Of a DNA stretch of 55,539 bases, positions 1 to 55,539 are shown piece by piece. The number at the start of each line of letters is the position of its first letter. Position 1 is the stretch's first letter. The stretch comes from Acidimicrobiales bacterium (GTDB lineage: Bacteria > Actinomycetota > Acidimicrobiia > Spongiisociales > ZC4RG35). Below the pieces are notes generated by a model. That model searched no databases and had not been told where the DNA came from. It worked only from the letters and a program-made list of their open reading frames with translations. The position numbers were made by a program, and so were the translations under genes. The stretch covers positions 1 to 55,539 of the forward strand of contig JAGFIR010000193.1 of assembly GCA_024103415.1 (NCBI GenBank), given 5' to 3'.

Positions 1-71
1 TCGCCCGTCGAAGGGGCTTCGGCTCCGGAGACGAGTCGCCTCGCCGGGGGCCCGCTTTCCCGGGGAGACGA

Positions 72-132
72 CATCGAGAGCCCCGAGAGGGCTGAGGCCT
101 CGGCCACAGCTCCCTCGGGGTTTCTCCTTTGT
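72..132. repeat. GC-rich hairpin repeat, copy 1 (partner at 787-850)
   Basis: The string 'gagagccccgagaggg...ggc(t/a)ccctcggggtttctc' occurs again at 787-850. Its arms are self-complementary (ccccgag(a)gg / ccctcgggg). Confidence 0.6.
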
Positions 133-134
133 GA

Positions 135-412
135 ACTTTGTCCTCCTGGAGCGTCAGCGACAGGAGGAAGGTACCGCCGCCAGAGGCGGCGGTAGGGGCA
201 GGCGTCTCCCATGTTCCGCGGCTCCGCCTGGAGCCGCACTTTGTCCCCCTGGAGCGTCAGCGACAGGGGGAAGGTACCGCCGCCGGAGGCGGCGGCAGGG
301 GGCAGGTGCTCCCTTGTTCCGCGGCTCCGCCTGGAGCCGCACTTTGTCCCCCTGGAGCGCTAGCGACAGGGGGAAGGTACCGCCGCCGGAGGCGGCGGTA
401 GGGGGCAGGTGT
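135..412. repeat. Tandem repeat, about 2.7 copies of a 103-bp unit made of three consecutive hairpins
   Basis: Units start at 135, 238 and 341 ('actttgtcc(c/t)cctggagcg...'). Each unit has three palindromes: ccccctg-N-caggggg, taccgccgcc-N4-ggcggcggta and gcggctcc-gcc-tggagccgc. Copies are near identical. Confidence 0.85.
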
Positions 413-786
413 CAGGTCGCGAAAACAAATCGGCGATTCGGCTTGTGCCCCTTCGGGGGATGGTTTACCTTCCCTCCCACGTCGAAGGGGCAACCCGGAG
501 ACGCACCAGATCGGGCGGGAAACCGACCGTGAAGGTTCACCGGAGATTCGGGTTCGCCCGAGTCGAAGGTCCTCCGACCCGCAGTCGGGCCTCGGCCTGA
601 AGGCGGATCGGACAGGCCGCTTCATCGGCGGGGATCCCTCGGGATCGTCACGATGGATCGGTCACCACAGGCCTCCGGGCCTGTATGAGTTCCCGGAGAC
701 GGGAACGCGGCCTTCGGGCCGCACCCGCTGTCGGCTTCGGCCGGTGGCAAAACCGGTTGGATTCGGGTCCCCGGCCCGATGAAGAC

Positions 787-850
787 CACCGAGAGCCCCG
801 AGAGGGTTGTGGCTTCGGCCTCGGCTCCCTCGGGGTTTCTCTTTTTGTCC
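787..850. repeat. GC-rich hairpin repeat, copy 2 (partner at 72-132)
   Basis: Same sequence family as 72-132. It lies just upstream of the lipoprotein gene. Confidence 0.6.
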
Positions 851-919
851 GGGATGTGGCTCCAGAACCCGGCGCAGCCAGCCGATGCTTATCGGGAACA
901 TCTGGTGGTAGGGGGGAAG

Positions 920-1654
920 ATGAAACGCCCGTTAGTGCTCCTTTCGATGCTCGCGCTCGTCTCGGCCTGCACCGCGCGGTCCGAGATCCACGTCCTCTTC
1001 GACTCACCGGACTCCGGCGTCGTCAGGATGGTCATGGCCGGTGACTCACAGCTTCGTGAGGCCATGCTCATGGATTATGAGGGGCCGGTCGAGCCCGACT
1101 GGGATGACCCCGACTTCGTCGCCGAGGTCTTCGATGCGGAAGACATCGCAGAGGAGGAAGGGACCGACGTGGCCGTCTACCGGAGCGGCGACTTCGTGGG
1201 GCTCGAGGCGACCAAGCGCTTCTCCTCCCTCGACGAGCTCTCCGGGATCATGCATGGCGACGGCGCCACAGGGAGCATGTCGTTCGTCACCGACGAGAAG
1301 ACCATCTCACTCGTGACTACGGGTTTCGTGGAGGACGTCACCGACGGGGCGGGGGCAGGGATGGCGGAGTTCCTCCAGGTCGAGATGAACCTCCACGTCA
1401 AGTTCCCCGGCGAGGTCGAGTCTCACAACGCAACCCGTGTGGCCGACGACGGCACGCTGGTCTGGGAGTACCGGATCGACGGGTCGGCGACCAGCTTCGA
1501 AGATCCGGAGGCCACGGCTCAACTGTCGTCCTCGGGCCTTCCCGTGGCTCTCGTGGTGGTTGCCGGCGTCGTGGTGGTCATCGCAGTGCTTGCGGTGGTG
1601 ATGGCGAGACGGCGGGAAGAGCCGGCCGGCCTGCCCGTCGAGTCCACGACCTGA
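920..1654 (+). CDS. Lipoprotein with C-terminal transmembrane anchor (LppM/DUF3153-like architecture)
   Basis: Internal ATG of ORF 779..1654 preceded by the purine-rich 'ggtaggggggaag'. The N-terminus MKRPLVLLSMLALVSAC has a lipobox. The C-terminus LPVALVVVAGVVVVIAVLAVVMARRRE is a TM helix followed by basic residues. The family name is from memory of the architecture only. Confidence 0.7.
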   Translation: MKRPLVLLSMLALVSACTARSEIHVLFDSPDSGVVRMVMAGDSQLREAMLMDYEGPVEPDWDDPDFVAEVFDAEDIAEEEGTDVAVYRSGDFVGLEATKRFSSLDELSGIMHGDGATGSMSFVTDEKTISLVTTGFVEDVTDGAGAGMAEFLQVEMNLHVKFPGEVESHNATRVADDGTLVWEYRIDGSATSFEDPEATAQLSSSGLPVALVVVAGVVVVIAVLAVVMARRREEPAGLPVESTT

Positions 1655-1732
1655 CATCGAGCCCGCCGCGGAGGGCGGGGCAGCTGGTCGGCGCGTAGGC
1701 TCTGGCGAGTCGCGACAACCAGGGAGGACTCG

Positions 1733-3334
1733 ATGGCCCACATGCAGGATTTCCCCCTGCTGCTCTCCACCCTCTACGACCATGCGGTCTGGATCCACCC
1801 CGACCAGGAGATCGTGTCGGTCGAGTCGGATCGCTCGCTGACCCGCACCACCTATGCGGAGACGGACGCCCGGGTGAGGAAGCTGGCGTCGGCCTTCGAC
1901 GCCCTCGGGATCGAACCGGGCGGAGCCGTGGGCACCTTCGCCTGGAACAACATCCGTCATCACGAGCTGTACTGGGCCACGGCCAACACGGGCCGGATCT
2001 GTCACACGATCAACATCAGGCTCTTCGCCGACCAGATCGTCTACGTGGCGAACCATGCACGGGACCAGGCCATGTTCGTCGATCCGGACCTCGTCCCTCT
2101 CATGGCTCCGCTGGCCTCGCAGATGGAGACGGTGAAGCACTGGGTGATCATGGGGCCCGAGGCGAGCGACGAGTTGCCCGGCTCCATCGCCTACGACGAT
2201 CTCATCGCCGACCAGCCCGAGCACGGGCACTGGCCGCTGCTCGACGAACGGTCGCCCATGATGCTCTGCTACTCCTCCGGGACCACCGGGCATCCGAAGG
2301 GGGTGGCGTACACCCAGCGATCCACCTATCTCCACACGGTGACCAACCTGGCCAACTTCCCGATCGAGCCGACCGACAACGTCCTCCCGGTGGTCCCGAT
2401 GTTCCATGCCGCGGCCTGGGGCTATCCGTACATGTCGGTGACCAGAGGGGCCAAGCTCACCTACCCGGGACCCGACCTGTCACCCCAGGGTCTGGTCAAC
2501 CTCTTCGCCAACGAGGAGGTGACGTTCAGTGCCGGTGTTCCCACCGTCTGGCTCGGGGTGAAGCAGTACCTGGAAGCGAACCCCGACGCCAGCCTGTCCA
2601 CCATCCGGGCATTCCTCTGCGGCGGCTCGGCGGTGCCCAGGGCGATGATCGAGTGGTTCTGGAAGACCCAGGGGATAAGGGTCGTCCAGGGGTGGGGCAT
2701 GACCGAGACCAACCCGGTGGCGTCCGTGGCGATCCTCAAGCCCCACATGGAGGACTGGCCGCTGGAAGAGCAGCTCGACCGGCTCGAGACCGCCGGGATC
2801 CCCGTTCCCGGTCTGCAGGTGAAGATCGTCGACGAGGTCGGCGAGGAGCTCCCCCACGACGGGGAGGCGTTCGGCGAGTTGCTCATCCGCGGTCCCTGGA
2901 TCGCCGGCGAGTACTACAAGGACGACCGCACCCCGCAGTCGTTCGTGGACGGATGGCTGCGCACCGGTGATGTCTGCAAGATCACGCCCGAGGGCTACAT
3001 CCGGATCACCGACCGCGCCAAGGACGTGATCAAGTCGGGCGGGGAGTGGATCTCGTCACTCGATCTGGAGAACGAGCTCATGGCCCATCCGGCGGTGGCG
3101 GAGGCCACCGTGGTCGGCCTGAAGCACCCCAAGTGGCAGGAGCGCCCGGTCGCCTTCGTCGTCAAGTCGGGCGAGGTGACCCAGGAAGAGCTGATCGCAC
3201 ATCTCGAGAAGCGGGTGGCGTCCTGGTGGCTCCCGGACAAGGTCGTGTTCGTCGACGCCATCCCGAAGACCGGCACGGGAAAGTTCGACAAGAAGGTGGT
3301 CAGGGACCAGTACTCCGACCTGTTGATGGGCTAG
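1733..3334 (+). CDS. AMP-dependent acyl-CoA synthetase (fatty-acid--CoA ligase family)
   Basis: 533 aa. Carries the AMP-binding motif YSSGTTGHPKGV, a later GWGMTET motif and a C-terminal GKFDKK lysine motif. Confidence 0.85.
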   Translation: MAHMQDFPLLLSTLYDHAVWIHPDQEIVSVESDRSLTRTTYAETDARVRKLASAFDALGIEPGGAVGTFAWNNIRHHELYWATANTGRICHTINIRLFADQIVYVANHARDQAMFVDPDLVPLMAPLASQMETVKHWVIMGPEASDELPGSIAYDDLIADQPEHGHWPLLDERSPMMLCYSSGTTGHPKGVAYTQRSTYLHTVTNLANFPIEPTDNVLPVVPMFHAAAWGYPYMSVTRGAKLTYPGPDLSPQGLVNLFANEEVTFSAGVPTVWLGVKQYLEANPDASLSTIRAFLCGGSAVPRAMIEWFWKTQGIRVVQGWGMTETNPVASVAILKPHMEDWPLEEQLDRLETAGIPVPGLQVKIVDEVGEELPHDGEAFGELLIRGPWIAGEYYKDDRTPQSFVDGWLRTGDVCKITPEGYIRITDRAKDVIKSGGEWISSLDLENELMAHPAVAEATVVGLKHPKWQERPVAFVVKSGEVTQEELIAHLEKRVASWWLPDKVVFVDAIPKTGTGKFDKKVVRDQYSDLLMG

Positions 3335-4644
3335 GGGATGTACTGCTCCTCGATCGAGACGATCTCGCCGTCGACGATCGTCACCCACCACGGGTCGTGG
3401 ACCATGTTCACCTGATGGCCCGAAGGCTCTCCAGTCATGGCTTCGACGAACTGCGCGAAGGTGATGGGCAGGGGCACCAGGTCGAGCCCGGTCACGTAGT
3501 GGTACCAGACCGACGTCACCTCGACTCTGTCCGCCACCCGGAGCACGAGCTCGAGCGAGTCGTCGTTCCGGATGTAGTAGCCGTTGGGCCGGGGTGACTC
3601 CTCGCCGTCCTCCAAGGCGGCGTAGTCGGCCTCCTTGCCGCCGAACCAGACCACCAGGTCGAACTGGATCTCGGGCAGTCCGGTGAATCCTTCCTCTGCC
3701 GCATAGGTGACATATCCCAGGTATGTCCCGTCGGGGAGGTCGGCCACGCGGTCGTCGGTGAACATGGGCTCACCGTGGTGGACGTAGCGGGCCTCGGGGA
3801 GGGATGGGACGCCGTCGACATCCCGCCCGAGAAGGCTGGCAGACGCACCTGCGTGCTCGCCCGGGTAGAGGGTCTCGCCGGTTTCCAGGTCGAGGAGGAA
3901 GTAGGTCTCCTCTGGCATAGCCGGCTCGAACGGCCCCCGGGAGATGATCACGAATCGTCCGTCGAAGTCGTGGATCCGGGCGTACGCCTCGTAGAAGCCT
4001 CCCACGGGGATCTCCGCCACGACCTCCCCGTCCTGGAGGATGTGCAACTCGGCGACGTCCTCGATGCCCGCCACCTCGCCTTCGGAGTCGAAGAGGACCC
4101 CCGGGCCGGCGATGGTTGCCTGCAGACCGTTGGCTGCGTTCCAGACGTGCTCACCGTCGGTGCAACTCGCCTCGACCATCAGATCGCCGGGGTCGCGCAC
4201 CGCTTCGCCGGTCTCCAATGAGATGAAGTCGGAGTCACAGAACCCGATGCGAGCCACCGGGCCGGCTTCGGTGGGTATCACTTCGACCAGGTCTCCCTCA
4301 GCCGGTGCCACCTCCCGGGGTTCGGTCTCTCTTGCCGGCTGCCACCAGAGGGACCCGTCGGCCAGATAGGCGAAACCACCGCGCCGATCGCGTGCGATGG
4401 TGTGCCAGCCCACCGCTCCGGGCCCGCCGATAGGCCCTTCGAAATGGTGCAGCAGACCGTCCTCGGTCATGAGGACCCACGCTGCTTCCACGGTCTCCGG
4501 GAGTGTGGTCGTAGTCGTGGACGGGACCGTGGTCGATGTGGTGGTCGTCGTGGTCGGGGCCGCGGTCGTCGTGGTGGTCTGGCCGGTCCCGCCGCAGGCG
4601 GCGAGGATCAGTGCAAGCGGCGCGACCAGCCTGCGAAAGCTCAT
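3331..4644 (-). CDS. Secreted lipoprotein with Thr-rich linker, function unknown
   Basis: The N-terminus MSFRRLVAPLALILAACGG has a lipobox, followed by a poly-Thr/Pro linker (TTTTTAAPTTTTTTSTTVPSTTTTT). High GC3. Its stop overlaps the acyl-CoA synthetase stop (convergent). Confidence 0.7.
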   Translation of the reverse strand: MSFRRLVAPLALILAACGGTGQTTTTTAAPTTTTTTSTTVPSTTTTTLPETVEAAWVLMTEDGLLHHFEGPIGGPGAVGWHTIARDRRGGFAYLADGSLWWQPARETEPREVAPAEGDLVEVIPTEAGPVARIGFCDSDFISLETGEAVRDPGDLMVEASCTDGEHVWNAANGLQATIAGPGVLFDSEGEVAGIEDVAELHILQDGEVVAEIPVGGFYEAYARIHDFDGRFVIISRGPFEPAMPEETYFLLDLETGETLYPGEHAGASASLLGRDVDGVPSLPEARYVHHGEPMFTDDRVADLPDGTYLGYVTYAAEEGFTGLPEIQFDLVVWFGGKEADYAALEDGEESPRPNGYYIRNDDSLELVLRVADRVEVTSVWYHYVTGLDLVPLPITFAQFVEAMTGEPSGHQVNMVHDPWWVTIVDGEIVSIEEQYIP

Positions 4645-4704
4645 CGCCGCCGAAGCTAGCCGGGGTCACCGGTTAGTGGACCAGGGCATGGCGCGGGAGC
4701 CCCC

Positions 4705-5091
4705 GTGGCGTTCCCTATGATGACCGCCGTGGGCAGCATTCATGAAGCCTGGGGACCCATCGCCGCCGGCATCAGCGGGGTGGTCGGCCTCTGGGGAGTG
4801 ATCATGGCCAGGATGGAGCGGCCACCCAAGGCCTTCTACTGGGCGGTGGGGGTCGCCATCGCCGGGCTCCTGTTCCAGGTCATCCTGGGCGTGATGACGA
4901 TGAGCATCGACCAGATCAACCCCGGCAACCAGCATGTGTTCTACGGCGTCGTCATCGCGTTCGCCCTCGTGTTCACCTACATCTATCGGGCGCAGTTCCG
5001 GAAGCGCCCCGCCCTCTACTACGGCTTGCTGCTGCTGTTCACGATGGGGCTGTCGATCCGGGGGATCATGACCTTCGGGAGCAGCTTCTGA
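4705..5091 (+). CDS. Small integral membrane protein (about 4 TM), unknown function
   Basis: 128 aa with four hydrophobic stretches. GTG start; ATG alternatives at 4717/4720. Its stop overlaps the fabI start by 1 nt (TGATG). Confidence 0.6.
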   Translation: MAFPMMTAVGSIHEAWGPIAAGISGVVGLWGVIMARMERPPKAFYWAVGVAIAGLLFQVILGVMTMSIDQINPGNQHVFYGVVIAFALVFTYIYRAQFRKRPALYYGLLLLFTMGLSIRGIMTFGSSF

Positions 5092-5876
5092 TGCTGCTCG
5101 AGGGCAAGAAGCTCCTGATCACGGGTGTCCTCACAGACGACTCGATCGCTTTCCACACCGCCCGCATCGCGCAGGAAGAGGGTGCCGAGATCGTCCTCAC
5201 CGGCTTCGGGCGCAGCCTGCGGCTCACCGAGCGGTCGGCGCAGCGTCTCCCCAACCCGTGCGACGTCCTGGAGCTCGACATCAACGACCAGGCTCACGTC
5301 GGCGCCCTGGTGGCCGACCTCGAGGGCCGTTGGGGGAAGATCGACGGCGCACTCCACGCCATCGCCTTCGCCCCGGGTGACGCACTCGGGGGCAATTTCC
5401 TCAGCACACCGGTCGAGTCGGCGCAGACCGCCTTCGTCACTTCGGCCTTCTCCTACAAGACGCTGGCCGTCGCCCTCATGCCCCTGATGATCGAAGCAGG
5501 TGGAGGGGCGCTGGTGGCAATGGACTTCGACAACACCCAGGCCTGGCCGGCATACGACTGGATGGGCGTCGCCAAGTCGGCCCTCCAGAGCGTCACGCGC
5601 TATCTCGCCCGTGACCTCGGGAAGCACAACATCCGTGTCAACGCGGTGTCGGCGGGGCCGCTGAGCACCGTCGCCGCAAAGGCGATCCCCGGATTCGAGA
5701 GGTTCGACGAGGTGTGGGCCGAGCGTGCCCCGCTGAAGTGGGACACCGCCGACCCGACACCGGTGGCCCGGATGAACTGCGTCCTGCTCAGCGACTGGGC
5801 ACCGATGACCACCGGCGAGATCGTCCACGTCGACGGCGGCTTCCACGCCATCGCCGCCGGGCCCGCCCAGGATTAG
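5091..5876 (+). CDS. fabI: Enoyl-[acyl-carrier-protein] reductase (NADH), FabI/InhA family
   Basis: 261 aa. N-terminus LLEGKKLLITGVLTDDSIAFHTARIAQEEGAEIVLTGFG. SDR fold with Y...K (WMGVAKSALQS). Typical InhA-like sequence. Confidence 0.88.
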   Translation: MLLEGKKLLITGVLTDDSIAFHTARIAQEEGAEIVLTGFGRSLRLTERSAQRLPNPCDVLELDINDQAHVGALVADLEGRWGKIDGALHAIAFAPGDALGGNFLSTPVESAQTAFVTSAFSYKTLAVALMPLMIEAGGGALVAMDFDNTQAWPAYDWMGVAKSALQSVTRYLARDLGKHNIRVNAVSAGPLSTVAAKAIPGFERFDEVWAERAPLKWDTADPTPVARMNCVLLSDWAPMTTGEIVHVDGGFHAIAAGPAQD

Positions 5877-5920
5877 CTACCCGGCCCAGGGCCGCAGGAT
5901 GGCTTGCTGGGGTGTGACTG

Positions 5921-5944
5921 CTCGTGGGAAGCATCACCCACGAG
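5921..5944. terminator. Possible bidirectional hairpin between convergent fabI and histidine kinase
   Basis: ctcgtggg-aagcatca-cccacgag forms an 8-bp stem. There is no clear U-tract. Confidence 0.3.
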
Positions 5945-5988
5945 GTGGGTCACCTCACCGAGAAGACCCTGGTCACCGTCGAGTAGGG

Positions 5989-7758
5989 CTAGCGACCCTT
6001 CGGAAGCTCGACCACGAAGGTGGCGCCGCCACCTTCGGTCTCCTCGATGCGCACCGAACCGTGCATCACCTCGACCAGGCTCTTGACGATCGACAACCCC
6101 AGGCCCGTGCCACCTCGCGAGCGGGTGTCGGATTGGTCGAGCTGGGTGAACCTCTCGAAGACCCGGTCGCGCTGGTCCTCGGGGATGCCGGGGCCGTGGT
6201 CGACGACCGCGATGCGGATCCGGTTCAGCAGCTCCGAGCCGTGGATCTCCACCGGGCTCCCCGGTGCGTACTTGTAGGCGTTCTCCACCAGGTTGATCAG
6301 GACGCGGGTGAGGTGATCGCGGTCCGCCTCCACCTGGGCGTCCGGGGGATCCACGCTGATGGTCGCCTCGACGGGGACGACCCGGTTGACCTCGTCGAAG
6401 ATCTCCTTGAGGGAGATGGTCTCGAGATGCACGGGAATGGCGCCCCGGTCGATCCGGGATACCACGAGGAGGTCTTCGATGAGACGTTGCAGGCGGGACG
6501 CCTGCCGGCGGGCCGATTGGAGGAGCTGCTGTGAGGTCGGCTCGGTGGGGGCGAGCTCGGGGCGAGTGACCGTGTCCAGGGAGCCGATGATGGAGGTGAG
6601 GGGGCTGCGAAGCTCGTGACTCACCGTGGACACGAAGTCGGTCTTCATCTGCGCCACCTCTTCGAGACGGCGGGCCATCTCGGCCTGGGCCTCGTATCTG
6701 CCGATCTGGCTGAGGACCAGGCCCGCGGGAGCCGCCAGTGAGCCGAGGTCTTCGATCTGATCCTCGGTGAAGTCACCGCGTCTGGGCTCTCCGACGACGA
6801 TCACACCGACACGCATCGCCTCCACCTTGAGCGGGGCGACGATCGCCTGAGTCAGGCCCAGGTCCTTCAACACCAGGTGGGCGTCCGAGTTCTCGTCGAC
6901 CCGCCGGACATGGATCGGCCGAATCGCCCGATAGGACTGGGCGATGACGTTGACACCCGTGATGTCCACCATCGCCTCCTCGGCGTCCACGGTCCCGCCG
7001 TTCACCCAGATCGGGCTCATCACCTTGAGCTTGTTGAGCCCGCCGTCGTAGAGGAGCACCGCGCCGACCTCGGCGTCGAGGTAGCGACAGATGGTTCCGA
7101 CCAGGTAGGGGACGATCTCGGCCAACGACTCGGCGCGGGCCAGGGTGGCCGACACCTCGTAGAGGCGCTGGAAGTCGAGTCGCTGGTCCTCGAGGGTTCG
7201 CTCTCTCGTGGCGGACACGATCATCTCGCGCTCGAGCTCGAAGCCGGCCAGGGCTGTGGCCGCGGCCACGACCAGGACCGTGAACACGGGGGCGATCACC
7301 TGGGGCAACGCATCCACCTCGCCCAGGGTCAGCGCCAGGTAGCCGATGGCGGTGGCGATGGAGACCGTGACCAGGGCGTGCGCCCACCACACGAGGAGCA
7401 GGCCCGAGATGGCGGCGAGCCCGTAGAGAACGGGCTCGGCGGTGCCGGCCAGCTCGGGGATCGATCCCAATGCAGTGACGCTCCCGATCAGCAGCAGCAT
7501 CCACGCCGTCACCACCACGGGAGCCCAGGGCGAGGCCACGATTCGGTCCCAGCGGGCGATCGTGGACAGCACCAACAGGAGGATGAGCCCCACCATCGGG
7601 ATGTAGAAGACGGTCTCGTCGTAGACCTCGGTGCGCACCGCCTGTGCGCCGATGATGGCGACGATCGCCCACGCCACGCCGGAGGCGCGGCGAAGCAGCG
7701 ACGCCCGGAAACGGGCCATCGCCTCGTGAACGGTGGGTGTCGAGGACTCGGTGGTCAT
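5989..7758 (-). CDS. Membrane sensor histidine kinase with GAF domain (no adjacent response regulator)
   Basis: 589 aa. N-terminal multi-TM region, central GAF-like segment, H-box FVSTVSHELRSPLTSI, N-box NLVENAYKYAP, and G-boxes DHGPGI / GGTGLGLSIV. Confidence 0.88.
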   Translation of the reverse strand: MTTESSTPTVHEAMARFRASLLRRASGVAWAIVAIIGAQAVRTEVYDETVFYIPMVGLILLLVLSTIARWDRIVASPWAPVVVTAWMLLLIGSVTALGSIPELAGTAEPVLYGLAAISGLLLVWWAHALVTVSIATAIGYLALTLGEVDALPQVIAPVFTVLVVAAATALAGFELEREMIVSATRERTLEDQRLDFQRLYEVSATLARAESLAEIVPYLVGTICRYLDAEVGAVLLYDGGLNKLKVMSPIWVNGGTVDAEEAMVDITGVNVIAQSYRAIRPIHVRRVDENSDAHLVLKDLGLTQAIVAPLKVEAMRVGVIVVGEPRRGDFTEDQIEDLGSLAAPAGLVLSQIGRYEAQAEMARRLEEVAQMKTDFVSTVSHELRSPLTSIIGSLDTVTRPELAPTEPTSQQLLQSARRQASRLQRLIEDLLVVSRIDRGAIPVHLETISLKEIFDEVNRVVPVEATISVDPPDAQVEADRDHLTRVLINLVENAYKYAPGSPVEIHGSELLNRIRIAVVDHGPGIPEDQRDRVFERFTQLDQSDTRSRGGTGLGLSIVKSLVEVMHGSVRIEETEGGGATFVVELPKGR

Positions 7759-7818
7759 TGGATCAGCGGCTCACAAGTTATTCTCGGCCGCTCCAGCCAC
7801 CGGATCGAGGATTCATTC

Positions 7819-8562
7819 TTGGCACTGAGGTCGTTCGCAGACGGTGCCCTCTTCGCCGAGGTCCTCGGTGAAGGGGCCCCCGGCATCCTCGCATTGCACG
7901 GCTGGGGCCGCAGGGGATCGGATTTCCGCAGGGCTCTGTCGGATCTCCCGGTGCTCGCGCCGGACCTGCCCGGGTTCGGGGCGTCGCCGGCTCCATCTGA
8001 GGTCATCGGCGCCCAAGGCTACGCACGGGCCCTCGCTCCGATGCTCGACGCCTTCACCGATCCTGTGCTCGTCGTGGGTCACTCATTCGGCGGGAGGGTC
8101 GCAATGAGACTCGCCGCGGAGCACCCCGACCGGATCGCCTCGGTGATCCTCACCGGTGTCCCGCTGTTGCGTCTCCATGCGCCGCGCAAGCCCTCAATGG
8201 CGTACCGACTGCTCCGGCTGGGCAACCGGATGGGCCTCGTCCCCGACGAGGTCATGGAGCGGCGTCGCCGCCGCAGCGGCTCCGCCGACTACCGGGCAGC
8301 ATCGGGGATCATGCGCGACATCCTCGTGAAGGTGGTGGGTGAGACCTACGAGGAGGAGTTGCGCTCGGTCACACACCCGATCCACCTCCTCTGGGGGTCG
8401 AATGACCGGGAAGTGTCGGTGGAGGTGGCACGACGCGCCATGTCGATCCGTGAGGACGCCGGATTGCCCGTCAGCCTCGAGGTGGTCGAAGGCGTCGGCC
8501 ATCTGCTCCCGCTCGAGGCGCCCGATCGCCTCCGCTCTGCGGTCATGGAGCGATCCAGGTGA
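7819..8562 (+). CDS. Alpha/beta-fold hydrolase
   Basis: This is the C-terminal part of ORF 6877..8562; the upstream part is antisense to the kinase. TTG start at 7819 (CTG 7825 possible). HGWG oxyanion region, nucleophile elbow GHSFGG and a C-terminal GH. Its stop overlaps the next gene (GTGA). Confidence 0.75.
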   Translation: MALRSFADGALFAEVLGEGAPGILALHGWGRRGSDFRRALSDLPVLAPDLPGFGASPAPSEVIGAQGYARALAPMLDAFTDPVLVVGHSFGGRVAMRLAAEHPDRIASVILTGVPLLRLHAPRKPSMAYRLLRLGNRMGLVPDEVMERRRRRSGSADYRAASGIMRDILVKVVGETYEEELRSVTHPIHLLWGSNDREVSVEVARRAMSIREDAGLPVSLEVVEGVGHLLPLEAPDRLRSAVMERSR

Positions 8563-10040
8563 TTTGGGCCGTGTCCGCGGCGGTCCTGGCCGCCGGCGTC
8601 GCTGCCGCCCTCCGTTGGCTGCGTGTCGCCCAGCGCGAGCACTACCTGCCAGTCGTGACGCGCTTTGCCTTTCGCTGGTGGTTCTCGAGCGGGCTCAACA
8701 TCGCCCTGGTCACCTTCGCCTTCCTCTGTGACATGGCCGCTCCGATCTGGGGATGGGCTGCCATGGGTGTGGCGGCGGCGCAGATCGGGCCGATCGGCCT
8801 CGGCCTCCGGGGCCGCACCTCGAAGCTGGCGTTCACGCCGCGTCTGATCCGTCTGGCGGTCTTCGTCGGCTTGGTCTTCGCGGCGCTGCTCGCCTTCGGT
8901 ATCGGCATCGACTCCGCAGCCCCGGCGGCGTCGGCGCTGCTCCTCTTCCCGGTGATCGTGGACCTCGGACTGGTGGTGCTGGCCCCCGTGGAGCGATCCC
9001 TGGGGAGCAAATGGGTCGACCTGGCTCAGGCCAAGCTCGAATCGGTCGGTCCCCGCGTGGTCGCGATCACTGGCTCGTACGGCAAGACCACGACCAAGGC
9101 CTATACCGCCCACCTGGCATCCGGGTCCTTCCGGACGGTGGCATCGCCGGCTTCCTTCAACAACCGGCTCGGCCTCGCCCGTGCCATCAACGAGGGGCTG
9201 GCGCCCGGGACGGAGCTGTTCGTGGCCGAGATGGGGACCTACGGGCCCGGGGAGATCGCCGACATGTGCTCCTGGGTGCGACCGGAGGTGGCGGCCATGG
9301 TCTCGATCGGGCCGGTCCATCTCGAACGTTTCGGATCGGAGGAGGCGATCGTCGCGGCCAAGTCCGAGATCCTCGACGGTGCCAGGGTCGGGGTCATCTG
9401 TGTCGACGACCCGCTGCTGGCGGAACTGGCCGCGAAGCGATCACGGGACATGGAGATCATCGAGGTGTCCGCGCGCGACCGGGGGCGGGTGCGGGTGACG
9501 GAGGGGAAACTGATCGTCGACGGAGAGTATGTCGCCGACGTGCCGCCGGAGGCGTTCTCGGCGAACCTCGCCGTGGCCGTGGGGATCTGCCTGGCACTCG
9601 GAATGACGAACGAGGACGTTGCCCGCCGCCTGGGCGATCTGCCCTCCACACCGCACCGGCAGACGGTGTCGGTGGGCGAGGGTGGCTTCAGCATCATCGA
9701 CGACACCTTCAACTCGAACCCGGCCGGGGCACGCAGGGCCCTGGACGTGCTGGCCATGATGGGAGGGACCAAGGCGGTCGTGACTCCAGGCATGGTCGAG
9801 TTGGGGCGGCGTCAGGCCGAGGAGAACGAAGCATTCGCCGCGGCCGCCGCCGCGGTGGCCGATCACATCGTCGTCGTGGGGCGAACCAACCGGGACGCCC
9901 TGCTCCGCGGTGCGGCAAAGGGCCGTGCGGCGGTTACCGTCGTGGACACGAGGGAGCAGGCAGTCGCCTGGGCGAGATCGAACCTCGGGCCTGGAGACGC
10001 CATCCTCTACGAGAACGACCTACCCGATCACTATCCATGA
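8559..10040 (+). CDS. MurF-like Mur-ligase family protein with an N-terminal multi-TM domain of about 150 aa
   Basis: 493 aa. Residues about 1-150 hold about 4 hydrophobic helices. They are followed by the Mur ligase P-loop ITGSYGKTTTK, the central domain and the MurF-type C-terminal DDTFNSNPAGA. GTG start overlaps the hydrolase stop. Confidence 0.8.
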   Translation: MIWAVSAAVLAAGVAAALRWLRVAQREHYLPVVTRFAFRWWFSSGLNIALVTFAFLCDMAAPIWGWAAMGVAAAQIGPIGLGLRGRTSKLAFTPRLIRLAVFVGLVFAALLAFGIGIDSAAPAASALLLFPVIVDLGLVVLAPVERSLGSKWVDLAQAKLESVGPRVVAITGSYGKTTTKAYTAHLASGSFRTVASPASFNNRLGLARAINEGLAPGTELFVAEMGTYGPGEIADMCSWVRPEVAAMVSIGPVHLERFGSEEAIVAAKSEILDGARVGVICVDDPLLAELAAKRSRDMEIIEVSARDRGRVRVTEGKLIVDGEYVADVPPEAFSANLAVAVGICLALGMTNEDVARRLGDLPSTPHRQTVSVGEGGFSIIDDTFNSNPAGARRALDVLAMMGGTKAVVTPGMVELGRRQAEENEAFAAAAAAVADHIVVVGRTNRDALLRGAAKGRAAVTVVDTREQAVAWARSNLGPGDAILYENDLPDHYP

Positions 10041-10050
10041 CGGAGGGAAG

Positions 10051-11118
10051 ATGAGCCGCCCCCTGGTGGTCTTCGGCGGGCCATCCGACGAGCACGACAT
10101 TTCCATCCTGACCGGTCTCCAGGTTGCCCGCGCCCTGGGTGACGTGGACGTCGTCTACTGGTCGAAATCCGGCGACTGGCACCTGGTCGACGCCGGGATG
10201 GAGGCCGCCGATTTCGCCGACGGTGTCCCCCGGAAGGCTCGCCCGCTGACCTTCGAGGCAGCACCGGGTCGGGGGTTCGTCTTCAAGAAGAAGCCCCTGG
10301 CTCCCACGGCGGTGGTGGTCGCCTGCCACGGCGGCCCCGGCGAGGACGGGACGCTCCAGGGCCTGCTGGATCTCGCGGGCCACCGGTACACGGGGCCGGG
10401 CCAGGCGGCATCCGCCCTCGGCATGGACAAGCTCGCGTTTGGCGCCGCCATGGCAGCCGTGGGCCTTCCCACGCTCCAGAGGACCCTGGTGGGGGACGGC
10501 GACGCCCCCTTCGACGGCCCGTACATCGTCAAGCCGCGTTTCGGCGGGTCATCGATCGGCATCGAGGTCGCCGACGACTGGGACACCGTGAAGGCGCTCA
10601 CCAGGTCGTCCCCGTTCATGGCCCAGGGCGCCGTGGCCGAGCCGTATCTGAAGGGGAGCCGCGACCTCCAGATCGGGGTGCGCACGCATCCCCAACTCGA
10701 GCTCTCGGCGATCGAGGAGCCGGTACGGCCCGAGGGTGGCATCTACACATACGACCAGAAGTATCTGGCCTGGGGCGGGGAGGTGAGCGGGGGCCGTCAG
10801 CTGCCGGCTCAGCTCGACGGGGCGCTGGAGGCGGAGATCCGGGATTTGTCCCGGAAGGTCGCGGCCGCGGCGGGTCTGCGCGGCGTCGCCCGGATCGACT
10901 TCCTGGAACAGGACGGCAAGGTCTATGTCAACGAGGTGAACACGATCCCCGGATCGATGGCCGCCTATCTGTGGATCGACCCGCCGTTGAGCCGGACGCA
11001 GTTGTTCCAGGACATGGTCACCGAGGCGCTGGCGACACCGGCCCGTGTCTTCTCGACAGCGGGCAGCGACGGGACCGCCCTCCGCAATGCGGGGGCGATC
11101 GCTTCGAAGCTCGGGTAG
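10051..11118 (+). CDS. ddl: D-alanine--D-alanine ligase
   Basis: Internal ATG of ORF 9910..11118. Motifs: FGGPSDEHDISILTG, HGGPGEDGTLQGLLD, KPRFGGSSIGI, ARIDF and NEVNTIPG. Confidence 0.88.
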   Translation: MSRPLVVFGGPSDEHDISILTGLQVARALGDVDVVYWSKSGDWHLVDAGMEAADFADGVPRKARPLTFEAAPGRGFVFKKKPLAPTAVVVACHGGPGEDGTLQGLLDLAGHRYTGPGQAASALGMDKLAFGAAMAAVGLPTLQRTLVGDGDAPFDGPYIVKPRFGGSSIGIEVADDWDTVKALTRSSPFMAQGAVAEPYLKGSRDLQIGVRTHPQLELSAIEEPVRPEGGIYTYDQKYLAWGGEVSGGRQLPAQLDGALEAEIRDLSRKVAAAAGLRGVARIDFLEQDGKVYVNEVNTIPGSMAAYLWIDPPLSRTQLFQDMVTEALATPARVFSTAGSDGTALRNAGAIASKLG

Positions 11119-11141
11119 GGGTGCTTCGGGGGTGAGCCCTT

Positions 11142-11375
11142 TTAGAGGTTCACCACCGGGCAGGTGAGCGTGCGGGTGATGCCCTCGACCGTCTGGATCT
11201 GGGCGACCACGAGCTTGCCCAGCGTGTCGACGTCGTTGCTGCTCGCCTTGACGATCACGTCGTAGGGACCGGTGACGTCATCGGCGGTCTCCACGCCCTC
11301 GATCTGCCGCACCTGCTCGGCGACGATGGCCGCTTTCCCGACCTCCGTCTGAATCAGGATGTACGCCTGAACCAA
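11142..11375 (-). CDS. Stand-alone Lrp/AsnC ligand-binding (RAM) domain protein
   Basis: 77 aa (MVQAYILIQTEVGKAAIVAEQVRQIEGVETADDVTGPYDVIVKA...). Typical AsnC-type effector domain without an HTH. Confidence 0.7.
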   Translation of the reverse strand: MVQAYILIQTEVGKAAIVAEQVRQIEGVETADDVTGPYDVIVKASSNDVDTLGKLVVAQIQTVEGITRTLTCPVVNL

Positions 11376-11476
11376 CTGAGCCTCCTGTGCTCTAGGGGTT
11401 CGGGGGAATGTAGCCGATCAGCCGGTACCTGGTACCGGGAACTTGCTCGGTGCCGCGAACTGTGCAGCAGTCGCTA

Positions 11477-11692
11477 TCAGTAGTCGTCCTGGCCGACCCG
11501 CACGGAGGTGACGAACCGAAGCCCGTCCTCTTCCACCGTGTCGACGAGGAGCCGCTGGCCCTGACGGAGGATGCGGAAGATGGAACCGTCGAGCGAGCCC
11601 GGCCGCAGATAGACCTCGGACTTGTCCGTATCGAGGACGACCACACCGACCCCCGTGACGGGGTCGTACGACTTGACGACCCCCTGTGCCAT
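11477..11692 (-). CDS. Small conserved hypothetical protein (71 aa) translationally coupled to rpmB
   Basis: [71 protein letters not shown]. Its ATG overlaps the rpmB stop (ATGA at 11692). High GC3. The beta-rich sequence loosely recalls OB/cold-shock folds. Confidence 0.6.
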   Translation of the reverse strand: MAQGVVKSYDPVTGVGVVVLDTDKSEVYLRPGSLDGSIFRILRQGQRLLVDTVEEDGLRFVTSVRVGQDDY

Positions 11693-11880
11693 CAGGCCTT
11701 CACCACTTTGCCGGCGCGGATGCAGGAGGTGCACACGCGAGCGCGGCGGGTGTTCGAGCCGTGCTTGACCCGGATCCGCTGGATGTTGGGCAGCCAGCGA
11801 CGGTTGTTGCGCTTGTGGGAGAAGCTGACGGTCTTGCCGTAGCTCGGCTCCTTGCCGCAGATCTCGCACCTGTAAGACAT
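11692..11880 (-). CDS. rpmB: 50S ribosomal protein L28
   Basis: 62 aa, [38 protein letters not shown]... Internal ATG of ORF 11692..11952. Confidence 0.92.
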
Positions 11881-11999
11881 GACTGAAACTCCTGGAAACT
11901 CTCTCGAGAGGGGTCGGGCGCGCCGACCGAGGGGGAATGTTAGCCGTGCCACGGGCGAAAGTCCTAGCCGTCACGCCGAACCTGTACCGTGACGGGCGA

Positions 12000-14162
12000 A
12001 TGGCAACCCTCGCCAGACTCGCCCAGATCCCCGTGCTCGAGCTCTCCGGGGTGGGCCCGGCGACAGCCCGGGCCCTCGCCGGCGCGGGCATCCACACGGT
12101 GGCCGATCTGCTCCATCACGTTCCCCACCGCTATCTCGAGGCGGAGGGAACGACCATCGCCGGTGCCTCGAAAGGCGCCGAGGTGACCCTGCAGGGCCAG
12201 GTCAAGTCGGTCCGGGAGCGTCGGCCGCGACGGAACCTCCTGATCACCGAGGCGACTCTCGGCGATGGGACCGGGACCATCACGGCCGTCTGGTTCAACC
12301 AGCGTCACATCGCCTCCCAGCTCGAGCCCGGCGCGTGGATCGCCGTTTCCGGGGTGGTGGACATCTTCGCCGGGAAGCGCCAGATCCGGGTCAGGGCGCA
12401 GCGACGGCTCGCCGACGGCGAGCACCTGCTCGCCGAAGAGGAGATCACCCCGGTGCACTCCCAGGTCGGCCAGCTCAAGCCGTGGAAGATCGCCCAGTTC
12501 ATCCGTCAGGCCTTGAAGCGATCCCGACCCATCGAGGACCCGGTGCCGGTCGAGTTCCTGGCCACCCACGGCCTCGGGTCACGCGACGAGTCTTTTCAGA
12601 ACATCCACTTCCCCGAATCGATGTCCCAGGTGCCTCACGCCCGGCGTCGATTGGTCTACGACGAGTTCTTCCGTCTCGAGTTGGCCCTCGCCCTCCAGAA
12701 ACGGCGTCGTCTCGAGGAGTCCCGTGGCGTCGCCCACGAACCGACCGGGGAACTGACCGCGCGGTTCATCTCCGGTCTGCCTTACGAGCTCACTGCTGCC
12801 CAGCGCCGGGTCATCGGCGAAATCTCCGAAGACATGCGCAGCCCCTACCCGATGCACCGGCTGCTGCAAGGCGAGGTCGGCTCCGGGAAGACCGTGGTGG
12901 CGGTGAAGGCGCTGCTCGACGGTGTCGAGGGCGGCTGGCAGGGCGCGATCATGGCCCCGACCGAGGTCCTGGCCGAGCAGCACTTCCTGGGGGTGACCCA
13001 TCTTCTCGCCGATGCCGGCATGTCACCCGAGCCATACGGGGGCGGGAGCCGGCTCGGAATGGCCAGCCTCTTCGACTCCGACGAGCCCGCCGTCAGGGTC
13101 GGGCTCCTCACCGGGCACAACGCCGCCGCCAACTACGACCCGGAGATCACCCGGGCCCAGCTTCTCTTCGACGTCGCCGACGGGACGGTCGACATGCTCG
13201 TGGGCACGCATGCCCTCATCCAGGAGGGGGTCGACTTCCACCGCCTCGGCGTGGCCGTGGTCGACGAGCAGCACCGCTTCGGCGTCTTCCAGCGGATCAT
13301 GCTCAAGGAGAAGGCCGACGGCATCGACCCCGACCTGCTCATCATGACCGCCACCCCGATCCCGCGGACCCTGTCGATGACCCTCTACGGCGACCTCGAC
13401 GTGTCGATCATCGACGAGATGCCGCCGGGCCGGGCGCCCGTGATCACGCGCCACCTGGCCCGCGCCCAGGAATCGGCGGCATGGGATCTCATCCGTGACC
13501 ACGTGGCGAAGGGGCGTCAGGCGTTCGTGGTGTGCCCGCTGGTCGAGGACAGCGAGAAGGTCGAGGCGGCGTCGGCCACCGCGGAGCACGCCCGTCTCAG
13601 CGCCATCCTCTCCGACCTGAGAGTGGGGTTGATCCACGGACAGATGAGGCCGGCCGACAAAGAGGGCGTCATGTCCGCGTTCCGGGCCGGCGAGATCGAC
13701 GTCCTGGTCTCGACCACGGTCATCGAGGTGGGCATCGACGTGCCGAATGCCACGGTGATGGTGATCGAGGACGCCGACCGCTTCGGTCTCAGCCAGCTCC
13801 ACCAGTTGCGGGGGCGTGTGGGCCGCGGCGCCCATCGTGGAACCTGTCTCGTCATCTCCGACCCGCCCGGCGAGGAGGCTCAGAAGCGACTCGCCGCGTT
13901 CGTCTCCACGACCGACGGCTTCGAGCTCGCCAATGCTGACCTGGCCATCCGGGGCCAGGGAACGGTGTTCGGCGCCCGCCAGTCGGGGATCGGCGACCTT
14001 CGCATCGCCGACCTGCTGGAGGACTTCGAGATGCTGGTCGCCGCCCGGCGCGATGCGTTCGGGCTCGTCGCGTCCGACCCCGAGCTCGCCGGTCAGCCTG
14101 CCCTGGCCGACGAGGTCCGTGCGATGCTCGGCGATCTCGTCGAGTGGCTCTTCGTCAGCTGA
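12000..14162 (+). CDS. recG: ATP-dependent DNA helicase RecG
   Basis: Wedge/OB N-terminus, helicase motif I GEVGSGKT, DEQHRFG, and motif VI QLRGRVGRG. The start is ATG 12000 or the upstream 11937. Confidence 0.9.
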   Translation: MATLARLAQIPVLELSGVGPATARALAGAGIHTVADLLHHVPHRYLEAEGTTIAGASKGAEVTLQGQVKSVRERRPRRNLLITEATLGDGTGTITAVWFNQRHIASQLEPGAWIAVSGVVDIFAGKRQIRVRAQRRLADGEHLLAEEEITPVHSQVGQLKPWKIAQFIRQALKRSRPIEDPVPVEFLATHGLGSRDESFQNIHFPESMSQVPHARRRLVYDEFFRLELALALQKRRRLEESRGVAHEPTGELTARFISGLPYELTAAQRRVIGEISEDMRSPYPMHRLLQGEVGSGKTVVAVKALLDGVEGGWQGAIMAPTEVLAEQHFLGVTHLLADAGMSPEPYGGGSRLGMASLFDSDEPAVRVGLLTGHNAAANYDPEITRAQLLFDVADGTVDMLVGTHALIQEGVDFHRLGVAVVDEQHRFGVFQRIMLKEKADGIDPDLLIMTATPIPRTLSMTLYGDLDVSIIDEMPPGRAPVITRHLARAQESAAWDLIRDHVAKGRQAFVVCPLVEDSEKVEAASATAEHARLSAILSDLRVGLIHGQMRPADKEGVMSAFRAGEIDVLVSTTVIEVGIDVPNATVMVIEDADRFGLSQLHQLRGRVGRGAHRGTCLVISDPPGEEAQKRLAAFVSTTDGFELANADLAIRGQGTVFGARQSGIGDLRIADLLEDFEMLVAARRDAFGLVASDPELAGQPALADEVRAMLGDLVEWLFVS

Positions 14163-14704
14163 TGCGGATCATCTCGGGCCAGGCGCGGGGGAGGAGGCTG
14201 TCGGCCCCCGACACACCGGGGACACGGCCCGCCACCGACCGGGTTCGCGAGGCGATCTTCTCGTCGTTGGGTGACACGGTCGTCGACGCCAGGGTCGCCG
14301 ACCTCTACGCCGGCAGCGGATCGTTCGGCCTGGAGGCCTTGTCCCGCGGCGCACGGTCGGCGGTTTTCGTCGAGAAGGGCCGCAAGGCGCTCGATGCCCT
14401 TCGGTCCAACATCGGGGCCGTGGGTCTGGGGGGCAAGGTGGTCCCCGCCGACGTGCGGCGCTGGCTGGCGGAGACCGAAGAGACGTTCGACCTCGTCTTC
14501 ATCGACCCGCCATGGGACATGCCCACTTCCCAACTCGACGAGGACCTGGCCCTCCTGGACGAGCGTCTCGCTCCGGGTGGCACCGTCGTCCTGTCGCGCC
14601 GGCACGGCGATCGGGAGCCGGAACCCCCCGGAACCTGGAGCAATGCCGCGGATAAGCGGTACGGGGATACAAGAATCTTCCGGTACGAGAAGGTGAACCG
14701 ATGA
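14162..14704 (+). CDS. rsmD: 16S rRNA (guanine966-N2)-methyltransferase RsmD
   Basis: MRIISGQARGRRL...PGTRPATDRVREAIFS, DLYAGSGSFGLEALSRGA and DPPW. The start overlaps the recG stop. Confidence 0.88.
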   Translation: MRIISGQARGRRLSAPDTPGTRPATDRVREAIFSSLGDTVVDARVADLYAGSGSFGLEALSRGARSAVFVEKGRKALDALRSNIGAVGLGGKVVPADVRRWLAETEETFDLVFIDPPWDMPTSQLDEDLALLDERLAPGGTVVLSRRHGDREPEPPGTWSNAADKRYGDTRIFRYEKVNR

Positions 14705-15168
14705 CGATCGCAATGTGCCCCGGCAGCTTCGACCCGCCCACGAGCGGGCACATCGACCTGATCGACAGGGCCCGCGCCATGTTCGACAAGGTCATCGTCG
14801 CCGTGATCGACAACCCTTCGAAACGGCCGATGTTCACGCCCACCGAGCGCGCCGAGCTCTTCCGCGAGATCTACGGAGACACCATCGACGTCACGATCTT
14901 CCAGGGGCTCCTCGTCGAGCACGCCCGTGACATGGAGGTCGACGTGCTGGTCAAGGGGATCCGGAACGGCATCGACTTCGAGTACGAGTTCCAGATGGCG
15001 CACATGAACCGTCGACTCAGTGGCGTCGAGACCCTCTTCCTGCCCACCAGCCCGAGCGTCTCGTACATCTCGTCTTCGCTGGTCAAAGAGGTGGCGCGTC
15101 TCGGAGGCCCGGTGTCGAGCCTGGTGCCGGACGTGGTCGAGAACGCATTGAAGGAGCGATTGCCATGA
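14701..15168 (+). CDS. coaD: Phosphopantetheine adenylyltransferase
   Basis: CPGSFDPPTSGHIDLI (the HxGH-type motif). 155 aa. ATGA overlap with rsmD. Confidence 0.92.
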   Translation: MTIAMCPGSFDPPTSGHIDLIDRARAMFDKVIVAVIDNPSKRPMFTPTERAELFREIYGDTIDVTIFQGLLVEHARDMEVDVLVKGIRNGIDFEYEFQMAHMNRRLSGVETLFLPTSPSVSYISSSLVKEVARLGGPVSSLVPDVVENALKERLP

Positions 15169-15707
15169 CCGAGGAAATCGAGATCGTCGAAGGGTCGGCG
15201 GAGCAGACCCCCGACCCGGCGGGCCGGCCCGAGCCGTCCGACATCCTCGACATGATCGACGACCTCCTGGTCCACCTGCACGAGGCCAAGTCGATGCCGC
15301 TCTCGTCCAACGCCCTGGTCGACCGGGACATGTTCCTCGGGCGCCTCGAGCAGATCCGTGCCAGCCTGCCCGACGAGCTGCGGGCGGCCCGCTGGATGGT
15401 CCGGGAGCGCGAGGCGTTCATCGCTCGCACCAACGAGAAGGCCCGGGAGATCGTCAACAAGGCCCGGGAGGAAGCCGACCGTCTCGTCTCCGAGTCCAAC
15501 ATCGTCGCCGAGGCCGTCGAGGAGGCCAACATCCTGGTCCGGCGGGCCGAAGGCGAAGCCAGGCGCATCCGCCTGGAGGCCGAGGACCTCATCGAGAAGA
15601 GCCTCCAGAAGGCCGAGTCGGTGCTCACCAATCTCGTGGCGGAGCTTCAGCAGTCCCGTCTCGAGCTCCACGAGGCCCGTCCGAAGGCACCCGAAGTTCC
15701 GCTCTGA
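15165..15707 (+). CDS. Coiled-coil protein, unknown function (ATP-synthase b/E-like helical region)
   Basis: 180 aa with a charged Ala/Glu/Arg-rich heptad-like C-terminal half. ATGA overlap with coaD. It sits where actinobacteria keep a conserved hypothetical gene between coaD and DUF177. Confidence 0.6.
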   Translation: MTEEIEIVEGSAEQTPDPAGRPEPSDILDMIDDLLVHLHEAKSMPLSSNALVDRDMFLGRLEQIRASLPDELRAARWMVREREAFIARTNEKAREIVNKAREEADRLVSESNIVAEAVEEANILVRRAEGEARRIRLEAEDLIEKSLQKAESVLTNLVAELQQSRLELHEARPKAPEVPL

Positions 15708-15766
15708 GCACCCGTACCATGTGCTCGATGCCCCGATCGGGGTGCGAGCTACGGGTAGGGGTGGCT

Positions 15767-16258
15767 ATGACTGACTCTCTCATCTTCAAGGTCGAAGGCG
15801 TGGCCGGAAAGCCCGGTCTGAAGCGCGACTTCACCGGTGCCGCCCGCATCCACGTCCAGGTGCTCGACTCGGTGGTCGACGACGAGATGGCGGTGTCCGG
15901 CACCTTCACCGGGACCGTCGACGGGGTCGAGGCCCGCTTCACCGCGAGCACTCCCGTCGATCTGGTCTGCACACGTTGCCTCACCGAGTGGACCACGGTG
16001 CTGGAGACCACGGCCGACCAGCATTTCTCGAAGATCCCCGACGAGGACGGATACGCCATCGTCGACGGTACGGTGGACATGGCGGGGCCCGCCACCGATG
16101 AGTTGGTCCTGGCGATCCCGCTGGCTCCAGTGTGCAAGCCGGACTGCAAGGGACTTTGCCCAACTTGCGGAACCGACTTGAATACTGAGCCGTGCGACGG
16201 GCACGGGGATGACTCCGATTCGCCCTTCGCGCCCCTCAAGGACCTGTTCGATCCCTGA
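15767..16258 (+). CDS. YceD/DUF177 family protein (large-subunit ribosome maturation associated)
   Basis: Cys cluster CKPDCKGLCPTCGTDLN and an acidic C-terminus. Lies immediately upstream of rpmF, as is usual. Confidence 0.85.
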   Translation: MTDSLIFKVEGVAGKPGLKRDFTGAARIHVQVLDSVVDDEMAVSGTFTGTVDGVEARFTASTPVDLVCTRCLTEWTTVLETTADQHFSKIPDEDGYAIVDGTVDMAGPATDELVLAIPLAPVCKPDCKGLCPTCGTDLNTEPCDGHGDDSDSPFAPLKDLFDP

Positions 16259-16274
16259 CCAGGAGTGCTCCGTA

Positions 16275-16451
16275 ATGGCGGTGCCCAAGAAGAAGATGTC
16301 GCGTTCGAGAACCAGGAGCCGCAAGGCTTCCTGGAAGGTGAGCGCGCCGCGCACCGTGGCCTGCGAGCAGTGCGGCAAGCCGAAACTCCCTCACCGGGCG
16401 TGTCGGGAGTGCGGCACCTACGCCGGCCGTGAAGTGATCGAGACCGACTGA
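16275..16451 (+). CDS. rpmF: 50S ribosomal protein L32
   Basis: MAVPKKKMSRSRTRSRKASWK... with the CxxC...CxxC zinc ribbon. Confidence 0.92.
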   Translation: MAVPKKKMSRSRTRSRKASWKVSAPRTVACEQCGKPKLPHRACRECGTYAGREVIETD

Positions 16452-16456
16452 CCGGT

Positions 16457-17425
16457 TTGGCCCGGATCGCCCTCGATGCAATGGGGGGCGATTACGCCCC
16501 CGCCGAGACCGTGGCCGGAGCGGTCGATGCGGCGCGTCGTGGCGTCGATGTCATCCTCGTCGGTCCCAAGGAGATCGTCACCGCAGAACTCGAGCGTCTC
16601 GAGGAATCCCTTCCCGTCGTCGACGCCCCCGAGGTGATCGGCATGGGCGACGATCCTGCCCGTGCCCTCCGGGAGAAGCCACAGTCGTCGATCGCCGTTT
16701 GTGCCCGAATGGTCGCCGCCGGCGAGGCCGCCGGGTTCGTCGGCGCCGGTTCCACCGGCGCGGCCATGGCGGCGGCGTCGATCCTCATCGGTCGCATCCA
16801 GGGTGTGTCCCGTCCCGCCATCGCCACGATCTTCCCGACTCCGGAGACACCGACGCTGGTCCTCGACTCGGGCGCCAACCCCGAGGTGACCGCCGCCCAA
16901 CTCCACCAGTTCGCGGTCATGGGCTCGGTCGCCGCCGAACTGCTCCTCGGTGTGGAGCGGCCCCGAGTCGGTCTGCTCAACATCGGCGAGGAGAAGGGAA
17001 AGGGCCGCGACCTGGAGCGGGCCGCTCACGATCTGCTCGAGGGGAGCGGTCTCAACTTCATCGGCAACGTGGAGGGCCGGGACGTGGCCGCCGACCGCTG
17101 CGACGTGGTAGTCACCGACGGCTTCACCGGCAACGTCTTCCTCAAGACCACCGAAGGCGCCTCCAAGCTGGTGGGCCAGTACTTCCAGGAGGCGGTCTCC
17201 AAGCTGCCGCCCGATGTCCGGGCCCAGGTGCTGCCCGCTCTCAACGAGGTGCGGCACCGTCTCGACCCCGAGACCTACGGTGGCGCCCAGTTGCTCGGCG
17301 TCAAGGGTGTGGCAGTGATCGGGCACGGCTCGTCGAGCCGCGTGGCGATCGCCAACGCCCTCTCGGTGGCCGCGGAGGGCGCCGAACGCGATCTCCCCGG
17401 GATCATCGCGGCGCGATTGGCATGA
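16457..17425 (+). CDS. plsX: Phosphate acyltransferase PlsX
   Basis: 322 aa. IALDAMGGDYAP N-terminus, then NIGEE and DGFTGNV motifs. TTG start. Confidence 0.9.
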   Translation: MARIALDAMGGDYAPAETVAGAVDAARRGVDVILVGPKEIVTAELERLEESLPVVDAPEVIGMGDDPARALREKPQSSIAVCARMVAAGEAAGFVGAGSTGAAMAAASILIGRIQGVSRPAIATIFPTPETPTLVLDSGANPEVTAAQLHQFAVMGSVAAELLLGVERPRVGLLNIGEEKGKGRDLERAAHDLLEGSGLNFIGNVEGRDVAADRCDVVVTDGFTGNVFLKTTEGASKLVGQYFQEAVSKLPPDVRAQVLPALNEVRHRLDPETYGGAQLLGVKGVAVIGHGSSSRVAIANALSVAAEGAERDLPGIIAARLA

Positions 17426-18090
17426 GCCTCGAGAACCGGCTGGGCCACGTCTTCGCCGACCCGGACCTGCTCGCACTGGCCCTCACCCATCGCTCGGTGA
17501 GCGCCGACGACCCGTCCCGCTCCGACAACGAGCGTCTCGAGTTCCTCGGCGACGCCGTGCTGCAACTGGTCATCACCGAGCGTCTCTACGAGGACTATCC
17601 CGACCTCGCCGAGGGGCAGATGGCCAAGATCCGCGCCGCGCTGGTCAGCCGTCAGGGTCTCGCCGAAGTGGCCCGGGCCATCGACCTCGGGTCCTATCTG
17701 GAGCTGTCCCCGAGCGAGGAGCGCTCCGGTGGCCGGTCGAAGAGCTCGATCCTCGCCAACGCCATGGAAGCCGTGATCGGCGCCGTGTACCTGGACGCCG
17801 GTCTCGAGGTCGCCGGCCGGATGATCCTCGACCTCTGGGGCGAGCGCATCGCCGAGCGGGCCAAGCGGCCGGGGCTGCGGGACTACAAGACCCGTCTCCA
17901 GGAGGTGCTCGCTCGGGCCGGGAAGCGGCCTGTCTACGAGGTCACCGGGTCGGGACCCGACCACGCCCGTCGCTTCACCGCCGAGGTCATCATCGACGGC
18001 GCGCCGATGGGCACCGGAGAGGGGCAGTCGAAGAAGGAAGCCGAGCAGGCCGCCGCCGAGGTCGCCCTCCGGCGTCTCGCTCAGAGCTGA
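17422..18090 (+). CDS. rnc: Ribonuclease III
   Basis: Signature NERLEFLGDAVL plus the C-terminal dsRBD (SKKEAEQAAA). ATGA overlap with plsX. Confidence 0.92.
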   Translation: MSLENRLGHVFADPDLLALALTHRSVSADDPSRSDNERLEFLGDAVLQLVITERLYEDYPDLAEGQMAKIRAALVSRQGLAEVARAIDLGSYLELSPSEERSGGRSKSSILANAMEAVIGAVYLDAGLEVAGRMILDLWGERIAERAKRPGLRDYKTRLQEVLARAGKRPVYEVTGSGPDHARRFTAEVIIDGAPMGTGEGQSKKEAEQAAAEVALRRLAQS

Positions 18091-18968
18091 TCGATCAACA
18101 GGGGTTCCTTGCGCGACCGCAGGTCGATGTACCAGGCGGTGAACGTCACACCCATCGCGCTGATGATCGGTCCCTGGAACACCACCCCGAGCAACAATGC
18201 GAGCGGTGCGTTCCCGCCACCACCTACGGCGGTGACGGGGATGGCCACCAGTTGGACCATCCACAGGGAAATCGATCCCAGGAACGCCACCATCAGGAGG
18301 AAGCCAAAGGTCGCCCACCATCGGCCCTTGACCAGGGCGGAGCTGCGTTTCATCGCGCCGAACACGCCGTTCCTCTCCACCGACGACGTCGACGTCACCA
18401 TCGACAGCGAGGTGCCCAGCCACAAGCCGGGGGCGGTGAGTGCGAAGAGGAGCACCAGCGCCACCATCGCCGAGCCGGTGTTCGGCACCCCCGCCACCAT
18501 GGCGGGCACGCTCCAGAAGCTGAAGCCGAGAAAGAAGAGCCCGGCCGCCGCCGCCAGCCCGAGGATGCCCGCCAGCGCGGCCGACGGGTAGGAGCTGAGG
18601 GCGTGACGCAGCGTCTCGCGCCGGTCGACAGGCTCCTTCTTGACGTCTGCGATGGTCACCCGATGGCAGCAGACGAACACGAAGATCATGGCGAGGGCCT
18701 GGACGAGGGTGCTCAGACCGCCTGCGACCACGAACGGACGTGACCGCTCGCTGAACTCCTCGGCGGACAGGTTCGCCAGCGCCTCCGGGTTCTCGAGGAC
18801 GTCTTCGACGAACTCGAAGGCGCCGGGGATCGAGAAGGCGGCGAGCGTCGCCAGTGATGCGGGGATGAGCACCGCGATCGCGATCGGGACGAGGACCTTC
18901 CAGGTGCGTCCGAGAGAGCCCATGGCGTCGCTCAGCAGCACGCCGAGGGGGCGGGGGAGTATCCGCAT
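18081..18968 (-). CDS. Multi-pass membrane protein, unknown function
   Basis: Internal ATG (MRILPRPLGVLLSDAMGSLGRTWKVL...) of ORF 18081..19283. About 6 hydrophobic helices. The 3' end overlaps the rnc 3' end by 10 nt (convergent). Confidence 0.65.
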   Translation of the reverse strand: MRILPRPLGVLLSDAMGSLGRTWKVLVPIAIAVLIPASLATLAAFSIPGAFEFVEDVLENPEALANLSAEEFSERSRPFVVAGGLSTLVQALAMIFVFVCCHRVTIADVKKEPVDRRETLRHALSSYPSAALAGILGLAAAAGLFFLGFSFWSVPAMVAGVPNTGSAMVALVLLFALTAPGLWLGTSLSMVTSTSSVERNGVFGAMKRSSALVKGRWWATFGFLLMVAFLGSISLWMVQLVAIPVTAVGGGGNAPLALLLGVVFQGPIISAMGVTFTAWYIDLRSRKEPLLIDQL

Positions 18969-19009
18969 CGGAGGGGTACCGTAATCGGCCGTCCCTCCCG
19001 GAGAGCGCC

Positions 19010-19840
19010 TTGCCAGAACTGCCCGAAGTCGAGACCACGCGCCGTCATCTCGAGCCCGTGCTGGTGGGCCGGGTGATCGAGGAGGCGATCGTCTCGCATC
19101 CGAGGACTGCCCGCCGCAACGCTTCCGCCGAGGAGCTGGTGACCCGTCTCCGGGGCCGCCGGGTTGAGGCACTGAGACGGCACGGGAAGTTCCTCGTAGG
19201 GGACCTGGACGAGGGGTGGACCCTGATCGCCCACCTGGGGATGTCGGGGCGCTTCTCGTTCGGGTCGCCGGAGGAAGAGCCACCCGTGCACACCCATGTC
19301 CTCTTGCACCTCGACGACGGCACCGTCGTCCGCTTCACCGACCCGAGGACCTTCGGTTTCGTCGCCGTGTTCGACGAGGACGAGATGGCCTCGTCCCCGC
19401 TGGGTCGTCTCGGCCCGGACGCGTGGAGCGACGCCTTCGACGCATCGGTGCTGGCGGAGTCGCTGGCGGGTCGGACGGCTCCCATCAAGGCTCTCCTGCT
19501 CGACCAGGGGCCGGTCGCCGGGCTGGGCAACATCTACGCCGACGAGGTGCTCCACCGGGCGAAGGTCCATCCGCTCACACCCGGCAGGGACATCCCGATG
19601 GACCGTCTCGAAGCGATGGTGACCGCCACCCGGGAGGTGCTCGCTGAGGCGATCGAGGCGGGAGGGACCACCCTCGACGACCTGGCCTACCTGCTGCCCG
19701 ACGGCCGGGCGGGGGAGAACCTCGACCGCCTCCGCGTGTACGGGCGAACCGGGGAGCCGTGTGTCGTCTGCGGGACGCCGATCGAGCGGATCGTGGTGCG
19801 GGCCAGGTCGACCCACTTCTGCCCCGATTGCCAGCACTGA
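19010..19840 (+). CDS. mutM: Formamidopyrimidine-DNA glycosylase
   Basis: N-terminal (M)PELPEVE catalytic motif and C-terminal zinc finger CVVCGTPIERIVVRARSTHFCPDCQ. TTG start. Confidence 0.92.
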   Translation: MPELPEVETTRRHLEPVLVGRVIEEAIVSHPRTARRNASAEELVTRLRGRRVEALRRHGKFLVGDLDEGWTLIAHLGMSGRFSFGSPEEEPPVHTHVLLHLDDGTVVRFTDPRTFGFVAVFDEDEMASSPLGRLGPDAWSDAFDASVLAESLAGRTAPIKALLLDQGPVAGLGNIYADEVLHRAKVHPLTPGRDIPMDRLEAMVTATREVLAEAIEAGGTTLDDLAYLLPDGRAGENLDRLRVYGRTGEPCVVCGTPIERIVVRARSTHFCPDCQH

Positions 19841-19925
19841 GCCGCATCGTTGTTAGCCTGACGGGGTTAATCACACTGCTGTCATTCGCCAGGAGCACGA
19901 CAACCGACATGCCACGGAGCAGGCC

Positions 19926-22900
19926 TTGTATCTGAAGTCGCTGAAGCTCGCCGGCTTCAAGTCGTTCGCCGACCGCACCCGTCTCGAGTTCCGCCCCGGG
20001 GTGACCGTGGTCGTCGGTCCCAACGGCTCCGGAAAGTCCAACCTCGTGGACGCTCTCTCGTGGGTGCTCGGCACCCAGTCGGCGAAGAGCCTGCGCACGC
20101 CGAAGATGGAGGACGTCATCTTCGCCGGCACCGCGGCCCGACCCGCCCTCAACAAGGCCGAAGTCGTCCTCGTCATCGACAACACCGACCGTCTCATCGA
20201 TCTCGACCTCGACGAGGTGTCGATCACCCGGCGTCTCTACCGCGACGGCTCGAGCGACTACGAGCTCAACGGTGTGTCATGCCGGCTCATCGACATCCTC
20301 GACCTCCTGTCCGACGCGGGCGTGGGCCGTCACCAGCACGTGATCATCGGTCAAGGGGAGATCGGACAGATCCTCAACGCCTCGCCCGATGAGCACCGCG
20401 CGGTCATCGAGGAGGCGGCCGGGATCCTGAAGCACCGCCGTCGCAAGGAGAAGGCGGAGCGTCGTCTCGAACGCACTGGTGAGGACCTGACCCGTCTCGA
20501 AGACATCATCGGCGAGATCTCACGGCAGATGAGGCCGCTGCGCCGCCAGGCCCGGGCGGCCGAGCGCTATCACGACCTCCGGCAGGAAGTCGTCAGCCTT
20601 CGGCTCCATCTCGCTGGCAAGAAGCTGGAGGAACTGGACCGCGAGCTGACGATCTCGGTCTCGGAACGTTCCATGCTCGCCGAGACCATGGAGGTCGACC
20701 GCGGCAGGCTCGGTGACCTGGAGGCCACCGTCACGCGTCTCACGGCCGACGTGTCCGCAGTGACGGGGGATCTCGACGAGGCCACCAGTGCGGCCGCCCT
20801 CCTGGAGACGACGGCCGAGCGTCTCCGACGCATCGCATCCGTCGCCCACGAGCGGGCGCGGGCCGCATCGGGGCGGATCGAGGCCGCGGCAGCCCGTCTC
20901 GAGGATCTCGCCTCCGAGAGCGATGCGATCGAGGTGGAGAAGGCCGAACTGGAGCGGCAGGCAGGTGAGCTCCGCTCTCAGGTCGAGGCCGCCGAGGCCG
21001 CGTTCCGTCGTCTCGAGGATGAGGAGCGCTCCCTCGCCACACAGGCCAGCCTCTCACCCGAGGGAGCCCTGGCCGCAGTCAGGGGGGAGCTGAGCGCTCT
21101 CGAGGCCGCCATCGAGAGGGACCGAAGGGAGATCGCCGCCATCGACCACCGCCTCGAGGTGCTCCGGTCGCAGGTGGAAGCCGAGTCGGCTTCGATCGAG
21201 GACATCGACCGCGAGATCCGCATGCTCGATGCCGAGCTGACGAACCTGCAGGCCGACTACGACGGCGCGGTCGAGGTCAGGACCGCCGACCAGGAGAAGT
21301 GGACCGCCGCCGAGAACGCCCTCGCCGAGGCCCGCACCGGCGTGGCCGCCGCCGAGGCGCGTGTGGAGGCGATCCGATCCGCGCTGGAGGGCCGTTTCGA
21401 CGAGGAGGCCAGGGACCTCGTGGAGAACGCCCCTGCCAGCAGGGGCCGCCTCGCCGCCCTGCTCGACGTGCCGGAGGGTTACGAAGCCGCCGTCTCCGCC
21501 GCATTGGGGCCGTGGGCGGACGCCGTCGCCTTCCCCGACCGGCACGCCGTCCGGGACGTCGCGGGCCAGGTCAAGGCACAGGGCAGCGGGTCGGTGGCGA
21601 TGGTCTCACCTCGCTCGACACCGGGCGTGCCCGCCCGGGAGGCGGCCGCGTCGATGGGTCTGGAGGCGATGGTCGACGTCCTCGGGCCGAAGGCCGATTC
21701 CACCCTGGCCCGGGCACTGCTTGGCGACGTGATCATCGTCGAGGGCTGGGCCACGGGTTGGGAGGTGGTCGGCGCCTACCCGCACCTCAGGGCCGTGACG
21801 CCCGAGGGGGACCTGATCACCGCCGACGGCGCGGCTCTGGCAAACCCCGACGGCGCCACCTCGGTGCTGCTCGAGTCGGCCGAGGTGGCTCTGGAGCGGG
21901 CCCGCACCGAGGAGGCCCGGGCGCGCTCCACCCACACCGCCGCCCGACGCGACTTCGAGGGGAGCCGCGAGAGGGAGCGGCGTGCCCTCGAGGCCGTCGA
22001 AGCCGCCGAGTCGGGTCTCGCCGGCAAGTCCGAGGCGATGGATCGGCTCCGCCGCTCCGTGATCGCTCTCGAGACCGAGATGGGCCGGCTCGGGGAGCGG
22101 AGGGTGGCGCTGGTGACCGCCGTGGAGACCGCCGCGGCCCAGGCCGGCGAGCTCGCGAAGCGGATCGACGACCTCCAGGGGGAGGAGGCCCGCCGGCTCC
22201 GGGTATGGGAGGAGCTGGAGGCCCGTCGGTCGATCCTGGCCGTGGAGAGAGAAGCCGCCCGGTCTGCGTGGCAGGAGGTTTCGGGGGTCCTGCGGGGCAC
22301 CACCGAGCGGATCGCCATGCTCACCGAGCGGTCCCGTCGCATCGCCGAGGAGCGCGCTCGCCTCGCCCAGCCGGTGACCTCGGGCATCGACCCCGACAGC
22401 CTCGGCCGGGTCGAGCAGGTGGCGCGTCGCTCGATCGAGGCCATCGAGGCCAAGGTGACCACACTGCGCGACCGTCAGGCCGAGCTGCGTCAGGTCAGGG
22501 ACGACGCGGCCGCCAGGCTCGCTGCGGCGCGGGAGGAGTTCGACACTTGCCGCGTCTCCCTGGACAGGGCTCGTGAGCGGACCGCCGAGCTCGACATCAG
22601 GCTCACCGAGCTGCGGATGCAGCGTGAGGCCGTGGCCGAGGCGCTGCGGAGGGATGCCGACGCCGAGCCCGAGCACGCCTACGGGGCACCCCGGCCGGAC
22701 TATCCCGACGACGCCGACCTGGACGAGATCCTCGCCAGCAAGCTCGCCGAGCTGTCCCGCCTCGGCCCGATCAACCCGCTGGCCGCCGAGGAGTACCGGG
22801 AGCTCGAGGAGAGGCACCGATTCCTCTCCGAGCAGATGGCGGACGTGGAGAGCTCCCGCACCGAGCTGCGCAAGGTGATCGCCGCCCTGGACGAGGAGAT

Positions 22901-23372
22901 CACCCAGACCTTCCGGCAGGCGTTCGAAGAGGTCGCCCAGGCCTTCGACCGCTACTTCACCGTCCTCTTCCCGGGTGGACGGGGCCGGATACGGCTCGCC
23001 GACTCCGAGGATCCGAATTCCGGTGTCCTCATCGAGGCGCAGCCCATGGGCAAGAAGGTCACCAACATGACCCTGCTCTCCGGTGGCGAGCGGAGCCTGG
23101 CGGCGCTGGCATTCCTGTTCTCGGTGTTCGAGGCCCGTCCCAGCCCCTTCTATGTCCTCGACGAGGTCGAGGCTGCCCTGGACGACGTCAACCTGAGGCG
23201 CTTCCTCCGGATAGTCGAGGAGTTCCGGGGCCGCGCCCAGCTGATCATCATCACCCACCAGCAGCAGACCATGGAGGCCGCCGACGTCCTGTACGGAGTG
23301 ACCATGGAGGCAGGCGGCTCGTCCCAGGCACTGCGCAAGGACATGACCGAGGCGATGGTCCGGTCCGCCTGA
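19926..23372 (+). CDS. smc: Chromosome partition protein Smc
   Basis: 1148 aa. Walker A GPNGSGKSN, long coiled coils, a hinge, the signature LSGGE(RS), and Walker B FYVLDEVEAALD. TTG start. Confidence 0.93.
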   Translation: MYLKSLKLAGFKSFADRTRLEFRPGVTVVVGPNGSGKSNLVDALSWVLGTQSAKSLRTPKMEDVIFAGTAARPALNKAEVVLVIDNTDRLIDLDLDEVSITRRLYRDGSSDYELNGVSCRLIDILDLLSDAGVGRHQHVIIGQGEIGQILNASPDEHRAVIEEAAGILKHRRRKEKAERRLERTGEDLTRLEDIIGEISRQMRPLRRQARAAERYHDLRQEVVSLRLHLAGKKLEELDRELTISVSERSMLAETMEVDRGRLGDLEATVTRLTADVSAVTGDLDEATSAAALLETTAERLRRIASVAHERARAASGRIEAAAARLEDLASESDAIEVEKAELERQAGELRSQVEAAEAAFRRLEDEERSLATQASLSPEGALAAVRGELSALEAAIERDRREIAAIDHRLEVLRSQVEAESASIEDIDREIRMLDAELTNLQADYDGAVEVRTADQEKWTAAENALAEARTGVAAAEARVEAIRSALEGRFDEEARDLVENAPASRGRLAALLDVPEGYEAAVSAALGPWADAVAFPDRHAVRDVAGQVKAQGSGSVAMVSPRSTPGVPAREAAASMGLEAMVDVLGPKADSTLARALLGDVIIVEGWATGWEVVGAYPHLRAVTPEGDLITADGAALANPDGATSVLLESAEVALERARTEEARARSTHTAARRDFEGSRERERRALEAVEAAESGLAGKSEAMDRLRRSVIALETEMGRLGERRVALVTAVETAAAQAGELAKRIDDLQGEEARRLRVWEELEARRSILAVEREAARSAWQEVSGVLRGTTERIAMLTERSRRIAEERARLAQPVTSGIDPDSLGRVEQVARRSIEAIEAKVTTLRDRQAELRQVRDDAAARLAAAREEFDTCRVSLDRARERTAELDIRLTELRMQREAVAEALRRDADAEPEHAYGAPRPDYPDDADLDEILASKLAELSRLGPINPLAAEEYRELEERHRFLSEQMADVESSRTELRKVIAALDEEITQTFRQAFEEVAQAFDRYFTVLFPGGRGRIRLADSEDPNSGVLIEAQPMGKKVTNMTLLSGGERSLAALAFLFSVFEARPSPFYVLDEVEAALDDVNLRRFLRIVEEFRGRAQLIIITHQQQTMEAADVLYGVTMEAGGSSQALRKDMTEAMVRSA

Positions 23373-23374
23373 TC

Positions 23375-24352
23375 GTGCCCGACACCACAGTCATCCTCAT
23401 CGTCGTCGCCGTGGTCGTCCTGGCCCTGGCCGGCTTCTGGTTCATCCGCTCCCGCGGTGGCGTCGATGCTGCCGCAACGCCCACCGGCGCCCCGCCGGCG
23501 AAGGCCCCGTCTCGAAAGTGGGGGAGGATCCTCAGCCGGGTCTGGGGCGACACCGTTGACGACGCCACGTGGGAGCGTCTGGAGGAGGCGCTGCTGGCCG
23601 CCGACGTCGGTGTCGTCGCCACCGACCGGGTCGTCTCCACGGTGAGGTCGCGACGGCCGGGAACGGTCGAGGAGGCCGAGCAAATGGTCCGGGACGCACT
23701 GCTCGCGGAGTTCTCGACTTCGGATCGTGGTCTCGACCTCGACGGCAGCCCCGCCGTGATCCTGGTCGTGGGCGTCAACGGCTCCGGGAAGACCACTTCC
23801 ATCGCCAAGCTGGCGCAGCGTCTCCAGTCCCAGGGGAGAGTGGTGCGTCTGGCTGCGGCCGACACGTTCCGCGCGGCCGCGGTGGAACAACTCCGGCTCT
23901 GGTCCGAGCGGGTTGGCGCCGGCTTCACCCAGGGCCCGGAAAGAGCCGACCCGGCATCGGTGGCCCACGACGCCGTGGCGGAGGCCCGGGCCGCAGGCGA
24001 AGACGTGGTGATCGTCGATACCGCGGGCCGTCTCCACTCCGACCGCAATCTCATGGAAGAGCTTCGCAAGGTGCACCGCGTGGCCAATCACGCGAGCCGG
24101 GTCACCGAGGTGCTTCTGGTGCTCGATGCCACGGCCGGTCAGAACGGGCTCGCCCAGGTCAGGGAGTTCGCCAACGCCGTCCCCCTCAGTGGGGTGATCC
24201 TGTCGAAACTGGACGGGACCGCGCGAGGTGGGATCGTCGTCGCAGTGGAGAAGGAGTTGGGGGTCCCGATCAAGTTCGTGGGCACCGGCGAGCGACCCGA
24301 GGACTTCGAGGTGTTCGACCCGGCAGGGTTCGTGGCAGACTTGACCGCATGA
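23375..24352 (+). CDS. ftsY: Signal recognition particle receptor FtsY (with N-terminal TM anchor)
   Basis: GVNGSGKTTSIAKLA, DTAGRL, SKLDGTARGG. The N-terminus VILIVVAVVVLALAGFWFI is hydrophobic. GTG start. Confidence 0.92.
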   Translation: MPDTTVILIVVAVVVLALAGFWFIRSRGGVDAAATPTGAPPAKAPSRKWGRILSRVWGDTVDDATWERLEEALLAADVGVVATDRVVSTVRSRRPGTVEEAEQMVRDALLAEFSTSDRGLDLDGSPAVILVVGVNGSGKTTSIAKLAQRLQSQGRVVRLAAADTFRAAAVEQLRLWSERVGAGFTQGPERADPASVAHDAVAEARAAGEDVVIVDTAGRLHSDRNLMEELRKVHRVANHASRVTEVLLVLDATAGQNGLAQVREFANAVPLSGVILSKLDGTARGGIVVAVEKELGVPIKFVGTGERPEDFEVFDPAGFVADLTA

Positions 24353-24738
24353 CTCCCGAAGAGCTGATCGACATCGCCCGCGGCGCGGCCGGGAACGCAT
24401 ACGCCCCGTACTCCAACTTCCGGGTCGGCGCCGTGGTGGTCGGTGCGAACGGCGAGACCTTCGTGGGCGCCAACATCGAGAATGCTTCCTATCCGGTGTC
24501 GTCGTGCGCCGAGGCGACGGCGATCAACACCGCCGCCGCCCAGGGCGTCCGCAAGATCGACGTCGTGGCCGTCGCCTGCATCGATGCCGATGACGTCGAC
24601 GCCGCCTATCCGTGCGGACGGTGTCGCCAGATCATGTCCGAGTTCGACGTCGACACCATCTACGTGGGCGCCCGGGCCGGTTCGGAGATCAGGGAGCACA
24701 CCCTCGACGAGTTGCTCCCGCACCGCTTCAAGCTCTAA
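24349..24738 (+). CDS. cdd: Cytidine deaminase
   Basis: 129 aa. YAPYSNFRVGA, zinc ligands CAE and PCGRCRQ. ATGA overlap with ftsY. Confidence 0.88.
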   Translation: MTPEELIDIARGAAGNAYAPYSNFRVGAVVVGANGETFVGANIENASYPVSSCAEATAINTAAAQGVRKIDVVAVACIDADDVDAAYPCGRCRQIMSEFDVDTIYVGARAGSEIREHTLDELLPHRFKL

Positions 24739-24937
24739 GGCTTTGTCCCCCTGAGCGCAGCGAAGGGGGAAGGGGTCCCCGTTGCGAAGCAACGGGGTAG
24801 GGGGCAGTGTTGAACCCGTGGATCATCTCCCGCGCGAGGCGTCTCCCTGTTGAGAGCGACTGCCCCCTACCTCCCGCCTCGCTTCGCTGACGCGGCAGGA
24901 ACCTTCCCCCCAGCCTTCCGGCTGGGGGGACAAAGCC
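24739..24937. repeat. MITE-like nested-palindrome element (type A), fills the whole cdd/etfA convergent gap
   Basis: Terminal inverted repeats ggctttgtccccc...ggggggacaaagcc. Internal hairpins include ccccgttgc-gaa-gcaacgggg and gtagggggcagt...actgccccctac. A second copy lies at 48043-48260, with an ~80-nt core that looks about 85% identical by eye. Confidence 0.8.
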
Positions 24938-25882
24938 CTACCGGCTTTCGAGAGCCTCGATCAGCTTCGGGACCACCTGTCCGGCGTCACCGACGATGCC
25001 GAGGTCCGCCACCGAGAAGATCGGGGCGTCAGGATCCTTGTTGATCGCGATGATCGTCCCCGAGTCCTTCATGCCGACCAGGTGCTGCATGGCCCCGGAG
25101 ATCCCGACGGCGATGTAGACGTCGGGCTTGACGGTCTTGCCCGTCTGGCCGACCTGCTTGGAGTAGGGGACCCAGCCCGAGTCGACGATGGCCCTGGTGG
25201 CTCCGGTGGCGGCATTGAGCGGCTTGGCGAGACGCTCGATCATCTCGTATGCCTCGGCGCTACCGATGCCCCGACCTGCGGCAACGACGACTTTGGCGTC
25301 ACCGAGCTGCGGGCCTTCGCGCTCCTCTGCATGGCTCTCCACGACCTTCGCCTCGGCCGCACCGGCATCCGGGAGATCCAGGGTCTCCACGGCGGCGGGT
25401 GATCCGCCGGCCGGCTCTGCCGTATACGACTTGGGTCGCACGATGACGATGGCCGGGCGCTGTTCGATCGCCGCGGTGGCGATCTCCGTGCCCCCGAACA
25501 CCTCGTGGTCCGTCTCGGCACCGCTGTCGGTGAGCCGGACCGCATTGGCGTTGGAGAGGACGCCGACCCCGAGTCGTGCGGCCAGACGGCCGGCGACGTC
25601 GCGGCTGTCGTAGGTCTGAGCGAACAGGATCGCCTGCGGCTGCTCCGACTCGGCGCGGGCGGCAAGGGCCGCAGCCACGGGGGCGGCGGCGAGACGATCG
25701 CCGGGATCGGCGACCAGCACCCTGGCCGCCCCGTGGTCACCGAGCGTGGCGGCGACTTCGTCGGAAGCGGAGCCGAGGTAGATGGCGGTGACCTCACCCA
25801 GCTCCCGGGCACGACTCATGATCTCGAGACCGGCCGAGGCGGGCCCGCCTTCGCTCGATTCGACGAAAACCCAGACCGACAT
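24938..25882 (-). CDS. etfA: Electron transfer flavoprotein subunit alpha
   Basis: 314 aa. C-terminal FAD-binding region [16 protein letters not shown]...[13 protein letters not shown]. Confidence 0.9.
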
Positions 25883-25883
25883 A

Positions 25884-26642
25884 TCAGATCACCTTCTTCT
25901 GCTCGAGGAGCTCGATGATGGCGAGGTGGGCCGAGCCGTCGTCTTCGATCTTGCGGCCGGCTTCCCGCTCCGGAGCGGGGTTCACGCCGGTGACCTCCTG
26001 GGCCGGCCCGGCTTCGATGCCGAGGTCGGCGAGGGTCAGTGTCTCCAGCGGCTTCTTCTTGGCATCCATGATCCCCTTGAAGGTGGGGTAGCGGGGCTCG
26101 ACGACACCCGCCGTGACCGAGAGGACTGCGGGGAGACCGGAGGTCACCACGTCGTAGCCGGTGACGGTCTGACGGTGGATCTTCACCTGGTCACTCGAGG
26201 CCTCCACGCTCGTGGCGTAGGTCAACGACGGGACACCGAGAAGCTCGGCCAGCATCTGCGGGACCACCCCGGCGTAGCCGTCCGTCGACTCGGTGCCGGT
26301 GATGACGAGGTCGAAGCCTTCCTTGCCGATGGCGGCGGCGAGCACCCTGGCCGTGGTCAGGGCGTCGGCGCCACGCAGGGTGGCGTCGTCGACGATGACG
26401 GCCTTGTCGGCGCCCATGGCCAGCGCCTGGCGGATGCCCTGGGCACTGCCGGTTGGCCCCATGCTGACGAGGGTGAGGGTTCCACCGTTCGCCTGGGCGA
26501 TCTGCAGGCCCATCTCGACGCCGTAACGGTCGGTGTCATCGAGGACCTGGTCGTTTGGTCGGAGCAGCCAGCCCGTTCCCTCCTCCAGCTTGTATGGAGT
26601 GGAGGGATCGGGAATCTGCTTTACGCACGCGACAACTCTCAT
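25884..26642 (-). CDS. etfB: Electron transfer flavoprotein subunit beta
   Basis: Internal ATG (MRVVACVKQIPDPS...) of ORF 25884..26702. Lies 1 nt upstream of etfA. Confidence 0.9.
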   Translation of the reverse strand: MRVVACVKQIPDPSTPYKLEEGTGWLLRPNDQVLDDTDRYGVEMGLQIAQANGGTLTLVSMGPTGSAQGIRQALAMGADKAVIVDDATLRGADALTTARVLAAAIGKEGFDLVITGTESTDGYAGVVPQMLAELLGVPSLTYATSVEASSDQVKIHRQTVTGYDVVTSGLPAVLSVTAGVVEPRYPTFKGIMDAKKKPLETLTLADLGIEAGPAQEVTGVNPAPEREAGRKIEDDGSAHLAIIELLEQKKVI

Positions 26643-26694
26643 CGAGGGTGTGACTCCTTGTCCTGGGCGAGGCCGATGGTACTGCCGCCCCGGG

Positions 26695-27993
26695 TCATCC
26701 AATCCGGTCGATGACCAGACCCGGTGGGTCGACCGGGTCGGCCCCGATCTCCCAGGCGGTCTGGAGATGTGAGCGTTGCCGCTCCCACCGCTGCGGTTCG
26801 GCGAACCGCACGACGGCCAGGGTCTCGCCCTTGCTCACCTGGTCTCCAATCTTCTTCAACAGCGTGATCCCGACACCGGGATCGACTTCGTCGTCGACCT
26901 TCTCCCGTCCCGCGCCGAGACGGGTGGCGACGGCCCCGATGGTCATGGCGTCGCAGCGGGTCACGTATCCGTCCGTCGGCGCCGCGATGTGCTCCTCCTC
27001 GGGGGCGACCGCGAGCTTCGAGGGGTCCTCGATCACCGTGGTGTCGCCACCGTGGGCCCGCGTGACGTCTATGAACTTCTGCAGGGCCGACCCGTCGTCG
27101 ATCGCCTGCTGGAGACGATCCCGTCCTCCGTCGATGCCGGCCAGCTCGAGCATCACCTCACCCAGGGCGAATGTGAGCTCTCTGATGTCGGCCGGCCCGC
27201 CGCCACGCAAGACGTCGATCGACTCCCTGATCTCGCTGGCGTTGCCCACTTCGTTGCCGAGCGGCTGTTCCATGGAAGTGATCAAGGCGACCGTCTTCAC
27301 GCCGTAGGAGTTGCCGATCCCGACCATGGTCCCGGCGAGACGGCGCGAATCCTCCAGGGTCTTCATGAATGCACCCGAGCCGGTCTTCACGTCCAGGACG
27401 AGGCCGTCCAGGCCCTCGGCGAGCTTCTTGGACATGATCGAGGAGGCGATGAGGGGGATGGACGGGACGGTGCCCGTGGCGTCGCGCAGCGAGTAGAGCT
27501 TCTTGTCTGCGGGGGCAATGGTCGCCGACTGGCCGGCGAGGACGAGGTTGTGCTCGGCGAGGATCCCGGCGAAGCGCTCCTTGTCTAGGCCCGTGGTGAA
27601 GCCCGGGATCGACTCGAGCTTGTCGAGGGTCCCGCCGGTGTGACCCAGGGCACGGCCCGACATCATCGGGACCGCCACCCCGCATGCCGCCACCAGCGGG
27701 GCGAGAGGGATGGAGATCTTGTCGCCGACACCCCCGGTGGAGTGCTTGTCCACTTTCGCGGCGGGGATGTGGCTGAAGTCGAGGACGTCCCCCGACTCGA
27801 GCATCGCCCTGGTCCAGGCGGCCAGTTCGTCGCCGTCGAGACCGCGCCACACGATCGCCATGGCCATGGCCGACATCTGGTAGTCGGGCACCTCGCCGCG
27901 GGTGTAGGCGTCGATGAGCCAGGCGATCTGGTCGGAGTCGAGCTTCTTCCCGTCCCGCTTGGCCTCGATCAGCTCGACTACTGAATAGGTCAT
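26695..27993 (-). CDS. deoA: Thymidine (pyrimidine-nucleoside) phosphorylase
   Basis: Internal ATG (MTYSVVELIEAKRDGKKL...) of ORF 26695..28068. Motifs: DKHSTGGVGDK, SGRALGHTGGTLDKLE and KTGSGAFM. Confidence 0.9.
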   Translation of the reverse strand: MTYSVVELIEAKRDGKKLDSDQIAWLIDAYTRGEVPDYQMSAMAMAIVWRGLDGDELAAWTRAMLESGDVLDFSHIPAAKVDKHSTGGVGDKISIPLAPLVAACGVAVPMMSGRALGHTGGTLDKLESIPGFTTGLDKERFAGILAEHNLVLAGQSATIAPADKKLYSLRDATGTVPSIPLIASSIMSKKLAEGLDGLVLDVKTGSGAFMKTLEDSRRLAGTMVGIGNSYGVKTVALITSMEQPLGNEVGNASEIRESIDVLRGGGPADIRELTFALGEVMLELAGIDGGRDRLQQAIDDGSALQKFIDVTRAHGGDTTVIEDPSKLAVAPEEEHIAAPTDGYVTRCDAMTIGAVATRLGAGREKVDDEVDPGVGITLLKKIGDQVSKGETLAVVRFAEPQRWERQRSHLQTAWEIGADPVDPPGLVIDRIG

Positions 27994-28049
27994 AGGGGGA
28001 AGGCTAGAGACGACTTCCGGCTGGAACCACGGTCGAAAGGCCTTGTGTG

Positions 28050-28132
28050 TTTCTCCCCCATCGAGCAACAGCGAGATGGGGGAGTACCCCGAAGGGGGGA
28101 GGGGGCGCGGAGCCAGGGGGTGGTTCCCGGGG
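28050..28132. repeat. Type B GC-rich palindromic repeat, single copy
   Basis: tttctccccca-N-tgggggagtaccccg(aa)gggg(g)gagggggcgcgg. Same family as 41231-41436 and 55240-55539. Confidence 0.7.
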
Positions 28133-28139
28133 ACAGCAG

Positions 28140-29060
28140 CTAGAGAATGCCGGTCAGCTCGTCGAGGCCCAGGGCCAGGTTCATGTTCTGCACTGCCTGG
28201 ACGGCAGCGCCCTTGAGGAGGTTGTCCTCGGCGCCCACGATCACGACGCTGCGACCGTCCTCCGATACCGTGAAGCCGCCGAGCAGGACCCCCAGGAGGT
28301 TGGTCCCGTCGGCGAGCTCAGGCGTGTCGTCGGTGATCTCCACCAGCGGCTCGGACGCATACGCCTTCTCCATCCGCTCCCTGACCTCGTCGACGGTGAC
28401 GGGACCGGACATCGGGACGTTGGCTGTCACCAGAAGGCCGCGGAAGGTGGGATGGACGTGGGGCATGAAGCGGACGGGACGACCGAGATGCGCCGTCGCC
28501 TCCCGCTCGTGGTTGTGCCCCGAGAGCCTGTAGGGGAGCAGGTTATTGGCGAGACGGTCCGGATCGTTGCGCGGGCCGGGCGTGGTGCCCGCTCCGGAGT
28601 AGCCGGAGACGCCGAACACCACCGGCGCGCCTTCGGCCTCGTCGATCAGCGGTGCCAACGCCAGCTGCATGACGGTGGCGTAGCAACCCGGGTTGGCGAT
28701 ACGCCGCGAGCCGGCGATGCGGTCCCGGAACAGCTCGGGCAGCCCGTAGGCCCAGTCGGTGTCCCACCGGTGGTCCGCCGAGATGTCGATGACGACCGTC
28801 TCGTCCGGGATCACGCCCAGGAACGAAGCGGACGCCCCGTCGGGGAGGGCGAGGAAGACGACGTCGACAGGGTTGGCCGCGACGAACTCCGGGTCGGTGT
28901 CGCTGAAGGTCAGACCGGGGTAGTCGTCGACGGGCTCGCCCGCCTTCTCCCTGGATCCTGCCCACACGACCTCGACCTCTGGATGCCGATGGAGGATGCG
29001 CAGCAACTCGGAGCCCGTGTAGCCGCGTGCCCCCACGATTCCTACTGTCTTCGTCATCAC
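28140..29060 (-). CDS. argC: N-acetyl-gamma-glutamyl-phosphate reductase (short type)
   Basis: 306 aa. GIVGARGYTGSELLRIL and active-site NPGCYAT. ATGA overlap with the upstream argA/B. Confidence 0.88.
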   Translation of the reverse strand: MMTKTVGIVGARGYTGSELLRILHRHPEVEVVWAGSREKAGEPVDDYPGLTFSDTDPEFVAANPVDVVFLALPDGASASFLGVIPDETVVIDISADHRWDTDWAYGLPELFRDRIAGSRRIANPGCYATVMQLALAPLIDEAEGAPVVFGVSGYSGAGTTPGPRNDPDRLANNLLPYRLSGHNHEREATAHLGRPVRFMPHVHPTFRGLLVTANVPMSGPVTVDEVRERMEKAYASEPLVEITDDTPELADGTNLLGVLLGGFTVSEDGRSVVIVGAEDNLLKGAAVQAVQNMNLALGLDELTGIL

Positions 29061-30382
29061 CGCTCCTCGAACGACGGCGGCAGGTCCTCGATCGTCTTGA
29101 CGGCGCGGGCGATGTGGTCGAAGTCGCTCTCGCCCCGCCAGAAGATCGTCCAGCGGCCCCGGCGCACCGAGCCGTCGGCCTCGCCGGCGTAGAACCCGTT
29201 GATCGGGTTTTCGTCACGACTCCGCCAGAAGATGACCGGGTAGTTGCGGACGAGAGTGTCCCAGACCGCTCTGGCGGTGCCGTCGCCTCTGGCGCTCTCG
29301 GCGACGGCGAACTTGTCGAGGTAGGGGAAATCGTCGAGCCGGGTGACGAGGGCTGCGCCCCGATAGCTCTCGGAGACGATCAGCGACTCCAGGTTCACCC
29401 CTTCCCACCATCCCGGCCGCAGCGAGCGGCCGAACGAGCCTTCGAGGAGGGCGGTCAGCTTGGGGGAGTCGACGTCGGATCGGTCGGCGATCTGGAGGAT
29501 CCGCTCGCCCTTGCGGACCAGGGTGCCGGCGCCGCCGTGGGTGAACAACTCCCGGATCAACGCCGACGGCGTGGTGATCGACACGGAGGTGGTGTCCGGT
29601 GAAGCGTCGAGGAGGCGCTTGATCTCCTCGATCTTGAGGCGCATGCCGGAGTGCAGCCAATCCTGGGCCATCAGGTGGTCGTAGTCGGTGACCAGGTTGA
29701 CCCACTCGATGACCTTGCCCTCACCGTCGAGCAGACCGCCCGTGTCCGACAGGAAGATGATCTTCATCGGCTGCAGGGCGTCGACCAGGATCCTCGTGGC
29801 GGCGTCGGCGTTCATGTTGAGGATCTGCCCTCCCGACGCCACGCCGAGGCATCCGAGGATGGGGATGGCACCCGAGCGGATGATGCTGCGGAGCCGGTCG
29901 GTCCTCACCCTCACGGGCTCTCCGACGTACCCGTAGAGGTCACGATCGACGAACTCGGCGTCGAAGATCCCTTCGGTGATGCCGTGTGCGGGCACGCCCC
30001 TGCTGCGAATGGCTTCGACGAGGGCGAGGTTCTGCTCGGCGAACACCTCGCGGGCCGCGTCCATGACCTCCGGTGTGGTCACCCGCAGACCGTTCCGCTT
30101 CTCGGTCTCGATCCCGAGTTGGTCGAGCCGGGCGTCGAGTTGGGGGCCACCACCGTGGATCACCACCGGGGTGAGACCCACGGTGTGGAGGAGGGCCAGC
30201 GAGCCGGCGGTCTCCTCGAGATGATCCCGGATGATCGCCCCGCCGATCTTGATCACCGCGAACCGGGTCTGCTCGGCCGATGAGAAGCGGCGCAGGTAGG
30301 TGCGCACCTCCCGGCTCTCCGACATGTTGGAGAGCAGTTGGACGATGATCCGGCGTACGTCGAGCGAGGGGTGGCCGGTCAT
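29057..30382 (-). CDS. Bifunctional N-acetylglutamate synthase/kinase (AAK domain + C-terminal GNAT-like domain)
   Basis: 441 aa from the internal ATG (MTGHPSLDVRR...) of ORF 29057..31153. The N-terminal amino-acid-kinase fold has FAVIKIGGA, VVIHGGGPQ and NMNADAA. The C-terminal part of about 150 aa is an acetyltransferase-like domain (YLDKFAV...ARGDG). The length and architecture match Xanthomonas/Maricaulis NAGS/K as I remember them. Confidence 0.75.
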   Translation of the reverse strand: MTGHPSLDVRRIIVQLLSNMSESREVRTYLRRFSSAEQTRFAVIKIGGAIIRDHLEETAGSLALLHTVGLTPVVIHGGGPQLDARLDQLGIETEKRNGLRVTTPEVMDAAREVFAEQNLALVEAIRSRGVPAHGITEGIFDAEFVDRDLYGYVGEPVRVRTDRLRSIIRSGAIPILGCLGVASGGQILNMNADAATRILVDALQPMKIIFLSDTGGLLDGEGKVIEWVNLVTDYDHLMAQDWLHSGMRLKIEEIKRLLDASPDTTSVSITTPSALIRELFTHGGAGTLVRKGERILQIADRSDVDSPKLTALLEGSFGRSLRPGWWEGVNLESLIVSESYRGAALVTRLDDFPYLDKFAVAESARGDGTARAVWDTLVRNYPVIFWRSRDENPINGFYAGEADGSVRRGRWTIFWRGESDFDHIARAVKTIEDLPPSFEER

Positions 30383-31377
30383 CGCACCAGGTTCCGCATG
30401 ATCGCCTTCTGGACGTGGAGACGGTTTTCCGCCTCGTCGTAGGCGACGCACGACGGCGAGTCGAAGACCTCGTCGGTCATGATCACGTTGCGTCGCATGG
30501 GGAGGCAGTGGCTCACGAGCGCATCGTCGGTGAGGGCCATCTTCCGGGCGTCGACGATGAAGTTCCGGTGGGCGTCCCGGATGGGCTTCTCCTCCTCCCA
30601 GCGGCCGAAGTAGGGGAGTGCGCCCCAGCTCTTGGCGTACACCACCTCGGCCCCGGTGTAGGCACTCTCGATGTCCGTGGTCACCCGGACCGATCGCCCG
30701 TTCTCGGCCGCGTATCCCTCGGCGATGCTCATGTACCGCTCGTCGAGGACGAACTCTTCGGTGGGAACGAGCAGTGTCACGTCCATGCCCATCTTGGAGG
30801 CGATCATCAGCGCCGAATTGGCGACCGCGGTGTTGAGCGGGCGCGGGTGATACGACCAGGTGAGGACGAACTTCTTCCCGTCGAGGCTGCCCATGTGCTC
30901 CTGCAGGGCCATCGCCAGGGCGAGCTCCTGACAGGGGTGGGTGATCGTCTCCATGTTGATCACCGGTACCTGTGAGTGCTTCGCCCACGACTGGAGCACC
31001 TTGTCCTTCCGATCCTCCTCCCAGTCCTCGAACTTGGGGAAGGCTCTGATGCCGATCAGGTCGACGTAGCGGGACAGCACCTGTGCTGCCTCGCTGACGT
31101 GCTCCTCGGCCTCGTCGAGCATGACGGCGCCGGGCTCGTACTCCAGGGCCCACATGCCCGAGCTGGGGCTGAGCACGATGGCGTGACCCCCCATCTGGCG
31201 GGCGCCGACGTCGAAAGAGGTCCGGGTCCGCAGGGAGTTGTTGAGAAAGACGAGGGCGATCGTCTTGTTCTCCAGGTCCCTGGTGAAGGGGGACTCCTTG
31301 AGCCGCCGGGCATCGTCGAGGAGGGCCTGGATCTCGGCCTGGGAGTAGTCGAAGGTGTTGAGGAAATGCCTGGTCAT
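30379..31377 (-). CDS. argF': N-acetylornithine carbamoyltransferase (AOTCase, ArgF'-type)
   Basis: 332 aa. Matches, from memory, the Xanthomonas campestris AOTCase along its whole length: HFLNT.D.S..E, SLRTRTSF, YVDLIGIRAFPKF.DW, VPVINMETITHPCQELA, LTW.YHP.PLNTAVANSAL, VVYAKSWGALP.FG.WE.EKPIRD, SHCLP.RRNV and DEAENRLHVQKAIM. Confidence 0.8.
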   Translation of the reverse strand: MTRHFLNTFDYSQAEIQALLDDARRLKESPFTRDLENKTIALVFLNNSLRTRTSFDVGARQMGGHAIVLSPSSGMWALEYEPGAVMLDEAEEHVSEAAQVLSRYVDLIGIRAFPKFEDWEEDRKDKVLQSWAKHSQVPVINMETITHPCQELALAMALQEHMGSLDGKKFVLTWSYHPRPLNTAVANSALMIASKMGMDVTLLVPTEEFVLDERYMSIAEGYAAENGRSVRVTTDIESAYTGAEVVYAKSWGALPYFGRWEEEKPIRDAHRNFIVDARKMALTDDALVSHCLPMRRNVIMTDEVFDSPSCVAYDEAENRLHVQKAIMRNLVR

Positions 31378-31399
31378 CAGTTCCCGCTTCCGACGGGTG

Positions 31400-32026
31400 T
31401 CAGTCGATTCGGAATCGTGCCCGGATAGTCGTGGTGACCTCGAGCGTCCCGGGCTCTACTGGTGTGGCGCTCGCGGCTTCCATCCTGAGCATCTTGGGTG
31501 TGGGTGGCATCGGCCCCCCTTCCTCCTCGACGATCTCGATGGGTCGGCCCAGGGTCACGCCGGACAACTCGGCCAGATGGTCGGCACGGGCCCGGACGTC
31601 CTCCCACGCCGCGGCGCGGGCCCGGGTGAGTGCCGCGGACCGGTCGGACACCGAGAAGTCGAGACTGTTCACCGTGGCTGCATCCCCGGCTGCGGCTACC
31701 GCGGCGTCGATCACGGCGCCCACCGAGGAAAGGTCACGGATCCGGGCGTGGACGCTGTTGAGAGCTCGATATCCGAGATCGCGGCGGCCCTGGTCGGTCC
31801 ACTCGTACTCGGCGGCGAGGGAGTACCTGCTGGTCCGAATGTCGGCCTGGTCGACACCGTTCGCGGCGAGTGCCGCGGAGAGGGAATTCGCGGCCTCTGT
31901 GGCCTGGGCGGCGGCCTCGGCCGCCGACGGAGCGAGAACGGACACACCCAGCTCGACCGTGGCGGTGTCCGGGGCCACCGTCACGGTGCTGATCCCCGTC
32001 ACGCTGAGGCCGTTGCTTTCGCTCAT
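31400..32026 (-). CDS. SIMPL/DUF541 family protein
   Basis: Internal ATG (MSESNGLSVTGISTVTVAPDTATVELGVSV...) of ORF 31400..32164. The pattern is typical of the 26-kDa periplasmic immunogenic protein family. ATGA overlap with the upstream ATL gene. Confidence 0.7.
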   Translation of the reverse strand: MSESNGLSVTGISTVTVAPDTATVELGVSVLAPSAAEAAAQATEAANSLSAALAANGVDQADIRTSRYSLAAEYEWTDQGRRDLGYRALNSVHARIRDLSSVGAVIDAAVAAAGDAATVNSLDFSVSDRSAALTRARAAAWEDVRARADHLAELSGVTLGRPIEIVEEEGGPMPPTPKMLRMEAASATPVEPGTLEVTTTIRARFRID

Positions 32027-32313
32027 GGTGGGAGGGTAATCCCCCTGCGGGAGGACACCACCCTGCCCTTCACCACGAGGACCCCTTCGGCTGCGAGCAG
32101 CTCCGCCTGACGATGAATCGACGGGCTGCGGAGTCGGCCACCGGCGCCGACCACCCTCCACCATGGGACGTCTTCGACGGTGCGCAGGATGTTGCCCACG
32201 GCTCGCGCTGCGCCGGGGAATCCCGCTTCCTCGGCCACCTCCCCGTAGGTGACTACGTCACCGGGCTGGAGAGAGCGGAGTACGGCGATGACGGCTTCTT
32301 CGAACCGGCTCAA
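32023..32313 (-). CDS. Alkyltransferase-like (ATL) protein: MGMT DNA-binding domain with Trp in place of the acceptor Cys
   Basis: 96 aa from a TTG that overlaps the upp stop (TTGA). YGEVA...GAARAVGNIL helix-turn-helix, with PWWRVV where AGT/Ogt has PCHRVV. Confidence 0.75.
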   Translation of the reverse strand: MSRFEEAVIAVLRSLQPGDVVTYGEVAEEAGFPGAARAVGNILRTVEDVPWWRVVGAGGRLRSPSIHRQAELLAAEGVLVVKGRVVSSRRGITLPP

Positions 32314-32927
32314 ATCGTGCCGAAGAGGCGGTCTCCCATGTCTCCCAGACCGGGGGTGATGTAGAAGCGGTCGTTGAGCTCCCGGTCGAGCGTGGCGGCC
32401 ACGATCCGGACGTCGGGATGATCCAACTGCATCCGGGCCACCCCTTCCGGGCTGGCGACGACGCACACGGCCGTGATGTCCCGCGCGCCGTTCTCCTTGA
32501 CCTTGCCGACCGCCCATGAGAGAGATCCGCCGGTGGCGAGCATCGGCTCGAGGATCAACACCCGAGCGTCGACCAGGGTCGGGAACTTGGTGTAGTACTC
32601 GACGGGCTGGGCGGTGTCCTCGTCCCTCTGGACCCCGGCGAAGCCGATGGCGGCATCGGGGACGAGGGTGAGGACCGACTCGAGCAGTCCGAGACCGGCC
32701 CGCAGCACCGCCACGGCGACCACCGGACGGTGGAGACGGTGTCCCGTGGTGTGCTCCAGGGGTGTCTCGATCTCGACCTCGTCGAGGGGCATGTCGGTCA
32801 GCGCCTCTGCCACCAGCAGGTAGCCGAGACGCTCGGCGGTCTCCCTGAACTCGGGCGGCTCGGTGTGCCGGTCGCGGAGGACGGTGAGGAGGTCGGCTGC
32901 GAGGGGATGATCGATGACCCTGAACAT
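32310..32927 (-). CDS. upp: Uracil phosphoribosyltransferase
   Basis: 205 aa from the internal ATG (MFRVIDHPLAADLLTVLRD...). PRPP loop VLILEPMLATGGS and C-terminal YITPGLGDMGDRLFGT. Confidence 0.9.
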   Translation of the reverse strand: MFRVIDHPLAADLLTVLRDRHTEPPEFRETAERLGYLLVAEALTDMPLDEVEIETPLEHTTGHRLHRPVVAVAVLRAGLGLLESVLTLVPDAAIGFAGVQRDEDTAQPVEYYTKFPTLVDARVLILEPMLATGGSLSWAVGKVKENGARDITAVCVVASPEGVARMQLDHPDVRIVAATLDRELNDRFYITPGLGDMGDRLFGTI

Positions 32928-32959
32928 GTTTCCGCCTGGTACCCCGGCACGGATCCGGG

Positions 32960-33733
32960 TCACGCGTCTCCCCGCTGCTTGTGGACGCGGCCCTCGACTC
33001 CGTGGAGGGAGAGGCCGGAGCCGGCGCCGTAACGCACCTTGGTCATTTCGGCGAGGATGGAGACCGCCACCTCCTGGGGGGTCTCGGCGCCGATGTCGAG
33101 ACCGATCGGCGAGTGGATGGTGCCGATCTCGTCCTTGGTGAAGCCAAGGTCTGTGAGGCGCTCGACGCGGAGGTTGTGGGTCCGCCTGCTTCCCATGGCC
33201 CCGATGTAGCGGGGACGGCCCTTGAGGGCTGACTCGAGGGCGGGGGTCTCGTGCCGCGGATCGTGGGACAACACGACGACCCACGTCCGCCGGTCGAAGG
33301 TGAGTTGATCCATCAGGTCGCGGGGCCATCCGAGCAGAACGCGATGCGCCTGGGGGAACCTCTCCTTGGTGGCGAACATCGGCCGGGAGTCGATGACCGT
33401 GACCCGGTAACCCATCTGGGTTGCGAAGGAGCAGAGGGCCTGCCCGATGTGGACGGCGCCGAAGACGTAGAGGTCGGGTGGGGGCGCCAGGGTCTCGATG
33501 AACACCTGGTGATCGCCGTATTCGAGGGCACGGTGCTGTTCGTGTTCCATGAGCGTCACGGCGTCCTCGCTCACGTCCGACACCAGTTCGTCGGGGAGGC
33601 CGCCGGCGATGATGGCCCCGTGCTCGTTCATGACCGCTTTGGCGCCGATGGCGGGCCCGGAGACGACGGTCGCCACCGAGCCGAACTGCTCGGCCTCGAG
33701 GAGGGAGGCTATGGCGTCGTTGACGTCACTCAC
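32960..33733 (-). CDS. XdhC/CoxI-family maturation factor, C-terminal (Rossmann-like) part
   Basis: GTG at 33733 overlaps the stop of the upstream XdhC N-domain ORF (GTGA). [33 protein letters not shown] and [21 protein letters not shown]. Confidence 0.75.
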
Positions 33734-34038
33734 CAGGGCTCGATGAAGACGTCGATCGTGCCGCCGCACGACATCCCGACCGCGAAGGCGTCCTCGTCGG
33801 CGATCCCGTAGGTGACCATCTTCGGCTCACCGGAGGCGATCACCTCCTGGGCGTGGAGATACACGTCGTTCTCCACGCAACCCCCGCTCACCGACCCCTC
33901 CATGTCGCCGGCGTCGGTGACCAGGAATTTGGAGCCTTCGGGCCGTGGGGCGCTCCCGTGAACACGGACGACGGTGGCGACCGCCACCTTCTTGCCTTCG
34001 CCGACCCAGCGGTTGCGAAGCGCCAGCTGACTTCTCAC
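33730..34038 (-). CDS. XdhC/CoxI-family N-terminal domain protein (stand-alone)
   Basis: [40 protein letters not shown] prefer GTG 34038 because the extension to ATG 34116 is rich in rare A/T-ending codons. Confidence 0.65.
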
Positions 34039-34178
34039 GATTCCCAGCCTACTCCCCGGACGCGGTCCCGAGCAGGCGACATCCCCGGGCTCGGGGTGTC
34101 TAGGCTGGGTTGACAAGACAAGCGGCTGTTCAGTGCCAGTGAACGGCAGCGCCTCGTTCTCAGGGGAGGTATCAGAGA

Positions 34179-34475
34179 GTGGCAGTGGAGTCGTCCGGGC
34201 ACAGCCGGGGCAACCCCCGTATCTACGAATTGATCGAGGGTGCCCCCAAGACGGGCAAGAGCCCCACCATCTGGGAGTGGCCGCAGCTCGTCGAATATTT
34301 CAAGGTCGCCGGCCAGCCAGTCCAGGGGCCCTGGCCGCCTCACCAGGAGCCCAGACCCGACCCGGACGCCGAGTCGCTGCCGGTCGCGGTTCCCGATCCC
34401 CAGTCTCCCTACGCCGCCGGGCCGGCGGGGACATCGTCCGAGACCTCAGGGCCGGCCGGGACCCCCGAGAGCTGA
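34179..34475 (+). CDS. Hypothetical 98-aa protein with Pro-rich tail, first gene of the cox operon
   Basis: GTG start 9 nt after 'aggggagg'. High GC3. Ends 10 nt before the coxM GTG. No family recognised. Confidence 0.5.
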
Positions 34476-34485
34476 GGAGGCCGTC

Positions 34486-35361
34486 GTGTACCCACCCAGA
34501 TTCGAGTACGAGGCCCCGGAGACGGTGGCCGAGGCCGTGGGGCTACTCGTCGAAGGACACGGCAGCGCCAAGGTCCTCGCCGGTGGCCAGAGCCTCATCC
34601 CCATGATGAAGACGCGCTTCGCATCACCCGAGATGCTCGTCGACATCAACGGCATCTCCGATCTCGAGTACCACCGGCGCGACGCCGACGGATCGATCCG
34701 CGTCGGGGCGCTCTGCCGGCACGCCACCCTCGAGCAGTCGCAGGTGCTCGCCGACCATCAACCGACCATGGCGGCGGCTTCGGCCCTCGTCGCCGACCCG
34801 ATCGTCCGCAACCGCGGCACCCTCGTCGGCTCTCTGTGCCATGCCGATCCGCAGGGTGACTGGGCGGCCGTTATGGCCTCCCTCGGGGCGTCCGTGATCG
34901 CACAGGGGCCCACCGGCGAGCGGGTCATCCCCGTCCAGGAGTTCGCGGTCGGGCCGTTCCAGAACGCCCTCGCCTACGACGAGATCGCGGTGGCCGCCGT
35001 CGTCCCGCCCCCCAAGGGCAAGCCCGAGGGTGGCTATCTCAAGATGGAGCGCCGTGTCGGCGACTTCGCCACCGCCGGTGTGGCCGTTTCGCTGGACCGC
35101 TCGGCGGGCGGTGTCGCCCGGGCGGGCATCGCTCTCACCGGTGTCGGTCCCCGCACGATCGTCGCCGAGGAGGCCGCGGCCATCCTCGTCGAACGGGGTC
35201 TCGACCCCGATTCCATCGCCGAGGCGGCCCGCGCCGCGGCGGGTGCCGCTCAGCCGAAGACCGATCACCGGGGTACCGCCGAGTACAAGCGGCACCTGGT
35301 TGAAGTGTTCACCAGCAGGATCCTGAAGAGGATCGCCGGATCGAGTGAGGAGGCGGCCTGA
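34486..35361 (+). CDS. coxM: Aerobic CO dehydrogenase medium (FAD-binding) subunit
   Basis: GTG start after 'gaggagg'. (V)[28 protein letters not shown]. 291 aa. Confidence 0.85.
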
Positions 35362-35903
35362 TGGGCAGCTTGTTCGAAGTCGTCCCCGCAGACACCCAGG
35401 ACGAGGTGCCCCGTCGCAGGGTCACGGTGACCGTCAACGGAACGCCCATGTCGGCGGTGATCGAGACGAGGCTCCTGCTCGTCCACCTGCTCCGTCAGGC
35501 CTTCAAGCTCACCGGAACCCACATGGGATGTGACACCACCCACTGCGGTGCGTGCACGGTGCTCTTCGACGGCAAGCCGGTGAAGAGCTGCACGATGCTC
35601 GCGGTCCAGGCCGACGGTCACGAGATCACGACGGTCGAAGGCCTCGCCGGGCCGTCCGAGCTCCACCCGATCCAGGAGGGCTTCAAGGAGGAGCACGGTC
35701 TCCAGTGCGGCTTCTGCACGCCGGGGATGATGCTCAGCGCCAAGGCGCTCCTCGATCGCAATCCCGACCCGGACGAGGACGAGATCCGCTGGGCGTTGAG
35801 CGGCAACCTCTGCAGGTGCACCGGGTACCAGAACATCGTGAAGTCCGTGCAATGGGCGGCGCGCAAGATGAACCCCCAGCAGGGCCAGGAGGTGAGCGAA
35901 TGA
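35361..35903 (+). CDS. coxS: Aerobic CO dehydrogenase small ([2Fe-2S]) subunit
   Basis: [11 protein letters not shown] and CGFCTPG, then LCRCTGY. Confidence 0.9.
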
Positions 35904-38284
35904 CTGCTCTCGACGAGATCAAGATCGGCGGTCTCGGCGCCAGTCGCCGCCGGGTGGAGGACAACCGCTTCATCCGGGGCAAGGGCAACTATGTCGACGA
36001 CATCACCCTGCCGGGGATGCTGCACATGGAGATCCTCCGCTCGCCGGTGGCGCACGCGCGCATCGTCTCCATCGACACCTCCAAGGCCTGGGCGATGCCC
36101 GGTGTCCGTCTGGTCATCACGGGCGAGACGCTGGCCGCCCGCAACCTGGCGTGGATGCCGACCCTGTCGTACGACACACAGGCCGTCCTCGCCACCGACA
36201 AGGTGCGCTTCCAGGGCCAGGAGATCGCGGCGGTCATCGCGGACGACCCCTACACGGCAAAGGACGCCTGCGAGGCGATCGTCGTCGAGTACGAGCCGCT
36301 CCCCGTCATGGTCAACCCCTACCAGGCAATGGAGGACGGGGCGGAGCGGATCCGCGACGACAAGGAGAACCAGCCGGACAACGTGATCTACGACTGGGAG
36401 GTCGGCGACCGCGACGGCACCGAGCGGGCGTTCGCCGAGGCGGACTTGGTCTCCAAGATCCAGCTCCACTATCCGCGGTCCCACCCGTCGCCGATCGAGA
36501 CCTGCGGGTCGATCGCCGACTTCAACCGGGCCACACAGAAGCTCACGGTCTACATGACCACCCAGGCGCCCCACATCATCCGGGCGGCGGTGGCCATGGT
36601 CGCCGAATTGCCGGAGCAGATGATCCGCATCATCGCCCCGGACATCGGCGGCGGCTTCGGGAACAAGGTCCCGGTGTACCCGGGCTATGTGGTGTCGATC
36701 CTGGCATCGATCCTGTTGGAGAAGCCGGTGAAGTGGATCGAGGACCGCACCGGCAACCTGATCTCCACCGGCTTCGCCCGGGACATCTACCTCGAGGGCG
36801 AGATGGCCCTCCGGAAGGACGGGAAGATCCTCGGCGTCCGGATGAACTGCATCGCCGACCACGGCGCCTTCTTCTCGGACGCCCAGCCGTCGAAGTTCAA
36901 GATCGGGCTCCTGCACTCGGCATTCGCCTGTTACGACATCCCGGCGGCGCATCTCACCGCCCGGGGCGTCTACACCAACAAGGCGCCTGGCGGTGTGGCC
37001 TACAGGTGCTCATTCCGGGTCACCGAGGCCATGTTCTTCCAGGAGCGGATGGTGGAGACCGCGGCGATCGACCTGGGCATGGACCCGGCGGAGATCCGCA
37101 GGGTCAACTTCGTCCGGGACGACGACTTCCCGCACCGCACCGCCTTCGGGTTCCTCACCGACTCGGGTCAGTACACGAAGTGCCTCGACCTTGGTCTCGA
37201 GGCGATCGGCTACGACACGTTCCGGCAGGAGCAGGAGGAGGCCCGCAAGCGGGGCCGTCTCCTCGGCATAGGCATCTCCACGATGACCGAGCCGCTGGGC
37301 GCCGGGAACAGCCGGGAGTTCGACATCCTCGGGATCAAGATGTTCGACTCCGCCGAGCTGCGGATCCACATGACGGGGAAGGCACTGCTCCGCACCGGCG
37401 CCCGCAGCCAGGGCCAGGGGCACGAGACCACCTGGGCCCAGATCGTGGCCCACGAGCTCGGCCTTCCCGCCGAGGACGTGACGGTCGAGGAGGGTGACAC
37501 CGACACCGCGCCCTTCGGGATGGGCACATACGCCTCCCGGAGCACGCCGGTGGCCGGCGCGGCCATCTCCATGGCCGCCCGCAAGATCCGGGCGAAGGCG
37601 CGAAAGATCGCGGCGCATCTCCTCGAGGTGTCCGAAGAGGACGTCGAGTGGGAGCTGGGCCGGTTCTATGTGCGGAGCCGTCCTGAGCAGGGCGTGACGA
37701 TCCAGGAAGCAGCCATGGCCGCCTACTCCAACATGCCCGACGGCATGGAGCCCGGTCTGGAGGCCATCGCCTACTACGACCCGCCCAACCTGACGTGGCC
37801 GTTCGCCGCGTACATCGCCAAGGTCGAGGTCGACCCCGAGACCGGTGTCTGGGACGTCCTGCGGATGGTGGCGGTCGACGACTGCGGCGTCCGGATCAAC
37901 CCGATGATCGTGGAGGGCCAGATCATGGGCGGCCTCACCGAGGCCTACGCCATGGCCAGCATGCAGTACATCACCTTCGACGCCGAGGGCAACTGCATCG
38001 GCTCCAACTTCACCGACTACCTCCTGCCGACGGCATGGGAGACGCCGGGGTTCGAGCTCCACGAGGTCGTCACCCCGTGCCCGCACCATCCGATCGGTGC
38101 CAAGGGGATCGGCGAGTGCGCCGCGGTCGGCGGACCGGCGGCGTTCGTCAACGCCGTCATCGACGCGGTCAAGCACCTGGGCGTGAAGAACATCGACATG
38201 CCCGTGCTTCCCGACCGGGTCTACGAGGCGATCAAGACGGGCAAGGACGTGAGCGGAGCGCCCCCGGTGAGGACGGACGGATGA
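35900..38284 (+). CDS. coxL: Form I aerobic CO dehydrogenase large (Mo-Cu) subunit
   Basis: 794 aa from the ATG overlapping the coxS stop (ATGA). The active-site loop VAYRCSFR (36998-37018) is the form I signature. The coxM-S-L gene order is also form I. Confidence 0.88.
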
Positions 38285-39240
38285 GCGCACGAGCCGAGGC
38301 CTGGGAAGTCCTCGAACTGGCCACGGAGATGGCTCGCCAGGGCGAGATGTTCGCCCTGGCGACAGTGGTGTGGCGGCAGGGGCCTTCCTCGGGTCATCAG
38401 GGCTCCCGGGCCATCATCACCCCGGCGGGTGAGATCCACGGCTGGATCGGCGGCGCTTGCGCCGAACCGGTGGTGCTCGGCGAGGCGAGGCGAGCGCTCG
38501 AGGACGGGGAGCCCCGGCTCATCCTCCTCGGCACCCGGGACGCATTCGGCGAGATGCCCGAGGGGATGCTGGTCGTCCCCATGTCGTGTCAATCGGAGGG
38601 CGCCATGGAGGTGTACATCGAACCCGTGCTGCCATCGCCGCAGGTGATCGTCGTGGGCGACAGCCCGATGACGTCCACCCTGGTCGAGATGGCCGGTCTG
38701 CTCGGCTGGAAGGCGCAGCTCGTTTCCGCCACGGAACTGGACCCCAACCAGCTCGGACCGACCTCGGTCGTCGTGGTCGCCACCCAGGGACACGGCGACG
38801 AGGAGGCCGTCGAGGCGGCCGTGCGATCCAAGGCCGGCTTCGTGGGCCTGGTCGCGTCGGCGAGGAGGGCCGAGGCGGTCAAGGGTTACCTTGCCGACAG
38901 GGGAGTGGCCGACGACGCAATCGCCCGGATCAAGGCGCCGGTCGGCGTCGACCTCGGCCACACCAGCCACAAGGAGATGGCGGTGTCGATCCTCGCCGAA
39001 CTGGTCCGCCTCCGGGCGAGTGGCGATCTCTTCGCGGCGGCGCCGCAGCGAGCCCGTCTCCAGATGATCGAGCCGGAGACCGCCATCGATCTGGTCTGCG
39101 GGATGACGGTGGCCGCCGACGAGTCGAGCCGGCCCTACGAGTATGGGGGCACCACCTACTACTTCTGCTGTCCGGGCTGTCGGGCGGCGTTTGTGAAGGA
39201 CCCCGAGTCGTACATCGCGGAGGGCGCGCATGCAGATTGA
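38281..39240 (+). CDS. XdhC-family maturation factor fused to a C-terminal YHS/TRASH-type metal-binding domain
   Basis: ATGA overlap with coxL. N-terminal domain LATVVWRQGPSSGHQGSRAII...GWIGGACAEP, Rossmann part VIVVGDSPM and GLVASARRA...PVGVDLGH. C-terminus DLVCGMTVAADESSRPYEYGGTTYYFCCPGCRAAFVKDPESY. Confidence 0.8.
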   Translation: MSARAEAWEVLELATEMARQGEMFALATVVWRQGPSSGHQGSRAIITPAGEIHGWIGGACAEPVVLGEARRALEDGEPRLILLGTRDAFGEMPEGMLVVPMSCQSEGAMEVYIEPVLPSPQVIVVGDSPMTSTLVEMAGLLGWKAQLVSATELDPNQLGPTSVVVVATQGHGDEEAVEAAVRSKAGFVGLVASARRAEAVKGYLADRGVADDAIARIKAPVGVDLGHTSHKEMAVSILAELVRLRASGDLFAAAPQRARLQMIEPETAIDLVCGMTVAADESSRPYEYGGTTYYFCCPGCRAAFVKDPESYIAEGAHAD

Positions 39241-39796
39241 GAACACGTTCGAGGTACCCCAGTCGGTCGAGGAGACCTGGGCGTTCTTCCAGGACATCCC
39301 GGGGGTAGCCGCGTGCCTCCCCGGCGCCAACCTGGACCGCCAGGTGGGCCCCAACGAATACGAGGGCACCGTCACGATCGCGCTCGGCCCGGTGCGCATG
39401 GACTTCGCCGGCCGTGCCGAGATCGTCGAACGGGACGACGCCACCAAGACGATCGTGGTCAGGGCCAACGGCGCCGACAAGAAGGGTCGGGGCCAGGCCG
39501 CTATGGACATCAAGGCTCGGCTCGAGCCGGCGGGTGCTGGGACCAGGGTCCACCTGGGCCAGGACCTGCAGCTGGCGGGCGCCGCGGCCCAGTACGGACG
39601 GGGCATGGTCACCGACGTCAACCGGGTGCTCGTCGAGGACTTCGTGGAAAGCATGAAGGCGACCCTCGCGGGCGAGGCCCCGGGTGCGAAGTCACGCTCC
39701 GCCGGCGGCCTGATCATCGGCCTGAGAGCGATGTGGATGGCCCTGAAGCGGGTCGCCGCACGGTTCTTCCTTCCCTACGACCCGGCCCGAGTTTGA
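39230..39796 (+). CDS. coxG: CoxG-like SRPBCC protein with hydrophobic C-terminal tail
   Basis: MQIENTFEVPQSVEETWAFFQDIPGVAACLPGA...GTVTIALGPVRMDFAG, typical CoxG. The extra C-terminus GGLIIGLRAMWMALKRVAARFF is hydrophobic. 11-nt overlap with the previous gene. Confidence 0.85.
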   Translation: MQIENTFEVPQSVEETWAFFQDIPGVAACLPGANLDRQVGPNEYEGTVTIALGPVRMDFAGRAEIVERDDATKTIVVRANGADKKGRGQAAMDIKARLEPAGAGTRVHLGQDLQLAGAAAQYGRGMVTDVNRVLVEDFVESMKATLAGEAPGAKSRSAGGLIIGLRAMWMALKRVAARFFLPYDPARV

Positions 39797-39808
39797 GGAG
39801 GTGACGGA

Positions 39809-40063
39809 TTGACCTGGTGGTGGATAGGCAACGTGATCCTGGTGGTGGCGGTGGTCCCCGTGCTGGTGGCCCTGCTCAACCGGGTTCTGGCCGCACTGGA
39901 ACGGATCCGGAAGGCCTCCGACGAGATCCTCGATGGCGGGGTCGGGATCATCGAGGAAGTGGACCGGGTGCCCCAGCTCCTGGACACGACGGACAAGACC
40001 ATCGCCGAAGTGGCGAACGGCGCCGTGAGGTACGCCGGTTCGGTCGCCAAGCTGCTGGATTGA
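39809..40063 (+). CDS. Small single-pass membrane protein P1 (84 aa), member of a 5-gene tandem paralog array
   Basis: TTG start after 'gaggaggtg'. TM WWWIGNVILVVAVVPVLVALL, then the helical tail NRVLAALERIRKASDEILDGGVGIIEEVDRVPQLLDTTDKTIAEV. Confidence 0.7.
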   Translation: MTWWWIGNVILVVAVVPVLVALLNRVLAALERIRKASDEILDGGVGIIEEVDRVPQLLDTTDKTIAEVANGAVRYAGSVAKLLD

Positions 40064-40076
40064 GAGGGGAGGAGCT

Positions 40077-40304
40077 TTGCCAGCTGCAGCAATAGTGACC
40101 CTGGTGATCGGCGGGCTGATCATCGCCGCCGCCGCCATCGGGCTGATCCGGGTCATCGGTCACCTCCGGGCGACCCTGGCCACCCTCGACGCCCTCAACG
40201 GTGGCGTCCAAGTGATCGCCGATCGGACCGCCCCGGTGGCGCCGGTCGTCGAGTCGGTCAACACCAGCTTGAAGCCCGTCAGCGATTTCGCCGAGTCGAT
40301 CTGA
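40077..40304 (+). CDS. Small single-pass membrane protein P2 (75 aa)
   Basis: TTG start after 'ggggaggag'. TM IVTLVIGGLIIAAAAIGLI, tail RVIGHLRATLATLDALNGGVQVIADR... It aligns with P1 (L-x-R-V-[LI]..L...D.L-[DN]-GGV-x-[IV]-I). Confidence 0.7.
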   Translation: MPAAAIVTLVIGGLIIAAAAIGLIRVIGHLRATLATLDALNGGVQVIADRTAPVAPVVESVNTSLKPVSDFAESI

Positions 40305-40314
40305 GGAGGGGGAG

Positions 40315-40575
40315 ATGCTGTTTCCAACAACCGCAGACGCCCCCTGGCTGGTCGGCTTCCTGATCGGCATCGCCATCGTCCTGGTGGTGGTGGCGCTCGT
40401 CCTGCCGATCCTGGTGCTCGCCAAGCGCATCGGTGATCGGGCCGGGTCGATCAACGCAGGTCTGGAGCGGGCGGTGGAGCACACCGCGGCGCTCAAGGGC
40501 CTGGAGCAAACGAACACGATGGCCATCAACGTGATCCAGGGTCTGGAGCGCGGCCGGAAGCGACTGGGAGGATGA
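40315..40575 (+). CDS. Small single-pass membrane protein P3 (86 aa)
   Basis: ATG after 'gaggaggggga'. TM WLVGFLIGIAIVLVVVALVLPILVL followed by a helical tail. Confidence 0.7.
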   Translation: MLFPTTADAPWLVGFLIGIAIVLVVVALVLPILVLAKRIGDRAGSINAGLERAVEHTAALKGLEQTNTMAINVIQGLERGRKRLGG

Positions 40576-40865
40576 CCGTGGTCTTCGGATTGACAGAAAC
40601 TCAAGAGTCGCTCTGGATGACCGCCAACATCCTGGGCCTGATCGTGGTGGTGGCGGTGGCTGCCCTGCTCACGATCCTCGTGATGCTGGTGCGGAAGATC
40701 GAGCAGAGGGTCGAGACCATCAAGACGACCCTCAGGGCAGCGGAGGCGAACACCGCTGACGCCGCTCTGCTCGACACGACCGCGAGGGGCGTGGATCTGG
40801 TGCTGGTGGAGGGCCTGGAGCATCACCTGTTCCTGGGCCGGGTCCTGGACAAGGTGCGCAAATGA
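40572..40865 (+). CDS. Small single-pass membrane protein P4 (97 aa)
   Basis: ATGA overlap with P3. TM ANILGLIVVVAVAALLTILVML. The tail contains LLDTT, as in P1. Confidence 0.7.
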   Translation: MTVVFGLTETQESLWMTANILGLIVVVAVAALLTILVMLVRKIEQRVETIKTTLRAAEANTADAALLDTTARGVDLVLVEGLEHHLFLGRVLDKVRK

Positions 40866-41224
40866 GGAACCTCATCATCTTCACGGTCGTCGACATCGTC
40901 CTGCTCATCGCCGGGCTGGCGGTCTATCTCTGGATCGTGGGATCGCAGTTGAAGCGGGTCGCCGCCGGTCTGGAGGAGTGCCGCGACCTGGTGAGCCAGA
41001 TCCGGGCCAACGCCGAGCCGATCGAGGCCAACCTGGAGCACATCAACCACACCGGCAGGGTCATCGCCGGTGCGTTGCCACTGCTCTACGACATGGCCGA
41101 GGGAATCGTCAGCGGTGCCACCTTCGATCCCGAAGAGGCGCATGCCGAGCGGGGTCCCGCTCTCCCGGCGTCGGGCACCCGGCGTTCCCGGCTTCTCGAC
41201 AGCGTCGGTTACCACCCGGAATAG
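40862..41224 (+). CDS. Small single-pass membrane protein P5 (120 aa)
   Basis: ATGA overlap with P4. TM LIIFTVVDIVLLIAGLAVYLWIV, a helical tail and a basic/disordered C-terminus. Confidence 0.65.
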   Translation: MRNLIIFTVVDIVLLIAGLAVYLWIVGSQLKRVAAGLEECRDLVSQIRANAEPIEANLEHINHTGRVIAGALPLLYDMAEGIVSGATFDPEEAHAERGPALPASGTRRSRLLDSVGYHPE

Positions 41225-41230
41225 CGCGGC

Positions 41231-41436
41231 TTATCGGGATTTCTCCCCCACGTAGCGGTCAGCGGAGTGGGGGAGTACCCCGTTAGGGGGAGGGGGCGCG
41301 GCCCGAAGGGCGGCAAGGAACCCACCGCCGGCGGCGGGGTTTATCGGGATCTCTCCCTCACGTAGCGGTCAGCGGAGTGGGGGAGTACCCCGTTAGGGGG
41401 GAGGGGGCGCGGCCCGAAGGGCCGCAAGGAACCCAC
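41231..41436. repeat. Type B GC-rich palindromic repeat, two tandem copies (period 110 bp)
   Basis: 'ttatcgggat(t/c)tctcc(c/t)(c)cacgtagcggtcagcggagtgggggagtaccccgttaggggg(g)agggggcgcggcccgaagggc(g/c)gcaaggaacccac' starts at 41231 and 41341. It sits at the junction of two convergent operons. Confidence 0.85.
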
Positions 41437-41449
41437 GGCTGGCAACCTG

Positions 41450-41500
41450 GCTCGTTCTCTCGACCCCCCTGTCGCGGACGCTCCAGGGGGACAAAGGCCG
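41450..41500. repeat. Solo terminal hairpin related to the type A element arm
   Basis: ccccctg-tcgcggacgctc-cagggggacaaaggcc resembles the right TIR/hairpin of the elements at 24739 and 48043. Confidence 0.5.
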
Positions 41501-41501
41501 G

Positions 41502-41945
41502 CTAATCGCCCGGTTGGCGGCCGGTGGTGAGCGGCCCGGTGGTCGGCGCCTGGTACTGGCCGATCCAGGTGTCCTCCCACGCCGGGTCGTATTGCTCGGC
41601 ATTGCAGCCGGGCCGGTACACCGAGATCAACTCCCGGCAGATCAGCTCCCGGTGTGACCGGGTACCGCCGGGGACCTCGTAGTAGGCGACGTGGAGGGCG
41701 TAGCGATCGGCCCGCTGCAGCCAGCACGGTGCCGCCTCGTGGGCGAACGGGAACCCCGCCTGCGAGAGGTCGTCGGCGTGTCCGACGTAGATGACCCCGT
41801 AGTGCTCCGGCTTCCGCTCCGGCTCGGGCTTGTAGAGGACGGTGAACACGGCCCCGACCTTCGGGGGCGTCCAGCCGGCCAGCAAGCGGGGACCTTCGAA
41901 CGGGTACCCGGCGAGGGACCCGAGTCGGATCACATCGGCTCCCAC
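41502..41945 (-). CDS. Hypothetical 147-aa protein with a possible GIY-YIG-like motif pattern
   Basis: High GC3. AVFTVLYK...YGVIYVGHADDL...R.H.ELICRELISVYRPGCNAEQY loosely fits GIY-(10)-YIG...R...E..LI...P.yN. Last gene of the minus-strand cox accessory operon; the start overlaps the upstream gene by 16 nt. Confidence 0.5.
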   Translation of the reverse strand: MGADVIRLGSLAGYPFEGPRLLAGWTPPKVGAVFTVLYKPEPERKPEHYGVIYVGHADDLSQAGFPFAHEAAPCWLQRADRYALHVAYYEVPGGTRSHRELICRELISVYRPGCNAEQYDPAWEDTWIGQYQAPTTGPLTTGRQPGD

Positions 41946-42229
41946 TCGTAGTCGATCTCTTCATCCTCCCGGATGGTCTCGATCTGGGTGATCGGCCACA
42001 CCGGGAGCCCGGCGGTATGAACCGCATGGTTGAAGATCTCCACGGCGCGCTGTGCCGCCTCCTCGGAATCCGCGCCTTCGACGATGATCTGGGCCCCGTA
42101 GGACGCGGTCCCCATCCCCGATGCGATCCCGCCCGCCGTGGCCACGGCGTCGGCCAGTTCGACCACCTCGTCGAGTTCGATGATGCGGTCGCCCTCCGCC
42201 ATGATCGAGACACTCCAGCGGTGGGTCAT
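41930..42229 (-). CDS. Hypothetical 99-aa acidic protein
   Basis: Internal ATG (MTHRWSVSIMAEGDRIIELDEVVELADAV...) of ORF 41930..42502. ATGA overlap with the coxE-like stop. High GC3. Confidence 0.55.
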   Translation of the reverse strand: MTHRWSVSIMAEGDRIIELDEVVELADAVATAGGIASGMGTASYGAQIIVEGADSEEAAQRAVEIFNHAVHTAGLPVWPITQIETIREDEEIDYEWEPM

Positions 42230-43377
42230 CGCAGCTCCGGAAGGTGCTCGGCGAATGACTCGAGACTCGCCAGGTCGTGCCCCGATGTGATCAGGTCGAC
42301 ATGCGGGGCCGCCACCATCATCCCGAGCGTCGACGGGACGAAGTTGCGGTCGGCCCCCTTGTGGGGGTTCACCCACACGATCTTGTGACTGAGTCGGCTC
42401 ATCTTCTCCATGGCTCGGGCCAGCAAAGCAGGATCTCCGCGATCCAGCCCGTCGGAGCAGATGACGACGACTGCCCCCCGGCTCATGCCCTTGCGACCCC
42501 ACCCCCTCACGAAGTCGTCGAGTGACCGGCCGATCTGGGTGCCGCCCTCCCAGTCGAACACCGACCGGGCGGCATCGTCGAGAGCGTCGTCGACCCGTCG
42601 CCGCTCCAGGGACTTGGTGATGCGGGTGAGCCGGGTGCCGAAGCAGAACACCTCGACCCGATGGGCGGCTTGCTTGGTCGAATAGGCGAACTGGAGCAGG
42701 GCACGGGAGTAGTCCGCCATCGACCCGGACACGTCGAGGATCAGGACCAACGGTCGGACCTTCCGCCGCCGTCGCCGCCAGTAGAGCTCGGGTGGCGCTT
42801 CGAGTGACCGCATCGCCGTGCGCGCGGTGCGACGCATGTCCGGTCGGGAGCCCGCCGGCGCCTTCTCGGTCCGCCGGGATCGGCGGGTCGGCGGCACCAT
42901 CCGGACCTTTTTCATGATCCGCCTGATGGCCGCCATCTCCTCTTCGGTGCAGGCGGCGAACGACTTGTTCCGCCAGATCTCCACCCGGGAGGCCACCAGC
43001 CCCATGTGGGTGCCCTCTTCTTCGTCGCCGGGCTCGGGCGGGACCACGTCGGGCACGTCGACGTCGATCTGACGGACGACCTGGGCGTGCTTGCGCATCA
43101 ACTGCCGGATCTCGTCGGGCATGGGGGACCCGTCGCCGAGGAAATACTCCCGGAACACCCGGTCATAGGTGGCCAGGTGCTGGCGGCGGGCGACGAGGGT
43201 TGTCCGCCCCGCCCAGAAGACGTCCACCAGATCGGCGGGGTCGAGGATGGCGACCGCGTCGCAGAACGTGAGCATCTCGCCCGAGCCCACCGGCATGCCG
43301 GCCTTGCGGAGGACGTCACCAAAGCCCGTCAGCGACGCGACGTACTCGCGTGCCGGGAGGGTGCCCTGGTCAGCCAT
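42226..43377 (-). CDS. coxE: VWA-domain CoxE-like protein (copy 1)
   Basis: Internal ATG (MADQGTLPAREYVASLTGF...). VWA MIDAS LVLILDVSGSM near the C-terminal half. 8-nt overlap with the upstream MoxR gene. Confidence 0.8.
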   Translation of the reverse strand: MADQGTLPAREYVASLTGFGDVLRKAGMPVGSGEMLTFCDAVAILDPADLVDVFWAGRTTLVARRQHLATYDRVFREYFLGDGSPMPDEIRQLMRKHAQVVRQIDVDVPDVVPPEPGDEEEGTHMGLVASRVEIWRNKSFAACTEEEMAAIRRIMKKVRMVPPTRRSRRTEKAPAGSRPDMRRTARTAMRSLEAPPELYWRRRRRKVRPLVLILDVSGSMADYSRALLQFAYSTKQAAHRVEVFCFGTRLTRITKSLERRRVDDALDDAARSVFDWEGGTQIGRSLDDFVRGWGRKGMSRGAVVVICSDGLDRGDPALLARAMEKMSRLSHKIVWVNPHKGADRNFVPSTLGMMVAAPHVDLITSGHDLASLESFAEHLPELR

Positions 43378-44257
43378 CGACCGCGATCCGGTCGAGCGCT
43401 CCCAACACGGTCTGCATGTCGTCGTGGTCCTTGACCACCGCTCCCAGGGTGTCCCGGATGGACTCCTTGTCCGGATCGTCGACACCGAGCACCGACATCG
43501 TCTCCACCCAGTCGAGGGTCTCCGCCACCCCGGGCGGCTTGTCCAGCTCGAGCGACCGCAGACGGTTGACCATCTCCACGATCTTCCGCGCCAGCGTCTC
43601 GGTGGTCGCGGGAGCCCGTGTCATCACGATCTCGACCTCGCGTTCGGGGTCGGGGTAGCCCACCCAGTGATAGAGACAGCGACGCTTCAGCGCGTCGTGC
43701 AGCTCCCGGGTGCGGTTGGAGGTGAGCACCACGAGCGGGGGTGCCTCTGCGGCCACCGTTCCCAGCTCCGGGATCGTGATCTGGAAGTCGGAGAGCAACT
43801 CGAGCAGGAAAGCCTCGAACTCGTCGTCCGCCCGGTCGATCTCGTCGATGAGGAGGACGGCGCGGTCCCCCCTCCGGATGGCGGCGAGGAGGGGGCGCTC
43901 GAGGAGGAACTTGGGACCGAACAGCTTGTCGACCGACTCGTCGGTGGCGAGCTCCGCCTCGGAGAGCGCCCGGATCTGCAGCATCTGCCGGGCGTAGTCC
44001 CACTCGTAGAGGGCCTGGTTGGTGTCGATCCCCTCGTAGCACTGGAGGCGGATCAGCTCGCGGTCGAGCACCGACGCCAGCGCCTTGGCCAGCTCCGTCT
44101 TCCCGACACCGACCTCGCCTTCCAGCAGGAGGGGCTTGCCCAGGGTCAGCGAGACGTACGCGGCGGTGGCCAGACCGCGGTCGGCGAGGTACCCGCCGGT
44201 CTCGAGCAGGCGGGTGAGGTCGGAGACGGACGAGAGGGAGGCGTTCTCGGGGGCCAC
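43370..44257 (-). CDS. coxD: MoxR-type AAA+ ATPase, CoxD-like (copy 1)
   Basis: Walker A LLEGEVGVGKTELAKALA, IRLQCYEGID, Walker B VLLIDEIDRADDEFEAFLLE. Confidence 0.85.
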   Translation of the reverse strand: MAPENASLSSVSDLTRLLETGGYLADRGLATAAYVSLTLGKPLLLEGEVGVGKTELAKALASVLDRELIRLQCYEGIDTNQALYEWDYARQMLQIRALSEAELATDESVDKLFGPKFLLERPLLAAIRRGDRAVLLIDEIDRADDEFEAFLLELLSDFQITIPELGTVAAEAPPLVVLTSNRTRELHDALKRRCLYHWVGYPDPEREVEIVMTRAPATTETLARKIVEMVNRLRSLELDKPPGVAETLDWVETMSVLGVDDPDKESIRDTLGAVVKDHDDMQTVLGALDRIAVDG

Positions 44258-44264
44258 GGATGGC

Positions 44265-44513
44265 CTACCCGCGGGCTTCGCCGAAGACGAGGTCGGCCAG
44301 CGACCCTGCAGAGGGGTCGATCTTGCCTTCCCGCTCCAGGAGGGAACGCCAGGCCTGCTTGGTGTCGCCCTCGCCGAACCCGTCGAAGGAGACGTGGGTC
44401 ATGTTCCGGCAGACCTTGTTGGGGCTGCAGTCCTCGTCGAGGTCGATGGCGTCCGTCGCGGACTGCCAGACCGAAGCGACGATCTCTGGAGTGGACTTTT
44501 CTATCGGTGTCAC
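44265..44513 (-). CDS. Hypothetical 82-aa protein between the two MoxR/VWA modules
   Basis: GTG start, high GC3. Ends 7 nt before the coxD start. No family recognised. Confidence 0.5.
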   Translation of the reverse strand: MTPIEKSTPEIVASVWQSATDAIDLDEDCSPNKVCRNMTHVSFDGFGEGDTKQAWRSLLEREGKIDPSAGSLADLVFGEARG

Positions 44514-44550
44514 AGCTGCCCTCCTCTGCCGAGTCTACCCCCGACCGCCC

Positions 44551-45450
44551 CTACCTTCCACGAGTGGCGGCGATGGCCTCGGCGATGACGGAGACGGCGA
44601 TCTCGGCCGGTGTCGACGCCCCGATGTCGATGCCGGCCGGCCCGCTGATCCGGCTCAGGTCGGTGGCTCCCCGATAGGAGAGCCAGTCCGCCCGGTTCTC
44701 CTGCATCTTCCGGGAGCCGACCGATCCGATGTAGCCGGCCCGGCTGTCGAGGGCGGCCATGAGAGCGCCCCCGGCGAGCTCGAGATCGTGGGCGGCCACC
44801 ACCACCATGTCGGCCTCCGTCAGCGAGGCGATCACCCCTTCGGCGTGGCTGACCGTGTTGTGCTGGCTTGGCTGCCAACCGAGGACCCCGGCGATCTCCA
44901 TGAGCGCGTCGGCGATGGGGGAGGATCCGACCACGACGAGACGGGCGGCGGCCCTGAACACGTTGATCACCTGATCCTCGGTGATCCGGCCACCGCCCGG
45001 TGAGGCAAATGCCTCCGCGACGGCCGGCGGCAGGTCGGGGTCGTCCTCTGCGTACACATCGAATGACTCGATCGCGTCGGCCTGGAGACGGCCCACGAGG
45101 CAGAAGCCGATGCGCTCGTTGGCGAGGTCCCAGAGGCGCTCCGGGAGCAACTCGGCGGGTGCGATCGCCGCCGTGACCTTTCCGGGCCCACCCAGACCGG
45201 CGATGAGGGCGTCGACCTCGGAGATCTCGGCTTCGACCAGCCTGCCGGTCGTCCCGACCCCGGCGTGTTCGGACAGAGCGGCGTCGATGACGCTGGTGTC
45301 GATGCCTCCGAGACGTCCACCGCCGGGCGTGAAGGCGACGGCGCGGTTGGGGTCTTCGAGGGGCACGCCGTCAACGGACACCACCCAGCCCACGTCGGCC
45401 CGGGTCCCCGAGCGAAGACATGCGGTGACGGGAAGAGCGATGTCGAACAC
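44551..45450 (-). CDS. XdhC-family protein (CoxF/CoxI-like), N-domain lacking the GGC motif
   Basis: Rossmann part LVVVGSSPIADAL, VVVAAHDLE, YIGSVGSRKM and PAGIDIGASTPAEIAVSVIAE. The N-domain has GGRLGGID instead of the S-GGC-xE found in the other two paralogs. Confidence 0.75.
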   Translation of the reverse strand: MFDIALPVTACLRSGTRADVGWVVSVDGVPLEDPNRAVAFTPGGGRLGGIDTSVIDAALSEHAGVGTTGRLVEAEISEVDALIAGLGGPGKVTAAIAPAELLPERLWDLANERIGFCLVGRLQADAIESFDVYAEDDPDLPPAVAEAFASPGGGRITEDQVINVFRAAARLVVVGSSPIADALMEIAGVLGWQPSQHNTVSHAEGVIASLTEADMVVVAAHDLELAGGALMAALDSRAGYIGSVGSRKMQENRADWLSYRGATDLSRISGPAGIDIGASTPAEIAVSVIAEAIAATRGR

Positions 45451-45471
45451 GGTGGCGAGTCTAAGAGGCGC

Positions 45472-46587
45472 CTAGGAGGGGCTGTTCATGGCCATCGTGT
45501 CCAGAAGTGACACCAGACCTGCGAGGTCGTCGACGCTCGCCGCGGGAAGCAATCGGTCTATGTGGGGGAGAACCGCCTTCATGCCCCGGGTCTCCGGGCG
45601 ATAGTCCTGGCGGGCGGCCAGCGGGTTGAGCCAGATCAGCCGGTGGACCGAGCGTGAGAGCCGTCCTGCCTCCCGGGCGAGGAGCTCCGGGTCCCCGCAA
45701 TCCCAGCCGTCGGAAAGGACGAGTGCGACGGGACCGCCCCTCGCCAGTCTCCGGCTCCACTGGCGGTTCCAGGCCGCAAGGGCGTCTCCGATCTTCGTGC
45801 CTCCCGACCAGTCGAGAACCGTGCCGCCCACCGATGCGAGGGCGGACTTCACGTCCCGGCGGTCCAGATCGTCGGTGATCCGGGTGAGCCGGGTGGAGAA
45901 GGTGAACACCTCCACCGATCCGAGGTGCTGGCGGGCGGCATGGGCGAAGACGAGGAACAACTCGGCGTACCTCTCCATCGACCCCGAGATGTCGGCGATG
46001 ATGATCAGCGGGCGCTGACGGACCCGTCGGCGCCGCATCTCGATGGGGAGAAGGTCGCCACCAGGTCCAACGCTGCGACGGAGGGTGCGCCGCATGTCGG
46101 GACGCTGTCCGCCCCCATCGGGGATCCAGCGTCGGGTGCGGGTAACCGGGGGACGCCAGAACATGGTCGTGACGAGACGTCTCGCCTCGGCGAGTTGGTC
46201 CTCGTCCATGTCTGCGAAGTCGCGTGCGGCCAGACGCTCGGTGGCCGAGGACCCGGTCCGGGTGTCGACGTCGCCCACCGGGGCGGGCTCGGCGGGAGCG
46301 AAGAGCGGCTTGACCGCCTTCGGCTGCGTGTACTCGGGTGAGTAGACGGGGGCGTCCTCTTCGGCGACGCGGTGGAAGAAGGCGTCGAAGACCGTCTCGA
46401 AGGTTTCGATCTGGCCCGGGTCCGTGATGGTCAGGGACCTGAACGCGGCTCTCACCGACGGCTCGTGGGCGGGGTCGACCAGAGTCAGGGCCTGGCCCAT
46501 GTGGGCGATCTGGTCGGGTGTGACCCCGAGGCCTGCGTCCCGAAGTTCCCGGGCGAAGGAGGTCAGGTCACCGAGAGTGGTGGTCAT
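45472..46587 (-). CDS. VWA-domain CoxE-like protein (copy 2)
   Basis: 371 aa. Collinear with copy 1 (LTSFARELRDAGLGV vs LTGFGDVLRKAGMPV; MIDAS LIIIADISGSM). Confidence 0.8.
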   Translation of the reverse strand: MTTTLGDLTSFARELRDAGLGVTPDQIAHMGQALTLVDPAHEPSVRAAFRSLTITDPGQIETFETVFDAFFHRVAEEDAPVYSPEYTQPKAVKPLFAPAEPAPVGDVDTRTGSSATERLAARDFADMDEDQLAEARRLVTTMFWRPPVTRTRRWIPDGGGQRPDMRRTLRRSVGPGGDLLPIEMRRRRVRQRPLIIIADISGSMERYAELFLVFAHAARQHLGSVEVFTFSTRLTRITDDLDRRDVKSALASVGGTVLDWSGGTKIGDALAAWNRQWSRRLARGGPVALVLSDGWDCGDPELLAREAGRLSRSVHRLIWLNPLAARQDYRPETRGMKAVLPHIDRLLPAASVDDLAGLVSLLDTMAMNSPS

Positions 46588-47495
46588 CCGACCAGTTCTT
46601 CGACGCCCGCCTCCCTGACGGCCTCGATGTCGTCCTTGTACTTGAGGACCACTCCGAGAGTGCGGTCGATCAGCTCGGGGGTGAGCGACCCGGAATCGAG
46701 GAGACGGAGCGACTCGGCCCAGTCCAGCGTCTCGGCGACACCGGGTGGCTTGAACAGGTTCATCGAACGCAGACGCGCCATGGCAGAGGCCAACGAGCCC
46801 GCCAGCGCCTCGTCGATGCCGGGGACCTTGCGGCGGACGATGGCGGTCTCGGTGTCCCGATCGGGGTAGTCGATCCAGTGGTAGATGCAGCGACGCTTCA
46901 GGGCGTCGTGGATCTCGCGCGTCCGGTTGGACGTGATGATCACGATTGGCGGGTCGTCGGCGGAGATCGTCCCGATCTCGGGGATGGTCACCTGGAAATC
47001 GGACAGCAGCTCGAGGAGGAAGGCCTCGAACTCCTCATCGGCCCGATCCAGCTCGTCGATCAGGAGCACGGCGCGTCGCCCATTGCGACTCGCCTCGATC
47101 GCCTGCAGGAGTGGGCGTGCGACGAGAAAGTCCCGGCTCATGATGTCCTTGGAGCCGACGTCGCCGCCCCGGGCCTCGACGAGGCGGATCTCGAGCATCT
47201 GGCGGGCGTAGTCCCACTCGTATAGGGCCTGGCCCACGTCCAGTCCCTCGTAGCACTGGAGACGGATCAGTTGCTCGCCTGTCATGTCGCTGAGGACTTT
47301 GGCGACCTCGGTCTTGCCGACACCCGGCTCGCCTTCGAGGAAGAGGGGCCGACCCAACTGCAGGGCGAGGTGGATGGCGACGACCAGGTCGTCTCCCGCC
47401 AGGTAGTTGCGGGCTTCCAGTGCGCCCGCCAATTCCTCGATCCGAGTGGGGATCACACCTCCCAGGCTAACCCCCGAACGTAAGAGGAATCTCAT
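46584..47495 (-). CDS. MoxR-type AAA+ ATPase, CoxD-like (copy 2)
   Basis: FLEGEPGVGKTEVAKVLS, IRLQCYEGLD, VLLIDELDRADEEFEAFLLE. Closely parallels copy 1. The start is uncertain: ATG 47495 is followed by rare codons, and an in-frame GTG about 39 nt downstream is possible. Confidence 0.8.
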   Translation of the reverse strand: MRFLLRSGVSLGGVIPTRIEELAGALEARNYLAGDDLVVAIHLALQLGRPLFLEGEPGVGKTEVAKVLSDMTGEQLIRLQCYEGLDVGQALYEWDYARQMLEIRLVEARGGDVGSKDIMSRDFLVARPLLQAIEASRNGRRAVLLIDELDRADEEFEAFLLELLSDFQVTIPEIGTISADDPPIVIITSNRTREIHDALKRRCIYHWIDYPDRDTETAIVRRKVPGIDEALAGSLASAMARLRSMNLFKPPGVAETLDWAESLRLLDSGSLTPELIDRTLGVVLKYKDDIEAVREAGVEELVG

Positions 47496-47579
47496 GCCCT
47501 TCTCAGGGTGGTCTTACGCGGGTTTCCGAAGCTGATCTCAGAAGTTGCCAGAGAAGCACTCAGAGGAAAGGAGCCCGAG

Positions 47580-48017
47580 ATGCAGCTCAAGGATCAGATC
47601 AAGAAGAACTGGAAGGTGGTCACCGCCGTGACCGCGGTGTCGGCGATCGGAATCAGCGGTCTTGCGGCCGCTGCTCCCGGGCTCGGAGCCAGGGACGTGG
47701 ATCCGATCAACCTGAACGACCGCACCGAGATCACCGATGTGACCACTTCGACGACCTCCCCGTCGATCCCGGGTGTGTCGTTCGGTGACCTGGACCCCAC
47801 CAACAACTCGCCGTTCGACTCGCTGGACACCGCCACTGCCAGCCTGCAGACGGTGAGCCCGATGTCCCCGGCCAGCCCGGTGTCCCCGGTGTCGGCCCAG
47901 TCGCCGGCCTCGCCCCAGAGTGTCGACTCGCCGGTCAGCGCCCAGTCGCCGGTTTCACCCATCTCGGTGGACTCCCCGGCCTCGGTCGACTCTCACGACA
48001 GCGTCGACACCCCCTGA
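47580..48017 (+). CDS. Secreted protein with C-terminal Ser/Pro-rich degenerate repeats
   Basis: ATG after 'aggaaaggag'. Signal-like VVTAVTAVSAIGISGLAAAAPG. The C-terminus is SPMSPASPVSPVSAQSPASPQSVDSPVSAQSPVSPISVDSPASVDS. Confidence 0.65.
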   Translation: MQLKDQIKKNWKVVTAVTAVSAIGISGLAAAAPGLGARDVDPINLNDRTEITDVTTSTTSPSIPGVSFGDLDPTNNSPFDSLDTATASLQTVSPMSPASPVSPVSAQSPASPQSVDSPVSAQSPVSPISVDSPASVDSHDSVDTP

Positions 48018-48042
48018 CAAACCCCTCCTCCGAACCGAAGGG

Positions 48043-48260
48043 CCGCCTTTGTCCCCCTGGCCTTTGTCCCCCTGGCCTTTGGCCAGGGGGAAGGGGGCCC
48101 CACGGCCTTGCCGTGGGGTAGGGGGCAGTGCCGAACCCGTGAACCACCTCCCGCGCGAGGTCTTCTTGTTGAGAACGACTGCCCCCTACCTCCCGCCTCC
48201 GCTTCGCTACGGCGGGAGGGACCTTCCCCCCTCGCCTACGGCTCAGGGGGACGAAGGGCG
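48043..48260. repeat. MITE-like nested-palindrome element (type A), second copy
   Basis: TIRs ccgcctttgtccccctg...cagggggacgaagggcgg. The core gtagggggcagtg...cgactgccccctacctcccgcc matches 24739-24937. The left arm 'cctttgtccccctgg' is duplicated. Confidence 0.8.
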
Positions 48261-48269
48261 GTTCCTCTC

Positions 48270-48298
48270 GGAACCGCGGTAGTTCGGGACGCGTCAAA
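48270..48298 (+). promoter_or_regulatory. Candidate ECF-type (autoregulated) promoter
   Basis: GGAAC (48270-48274), a 17-nt spacer, then CGTC (48292-48295) overlapping TCAAA. It lies 13-40 nt upstream of the possible sigma-factor starts. Confidence 0.4.
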
Positions 48299-48310
48299 TG
48301 ACAGATTCTG

Positions 48311-48871
48311 GTGGATGCCGGACACATAGAGACGCACGTGCAATCCGATCGCCATCGCCGCTTCGAGGCCCTCGCCGCCGAGGTGTTCGACCCGCTCCAG
48401 CGCTACCTGCTGAGGCGCATGAACGCCGACGACGCTGCCGACGCGTTCTCCGAGACCCTCATGACCATCTGGCGTCGTCTCGACGACGTCCCCTCGCAGA
48501 ATCCTCTCCCGTGGTGTTACGGGGTGGCCCGCCGGGTCGCCTCGAACCACCGTCGGGGCAGGAAGCGCCACCTCCAGCTCGTGGAACGGCTGGAGCGGGA
48601 GCCGGCTCCGGCACCCTCGGAGGAGTTCGCCGATCCCGAGCTGGAGGCCGCGCTCGCCGCTTTGCCCGACTCCGACCGCGAGTTGTTGCATCTCTGGGCC
48701 TGGGAGGGTCTCGAGCCGCGTGACATCGCCACGGTCACCGGCCTGACCGTCAACGCCGCCACTCTCCGTCTCAGCCGGGCCCGAAAGAAGCTGGCCGAGA
48801 AGATGACACGACAGGATCTCCGCACCTCCGGACAGGAAAGGGTCGGACGCACCAAGGAGCAGCCCACATGA
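48311..48871 (+). CDS. ECF-family RNA polymerase sigma factor
   Basis: Region 2 (FEALAAEVFDPLQRYLLRR...DAADAFSETLMTIW) and region 4 (LPDSDRELLHLWAWEGLEPRDIATVTGLTVNAATLRLSRARKKL). GTG start at 48311 or 48338. Confidence 0.85.
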   Translation: MDAGHIETHVQSDRHRRFEALAAEVFDPLQRYLLRRMNADDAADAFSETLMTIWRRLDDVPSQNPLPWCYGVARRVASNHRRGRKRHLQLVERLEREPAPAPSEEFADPELEAALAALPDSDRELLHLWAWEGLEPRDIATVTGLTVNAATLRLSRARKKLAEKMTRQDLRTSGQERVGRTKEQPT

Positions 48872-49437
48872 GAGATGAGTTGAGAGAGCGGCTCGCCCGC
48901 CTCGATCCCATGCCCCCGGGTGTGCCCACGAAACCCATGACGACACCGTCGTCACGACAACTGTTGGAGGAAGTAATGAGCACACATGTCGAGGAGCGCA
49001 CCAGCAACCGCAGATGGCTCCCCGCCGCTGCCGCCCTTGCGGTGGTCGCGGGTATCGCCGCCGCGTTCGCACTCGGCGGTGGCAACGCCGCCCAGCCACT
49101 GGTCCTCTCCGCCGGTCACGACGATCCGATGGCGATGTGCATCCAGTTCTCCGTCGAGGAACTGGCCAAGGCGCCGCTCGCCTTCGAGGGCGTGGTCACC
49201 TCGGCCGACGGCGAGACCATCGAGCTGGATGTCGCCAGGTGGTTCAAGGGCGGCGACGCCGACACGGTGGTCCTCGAGGCCCCGGCCGGCATGGAGGCGC
49301 TGATCGGTGGCATCCCGTTCGAGGAGGGTGGGAGCTACCTGATCACCGCCTATGACGGAACGGTGAACTACTGCGGGTTCTCCGGCCCGGCGACGGCCGA
49401 CCTGCGGGCGGCCTTCGACGAGGCCTTCGGCGGCTGA
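48868..49437 (+). CDS. Putative anti-sigma factor / single-pass membrane protein
   Basis: ATGA overlap with the sigma gene. Cytoplasmic N-terminus, TM WLPAAAALAVVAGIAAAFAL, and an extracytoplasmic domain of about 110 aa. Confidence 0.6.
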   Translation: MRDELRERLARLDPMPPGVPTKPMTTPSSRQLLEEVMSTHVEERTSNRRWLPAAAALAVVAGIAAAFALGGGNAAQPLVLSAGHDDPMAMCIQFSVEELAKAPLAFEGVVTSADGETIELDVARWFKGGDADTVVLEAPAGMEALIGGIPFEEGGSYLITAYDGTVNYCGFSGPATADLRAAFDEAFGG

Positions 49438-49462
49438 GGTCTCCCTGCGGGACCGTGCGATT

Positions 49463-49489
49463 GGAGCCCGGGCTTCGTGCCCGGGCTCC
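49463..49489 (+). terminator. Stem-loop terminator candidate
   Basis: ggagcccggg-cttcgtg-cccgggctcc forms a 10-bp GC stem followed by 'tt'. It lies 26 nt after the anti-sigma stop. Confidence 0.5.
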
Positions 49490-49630
49490 TTGGCGTCCAG
49501 CGGATGATCGAGATTCGACCGGGCACGGGCACTCCGGTCGGAGGGCGAGACATCGGGAGGGGTGGAGAGGGTTGCGGCCGCACTACGCAGGTCCGCTTGG
49601 CCGCTCCGCCGCCATATCCTGTCAACCTAC

Positions 49631-50962
49631 GTGTTCGACACCCTGACCAGTCGCTTCGAGAATGTCTTCGCCACGCTGCGTGGCAAGGGCAAGCTGTCCG
49701 AAAAGGACATCGACCAGGCGCTCCGCGACGTCCGCATCGCCCTGCTCGAGGCCGACGTCAACGTCGGCGTCGTCCGGGACTTCCTCGCCAGGGTGCGGGA
49801 GCGGGCGCTCGGTGAGGACGTCTCCAAGGCGATCACCCCCGGTCAGCAGGTCATCAAGATCGTCCACGAGGAGCTGATCCAGACCCTGGGTGGGGAGACC
49901 GAGGGATTGGCCAGGAAGCGCCCACTGGTCATCCTCATGGTCGGTCTCCAGGGATCCGGCAAGACGACCACCGCCGCCAAGCTCGCCCACTCGTTGAAGG
50001 GCCAGGGCCGGAAGCCGCTACTGGTCGCCGCCGACCTGCAGCGTCTGGCCGCCGTCGATCAGCTGGAGACCCTGGGCTCCCGGATCGACGTCCCCGTCCT
50101 CTCCGACCGGAAGTCCAAGCCGGTCAAGCTCGTCAAGAGCGCCCGCAAGGAGGCGGAGAAGACCGGACGCGACGTGATCATCGTCGACACCGCCGGGCGC
50201 CTCCAGATCGACAGGGAACTGATGGACGAACTGGCGTCGGTCCACAAGGCGATCGAGCCCGACGAAGTGCTGTTGGTCGTCGACGCCATGACCGGTCAGG
50301 ACGCCGTCAACGTGGCCAAGGGTTTCCAGGACCAGATCGGCATCACGGGTGTCGTCCTCTCCAAGCTCGACGGGGACGCCCGCGGCGGTGCCGCCATCTC
50401 GGTCCGGGCCGTGACGGGTGCTCCGGTGAAGTTCGCCGGGATGGGGGAGGGAATCGGAGATCTCCAGCCGTTCCACCCCGAGCGCATGGCCTCTCGCATC
50501 CTCGGGATGGGCGACGTCCTCAGCCTGATCGAGAAGGCCCAGGAGAGCTTCGACCAGAAGGAAGCCGAAGAGGCGGCGCGCAAGATGCAGAAGGGTGAAT
50601 TCACCCTCGACGACTTCCTGAAGCAGTTCCAGACCATCCGCCGGATGGGGTCTCTGAAGGACATCGTTGCTATGCTTCCGGGGGCCGGTTCGCTCTTGCG
50701 TGAGGTCGATGTCGACGACAAGGACCTCAAACGGGTCGAGGCAATCATCCAGTCGATGACGCCCCAGGAGCGCCGGAACCCCAAAATCATCGGTGGCAGC
50801 CGAAAACGCCGGATCGCGGCCGGGTCGGGAACCAGCCCGCAGGAGGTGAACCGGCTGCTCAAGCAGCACACCGAAGCACAGAAGATGATGAAGTCGTTGG
50901 CCGGGGGAAAGGGCTTGCCCAATCTGGGCGCCCTCGGCGGCGGCCGACGAAACAAGAGGTGA
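49631..50962 (+). CDS. ffh: Signal recognition particle protein Ffh
   Basis: GTG start (VFDTLTSRFENVFATLRGKGKL...). GLQGSGKTTTAAKLA, DTAGRL, SKLDGDARGGAA, and the Met-rich M domain. Confidence 0.92.
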   Translation: MFDTLTSRFENVFATLRGKGKLSEKDIDQALRDVRIALLEADVNVGVVRDFLARVRERALGEDVSKAITPGQQVIKIVHEELIQTLGGETEGLARKRPLVILMVGLQGSGKTTTAAKLAHSLKGQGRKPLLVAADLQRLAAVDQLETLGSRIDVPVLSDRKSKPVKLVKSARKEAEKTGRDVIIVDTAGRLQIDRELMDELASVHKAIEPDEVLLVVDAMTGQDAVNVAKGFQDQIGITGVVLSKLDGDARGGAAISVRAVTGAPVKFAGMGEGIGDLQPFHPERMASRILGMGDVLSLIEKAQESFDQKEAEEAARKMQKGEFTLDDFLKQFQTIRRMGSLKDIVAMLPGAGSLLREVDVDDKDLKRVEAIIQSMTPQERRNPKIIGGSRKRRIAAGSGTSPQEVNRLLKQHTEAQKMMKSLAGGKGLPNLGALGGGRRNKR

Positions 50963-50966
50963 ATTG

Positions 50967-51416
50967 ATGGCTGTCAGGATGAGACTGATACGGATGGGCA
51001 AGAAGAAGCAGCCCATGTACCGCATCGTCGTCGTGGACGGGCGTCGCCAGCGCGACTCCCGCTACATCGAGCAGATCGGCCGCTACGAGCCGCTCCAGAA
51101 CCCCTCGCTCATCGAGGTGGACAACGAGCGCGCCGCCTGGTGGCTGGCCAAGGGCGCCAAGCCGTCCGAGCGCGTGGAGAAGCTCCTCAACATCTCCGGA
51201 GCGATGACCACGATGAAAGTCCAGGCCGGCAAGGTCCACGTCGTGGGCGTCGAGAAGGCGAAGACCGAAGAGAAGCCCGCTGCCGAGGAGGCTCCGGCAG
51301 ACGAGCCCGCGGCGGAGGCCGCAGAAGCTCCGGCCGAGGAGCCCGCCCCCGAGGCTGCCGCGACCGAAGAGGTCGCCGAGGAGCAGCCCGCCGAGGCCAC
51401 CTCCGAGGAGGAGTGA
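50967..51416 (+). CDS. rpsP: 30S ribosomal protein S16 with acidic Ala/Glu/Pro-rich C-terminal extension
   Basis: MAVRMRLIRMGKKKQPMYRIVVVD...; the tail is EEKPAAEEAPADEPAAEAAEAPAEEP... Confidence 0.9.
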   Translation: MAVRMRLIRMGKKKQPMYRIVVVDGRRQRDSRYIEQIGRYEPLQNPSLIEVDNERAAWWLAKGAKPSERVEKLLNISGAMTTMKVQAGKVHVVGVEKAKTEEKPAAEEAPADEPAAEAAEAPAEEPAPEAAATEEVAEEQPAEATSEEE

Positions 51417-51667
51417 TGGCCAAGGGCGAGATCGTCGAGCGGGTCGTCAGCTACATCGTCAAGAGCATCGTCGACGAGCCCGAAGAGGTCGTGGTCGACG
51501 TCATCGAGCAGGGGCCCAACGAGGTCGTTGCCGAGGTCCGCACCGCCAAGGGTGATCTCGGTCGCGTCATCGGGCGCCGGGGCCGCGTCGCCAAGGCGAT
51601 TCGCGCCGCCGCCGCAGCAGCCGGCGAAGAGGAAGGGATCGTCGCCGGCGTTGAGTTCGTCGACTGA
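51416..51667 (+). CDS. KH-domain RNA-binding protein (YlqC family)
   Basis: 83 aa with GDLGRVIGRRGRVAKAIR (the GxxG KH motif). The start overlaps the rpsP stop. Confidence 0.85.
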   Translation: MAKGEIVERVVSYIVKSIVDEPEEVVVDVIEQGPNEVVAEVRTAKGDLGRVIGRRGRVAKAIRAAAAAAGEEEGIVAGVEFVD

Positions 51668-51671
51668 GCCG

Positions 51672-52142
51672 GTGAGGGTCGCCCGACTGGGCCGTCCCCA
51701 CGGTCTCGACGGGTTCTTGGGTCTATACGTGGACGAGGAAGATCTCGTCCACTTCGCAGTAGGGTCGACCGTCCGGGTCGGCGAACAGGCCATGACCGTG
51801 CGTGCGATTCGTCGCGTCGACAAAGGCTGGCAGGTCGCCTTCGAAGGAGTGACCGGCCGCGATTCCGCTGACCGGATCCGCAACCAGGACGTCTTCGTCG
51901 AGACCCTCCGGGAACTGGCCGAGGGCGAGTACTGGGACGACGACCTGATCGGTCTCGAGGTCCGCCCCGTCGGGGGCGAGGTCGTCGGCGTCGAGCACGG
52001 ACCGGTCCAGTCCCGTCTGGTCATCGAAAAGGACGGCGCCACCTTCGAGGTTCCCTTCGTGGAAGCCCTGGTTCCCGTGGTCGATCTCGATGGCGGGTTC
52101 ATCGAGATCGTCGACCTCCAGGGGCTGGTTCCCGAGGCGTAG
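51672..52142 (+). CDS. rimM: Ribosome maturation factor RimM
   Basis: GTG start (VRVARLGRPHGLDGFL...). PRC-barrel C-terminus. Conserved position after rpsP and KH. Confidence 0.85.
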   Translation: MRVARLGRPHGLDGFLGLYVDEEDLVHFAVGSTVRVGEQAMTVRAIRRVDKGWQVAFEGVTGRDSADRIRNQDVFVETLRELAEGEYWDDDLIGLEVRPVGGEVVGVEHGPVQSRLVIEKDGATFEVPFVEALVPVVDLDGGFIEIVDLQGLVPEA

Positions 52143-52151
52143 TCTCCACCC

Positions 52152-52916
52152 GTGAGCGATTCCCGCACCCGTCGCACGGTCTTCCTGGCGCTGGGGCTGG
52201 CGCTGATCAGCGTCGTCCTGGCACTCCTCATCTCGGGCTTGCTCCCGGAGAGCAATCTCGGCTCGGAGCCGGAGGAGACGGTCCCGTTCGACGAAGAGAT
52301 CTCGACGGTCCGCATCGATCTCGACAACTCCTACGTCGAGTTCTTCACGGGCGGGACCAATGTCGTGGTGGAGCGCTCGACGGCCGTGGGCGAGGCGAAG
52401 GAGACCGTGTCCGGCGACACCCTCGTCGTCGAGTTCGACTGCCCGTTCCTGGGCCTGGGGTGCAAGGGGTCCTACCGGATCAACGTGCCCCCGGGAACGA
52501 GACTCGAGGGCTCCACCGACAACGGGGCCATCCTCCTCGTCGACGTCGACGGGCCCGTCGATCTCTCCACGTCCAACGGCCGGATCGAGATGCAGCGGGT
52601 CACCGCCGACACCGTCGTCCTCCACACCTCGAACGGCGCCATCACCGGGTGGGGGGTGACCACCCCATCGGTCGACCTCCGCACCAGCAACGGGCGCATC
52701 GAGGTCTCGTTCGCCGAAGCGCCGGATTCGGTACGGGCCCGGACCAGCAACGGGCGCATCGAGATCCTCGTCCCCAGCGGCTCGGGTCCCTACCGCGTCG
52801 ATGCCAGCGCCAGCAACGGGCGGACGCAGATTGACGTCGACACATCGAGATCGGCGGAACTGGAGATGGATCTGTCCACCTCCAACGGCAACATCTTCGT
52901 CAGGTACGCCGACTGA
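52152..52916 (+). CDS. DUF4097-like beta-helix repeat protein with N-terminal TM anchor
   Basis: GTG start. TM VFLALGLALISVVLALLISGLL. Repeated (S/T)SNG(R/A/N)I units occur about every 20 aa (TDNGAI, TSNGRI x4, TSNGAI, ASNGRT, TSNGNI). Confidence 0.75.
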   Translation: MSDSRTRRTVFLALGLALISVVLALLISGLLPESNLGSEPEETVPFDEEISTVRIDLDNSYVEFFTGGTNVVVERSTAVGEAKETVSGDTLVVEFDCPFLGLGCKGSYRINVPPGTRLEGSTDNGAILLVDVDGPVDLSTSNGRIEMQRVTADTVVLHTSNGAITGWGVTTPSVDLRTSNGRIEVSFAEAPDSVRARTSNGRIEILVPSGSGPYRVDASASNGRTQIDVDTSRSAELEMDLSTSNGNIFVRYAD

Positions 52917-53984
52917 TCAGTCCCGGGTGTAGACGGTGACACCCTCGTCGCCGACCACCATGTAGGTGGGGGTGGACGTGCCGGGGGTCACACCGAGACG
53001 TGTCGGGGTTCCCGGATCCGACAGGCTGAAGGGGGACATCATCTCCTCGAGGATCACGACGCTCCCGTCAGCGGTCACCCGCGCGTAGCCGGCCAGTTGC
53101 TGTGACTCGTCCGCCTCGGGGAAGCCGAGGATGAACAGGTGGATGTTGCCCTCGTCGTCGCCCACCGCCTCGATCGACAGGTGGGCGTTGCCGCCGATCC
53201 CGGCGGCGGTGAACACCATGTCCACGGTCGTGCCCGCGTCGGGCAGTTCGAGGTGGATCGTGCTCGGACCGACCGTGAGGAGGAAGCGGCTCCCGTCGCG
53301 GGCCCGCATCGTGTCGGTCCGCTCGGCGGTGGCGGCCCGCGGGTCGACCGCCCACAGGCTCGAATCCTCGAAGTCCATCGCGTAGACCAGTTCGCCGTCG
53401 TCGGTCCGGGGCACGGCGGCGACCGGGACCTCGAAGCCGTCCAGCTTCCCATCCCGGTACCGGATGTAGTGGGTGCCTCCGGTGATCCGGGCGGCGAGGA
53501 CGGTCCCGTCACGCATCACTTTGGGGAAGGTCCACTGGAAGTAGACGCCGTTCACCAGCATCTCCGTCGGGACGGCCACCTCTTCGATGTACTCCCCGTC
53601 GGCGTCGAAGTGGGCCAGCCGGTACTTGGCGGTGTCGAGGAACCACCACGACCCGTCGGGTGCCTGCGCCCCGTACTCGGGCCCCCAGTAGACGCCCTCT
53701 CCGTCGCCCCCGAGCGAGGTCCCCAGGGTCTCCGGGGTTTCCCCGTAGGGGATCGTGAAGAGCTCCCGCCAGGTGTCAGGCATCGACCCGGTGGCCACCG
53801 GGAGCACCAGGTCGCCCGGTGAGAGCGACGGGAGCGAGGTCGTCGTCGAAACCATCGTCGAGGTGGTCGTCACCGGCTCCGAGGTCGTCGTCGAGCCGGC
53901 CGGGGGAGCGGTGCTCGAGGTCGTGGAAGGGCCCGAGGAGCATGCGGCCACCAGGGCGACCAGGAGGATTAGGGATCGGCGCAT
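52917..53984 (-). CDS. Secreted lipoprotein with Ser/Thr-rich linker, unknown function
   Basis: Internal ATG (MRRSLILLVALVAACSSG..., lipobox) of ORF 52917..55094. Its stop abuts the stop of the convergent DUF4097 gene with zero spacing. Confidence 0.7.
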   Translation of the reverse strand: MRRSLILLVALVAACSSGPSTTSSTAPPAGSTTTSEPVTTTSTMVSTTTSLPSLSPGDLVLPVATGSMPDTWRELFTIPYGETPETLGTSLGGDGEGVYWGPEYGAQAPDGSWWFLDTAKYRLAHFDADGEYIEEVAVPTEMLVNGVYFQWTFPKVMRDGTVLAARITGGTHYIRYRDGKLDGFEVPVAAVPRTDDGELVYAMDFEDSSLWAVDPRAATAERTDTMRARDGSRFLLTVGPSTIHLELPDAGTTVDMVFTAAGIGGNAHLSIEAVGDDEGNIHLFILGFPEADESQQLAGYARVTADGSVVILEEMMSPFSLSDPGTPTRLGVTPGTSTPTYMVVGDEGVTVYTRD

Positions 53985-54068
53985 CGGCGGGGCGAAAGGT
54001 ACGCTCCGGATTGCCGCCACGCGTCGATTTACGGCTACGTTCGGACCAACGAGCCCTGGAGGAGTGGG

Positions 54069-55232
54069 ATGCCTGATGCAGTCATAGTCGCCACGGCGAG
54101 AACCCCGATCGGCCGCGCCTACAAGGGCTCGCTGATCGACGTGCGCGCCGACGACCTGGCGGCCATGGCCATCGATGCCGTGATGAACAAGGTTCCGGAG
54201 GTCGATCGGGCCTCCGTGATCGACGTGATGGTCGGTTGCGCCATGACCCATCACGAACAGGGCTTCAACGTGGCCCGCCCCGCCGCGCTGCTGGCCGGGA
54301 TCCCCGACAGCGTCGGCGCCACCACCGTGAACCGCTTCTGCGCCTCTTCGTTGCAGACGATCCGCATGGCGTTCCACGCCATCAACGCCAACGAGGGTGA
54401 GGTCTTCCTGGCCGCGGGTGTCGAGTCGATCACCCGCACCTACGGTCGGGCGTTCGAGTCGGAGGACCTCCATCCACGATTCACCGACAACACCAGGGAC
54501 GACTACATCAACAACGTCTACATCCCGATGGGCATCACGGCCGAGAACGTCGCCGCGAAGTACGGGATCACGCGTGAGCGTCAGGACGAGTACGCCAAGC
54601 TCTCCCAGGACCGTGCCGTGCAGGCCCAGAAGGACGGGTTCTTCGACCGGGAGATCACCCCCGTGACGGTGCCCGACGGCCGGACCATCGCCACCGACGA
54701 CGGCCCCCGTCCCAACACCACCCTGGAGCGTCTCGCCCAGCTGGAGCCGGCGTTCATCCCGGGTGGGACCGTGACCGCCGGTAACTCGTGCCCCCTCAAC
54801 GACGGCGCCGCGGCCGTGCTCGTCATGTCCGACACCAAGGCAGCCGAGCTGGGGCTGACGCCGCTGGCCCGGATCGTGGCCTCGGCAGTGACCGCCCTGG
54901 AACCGGAGTACATGGGCATGGGCCCGGTGAAGGCGGTGCGCGAGGTGCTCGACCGGGCGGGGATGAGCCTCTCGGACATCGACGTCATCGAGCTCAACGA
55001 GGCCTTCGCCGCCCAGGTCCTGGCCTGTGCTGACGAACTGGGCATCGACATCGAGAAGCTCAACCCCCACGGCGGGGCGATCGCCCTGGGTCACCCGTTC
55101 GGCGCCACCGGCGCCCGGATCATGACCACCCTGATCAACGACCTGCAGACCCTCGACGGCACCTACGGCCTGGAGACGATGTGTGTGGGTGGCGGTCAGG
55201 GCATGGCGATGATCGTCGAACGCCTCTCCTGA
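54069..55232 (+). CDS. Acetyl-CoA C-acetyltransferase (thiolase)
   Basis: 387 aa. Active-site Cys VNRFCASSLQ, then NEAFAAQ, GHPFGATGAR and CVGGGQGMA. Confidence 0.9.
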   Translation: MPDAVIVATARTPIGRAYKGSLIDVRADDLAAMAIDAVMNKVPEVDRASVIDVMVGCAMTHHEQGFNVARPAALLAGIPDSVGATTVNRFCASSLQTIRMAFHAINANEGEVFLAAGVESITRTYGRAFESEDLHPRFTDNTRDDYINNVYIPMGITAENVAAKYGITRERQDEYAKLSQDRAVQAQKDGFFDREITPVTVPDGRTIATDDGPRPNTTLERLAQLEPAFIPGGTVTAGNSCPLNDGAAAVLVMSDTKAAELGLTPLARIVASAVTALEPEYMGMGPVKAVREVLDRAGMSLSDIDVIELNEAFAAQVLACADELGIDIEKLNPHGGAIALGHPFGATGARIMTTLINDLQTLDGTYGLETMCVGGGQGMAMIVERLS

Positions 55233-55239
55233 CAGATAG

Positions 55240-55539
55240 TTCTCCCCACGGAGCGGTCAGCGGAGAGCTCGCTTCGCTCGCGCCCCCTCCCGGCCTTCGG
55301 CCGTACTCCCCCGTTCCACTGCCGTTTCACGGGGGAGAAGTCCTGTTGACCCGGTCCTCTCTTTGGATTTCTCCCCCACGGAGCGGTCAGCGGAGAGCTC
55401 GTTTTGTTCGCGCACCCTCCCGGCCTTCGGCCGGGGGACTTGTCCGGAGGGTGCTTCGGATTTCTCCCCCACGGAGCGGTCAGCGGAGTGGGGGAGTGGC
55501 CCGTCAGGGCCGAGGGGGCGCGGTCCGGAGGACCGCCAT
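55240..55539. repeat. Type B-related GC-rich palindromic repeats, three tandem degenerate copies (runs off the window end)
   Basis: 'ttctcccc(c)acggagcggtcagcgga' recurs at about 55240, 55368 and 55461. The third copy has the full gtgggggagt...gagggggcgcgg tail seen at 28050 and 41231. Confidence 0.8.

Follow-up and report, generated by a model that had tools for sequence, protein, structure and literature searches.

A CoxF-type protein of form I Mo-Cu carbon monoxide dehydrogenase with a C-terminal YHS domain, a probable copper-capturing module

In the window, the whole stretch of 55,539 nucleotides of Acidimicrobiales bacterium DNA that was analysed, one gene starts on the coxL stop codon and probably encodes the CoxF of a form I [MoCu]-CO dehydrogenase with a tethered Cu(I)-capturing module feeding copper insertion (Table 1). 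Form I CO dehydrogenase accounts for much of the removal of CO from the atmosphere. To our knowledge, the sole model of copper insertion rests on one alphaproteobacterium and on weak motifs (phytase and RGD). The need for CoxF in copper insertion was known before; the widespread occurrence of tailed CoxF is described here. No paper on an XdhC-YHS fusion was found in the open library searched, in agreement with the first-pass annotation, which knew of no characterised case.

Table 1. Features of the cox region, with positions in the window
Feature	Coordinates	Strand	Basis
coxF-YHS gene, CoxF-type XdhC family protein with C-terminal YHS, 319 aa	38281..39240	+	translation, Pfam, reciprocal best match
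XdhC_CoxI N-domain, aa 18-81, invariant G-W-I-G-G-x-C60	38332..38523	+	Pfam E 1e-17, alignment
M101-S-C103-Q-S-E-G-A-M109 loop	38581..38607	+	aligned to M107-CPSHGTM, the suspected Cu site in CoxF of O. carboxidovorans
XdhC_C Rossmann-like domain, aa 122-241	38644..39003	+	Pfam E 7e-23; AF2 model matches XdhC structures
Flexible linker, about aa 246-266	39016..39078	+	predicted disordered, pLDDT <50 at residues 253-265
YHS domain, aa 269-312; candidate ligands D270, C273, M275, C296, C300	39085..39216	+	Pfam, alignments
coxL, form I Mo-Cu CO dehydrogenase large subunit	35897..38284	+	loop VAYRCSFR; TIGR02416; Pfam
coxS, [2Fe-2S] small subunit	35361..35903	+	Pfam
coxM, FAD medium subunit	34240..35361	+	ORF as listed
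coxG (SRPBCC), start overlaps coxF-YHS end	39230..39796	+	Pfam
CoxI-like/generic XdhC, two overlapping ORFs: N-domain 33730-34116, Rossmann 32960-33769	32960..34116	-	
coxD1 (MoxR AAA+) 43370-44257 and coxE1 (VWA) 42226-43485	42226..44257	-	
Second set: coxD2 46584-47513, coxE2 45472-46587, divergent XdhC_C-only protein 44551-45450	44551..47513	-	

The start codon of coxF-YHS (ATG, 38281-38283) overlapped the coxL stop (TGA, 38282-38284) as ATGA, its own stop was the TGA at 39238-39240, and the ATG of coxG lay 11 nt inside its 3' end. These coordinates and the reading frame were exactly as first annotated, and the Cys-rich tail quoted at that stage, DLVCGMTVAADESSRPYEYGGTTYYFCCPGCRAAFVKDPESY, was present unchanged in the translation. 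GC content by codon position was 0.71/0.50/0.87, a typical coding pattern for the window (68% GC). The overlap with the coxL stop recurred in 40 of 71 relatives, and 68 of the 71 lay within 23 nt of it; the stop-start coupling of the two genes is conserved. The XdhC plus YHS architecture was found in 119 of the 120 best database homologues and in all genome loci (80/80). Contigs from four further public runs covered coxL, coxF-YHS and coxG with zero indels; these contigs and the hundreds of homologues of the same architecture ruled out an assembly or frameshift artefact as the origin of the fusion. In the four compost runs labelled transcriptomic, coverage stayed even at 10-12x over the two flanks and the contigs were 60-120 kb long; this behaviour was DNA-like, and the runs were hence discarded as uninformative on co-transcription.

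Both XdhC domains were found in N-to-C order and above threshold (PF02625, 64.3 bits with a gathering score of 24.3; PF13478, 81.9 bits with 29.7), as was the YHS domain, which bears out the earlier description: the protein is of the XdhC family and its fused YHS domain is genuine. The AF2 model (pLDDT 80) matched XdhC structures in Foldseek (2WE7 and 2WE8, TM about 0.5, E 1e-13 to 1e-15; 3ON5, E 1e-10). The protein stayed below the cut-offs of the NCBIfam equivalogs TIGR02964 (35 vs 161.6 bits) and XdhC_rel_AOR NF045664 (103 vs 350 bits), and judged by these scores would not be filed as XdhC proper.

The window protein and CoxF of Oligotropha (Afipia) carboxidovorans, one organism under two names, matched each other best in both directions (152 bits, with 36% of CoxF residues 6-268 identical): the CoxF query found the window protein best of the four XdhC-like ORFs in the window, and in reverse the best pHCG3 match was CoxF. 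Identity to O. carboxidovorans CoxI was 22% (53 bits), and the best window match of that CoxI was the split XdhC upstream of coxM. The protein carried G-W-I-G-G-x-C and C-x-S-x-G-x-[ML], and its gene lay within a form I coxMSL cluster with coxD and coxE. All 120 YHS-type and all 120 bare CoxF proteins had G-W-I-G-G-x-C, as did 34 of the 35 of HMA type, and the C-x-S-x-G core was kept in all three architecture classes. Gene order differed, the coxF gene following coxL in the window and coxE in Oligotropha, Paraburkholderia, Rhodothermus and one further locus (L086). The RGD motif (100/120 bare CoxF relatives vs 0/120 YHS-type) and the phytase motif RHGxR (7/120 vs 0/120) of the published CoxF model were not conserved in YHS-type relatives and were absent from the window protein; by these counts, the RGD and histidine-acid-phytase motifs do not define the wider CoxF family. 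Taken on sequence, the window protein is assigned as the counterpart of CoxF and not as a generic Moco chaperone; generic XdhC/Moco chaperone was rejected as primary identity on the equivalog scores, far below cut-off, and on the pairing of CoxI with another window gene.

The coxL product had the AYRCSFR loop of form I and scored 1118.7 bits with TIGR02416 (cut-off 991.15). The true start of coxM is probably further downstream than in the listed ORF, the Pfam match beginning at ORF residue 87. The CoxI-like XdhC was split into two ORFs in the same way in two other loci (L001 and L002). Synteny of coxD1 and coxE1 was kept in actinobacterial loci; in the copper-insertion model, CoxF works together with the coxD and coxE products. 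The window contained neither a second YHS or HMA domain nor any copper homeostasis or separate copper chaperone genes; its flanks held housekeeping genes (smc, ffh, rpsP, rimM, recG, ddl, plsX and fpg).

The C-terminal segment, proposed in the first-pass annotation to fit YHS/TRASH profiles, matched Pfam YHS (PF04945) above the cut-off of 30.3 bits both in the whole protein (E 1.6e-13, 50.8 bits) and alone (54.2 bits). PF24273 (TRASH_HVO_1752_C) was borderline (27.1 vs cut-off 27) and PF08394 was under cut-off. The four-Cys TRASH pattern (C-x2-C-x19-22-C-x3-C) was absent, Asp standing at the first Cys (D270-x2-C273-x22-C296-x3-C300), and the tail belongs to the YHS subtype and not to TRASH sensu stricto. 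D270, C273, (M275), C296 and C300 were invariant in alignments A1 and A2, the Asp and the three Cys at the YHS ligand positions. A Cys pair had been singled out earlier as a target for mutation: its first residue, C296, was conserved, but its second, C297, varied across the alignment and the loci (C/A/S/G/R), and a conserved 'CC' motif was dropped. The model of the isolated tail had a pLDDT of 86, and its top Foldseek matches were monooxygenase hydroxylase YHS, ZMYM5 TRASH and L24e (probability up to 0.98), all with E >0.1 because the domain is tiny. A sequence search of the PDB found no copper-bound YHS, its single match being phenol hydroxylase PHN (E 0.03), and no YHS/TRASH structure solved with copper was among the structural neighbours of the tail. 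We infer Cu(I) binding by the YHS tail, and the direction of transfer.

The XdhC-YHS fusion was found in at least 533 species genomes and in thousands of metagenome clusters, in a census ranked by similarity to the YHS-containing query (all searches were ranked by a CoxF-type query). It occurred in at least five bacterial phyla and in haloarchaea, including Actinomycetota, Thermomicrobium, Deinococcus and Paraburkholderia. Form I coxL lay directly upstream on the same strand in 72 of 72 close loci with visible coxL. Distant fusions (about 31-39% identity) stood in form I clusters of Thermomicrobium roseum, Natronorubrum, Deinococcus and Paraburkholderia, and also on several metagenome contigs; they followed coxL or occupied the usual place of CoxF behind coxD-coxE. 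Of the readable distant contexts, 11 of the 12 were cox clusters and one was undetermined. The survey of neighbours thus agreed with the association with copper-containing form I coxL that had been suggested, in every readable case except the undetermined one. At one locus with both forms (L085), the YHS-bearing protein followed the form I coxL, and the form II coxL was flanked by bare XdhC.

In a sister clade centred on Rhodothermus, HMA took the place of YHS: among the 120 proteins closest to that of Rhodothermus marinus, about 38 had HMA with M-[ST]-C-x-x-C, on cores 57-60% identical to YHS-bearing cores. In the one HMA context examined, that of R. marinus (L083/L084), the gene occupied the CoxF position within a form I cluster. 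TRASH and HMA are known to interchange in archaeal copper chaperones (CopM vs CopZ; PMC7830388). O. carboxidovorans CoxF, the only one known to have been studied genetically, and its 120 nearest relatives had no YHS tail, and some lineages therefore do without it; a motif scan of 25 kb found no stand-alone YHS or HMA gene that would compensate in the tail-less Oligotropha cluster.

The O. carboxidovorans coxF knockout F::km forms a CO dehydrogenase without Cu that keeps [Mo(=O)OH(2)SH], and CoxF has been proposed as a Cu escort with the site M107CPSHGTM (PMC4240915). The first-pass annotation had a Moco chaperone joining two maturation steps. That part was revised: the protein is of CoxF type, and CO dehydrogenase of CoxF mutants keeps sulfurated Mo and loses Cu (PMC4240915), so the fusion would reinforce one step, copper insertion, and would not couple Moco insertion to it. 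In the mechanism proposed, the ATGA overlap would couple translation of coxF-YHS to that of CoxL. The XdhC-like body, with universally conserved C60 and C103 (M-x-C-x-S-x-G loop), would act where Cu(I) joins the sulfurated Mo, working on folded apo-CODH together with CoxD (AAA+) and CoxE (VWA). The YHS domain, on its disordered linker of ~20 residues, would bind Cu(I), its ligands being C273, C296, C300 and D270 and/or M275, and would hand the copper to the core Cys site or straight into the active-site funnel (Mo-SH and the Cys of AYRCSFR). More tentatively, the YHS or HMA tail could be the physiological Cu(I) donor site for [CuSMoO2]; in that case CoxF with a tail, an XdhC-fold platform fused to a copper-trafficking module, would be a complete copper metallochaperone dedicated to one enzyme and the majority solution, and tail-less alphaproteobacterial CoxF the exception.

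A structural role of the tail is unlikely, although several observations favour it. The tail would then be a zinc-ribbon (treble-clef) docking CoxF on CoxL, CoxE or the membrane, with any copper only on the core Cys/Met loop. Its fold neighbours have no known copper role, L24e binds Cd2+ through four Cys, the YHS of toluene-4-monooxygenase has no metal, and Pfam gave weak zf-FCS and Arc_trans_TRASH matches; bare CoxF, moreover, functions without a tail. Some tails are retained despite lost ligand residues: those of Deinococcus sp. AJ005 and P0249 lack the first Cys and have F-T-C-x2-C, which fits docking better than a metal role. Docking alone, however, hardly explains replacement by HMA with intact M-x-C-x-x-C, and Asp for the first Cys with a conserved Met is the copper-responsive YHS type and not the four-Cys Zn type. 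The association with Cu-containing form I alone in the contexts read also argues against it, as do the occurrence of family members with two YHS domains and of linkers that vary in length and are in some homologues His-rich (insertions such as HQHSSH and HHSGHGHEH). A role of the tail as copper sensor or gate, in which Cu on the YHS would switch on the XdhC body or CoxD/E as in the YHS adenylyl cyclase and TRASH regulators and the inserted copper would come from another carrier, is rather improbable. Both relatives that have been studied by experiment act as sensors: the Mycobacterium phlei cyclase is switched on by 1-10 uM copper via its YHS, and Pyrococcus furiosus CopR loses copper sensitivity without TRASH. 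Against this, M-x-C-x-x-C HMA domains are best known as carriers (CopZ-type chaperones, Cu-ATPase N-termini), the window has no gene for another copper chaperone, and the tether and core-Cys geometry suits hand-over.

A main role in handling or sulfuration of Moco (MCD), with the tail serving sulfur relay or Mo or another metal and a loose or nil link to copper, is very unlikely. It agrees with XdhC family membership, with the MocA (cytidylyltransferase)-XdhC-YHS triple fusions that occur elsewhere, and with mocA directly downstream of the fusion in several clusters; the triple fusions suggest possible contact of the XdhC body with the cytidylated cofactor as well. The low equivalog scores oppose it, and so does the separate CoxI-like XdhC found alongside the fusion in the window, in Natronorubrum, in Paraburkholderia and at L086. 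CO dehydrogenase made without CoxF keeps Mo and the sulfido/persulfido ligand and has no Cu, and the contexts read had no association of the fusion with Cu-free molybdoenzymes.

The YHS tail on CoxF across phyla, the swap for a CopZ-like HMA and the restriction to form I in the contexts read together make a 'Rosetta-stone' argument that the copper step is that of CoxF, and the fusion, as read from genomes, lends independent genomic support to CoxF as the putative copper donor. If the tail is the Cu(I) donor, co-expression of tailed CoxF should improve copper loading in recombinant Mo-Cu CODH, which is poor. The finding may also help to make the active recombinant enzyme. Key residues would be C273, C296, C300, D270, M275, C60 and C103, and cultured organisms in which the idea can be tested are Thermomicrobium roseum, Rhodothermus marinus, Paraburkholderia aromaticivorans, Angustibacter, Rhizocola and Planosporangium.

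Among known systems, CoxF of O. carboxidovorans OM5 (pHCG3, 280 aa) shares XdhC_CoxI, XdhC_C, G-W-I-G-G-x-C and C-x-S-x-G with the window protein, and its gene also lies among coxD, coxE and coxG in a coxMSL cluster of form I. It differs in having no YHS, in having R-G-D and the claimed phytase RHGxR, both behind parts of the published model, and in the putative Cu loop (N-M-C vs M-S-C in the window protein). XdhC of Rhodobacter capsulatus, CoxI and the Mycobacterium smegmatis Rv0376c homologue (2WE7, 2WE8) have the same fold and Pfam domains, but are only 22-23% identical, have a C-G-G loop in place of C-x-S-x-G, and are Moco-binding or insertion chaperones without a metal-binding tail. The YHS of monooxygenase hydroxylases (ToMOH, PHN, T4moH, MMOH) and the TRASH of L24e and ZMYM5 would have the small fold in common with the tail, as judged by its model, but are structural elements in large enzymes, have no copper link and in several cases have lost the Cys ligands.

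The class IIIc adenylyl cyclase of M. phlei also has a C-terminal YHS after a short linker, with an identical D-x2-C-x22-C-x3-C (D178, C181, C204, C208), and this domain makes the cyclase specifically copper-activated (PMC4626032). The cyclase YHS regulates a signalling enzyme and was assayed with Cu2+ and not Cu+, whereas the window YHS belongs to a factor for metallocentre assembly and is proposed to act as a carrier. CopM (TRASH), CopZ and the N-terminal HMA of Cu-ATPases are likewise small Cys-rich copper modules, and their TRASH/HMA interchange parallels that of YHS and HMA on CoxF; they are stand-alone proteins or parts of exporters for detoxification, whereas the window module is fused to an enzyme-specific maturation factor.

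The 319 codons at 38281-39240 (+) formed an uninterrupted ORF whose ATG (38281-38283) shared bases with the coxL stop TGA (38282-38284), and whose own stop (39238-39240) lay 11 nt within coxG (ATG at 39230). GC by codon position was 0.71/0.50/0.87 (window GC 68%), by which this fusion gene is a genuine coding sequence. The YHS domain of its product (table) scored 54.2 bits in Pfam when the tail was submitted alone. Contigs from four further public runs spanned coxL, the fusion gene and coxG with no indel, which ruled out an assembly artefact as the source of the fusion. The Pfam domains, the ATG/stop overlap and the form I coxL confirmed what the first-pass annotation had observed, an XdhC-family protein with a YHS tail, coupled to coxL.

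Features of the window and of distant loci carrying the fusion
Feature	Position	Strand	Source or remark
XdhC_CoxI domain	aa 18-81 of window protein	+	Pfam
XdhC_C domain	aa 122-241 of window protein	+	Pfam
YHS domain	aa 269-312 of window protein	+	Pfam, E 1.6e-13, 50.8 bits vs gathering score 30.3
cox island	about 32960-47513		flanks are housekeeping genes of an Acidimicrobiia-like genome
CoxI-like XdhC, two overlapping ORFs	33730-34116 (N-domain) and 32960-33769/33826 (Rossmann)	-	best pHCG3 match CoxI; upstream of coxM
Five tandem small ORFs	39809-40063, ~40080-40300, 40315-40575, 40572-40865, 40862-41224	+	just 3' of coxG
Conserved ORF	41502-41960	-	between small TM ORFs and coxE1; several Cys
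coxD/coxE pairs D2-E2 and D1-E1	42226-47513	-	two pairs, single coxMSL in window
Divergent XdhC_C-only protein	44551-45450	-	between the two coxD/coxE pairs; without G-G-x-C motif
Fusion gene, Thermomicrobium roseum megaplasmid	after coxL		locus reading; T. roseum orthologue WP_143714800
Fusion gene, Natronorubrum bangense	after coxL		locus reading
Fusion gene, Deinococcus sp. AJ005	within form I cox cluster		locus reading
Fusion gene, Paraburkholderia aromaticivorans	CoxF slot, 3' of coxD-coxE		locus reading; P. aromaticivorans orthologue WP_035477365
Fusion gene, metagenome contigs L085-L089, L094, L095	within cox clusters		locus reading

Three XdhC-like loci were present in the window. The YHS protein matched CoxF best among the pHCG3 proteins of Oligotropha carboxidovorans (36% identity over CoxF residues 6-268, 152 bits), against merely 22% and 53 bits for CoxI, and fell far under the cut-off of the NCBIfam XdhC equivalog models. 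Because of both results it is the counterpart of CoxF, and the generic Moco chaperone proposed in the first-pass annotation was rejected. This identity bears on copper, to which genetics links CoxF: the CODH of a coxF::km mutant, once purified, contained sulfurated Mo and no Cu (PMC4240915). Pelzmann et al. proposed CoxF as a copper escort with a suspected site at M107-CPSHGTM (PMC4240915), with which M101-SCQSEGAM of the window protein aligned. The divergent XdhC_C-only protein best-matched neither CoxF nor CoxI. The two CoxI-like ORFs lay in different frames and shared about 40 nt; because the same arrangement recurred in two fetched loci (L001 and L002), it is no sequencing error but either a true pair of genes or a conserved frameshift.

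The coxL upstream of the fusion gene, itself preceded by coxM and coxS, carried a VAYRCSFR loop and scored 1118.7 bits with TIGR02416 (cut-off 991), and encodes a true form I Mo-Cu CODH large subunit. The CoxD and CoxE genes lay on the strand opposite to the fusion gene. D1 and D2 shared about 55-58% identity and E1 and E2 36-39%; D1-E1 recurred in each actinobacterial locus extending that far; loci long enough to cover the divergent XdhC had this gene too. Sequence of the cox island was also present in compost, manure, sludge and soil metagenomes. With four compost runs labelled TRANSCRIPTOMIC (X10-X13), coverage of 33500-42500 was flat at about 10-12x over genes of both strands, contigs were 60-120 kb long, and the libraries behaved like genomic DNA.

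The products of the small ORFs 3' of coxG were each about 85-120 aa long, with a single hydrophobic helix at the N-terminus followed by a helical tail. Three of the five were submitted to Pfam and NCBIfam and had no match; they kept their synteny, at 48-95% identity, in most cox islands checked, including those of Acidimicrobiia, Rhizocola and Planosporangium. These small ORFs may encode membrane proteins, so far unrecognised, that partner CODH/CoxG. The conserved ORF next to them, with no family match, was 61-88% identical in 8/8 actinobacterial loci with sequence reaching that far.

The same three Pfam domains occurred in 119/120 best matches of a search of 5.8 billion proteins, and the best 120 homologues were annotated merely as 'XdhC family protein' or 'xanthine dehydrogenase accessory factor'. 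A scan with one genome per species returned relatives in at least 533 genomes. Among the matches listed, these included Acidimicrobiia (closest, MAG SMAG_U1987, 84%), Micromonosporaceae, Streptosporangiaceae and Nanopelagicales, and the cultured genera Angustibacter, Rhizocola, Amycolatopsis and Planosporangium. All 80 genome loci fetched had the YHS tail. Form I coxL lay directly upstream on the same strand in 72/72 loci with a visible coxL, the other 8 having too little upstream sequence for it to show; it was a separate ORF in 71 and one continuous ORF with the fusion gene in 1. The junction was a stop-start overlap in 40 of these 71 and at most 23 nt in 68.

At 50% clustering there were 446 representatives (E <= 1e-30); among the top 150, which reached down to 34% identity, most kept the ending D-x2-C...F-C-x3-C. 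Distant contexts checked singly were cox clusters throughout (table), except a contig too short to judge (L093), on which no cox genes occurred within 3.1 kb downstream and whose upstream side ended at the contig end. There, a truncated ORF ending in its own YHS domain (1-162) directly preceded the XdhC-YHS gene (cluster representative P0268), and the two may be tandem paralogues. Every coxL with a legible active-site loop near the distant fusions was form I (AYRCSFR, or TYRCSFR in L085); in L085 the YHS-bearing protein followed the form I coxL and the form II coxL adjoined a bare XdhC. The form II coxMSL of that locus was also accompanied by its own coxE, coxD and coxG.

The tail alternated on a common core. 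None of the 120 alphaproteobacterial proteins closest to O. carboxidovorans CoxF (62-100% identity) had any tail. In a Rhodothermus marinus-centred clade, YHS was replaced by HMA, its M-[ST]-C-x-x-C loop intact (about 38/120 nearest relatives of the R. marinus protein, including P0271-P0304); outside the HMA type, the sequences closest to these cores, at 57-60% identity, carried YHS. The HMA context was read for the R. marinus gene alone (AP019797.1; L083:8001-9038), which took the position of CoxF in a form I cluster ordered coxMSL-G-D-E-[F-HMA]-mocA. Tandem YHS domains occurred in P0126, a CoxG-fragment fusion in P0261, and triple fusions of MocA (molybdenum cofactor cytidylyltransferase), XdhC and YHS in P0209, P0212, P0243, P0256 and L085:3940-5628. 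The last, the sole triple-fusion context read, came directly after the TYRCSFR coxL. G-W-I-G-G-x-C60 and C103-x-S-x-G were retained in the bare, YHS-tailed and HMA-tailed classes. Of the motifs that support parts of the published CoxF model, RGD occurred only in the bare class (100/120 vs 0/120 and 0/35 in the two tailed classes), and the phytase ('histidine acid phytase') motif was scarce even there (7/120).

Within the tail, D270, C273, M275, C296 and C300 did not vary in either homologue alignment; of the 'CC' pair singled out in the first-pass annotation, C296 was kept but C297 was variable. In the full-length AlphaFold model (mean pLDDT 80) the XdhC body resembled 2WE7/2WE8 and 3ON5, the linker 253-265 was disordered (pLDDT <50) and the tail was well predicted (pLDDT 86 when modelled alone). 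Some homologues had His-rich linker inserts (HQHSSH, HHSGHGHEH) and many a very C-terminal Cys (...EARC, ...EVPC, ...ESRC, ...AC), as seen in alignment A1 and loci L018, L032, L047, L053 and L068; the window protein ended in ...AHAD. The tails of Deinococcus sp. AJ005 (L091:6992-8053) and P0249 lacked the first Cys and had F-T-C-x2-C for F-C-x3-C, and these degenerate tails were retained in form I clusters.

The CoxF/XdhC family and the YHS domain are each already known. No description was found of the two in combination, of how widely the fusion occurs, of its specificity for form I in the contexts read or of the way YHS alternates with HMA. No paper on XdhC with YHS, XdhC with TRASH, or YHS with CODH and coxL was retrieved from open-access full text, which is no proof of absence; CoxF with 'copper chaperone' gave nothing relevant there, and a structure paper of 2025 on mycobacterial CODH mentioned neither XdhC nor CoxF. 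The fusion is of solid interest to workers on Mo-Cu CODH maturation and on metallochaperones.

The YHS domain tethered to CoxF probably picks up Cu(I) and supplies it to the sulfurated Mo centre, with CoxD and CoxE. CoxF would be made in step with CoxL, its YHS domain would take up Cu(I), and the ion would reach the Mo centre either through the conserved cysteines of the core or straight from the tail, CoxD and CoxE acting together with CoxF in the delivery. The domain architecture, the CoxF orthology, the conserved ligands, the specificity of context and the YHS/HMA swap are findings of this analysis. The links of CoxF and of YHS/TRASH domains to copper come from the literature; the window protein itself would bind and transfer the metal. 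The MocA fusions leave some room for a Moco- or sulfur-related role of XdhC body and tail, which is nevertheless very improbable given the separate CoxI-like XdhC and the coxF-mutant enzyme that contains Mo and no Cu.

It is unlikely that the tail is a Zn-ribbon docking module. Fold neighbours of the tail model (probability <=0.98, all E >0.1 for a domain of about 45 residues) were the YHS of diiron monooxygenase hydroxylases, the ZMYM5 TRASH and ribosomal L24e; four Cys hold Cd2+ in L24e, the toluene-4-monooxygenase YHS has no metal, and no solved structure with copper in a YHS/TRASH fold was found. A tail acting as copper sensor or gate, not donor, is quite unlikely; the TRASH domain of archaeal CopR senses copper (PMC7830388).

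Copper capture and delivery by the tail, the preferred reading, can be set beside known systems. The archaeal chaperone CopM has TRASH in place of HMA (PMC7830388). The YHS domain of Mycobacterium phlei adenylyl cyclase makes that enzyme specifically copper-activated (PMC4626032), and the tail pattern of the window protein, D-x2-C-x22-C-x3-C, has the same spacing of ligand positions as that domain (D178, C181, C204, C208).

Follow-up and report, generated by a model that had tools for sequence, protein, structure and literature searches.

Five conserved single-pass membrane mini-proteins encoded after coxG in an actinobacterial form I CO dehydrogenase operon: a candidate membrane assembly with relatives beside [NiFe]-hydrogenase genes

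The window analyzed here, a stretch of 55,539 nucleotides from an Acidimicrobiales bacterium (contig JAGFIR010000193.1), contains a carbon monoxide dehydrogenase (CODH) gene cluster whose features are collected in Table 1. We assign it to the form I Mo-Cu type: the AYXCSFR motif is present, coxM, coxS, coxG, coxD and coxE all lie nearby, and among solved structures CoxL is closest to the M. smegmatis enzyme (8UEM) and the Oligotropha and Hydrogenophaga CODHs. The start of the xdhC/coxI-like gene overlaps the stop of coxL, and the coxG product is a clear homolog of M. smegmatis CoxG (PDB 8UDS, E 4e-27). Directly after coxG stand five small genes, P1 to P5, and the minus-strand block at 41502-44257, which includes coxE and coxD, is convergent with this array. 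The DNA 3' of P5 also holds a 110-nt tandem duplication, for which an Rfam scan gave no match.

Table 1. Features of the CODH locus (positions in the window).
Feature	Position	Strand	Remarks	Basis
coxM	34540-35361	+	start uncertain	translation
coxS	35361-35903	+		translation
coxL	35900-38284	+	form I, AYRCSFR active-site motif	translation
xdhC/coxI-like accessory gene	38281-39240	+	C-terminal YHS/TRASH metal-binding domain	Pfam XdhC_CoxI, XdhC_C and YHS
coxG	39230-39796	+	SRPBCC quinone-carrier domain, linker, C-terminal tail	Pfam COXG, E 1e-16
P1	39809-40063	+	TTG start, 84 aa, group A	ORF and ribosome-binding site
P2	40077-40304	+	TTG start, 75 aa, group B	ORF
P3	40315-40575	+	86 aa, group A	ORF
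P4	40572-40865	+	97 aa, group A	ORF; start overlaps P3 stop (ATGA)
P5	40862-41224	+	120 aa, group B	ORF; start overlaps P4 stop (ATGA)
147-aa protein	41502-41945	-	no family; median 63% identity in 62 loci
Doubtful 190-aa ORF	41930-42502	-
coxE (VWA_CoxE)	42226-43485	-	ORF, start uncertain	Pfam
coxD (MoxR-type AAA+)	43370-44257	-		Pfam AAA_5

The five reading frames are intact and have the lengths given for them in the original prediction, and the tight packing it described is also found: gaps of 12, 13 and 10 nt, the first of these separating P1 from the TGA stop of coxG, are followed by two ATGA overlaps. GAGGAGG-like sites stand 5' of P1-P3, as had been claimed, and the predicted codon bias is seen in a GC3 of 0.84-0.88 against a GC2 of 0.37-0.49. 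The start codons of P1-P5 match the position of ATG in the orthologs. Shine-Dalgarno-like sites are kept across orthologous loci for P1 (79/81), P2 (68/78) and P4 (59/72), and translation of P5 is tied to P4 through their ATGA overlap, which most of these loci retain. The array is co-oriented with coxMSL-xdhC-coxG and no terminator-like site was found between the genes of the coxMSL-xdhC-coxG-P1-P5 operon, in agreement with the single operon that had been proposed. P1-P5 are real genes, far beyond chance.

The arrangement is strictly conserved. Among GTDB species genomes, P1 is present in 80 of 80 loci; coxG lies directly upstream of it in 78/78 and coxL upstream of the array in 68/68, and wherever there is room (71/71 loci) P1-P5 are complete and in the same order after coxG. 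P3 is found in all loci when an HMM is used for the search. On the other side of the array, coxE and coxD are convergent with it in 50 of the 53 loci with room. Strict ORF extraction gives 54 loci in which coxG and P1-P5 are all intact, with near-constant lengths, and the syntenic array spans Acidimicrobiia and Actinomycetes, including the isolate Amycolatopsis rubida DSM 44637. Median identities of 69% for P1, 73% for CoxS, 66% for CoxM and 53% for CoxG suggest that P1 is under purifying selection, with a conservation comparable to that of CoxS and CoxM and above that of CoxG. This form of cox cluster is found in several hundred species genomes of actinobacteria and in metagenome protein clusters numbering in the thousands. 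Searches of annotated plasmids by tblastn, with P1 and with a diverged relative, P1', as queries, returned no match. We found no description of P1-P5 genes in cox clusters in the searchable papers, consistent with the earlier view that the array lies outside the known cox toolkit. When concatenated P1-P5 served as the query of a protein search, all matches were chimeric ORFs of long-read assemblies prone to error, with the gene order conserved; the P-P fusions that these chimeras suggest were ruled out by reading the DNA and by the clean loci.

How are the five proteins related? Pairwise identity is only about 21-30% where they can be aligned, so we turn to profile comparison with hhalign, which links P3 with P4 (98% probability), P1 with P3 (94%), P1 with P4 (96%, E 4e-9) and P2 with P5 (96-98%, E 1e-9 to 4e-14). 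These matches show two paralog groups, A (P1/P3/P4) and B (P2/P5), and the link between A and B is not significant by the same comparison. The expectation that the five are paralogous survives, and the original pairings do not: the 'clear' alignment of P1 with P2 is unsupported by the profiles, while the LLDTT shared by P1 and P4 falls in register within their significant alignment. Pfam and NCBIfam scans of P1-P5 and of their ortholog sets gave nothing at threshold, and P1 alone accounts for 6437 or more clusters at 90% identity, every one of them labeled 'hypothetical' and lacking a Pfam domain. Groups A and B thus define two protein families unmatched by Pfam or NCBIfam models. One match to the P1 profile, a TPR protein of 892 aa, was discarded as a repeat-driven false positive.

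A resemblance to DUF948 (PF06103) had been suggested, and it holds in part. Of the window proteins, P2 reaches 14.0 bits (E 0.058) and P3 reaches 12.1, below the gathering cut-off of 37.2 bits, and the Pfam scan gave no DUF948 match for P1, P4 or P5. Among orthologs, only 4 of 29 P2 sequences reach E <= 1 (best E 0.0079), those of P1, P3 and P4 give essentially no matches, and the diverged P2' and P5' described below score 13.5-17.7 bits. What stands is a set of matches of P2/P5-type proteins that are in register (profile positions ~1-74) in several distant members; what does not is membership, since 12-18 bits remain below the cut-off. DUF948 proteins also have an N-terminal transmembrane (TM) helix and a helical segment of ~60-90 aa, an architecture that is non-specific, and as DUF948 is without known function, membership would explain little.

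The architecture that had been proposed for all five, a TM helix near the N-terminus and then a helical tail, is recovered in each. All of them show a single strongly hydrophobic stretch of 19 residues (Kyte-Doolittle mean 2.7-3.4), placing the TM helix at approximately residues 9-27 in P1, 6-24 in P2, 17-35 in P3, 20-38 in P4 and 5-23 in P5. Ahead of this helix P1-P4 have no Lys/Arg residue and P5 has one, and just behind it there are 2-4, which by the positive-inside rule predicts an N-out/C-in topology. The AlphaFold2 model of P1 (pLDDT 91.3) has a continuous helix of 51 residues (2-52) and a return helix (54-82), so that the cytoplasmic part of P1 is predicted to be a helical hairpin. The P5 model, built on a 5-row alignment, has a pLDDT of 58.9 and is confident for helix 2-50 only, its weakness past the first helix being due to the shallow alignment. 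Foldseek found no PDB match to the P1 model, and PDB sequences searched with P1 and P5 profiles yielded designed coiled coils and noise only.

Each protein carries its own conserved motifs. In P1, the most conserved member of the array, these are WWIGN, LLNRVLAALERIR and GAVRYAGSVAKLL; P2 has GGV...VP...SVNxSLKPVxDF and a helical tail, P3 a C-terminal GLxRGRxRLGG, P4 ANTA...EGLxHHLFLGRVL, and P5 GALPLLYGMAExIV together with a C-terminal PASGxRRSRLxDxVGY. We find no conserved cofactor-binding motif in P1-P5, and no Cys/His cluster except the HH of P4.

CoxG itself has a C-terminal tail, at residues ~159-184 (nt ~39704-39781), with the consensus GxxIGLRAAxMALxRVFRRFFLPYQP. The tail is as well conserved as the domain (0.79 vs 0.76), and MAL.RV.RRFF.PY is invariant. 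That the tail is conserved like the ligand-binding domain suggests a protein contact and not a mere lipid anchor. The original prediction of an extra hydrophobic tail on CoxG is borne out as to the existence of a conserved tail; its hydrophobicity (19-residue median 1.13) is below that of a classical TM helix and its character is basic and amphipathic, nor is a tail new, since a C-terminal membrane helix has been described in M. smegmatis CoxG, which shuttles menaquinone and requires membrane attachment (PMC12202499). For M. tuberculosis coxG (Rv0369c), a review table gives rv0368c as the operon partner and describes the CoxG C-terminus as a transmembrane domain (PMC13525633). This fits the idea that a true TM anchor and the five-protein module may be alternatives.

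The five families are not confined to cox clusters. All of them also occur together elsewhere, mostly beside [NiFe]-hydrogenase clusters, in a diverged copy whose usual order is P3'-P4'-P5'-P1'-P2' or which is split into the blocks (P1'P2') and (P3'P4'P5'). Hydrogenase-related neighbors are found in about 13 of ~24 distinct non-cox loci (>=4 kb) and comprise the [NiFe] small and large subunits, a NifU-Rieske protein, HypF and a maturation set of the group-1m type (for descriptions of such clusters, see PMC9561532). This is the context of a high-affinity-type [NiFe]-hydrogenase, functionally parallel to cox. Other copies have no visible redox enzyme: one (L083/L084) lies upstream of an Mce lipid-transporter operon, and others (L086) adjoin coiled-coil proteins and DUF4383. 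The Mce context as a general rule was rejected, as it does not recur. These copies change the reading of the array as an attachment of CODH. The original prediction had counted homologs at random positions, unrelated to cox, as evidence against itself; homologs unrelated to cox do exist, which goes against it in letter and not in spirit, as their contexts are non-random.

Obligate partners would be expected to occur as a set, as the five families do, and their recurrence beside hydrogenase genes suggests that the quintet probably serves trace-gas enzymes in common, as a membrane anchor or coupling device. Our leading interpretation, which we hold tentatively and at slightly less than even confidence, is that P1-P5 make up, as five subunits, a single membrane-anchored assembly that couples CODH/CoxG to the quinone pool. 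Each subunit would cross the cytoplasmic membrane once, with its N-terminus outside and a long helix or hairpin reaching into the cytoplasm, and on the inner face of the membrane the five cytoplasmic parts would assemble into a hetero-oligomeric stalk or tube of helices. This stalk would keep the soluble Mo-Cu CODH or, more directly, its carrier of menaquinone, CoxG, at the membrane and so let electrons from CO pass to the quinone pool; the basic amphipathic C-terminal helix of CoxG would be the most likely contact point. The diverged set would do an equivalent job for high-affinity-type [NiFe]-hydrogenases. No CoxG is found in the hydrogenase-linked loci and the tail motif RRFF.PY is in no protein there, so any docking surface must differ between the two contexts. 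We infer all three elements of this picture: one complex of five, contact with CoxG or CODH, and quinone coupling. Strict synteny, translational coupling and the apparent purifying selection on P1 count in its favor, and the C-in topology of P1-P5 and the 51-residue helix of P1 with its return helix fit the shape of a stalk. The scaffold or tether originally hypothesized is in this sense plausible, and strengthened by the hydrogenase link.

One set of neighbors fits a different role equally well. The diverged module has a VWA_CoxE protein as neighbor in 9 hydrogenase-linked loci and, in 4, a MoxR AAA+ protein that shares 53-55% identity with the window's CoxD; the MoxR-VWA pair is convergent with the module in L092, L111 and L132, and co-oriented with it in L105. 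The module could then be a membrane platform for maturation of the metal center and not for electron transfer, recruiting CoxD and CoxE to complete the Mo-Cu site of CODH while a related pair acts on the hydrogenase. The convergent placement of coxE-coxD beside nearly every cox-linked array agrees with this, and Pelzmann et al. reportedly found CoxD, CoxE and CoxF of Oligotropha to be membrane-associated though they have no TM helices. We nevertheless regard it as unlikely: for many kb around the hydrogenase-linked modules L085, L087, L090 and L094 there is neither a VWA nor a MoxR gene, and the array is translationally coupled to coxG while coxD and coxE lie on the opposite strand. A weak further point is that mycobacterial cox clusters have coxD/E-like genes, yet rv0368c is listed there as the partner of Rv0369c.

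We give the same low credence to a second alternative, in which the module acts in membrane stress or dormancy generally, as a DUF948/YtxG-like factor that is co-regulated with persistence functions, trace-gas oxidation among them, and has no physical link to CODH. It would account for the recurrent in-register, sub-threshold DUF948 matches of B-type members, for two orthologs named 'DUF948 domain-containing' in UniRef, and for stand-alone copies with coiled-coil or perilipin-like proteins and DUF4383, one of them beside the Mce operon. Co-regulation, however, does not need a position as tight as the invariant one after coxG (78/78 and 71/71 loci, in two classes), the cox-linked copy is a distinct and very conserved ortholog set, and the hydrogenase-related neighbors recur in about half of the non-cox loci.

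Finally, the notion that P1 is a split-off membrane anchor of CoxG and P2-P5 unrelated filler, which draws on ~12 database proteins of 282-294 aa joining the CoxG domain to P1, on two further fusions that also include XdhC-YHS and on the shared frame of coxG and P1 in the window (TGA plus 12 nt between), is highly improbable and as stated already refuted: the fusions are artefacts of indel errors in long-read assemblies, with out-of-frame Arg/Pro-rich linkers, a frame-change point that varies by sequence and contigs in which P4, P5 and coxE are also broken, while all 54 clean loci have a coxG stop (TGA, TAA or TAG), a frame relative to P1 that varies and no uninterrupted coxG-P1 frame, and P2-P5 are conserved like the neighbors of P1 and accompany it outside cox.

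The membrane assembly would matter beyond this operon. Atmospheric CO and H2 oxidation sustains a large share of the soil microbiota and takes large amounts of both gases out of the air. To our knowledge, electron transfer from the soluble enzyme to the membrane has been worked out only in Mycobacterium smegmatis (the CoxG shuttle and the HucM tube), and the current model does not include these five highly conserved membrane proteins, whose presence beside hydrogenases suggests a single shared coupling device for CO and H2. Amycolatopsis rubida and Nocardioides humi are examples of carriers of the candidate genes that can be cultured. A bolder version, possible although we doubt it, is that P1-P5 and their hydrogenase counterparts are one ancient stalk of three A-type and two B-type subunits linking soluble atmospheric-gas oxidoreductases to menaquinone in most soil Actinomycetota, with the HylTM1-5 proteins discussed below in the same family; such a stalk could dock CoxG or the hydrogenase small subunit, or conduct quinone as a tube.

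We now compare the array with known systems. The CoxB, CoxC, CoxH and CoxK proteins of Oligotropha carboxidovorans are likewise membrane proteins of a form I cox cluster, and are larger, multi-pass proteins; we know of no window protein that resembles them. The CoxG anchor model of M. smegmatis (Kropp et al. 2025, PMC12202499) addresses the shared problem of how a soluble CODH reaches membrane menaquinone. In M. smegmatis and M. tuberculosis, however, the CoxG tail is described as a TM helix and a sufficient anchor, whereas the tail in the window is basic and amphipathic, and the shuttle model omits the five extra membrane proteins found here. A functional analogy is possible with the DUF1641 tubes (HucM, ForE, Ncp), helical oligomers by which a soluble respiratory enzyme is held at the membrane and gains access to quinone, which the HucM and Ncp tubes carry (PMC13524794). 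DUF1641 proteins are homo-tetramers without TM helices, in contrast to five different single-pass proteins, and a Pfam scan at E <= 10 gave no DUF1641 match for P1-P5.

The closest precedent is HylTM1-5 from the group 1l [NiFe]-hydrogenase of Hymenobacter roseosalivarius (Ortiz et al., bioRxiv 10.1101/2020.08.06.239558 / PNAS 2021), a likeness drawn from description and gene layout. HylTM4 differs in its C-terminal tri-cysteine motif, as three Cys near the C-terminus are seen in none of the P or P' proteins, and the HylTM genes lie between hylS and hylL, whereas P1-P5 follow coxG in the CODH operon and the hydrogenase-linked quintets (L092, L111, L130, L168) stand beside adjacent subunit genes. 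We found no description of a CODH link for a HylTM-like quintet in the searchable papers. In both systems five consecutive short genes are each predicted to encode a single-pass membrane protein, mutual identity is low (12-30% in HylTM1-5, about 21-30% in P1-P5 where alignable), and the set is embedded in the cluster of a soluble trace-gas oxidoreductase; the P1-P5 families, moreover, have their own link to hydrogenase clusters. HylTM1-5 have been modeled, by modeling only, as a tube-like membrane stalk to the quinone pool (bioRxiv 10.1101/2025.11.03.686391).

P1-P5, the five small single-pass membrane-protein genes after coxG, are separated by gaps of 12, 13 and 10 nt (coxG-P1, P1-P2 and P2-P3) and then by ATGA overlaps (P3/P4 and P4/P5). 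Their GC3 of 0.84-0.88 and GC2 of 0.37-0.49 follow the same pattern as the adjoining cox genes, and both the tight packing and the GC3 bias described in the original prediction are thus recovered. From coxM to P5 the window has no promoter-like or terminator-like site. Among solved structures, the M. smegmatis and Oligotropha enzymes are the best relatives of its CoxL, and the protein cluster that contains its P5 takes its name from an Acidimicrobiia MAG. The window carries a single copy of the quintet, the cox-linked one.

Genes of the cox locus in the window
Feature	Position	Strand	Description
coxM, coxS, coxL	upstream of xdhC-like gene		CoxL with form I motif AYRCSFR
xdhC/coxI-like accessory gene	38281-39240		between coxL and coxG; C-terminal YHS/TRASH metal-binding domain
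coxG	39230-39796	+	directly upstream of P1; Pfam COXG
P1	39809-40063	+	84 aa, start TTG
P2	40077-40304	+	75 aa, start TTG
P3	40315-40575	+	86 aa, start ATG
P4	40572-40865	+	97 aa, start ATG
P5	40862-41224	+	120 aa, start ATG
147-aa protein gene	41502-41945	-	conserved; no Pfam family; convergent to P5
coxE, coxD	downstream of array	-	VWA_CoxE and MoxR AAA+, by Pfam

Several features surround the array. The YHS/TRASH domain is a candidate copper-handling domain, and its fusion to XdhC is retained in most related loci; at one relative's locus (L001) it is called separately as a 44-aa gene, probably through an assembly error. A second XdhC-type accessory function lies upstream of coxM on the opposite strand (32960-34116, -), apparently split into overlapping ORFs of 128 and 269 aa. 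The 147-aa protein (median identity 63% across 62 related cox loci) invariably ends the convergent coxD-coxE block of those loci and was not found in the hydrogenase-linked loci examined. A stretch of about 110 nt, duplicated in tandem (two copies, 92-94% identical), fills the gap between its gene and P5 (41224-41443), and each copy has G+C-rich hairpin-forming stretches (e.g. CTCCCCCAC...GTGGGGGAG); it has no Rfam match and no further copy in the window, and in relatives the length of the gap ranges between 30 nt and several kb.

A P1 profile run against GTDB species genomes finds relatives in at least 491 stretches, and the window proteins were mapped onto the best 80 loci, which come from Acidimicrobiia, Streptosporangiaceae, Nocardioides, Jatrophihabitans, Rugosimonospora and Mycobacteriales MAGs and include the isolate Amycolatopsis rubida DSM 44637. 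Counting among these best 80 only loci with room for the feature, coxG lies at most 200 nt upstream of P1 in 78/78, coxL lies upstream in 68/68, P2-P5 are complete and in order in all 71 (in three, P3 is detectable only by HMM), and coxE and coxD converge on the array in 50 of 53. Strict ORF extraction recovers coxG and P1-P5 together in 54 loci, where lengths are nearly fixed (CoxG 187-201 aa, mostly 191-197; P1 84, P2 75, P3 79-101, P4 89-101 and P5 about 120 aa) and the P4/P5 ATGA overlap is mostly retained. The TTG starts in the window coincide exactly with ATG starts of orthologues, and most loci show Shine-Dalgarno-like sites ahead of P1, P2 and P4. Median identities to the window are 69%, 56%, 55%, 59% and 60% for P1 to P5, alongside 85% for CoxL, 73% for CoxS, 66% for CoxM, 53% for CoxG, 71% for CoxD and 57% for CoxE. 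Synteny, constant lengths and identities together confirm that P1-P5 are real genes, as the five ORFs had been taken to be, and they are under strong purifying selection. Clustered at 90% identity, the P1 family comprises at least 6437 clusters; those listed are all named 'hypothetical' and lack any Pfam domain. Many Streptosporangiaceae-type loci (L006, L010, L012, L016, L018 and others; about 1-3200, -) also hold, divergent and a few kb upstream, a second coxMSL-like cluster whose CoxL is only 53-58% identical and which has no quintet adjoining.

Near the N-terminus of each protein lies a single, very hydrophobic 19-residue segment (Kyte-Doolittle mean 2.7-3.4), with no basic residues ahead of it in P1-P4, one in P5, and 2-4 behind it in all. 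This charge pattern predicts an external short N-terminus and a cytoplasmic tail for all five, and the common single-helix architecture proposed earlier holds. The AlphaFold2 model of P1 (pLDDT 91) is a continuous helix (2-52) followed by a return helix (54-82), and Foldseek finds nothing similar to it in the PDB; the P5 model is poor because the alignment supplied had only five rows.

How are the five related to each other? No Pfam or NCBIfam model matches P1-P5 at threshold, and the module is outside every curated family. With profiles from cox-linked orthologues alone, the sole demonstrable pair is P3-P4 (96.7%); when diverged copies are added, P1-P4 reach 96%, P1-P3 94%, P3-P4 98% and P2-P5 98%. 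Because the P5 model was the best-scoring one for three diverged P2' sequences, we repeated the P2/P5 comparison with families defined by gene position only; the relationship holds (96.4%, E 1e-9). These probabilities divide the array into two paralogue groups, A (P1, P3, P4) and B (P2, P5), between which comparisons give just 14-52%. The array is thus paralogous within each group, and the shared LLDTT of P1 and P4 lies in register with the profile-supported relationship of the two, but the P1-P2 alignment originally called clear is unsupported. The suggested likeness to DUF948 survives as in-register matches, limited to B-type proteins and to 4/29 P2 orthologues, that score 12-18 bits, far below the threshold of 37.2; the UniRef label 'DUF948 domain-containing' on two orthologues is not reproduced with Pfam.

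In a first search, with P1-P5 concatenated as one query, we retrieved proteins of 258-551 aa resembling CoxG-P1 or multi-P fusions. Their linkers are out-of-frame, Arg/Pro-rich sequence, the point of frame change varies, and their contigs are long-read assemblies in which P4, P5 and coxE are broken. In all clean loci coxG keeps a stop codon (TGA, TAA or TAG) and its frame relative to P1 varies; one locus has a 1-nt overlap, and the others leave 7-101 nt, typically 10-13 nt, before P1 begins. We therefore reject the fusions as assembly artefacts, and likewise the idea that P1 is a detached CoxG anchor. Public protein collections hold many such chimeric ORFs (database proteins P0001-P0023; loci L001, L002), produced where long-read metagenome assemblies of this G+C-rich region contain indel errors, and these ORFs can mimic Rosetta-stone fusions.

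An exhaustive P1 profile search reveals a distant 82-aa subfamily (M.LWWIGN ... RY..A...IL; about 1900 clusters at 90% identity), whose genomic contexts, with 80 metagenome loci, were scanned with HMMs of P1-P5. All five families recur together outside cox, usually in the order P3'-P4'-P5'-P1'-P2'. At some loci they are divided into (P1'P2') and (P3'P4'P5'), two blocks that diverge or lie a few kb from each other, and at others P1'-P2' alone are in view. Once clustered and named by Pfam, the recurrent neighbours include small and large subunits of a [NiFe]-hydrogenase (closest solved structure the group 1h enzyme 5AA5), a NifU-Rieske protein, HypF, and the HycI-TPR-BirA-like-CooC-like set described for group 1m clusters (Ray et al., PMC9561532). 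Hydrogenase-related neighbours occur at about 13 of about 24 distinct non-cox loci of at least 4 kb. The invariant coxG linkage stands, but the array is not tied to cox alone: one set of orthologues is fixed in place behind coxG, and a second occurs mostly beside hydrogenase genes. A VWA_CoxE protein adjoins the non-cox module at nine loci and a MoxR AAA+ protein, 53-55% identical to the window CoxD, at four. At L092 (13674-15855), L111 (1211-3422) and L132 (7136-9374), high-affinity-type [NiFe]-hydrogenase operons end in a MoxR AAA+ gene of that identity and a VWA_CoxE-like gene (about 30% to CoxE); we know of no description of such a pair in hydrogenase clusters.

There are other contexts as well. 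In one Pseudonocardiaceae genome (L083/L084, 9153-20261) the diverged quintet is followed directly, on the same strand, by the gene for a 190-aa protein and an entire Mce lipid-transporter operon, which encodes an ATPase, two MlaE-type permeases and six MlaD/Mce proteins. A coiled-coil trio of 230-400 aa each (L092 4820-7732, L132 22-3091, L168 1654-3876, L086 5876-8223), with weak Laminin_II, DUF7310, perilipin and DUF948 matches, often accompanies the non-cox module, as do a DUF4383 membrane protein and two more unnamed families. Elsewhere the neighbour is a NuoF-like protein with DUF6941, and in one lineage (L168 6087-6467, L170 2191-2598) P2' bears a long basic, Lys/Ala-rich C-terminal extension (e.g. 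KKASAAGKTAGKKATKKQAKKGRGSR).

What could such a module do? Its five members always occur together, all single-pass with the C-terminus inside. Our leading, still tentative reading is that they assemble into a single hetero-oligomeric helical stalk at the cytoplasmic face of the membrane, where it would serve soluble trace-gas oxidoreductases as an anchor or coupling device. In the case of CODH, the stalk's likely partner would be the CoxG tail, which in this clade has a median hydrophobicity of 1.13 and several Arg/Lys, unlike a classical transmembrane helix, yet is conserved as strongly as the ligand-binding domain (invariant MAL.RV.RRFF.PY), the pattern expected of a protein-protein contact. 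It is unlikely that the module is instead a maturation platform for the MoxR-VWA pair: the pair repeatedly adjoins it in cox and hydrogenase contexts, but some hydrogenase-linked modules have no pair nearby and the array is coupled to coxG, not to coxD/E. Equally improbable is a general membrane or dormancy factor that is merely co-regulated, a role to which stand-alone copies and the DUF948 hints point but which the invariant position after coxG argues against.

The five-gene array after coxG was correctly observed, and the finding is more general than first thought. For most soil actinobacteria it extends the CODH system by five conserved components, and it points to a device common to CODH and hydrogenases, of high interest for the trace-gas oxidation field. 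The literature searched contains no paper linking such a membrane quintet to CODH. Kropp et al. (PMC12202499) showed that M. smegmatis CoxG, described as an SRPBCC domain joined by a flexible linker to a membrane helix at the C-terminus, is a menaquinone-binding protein that carries the quinone to soluble CODH, and they mention no small membrane genes; a 2026 review calls the M. tuberculosis CoxG tail a TMD and gives the VWA gene rv0368c as its operon partner (PMC13525633). DUF1641 proteins (HucM, ForE, Ncp) are quinone-conducting tubes (PMC13524794). The nearest described counterpart of P1-P5, judged by its description, is HylTM1-5 (Ortiz et al.), five short single-pass proteins whose genes separate hylS from hylL in group 1l hydrogenase clusters, with mutual identities of 12-30% and a tri-Cys tail on HylTM4 that is absent from all P proteins. 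Known from genomics and modelling only, and in another enzyme system than CODH, HylTM1-5 are modelled in a 2025 preprint as two tube-like stalks contacting HylS (bioRxiv 10.1101/2025.11.03.686391).
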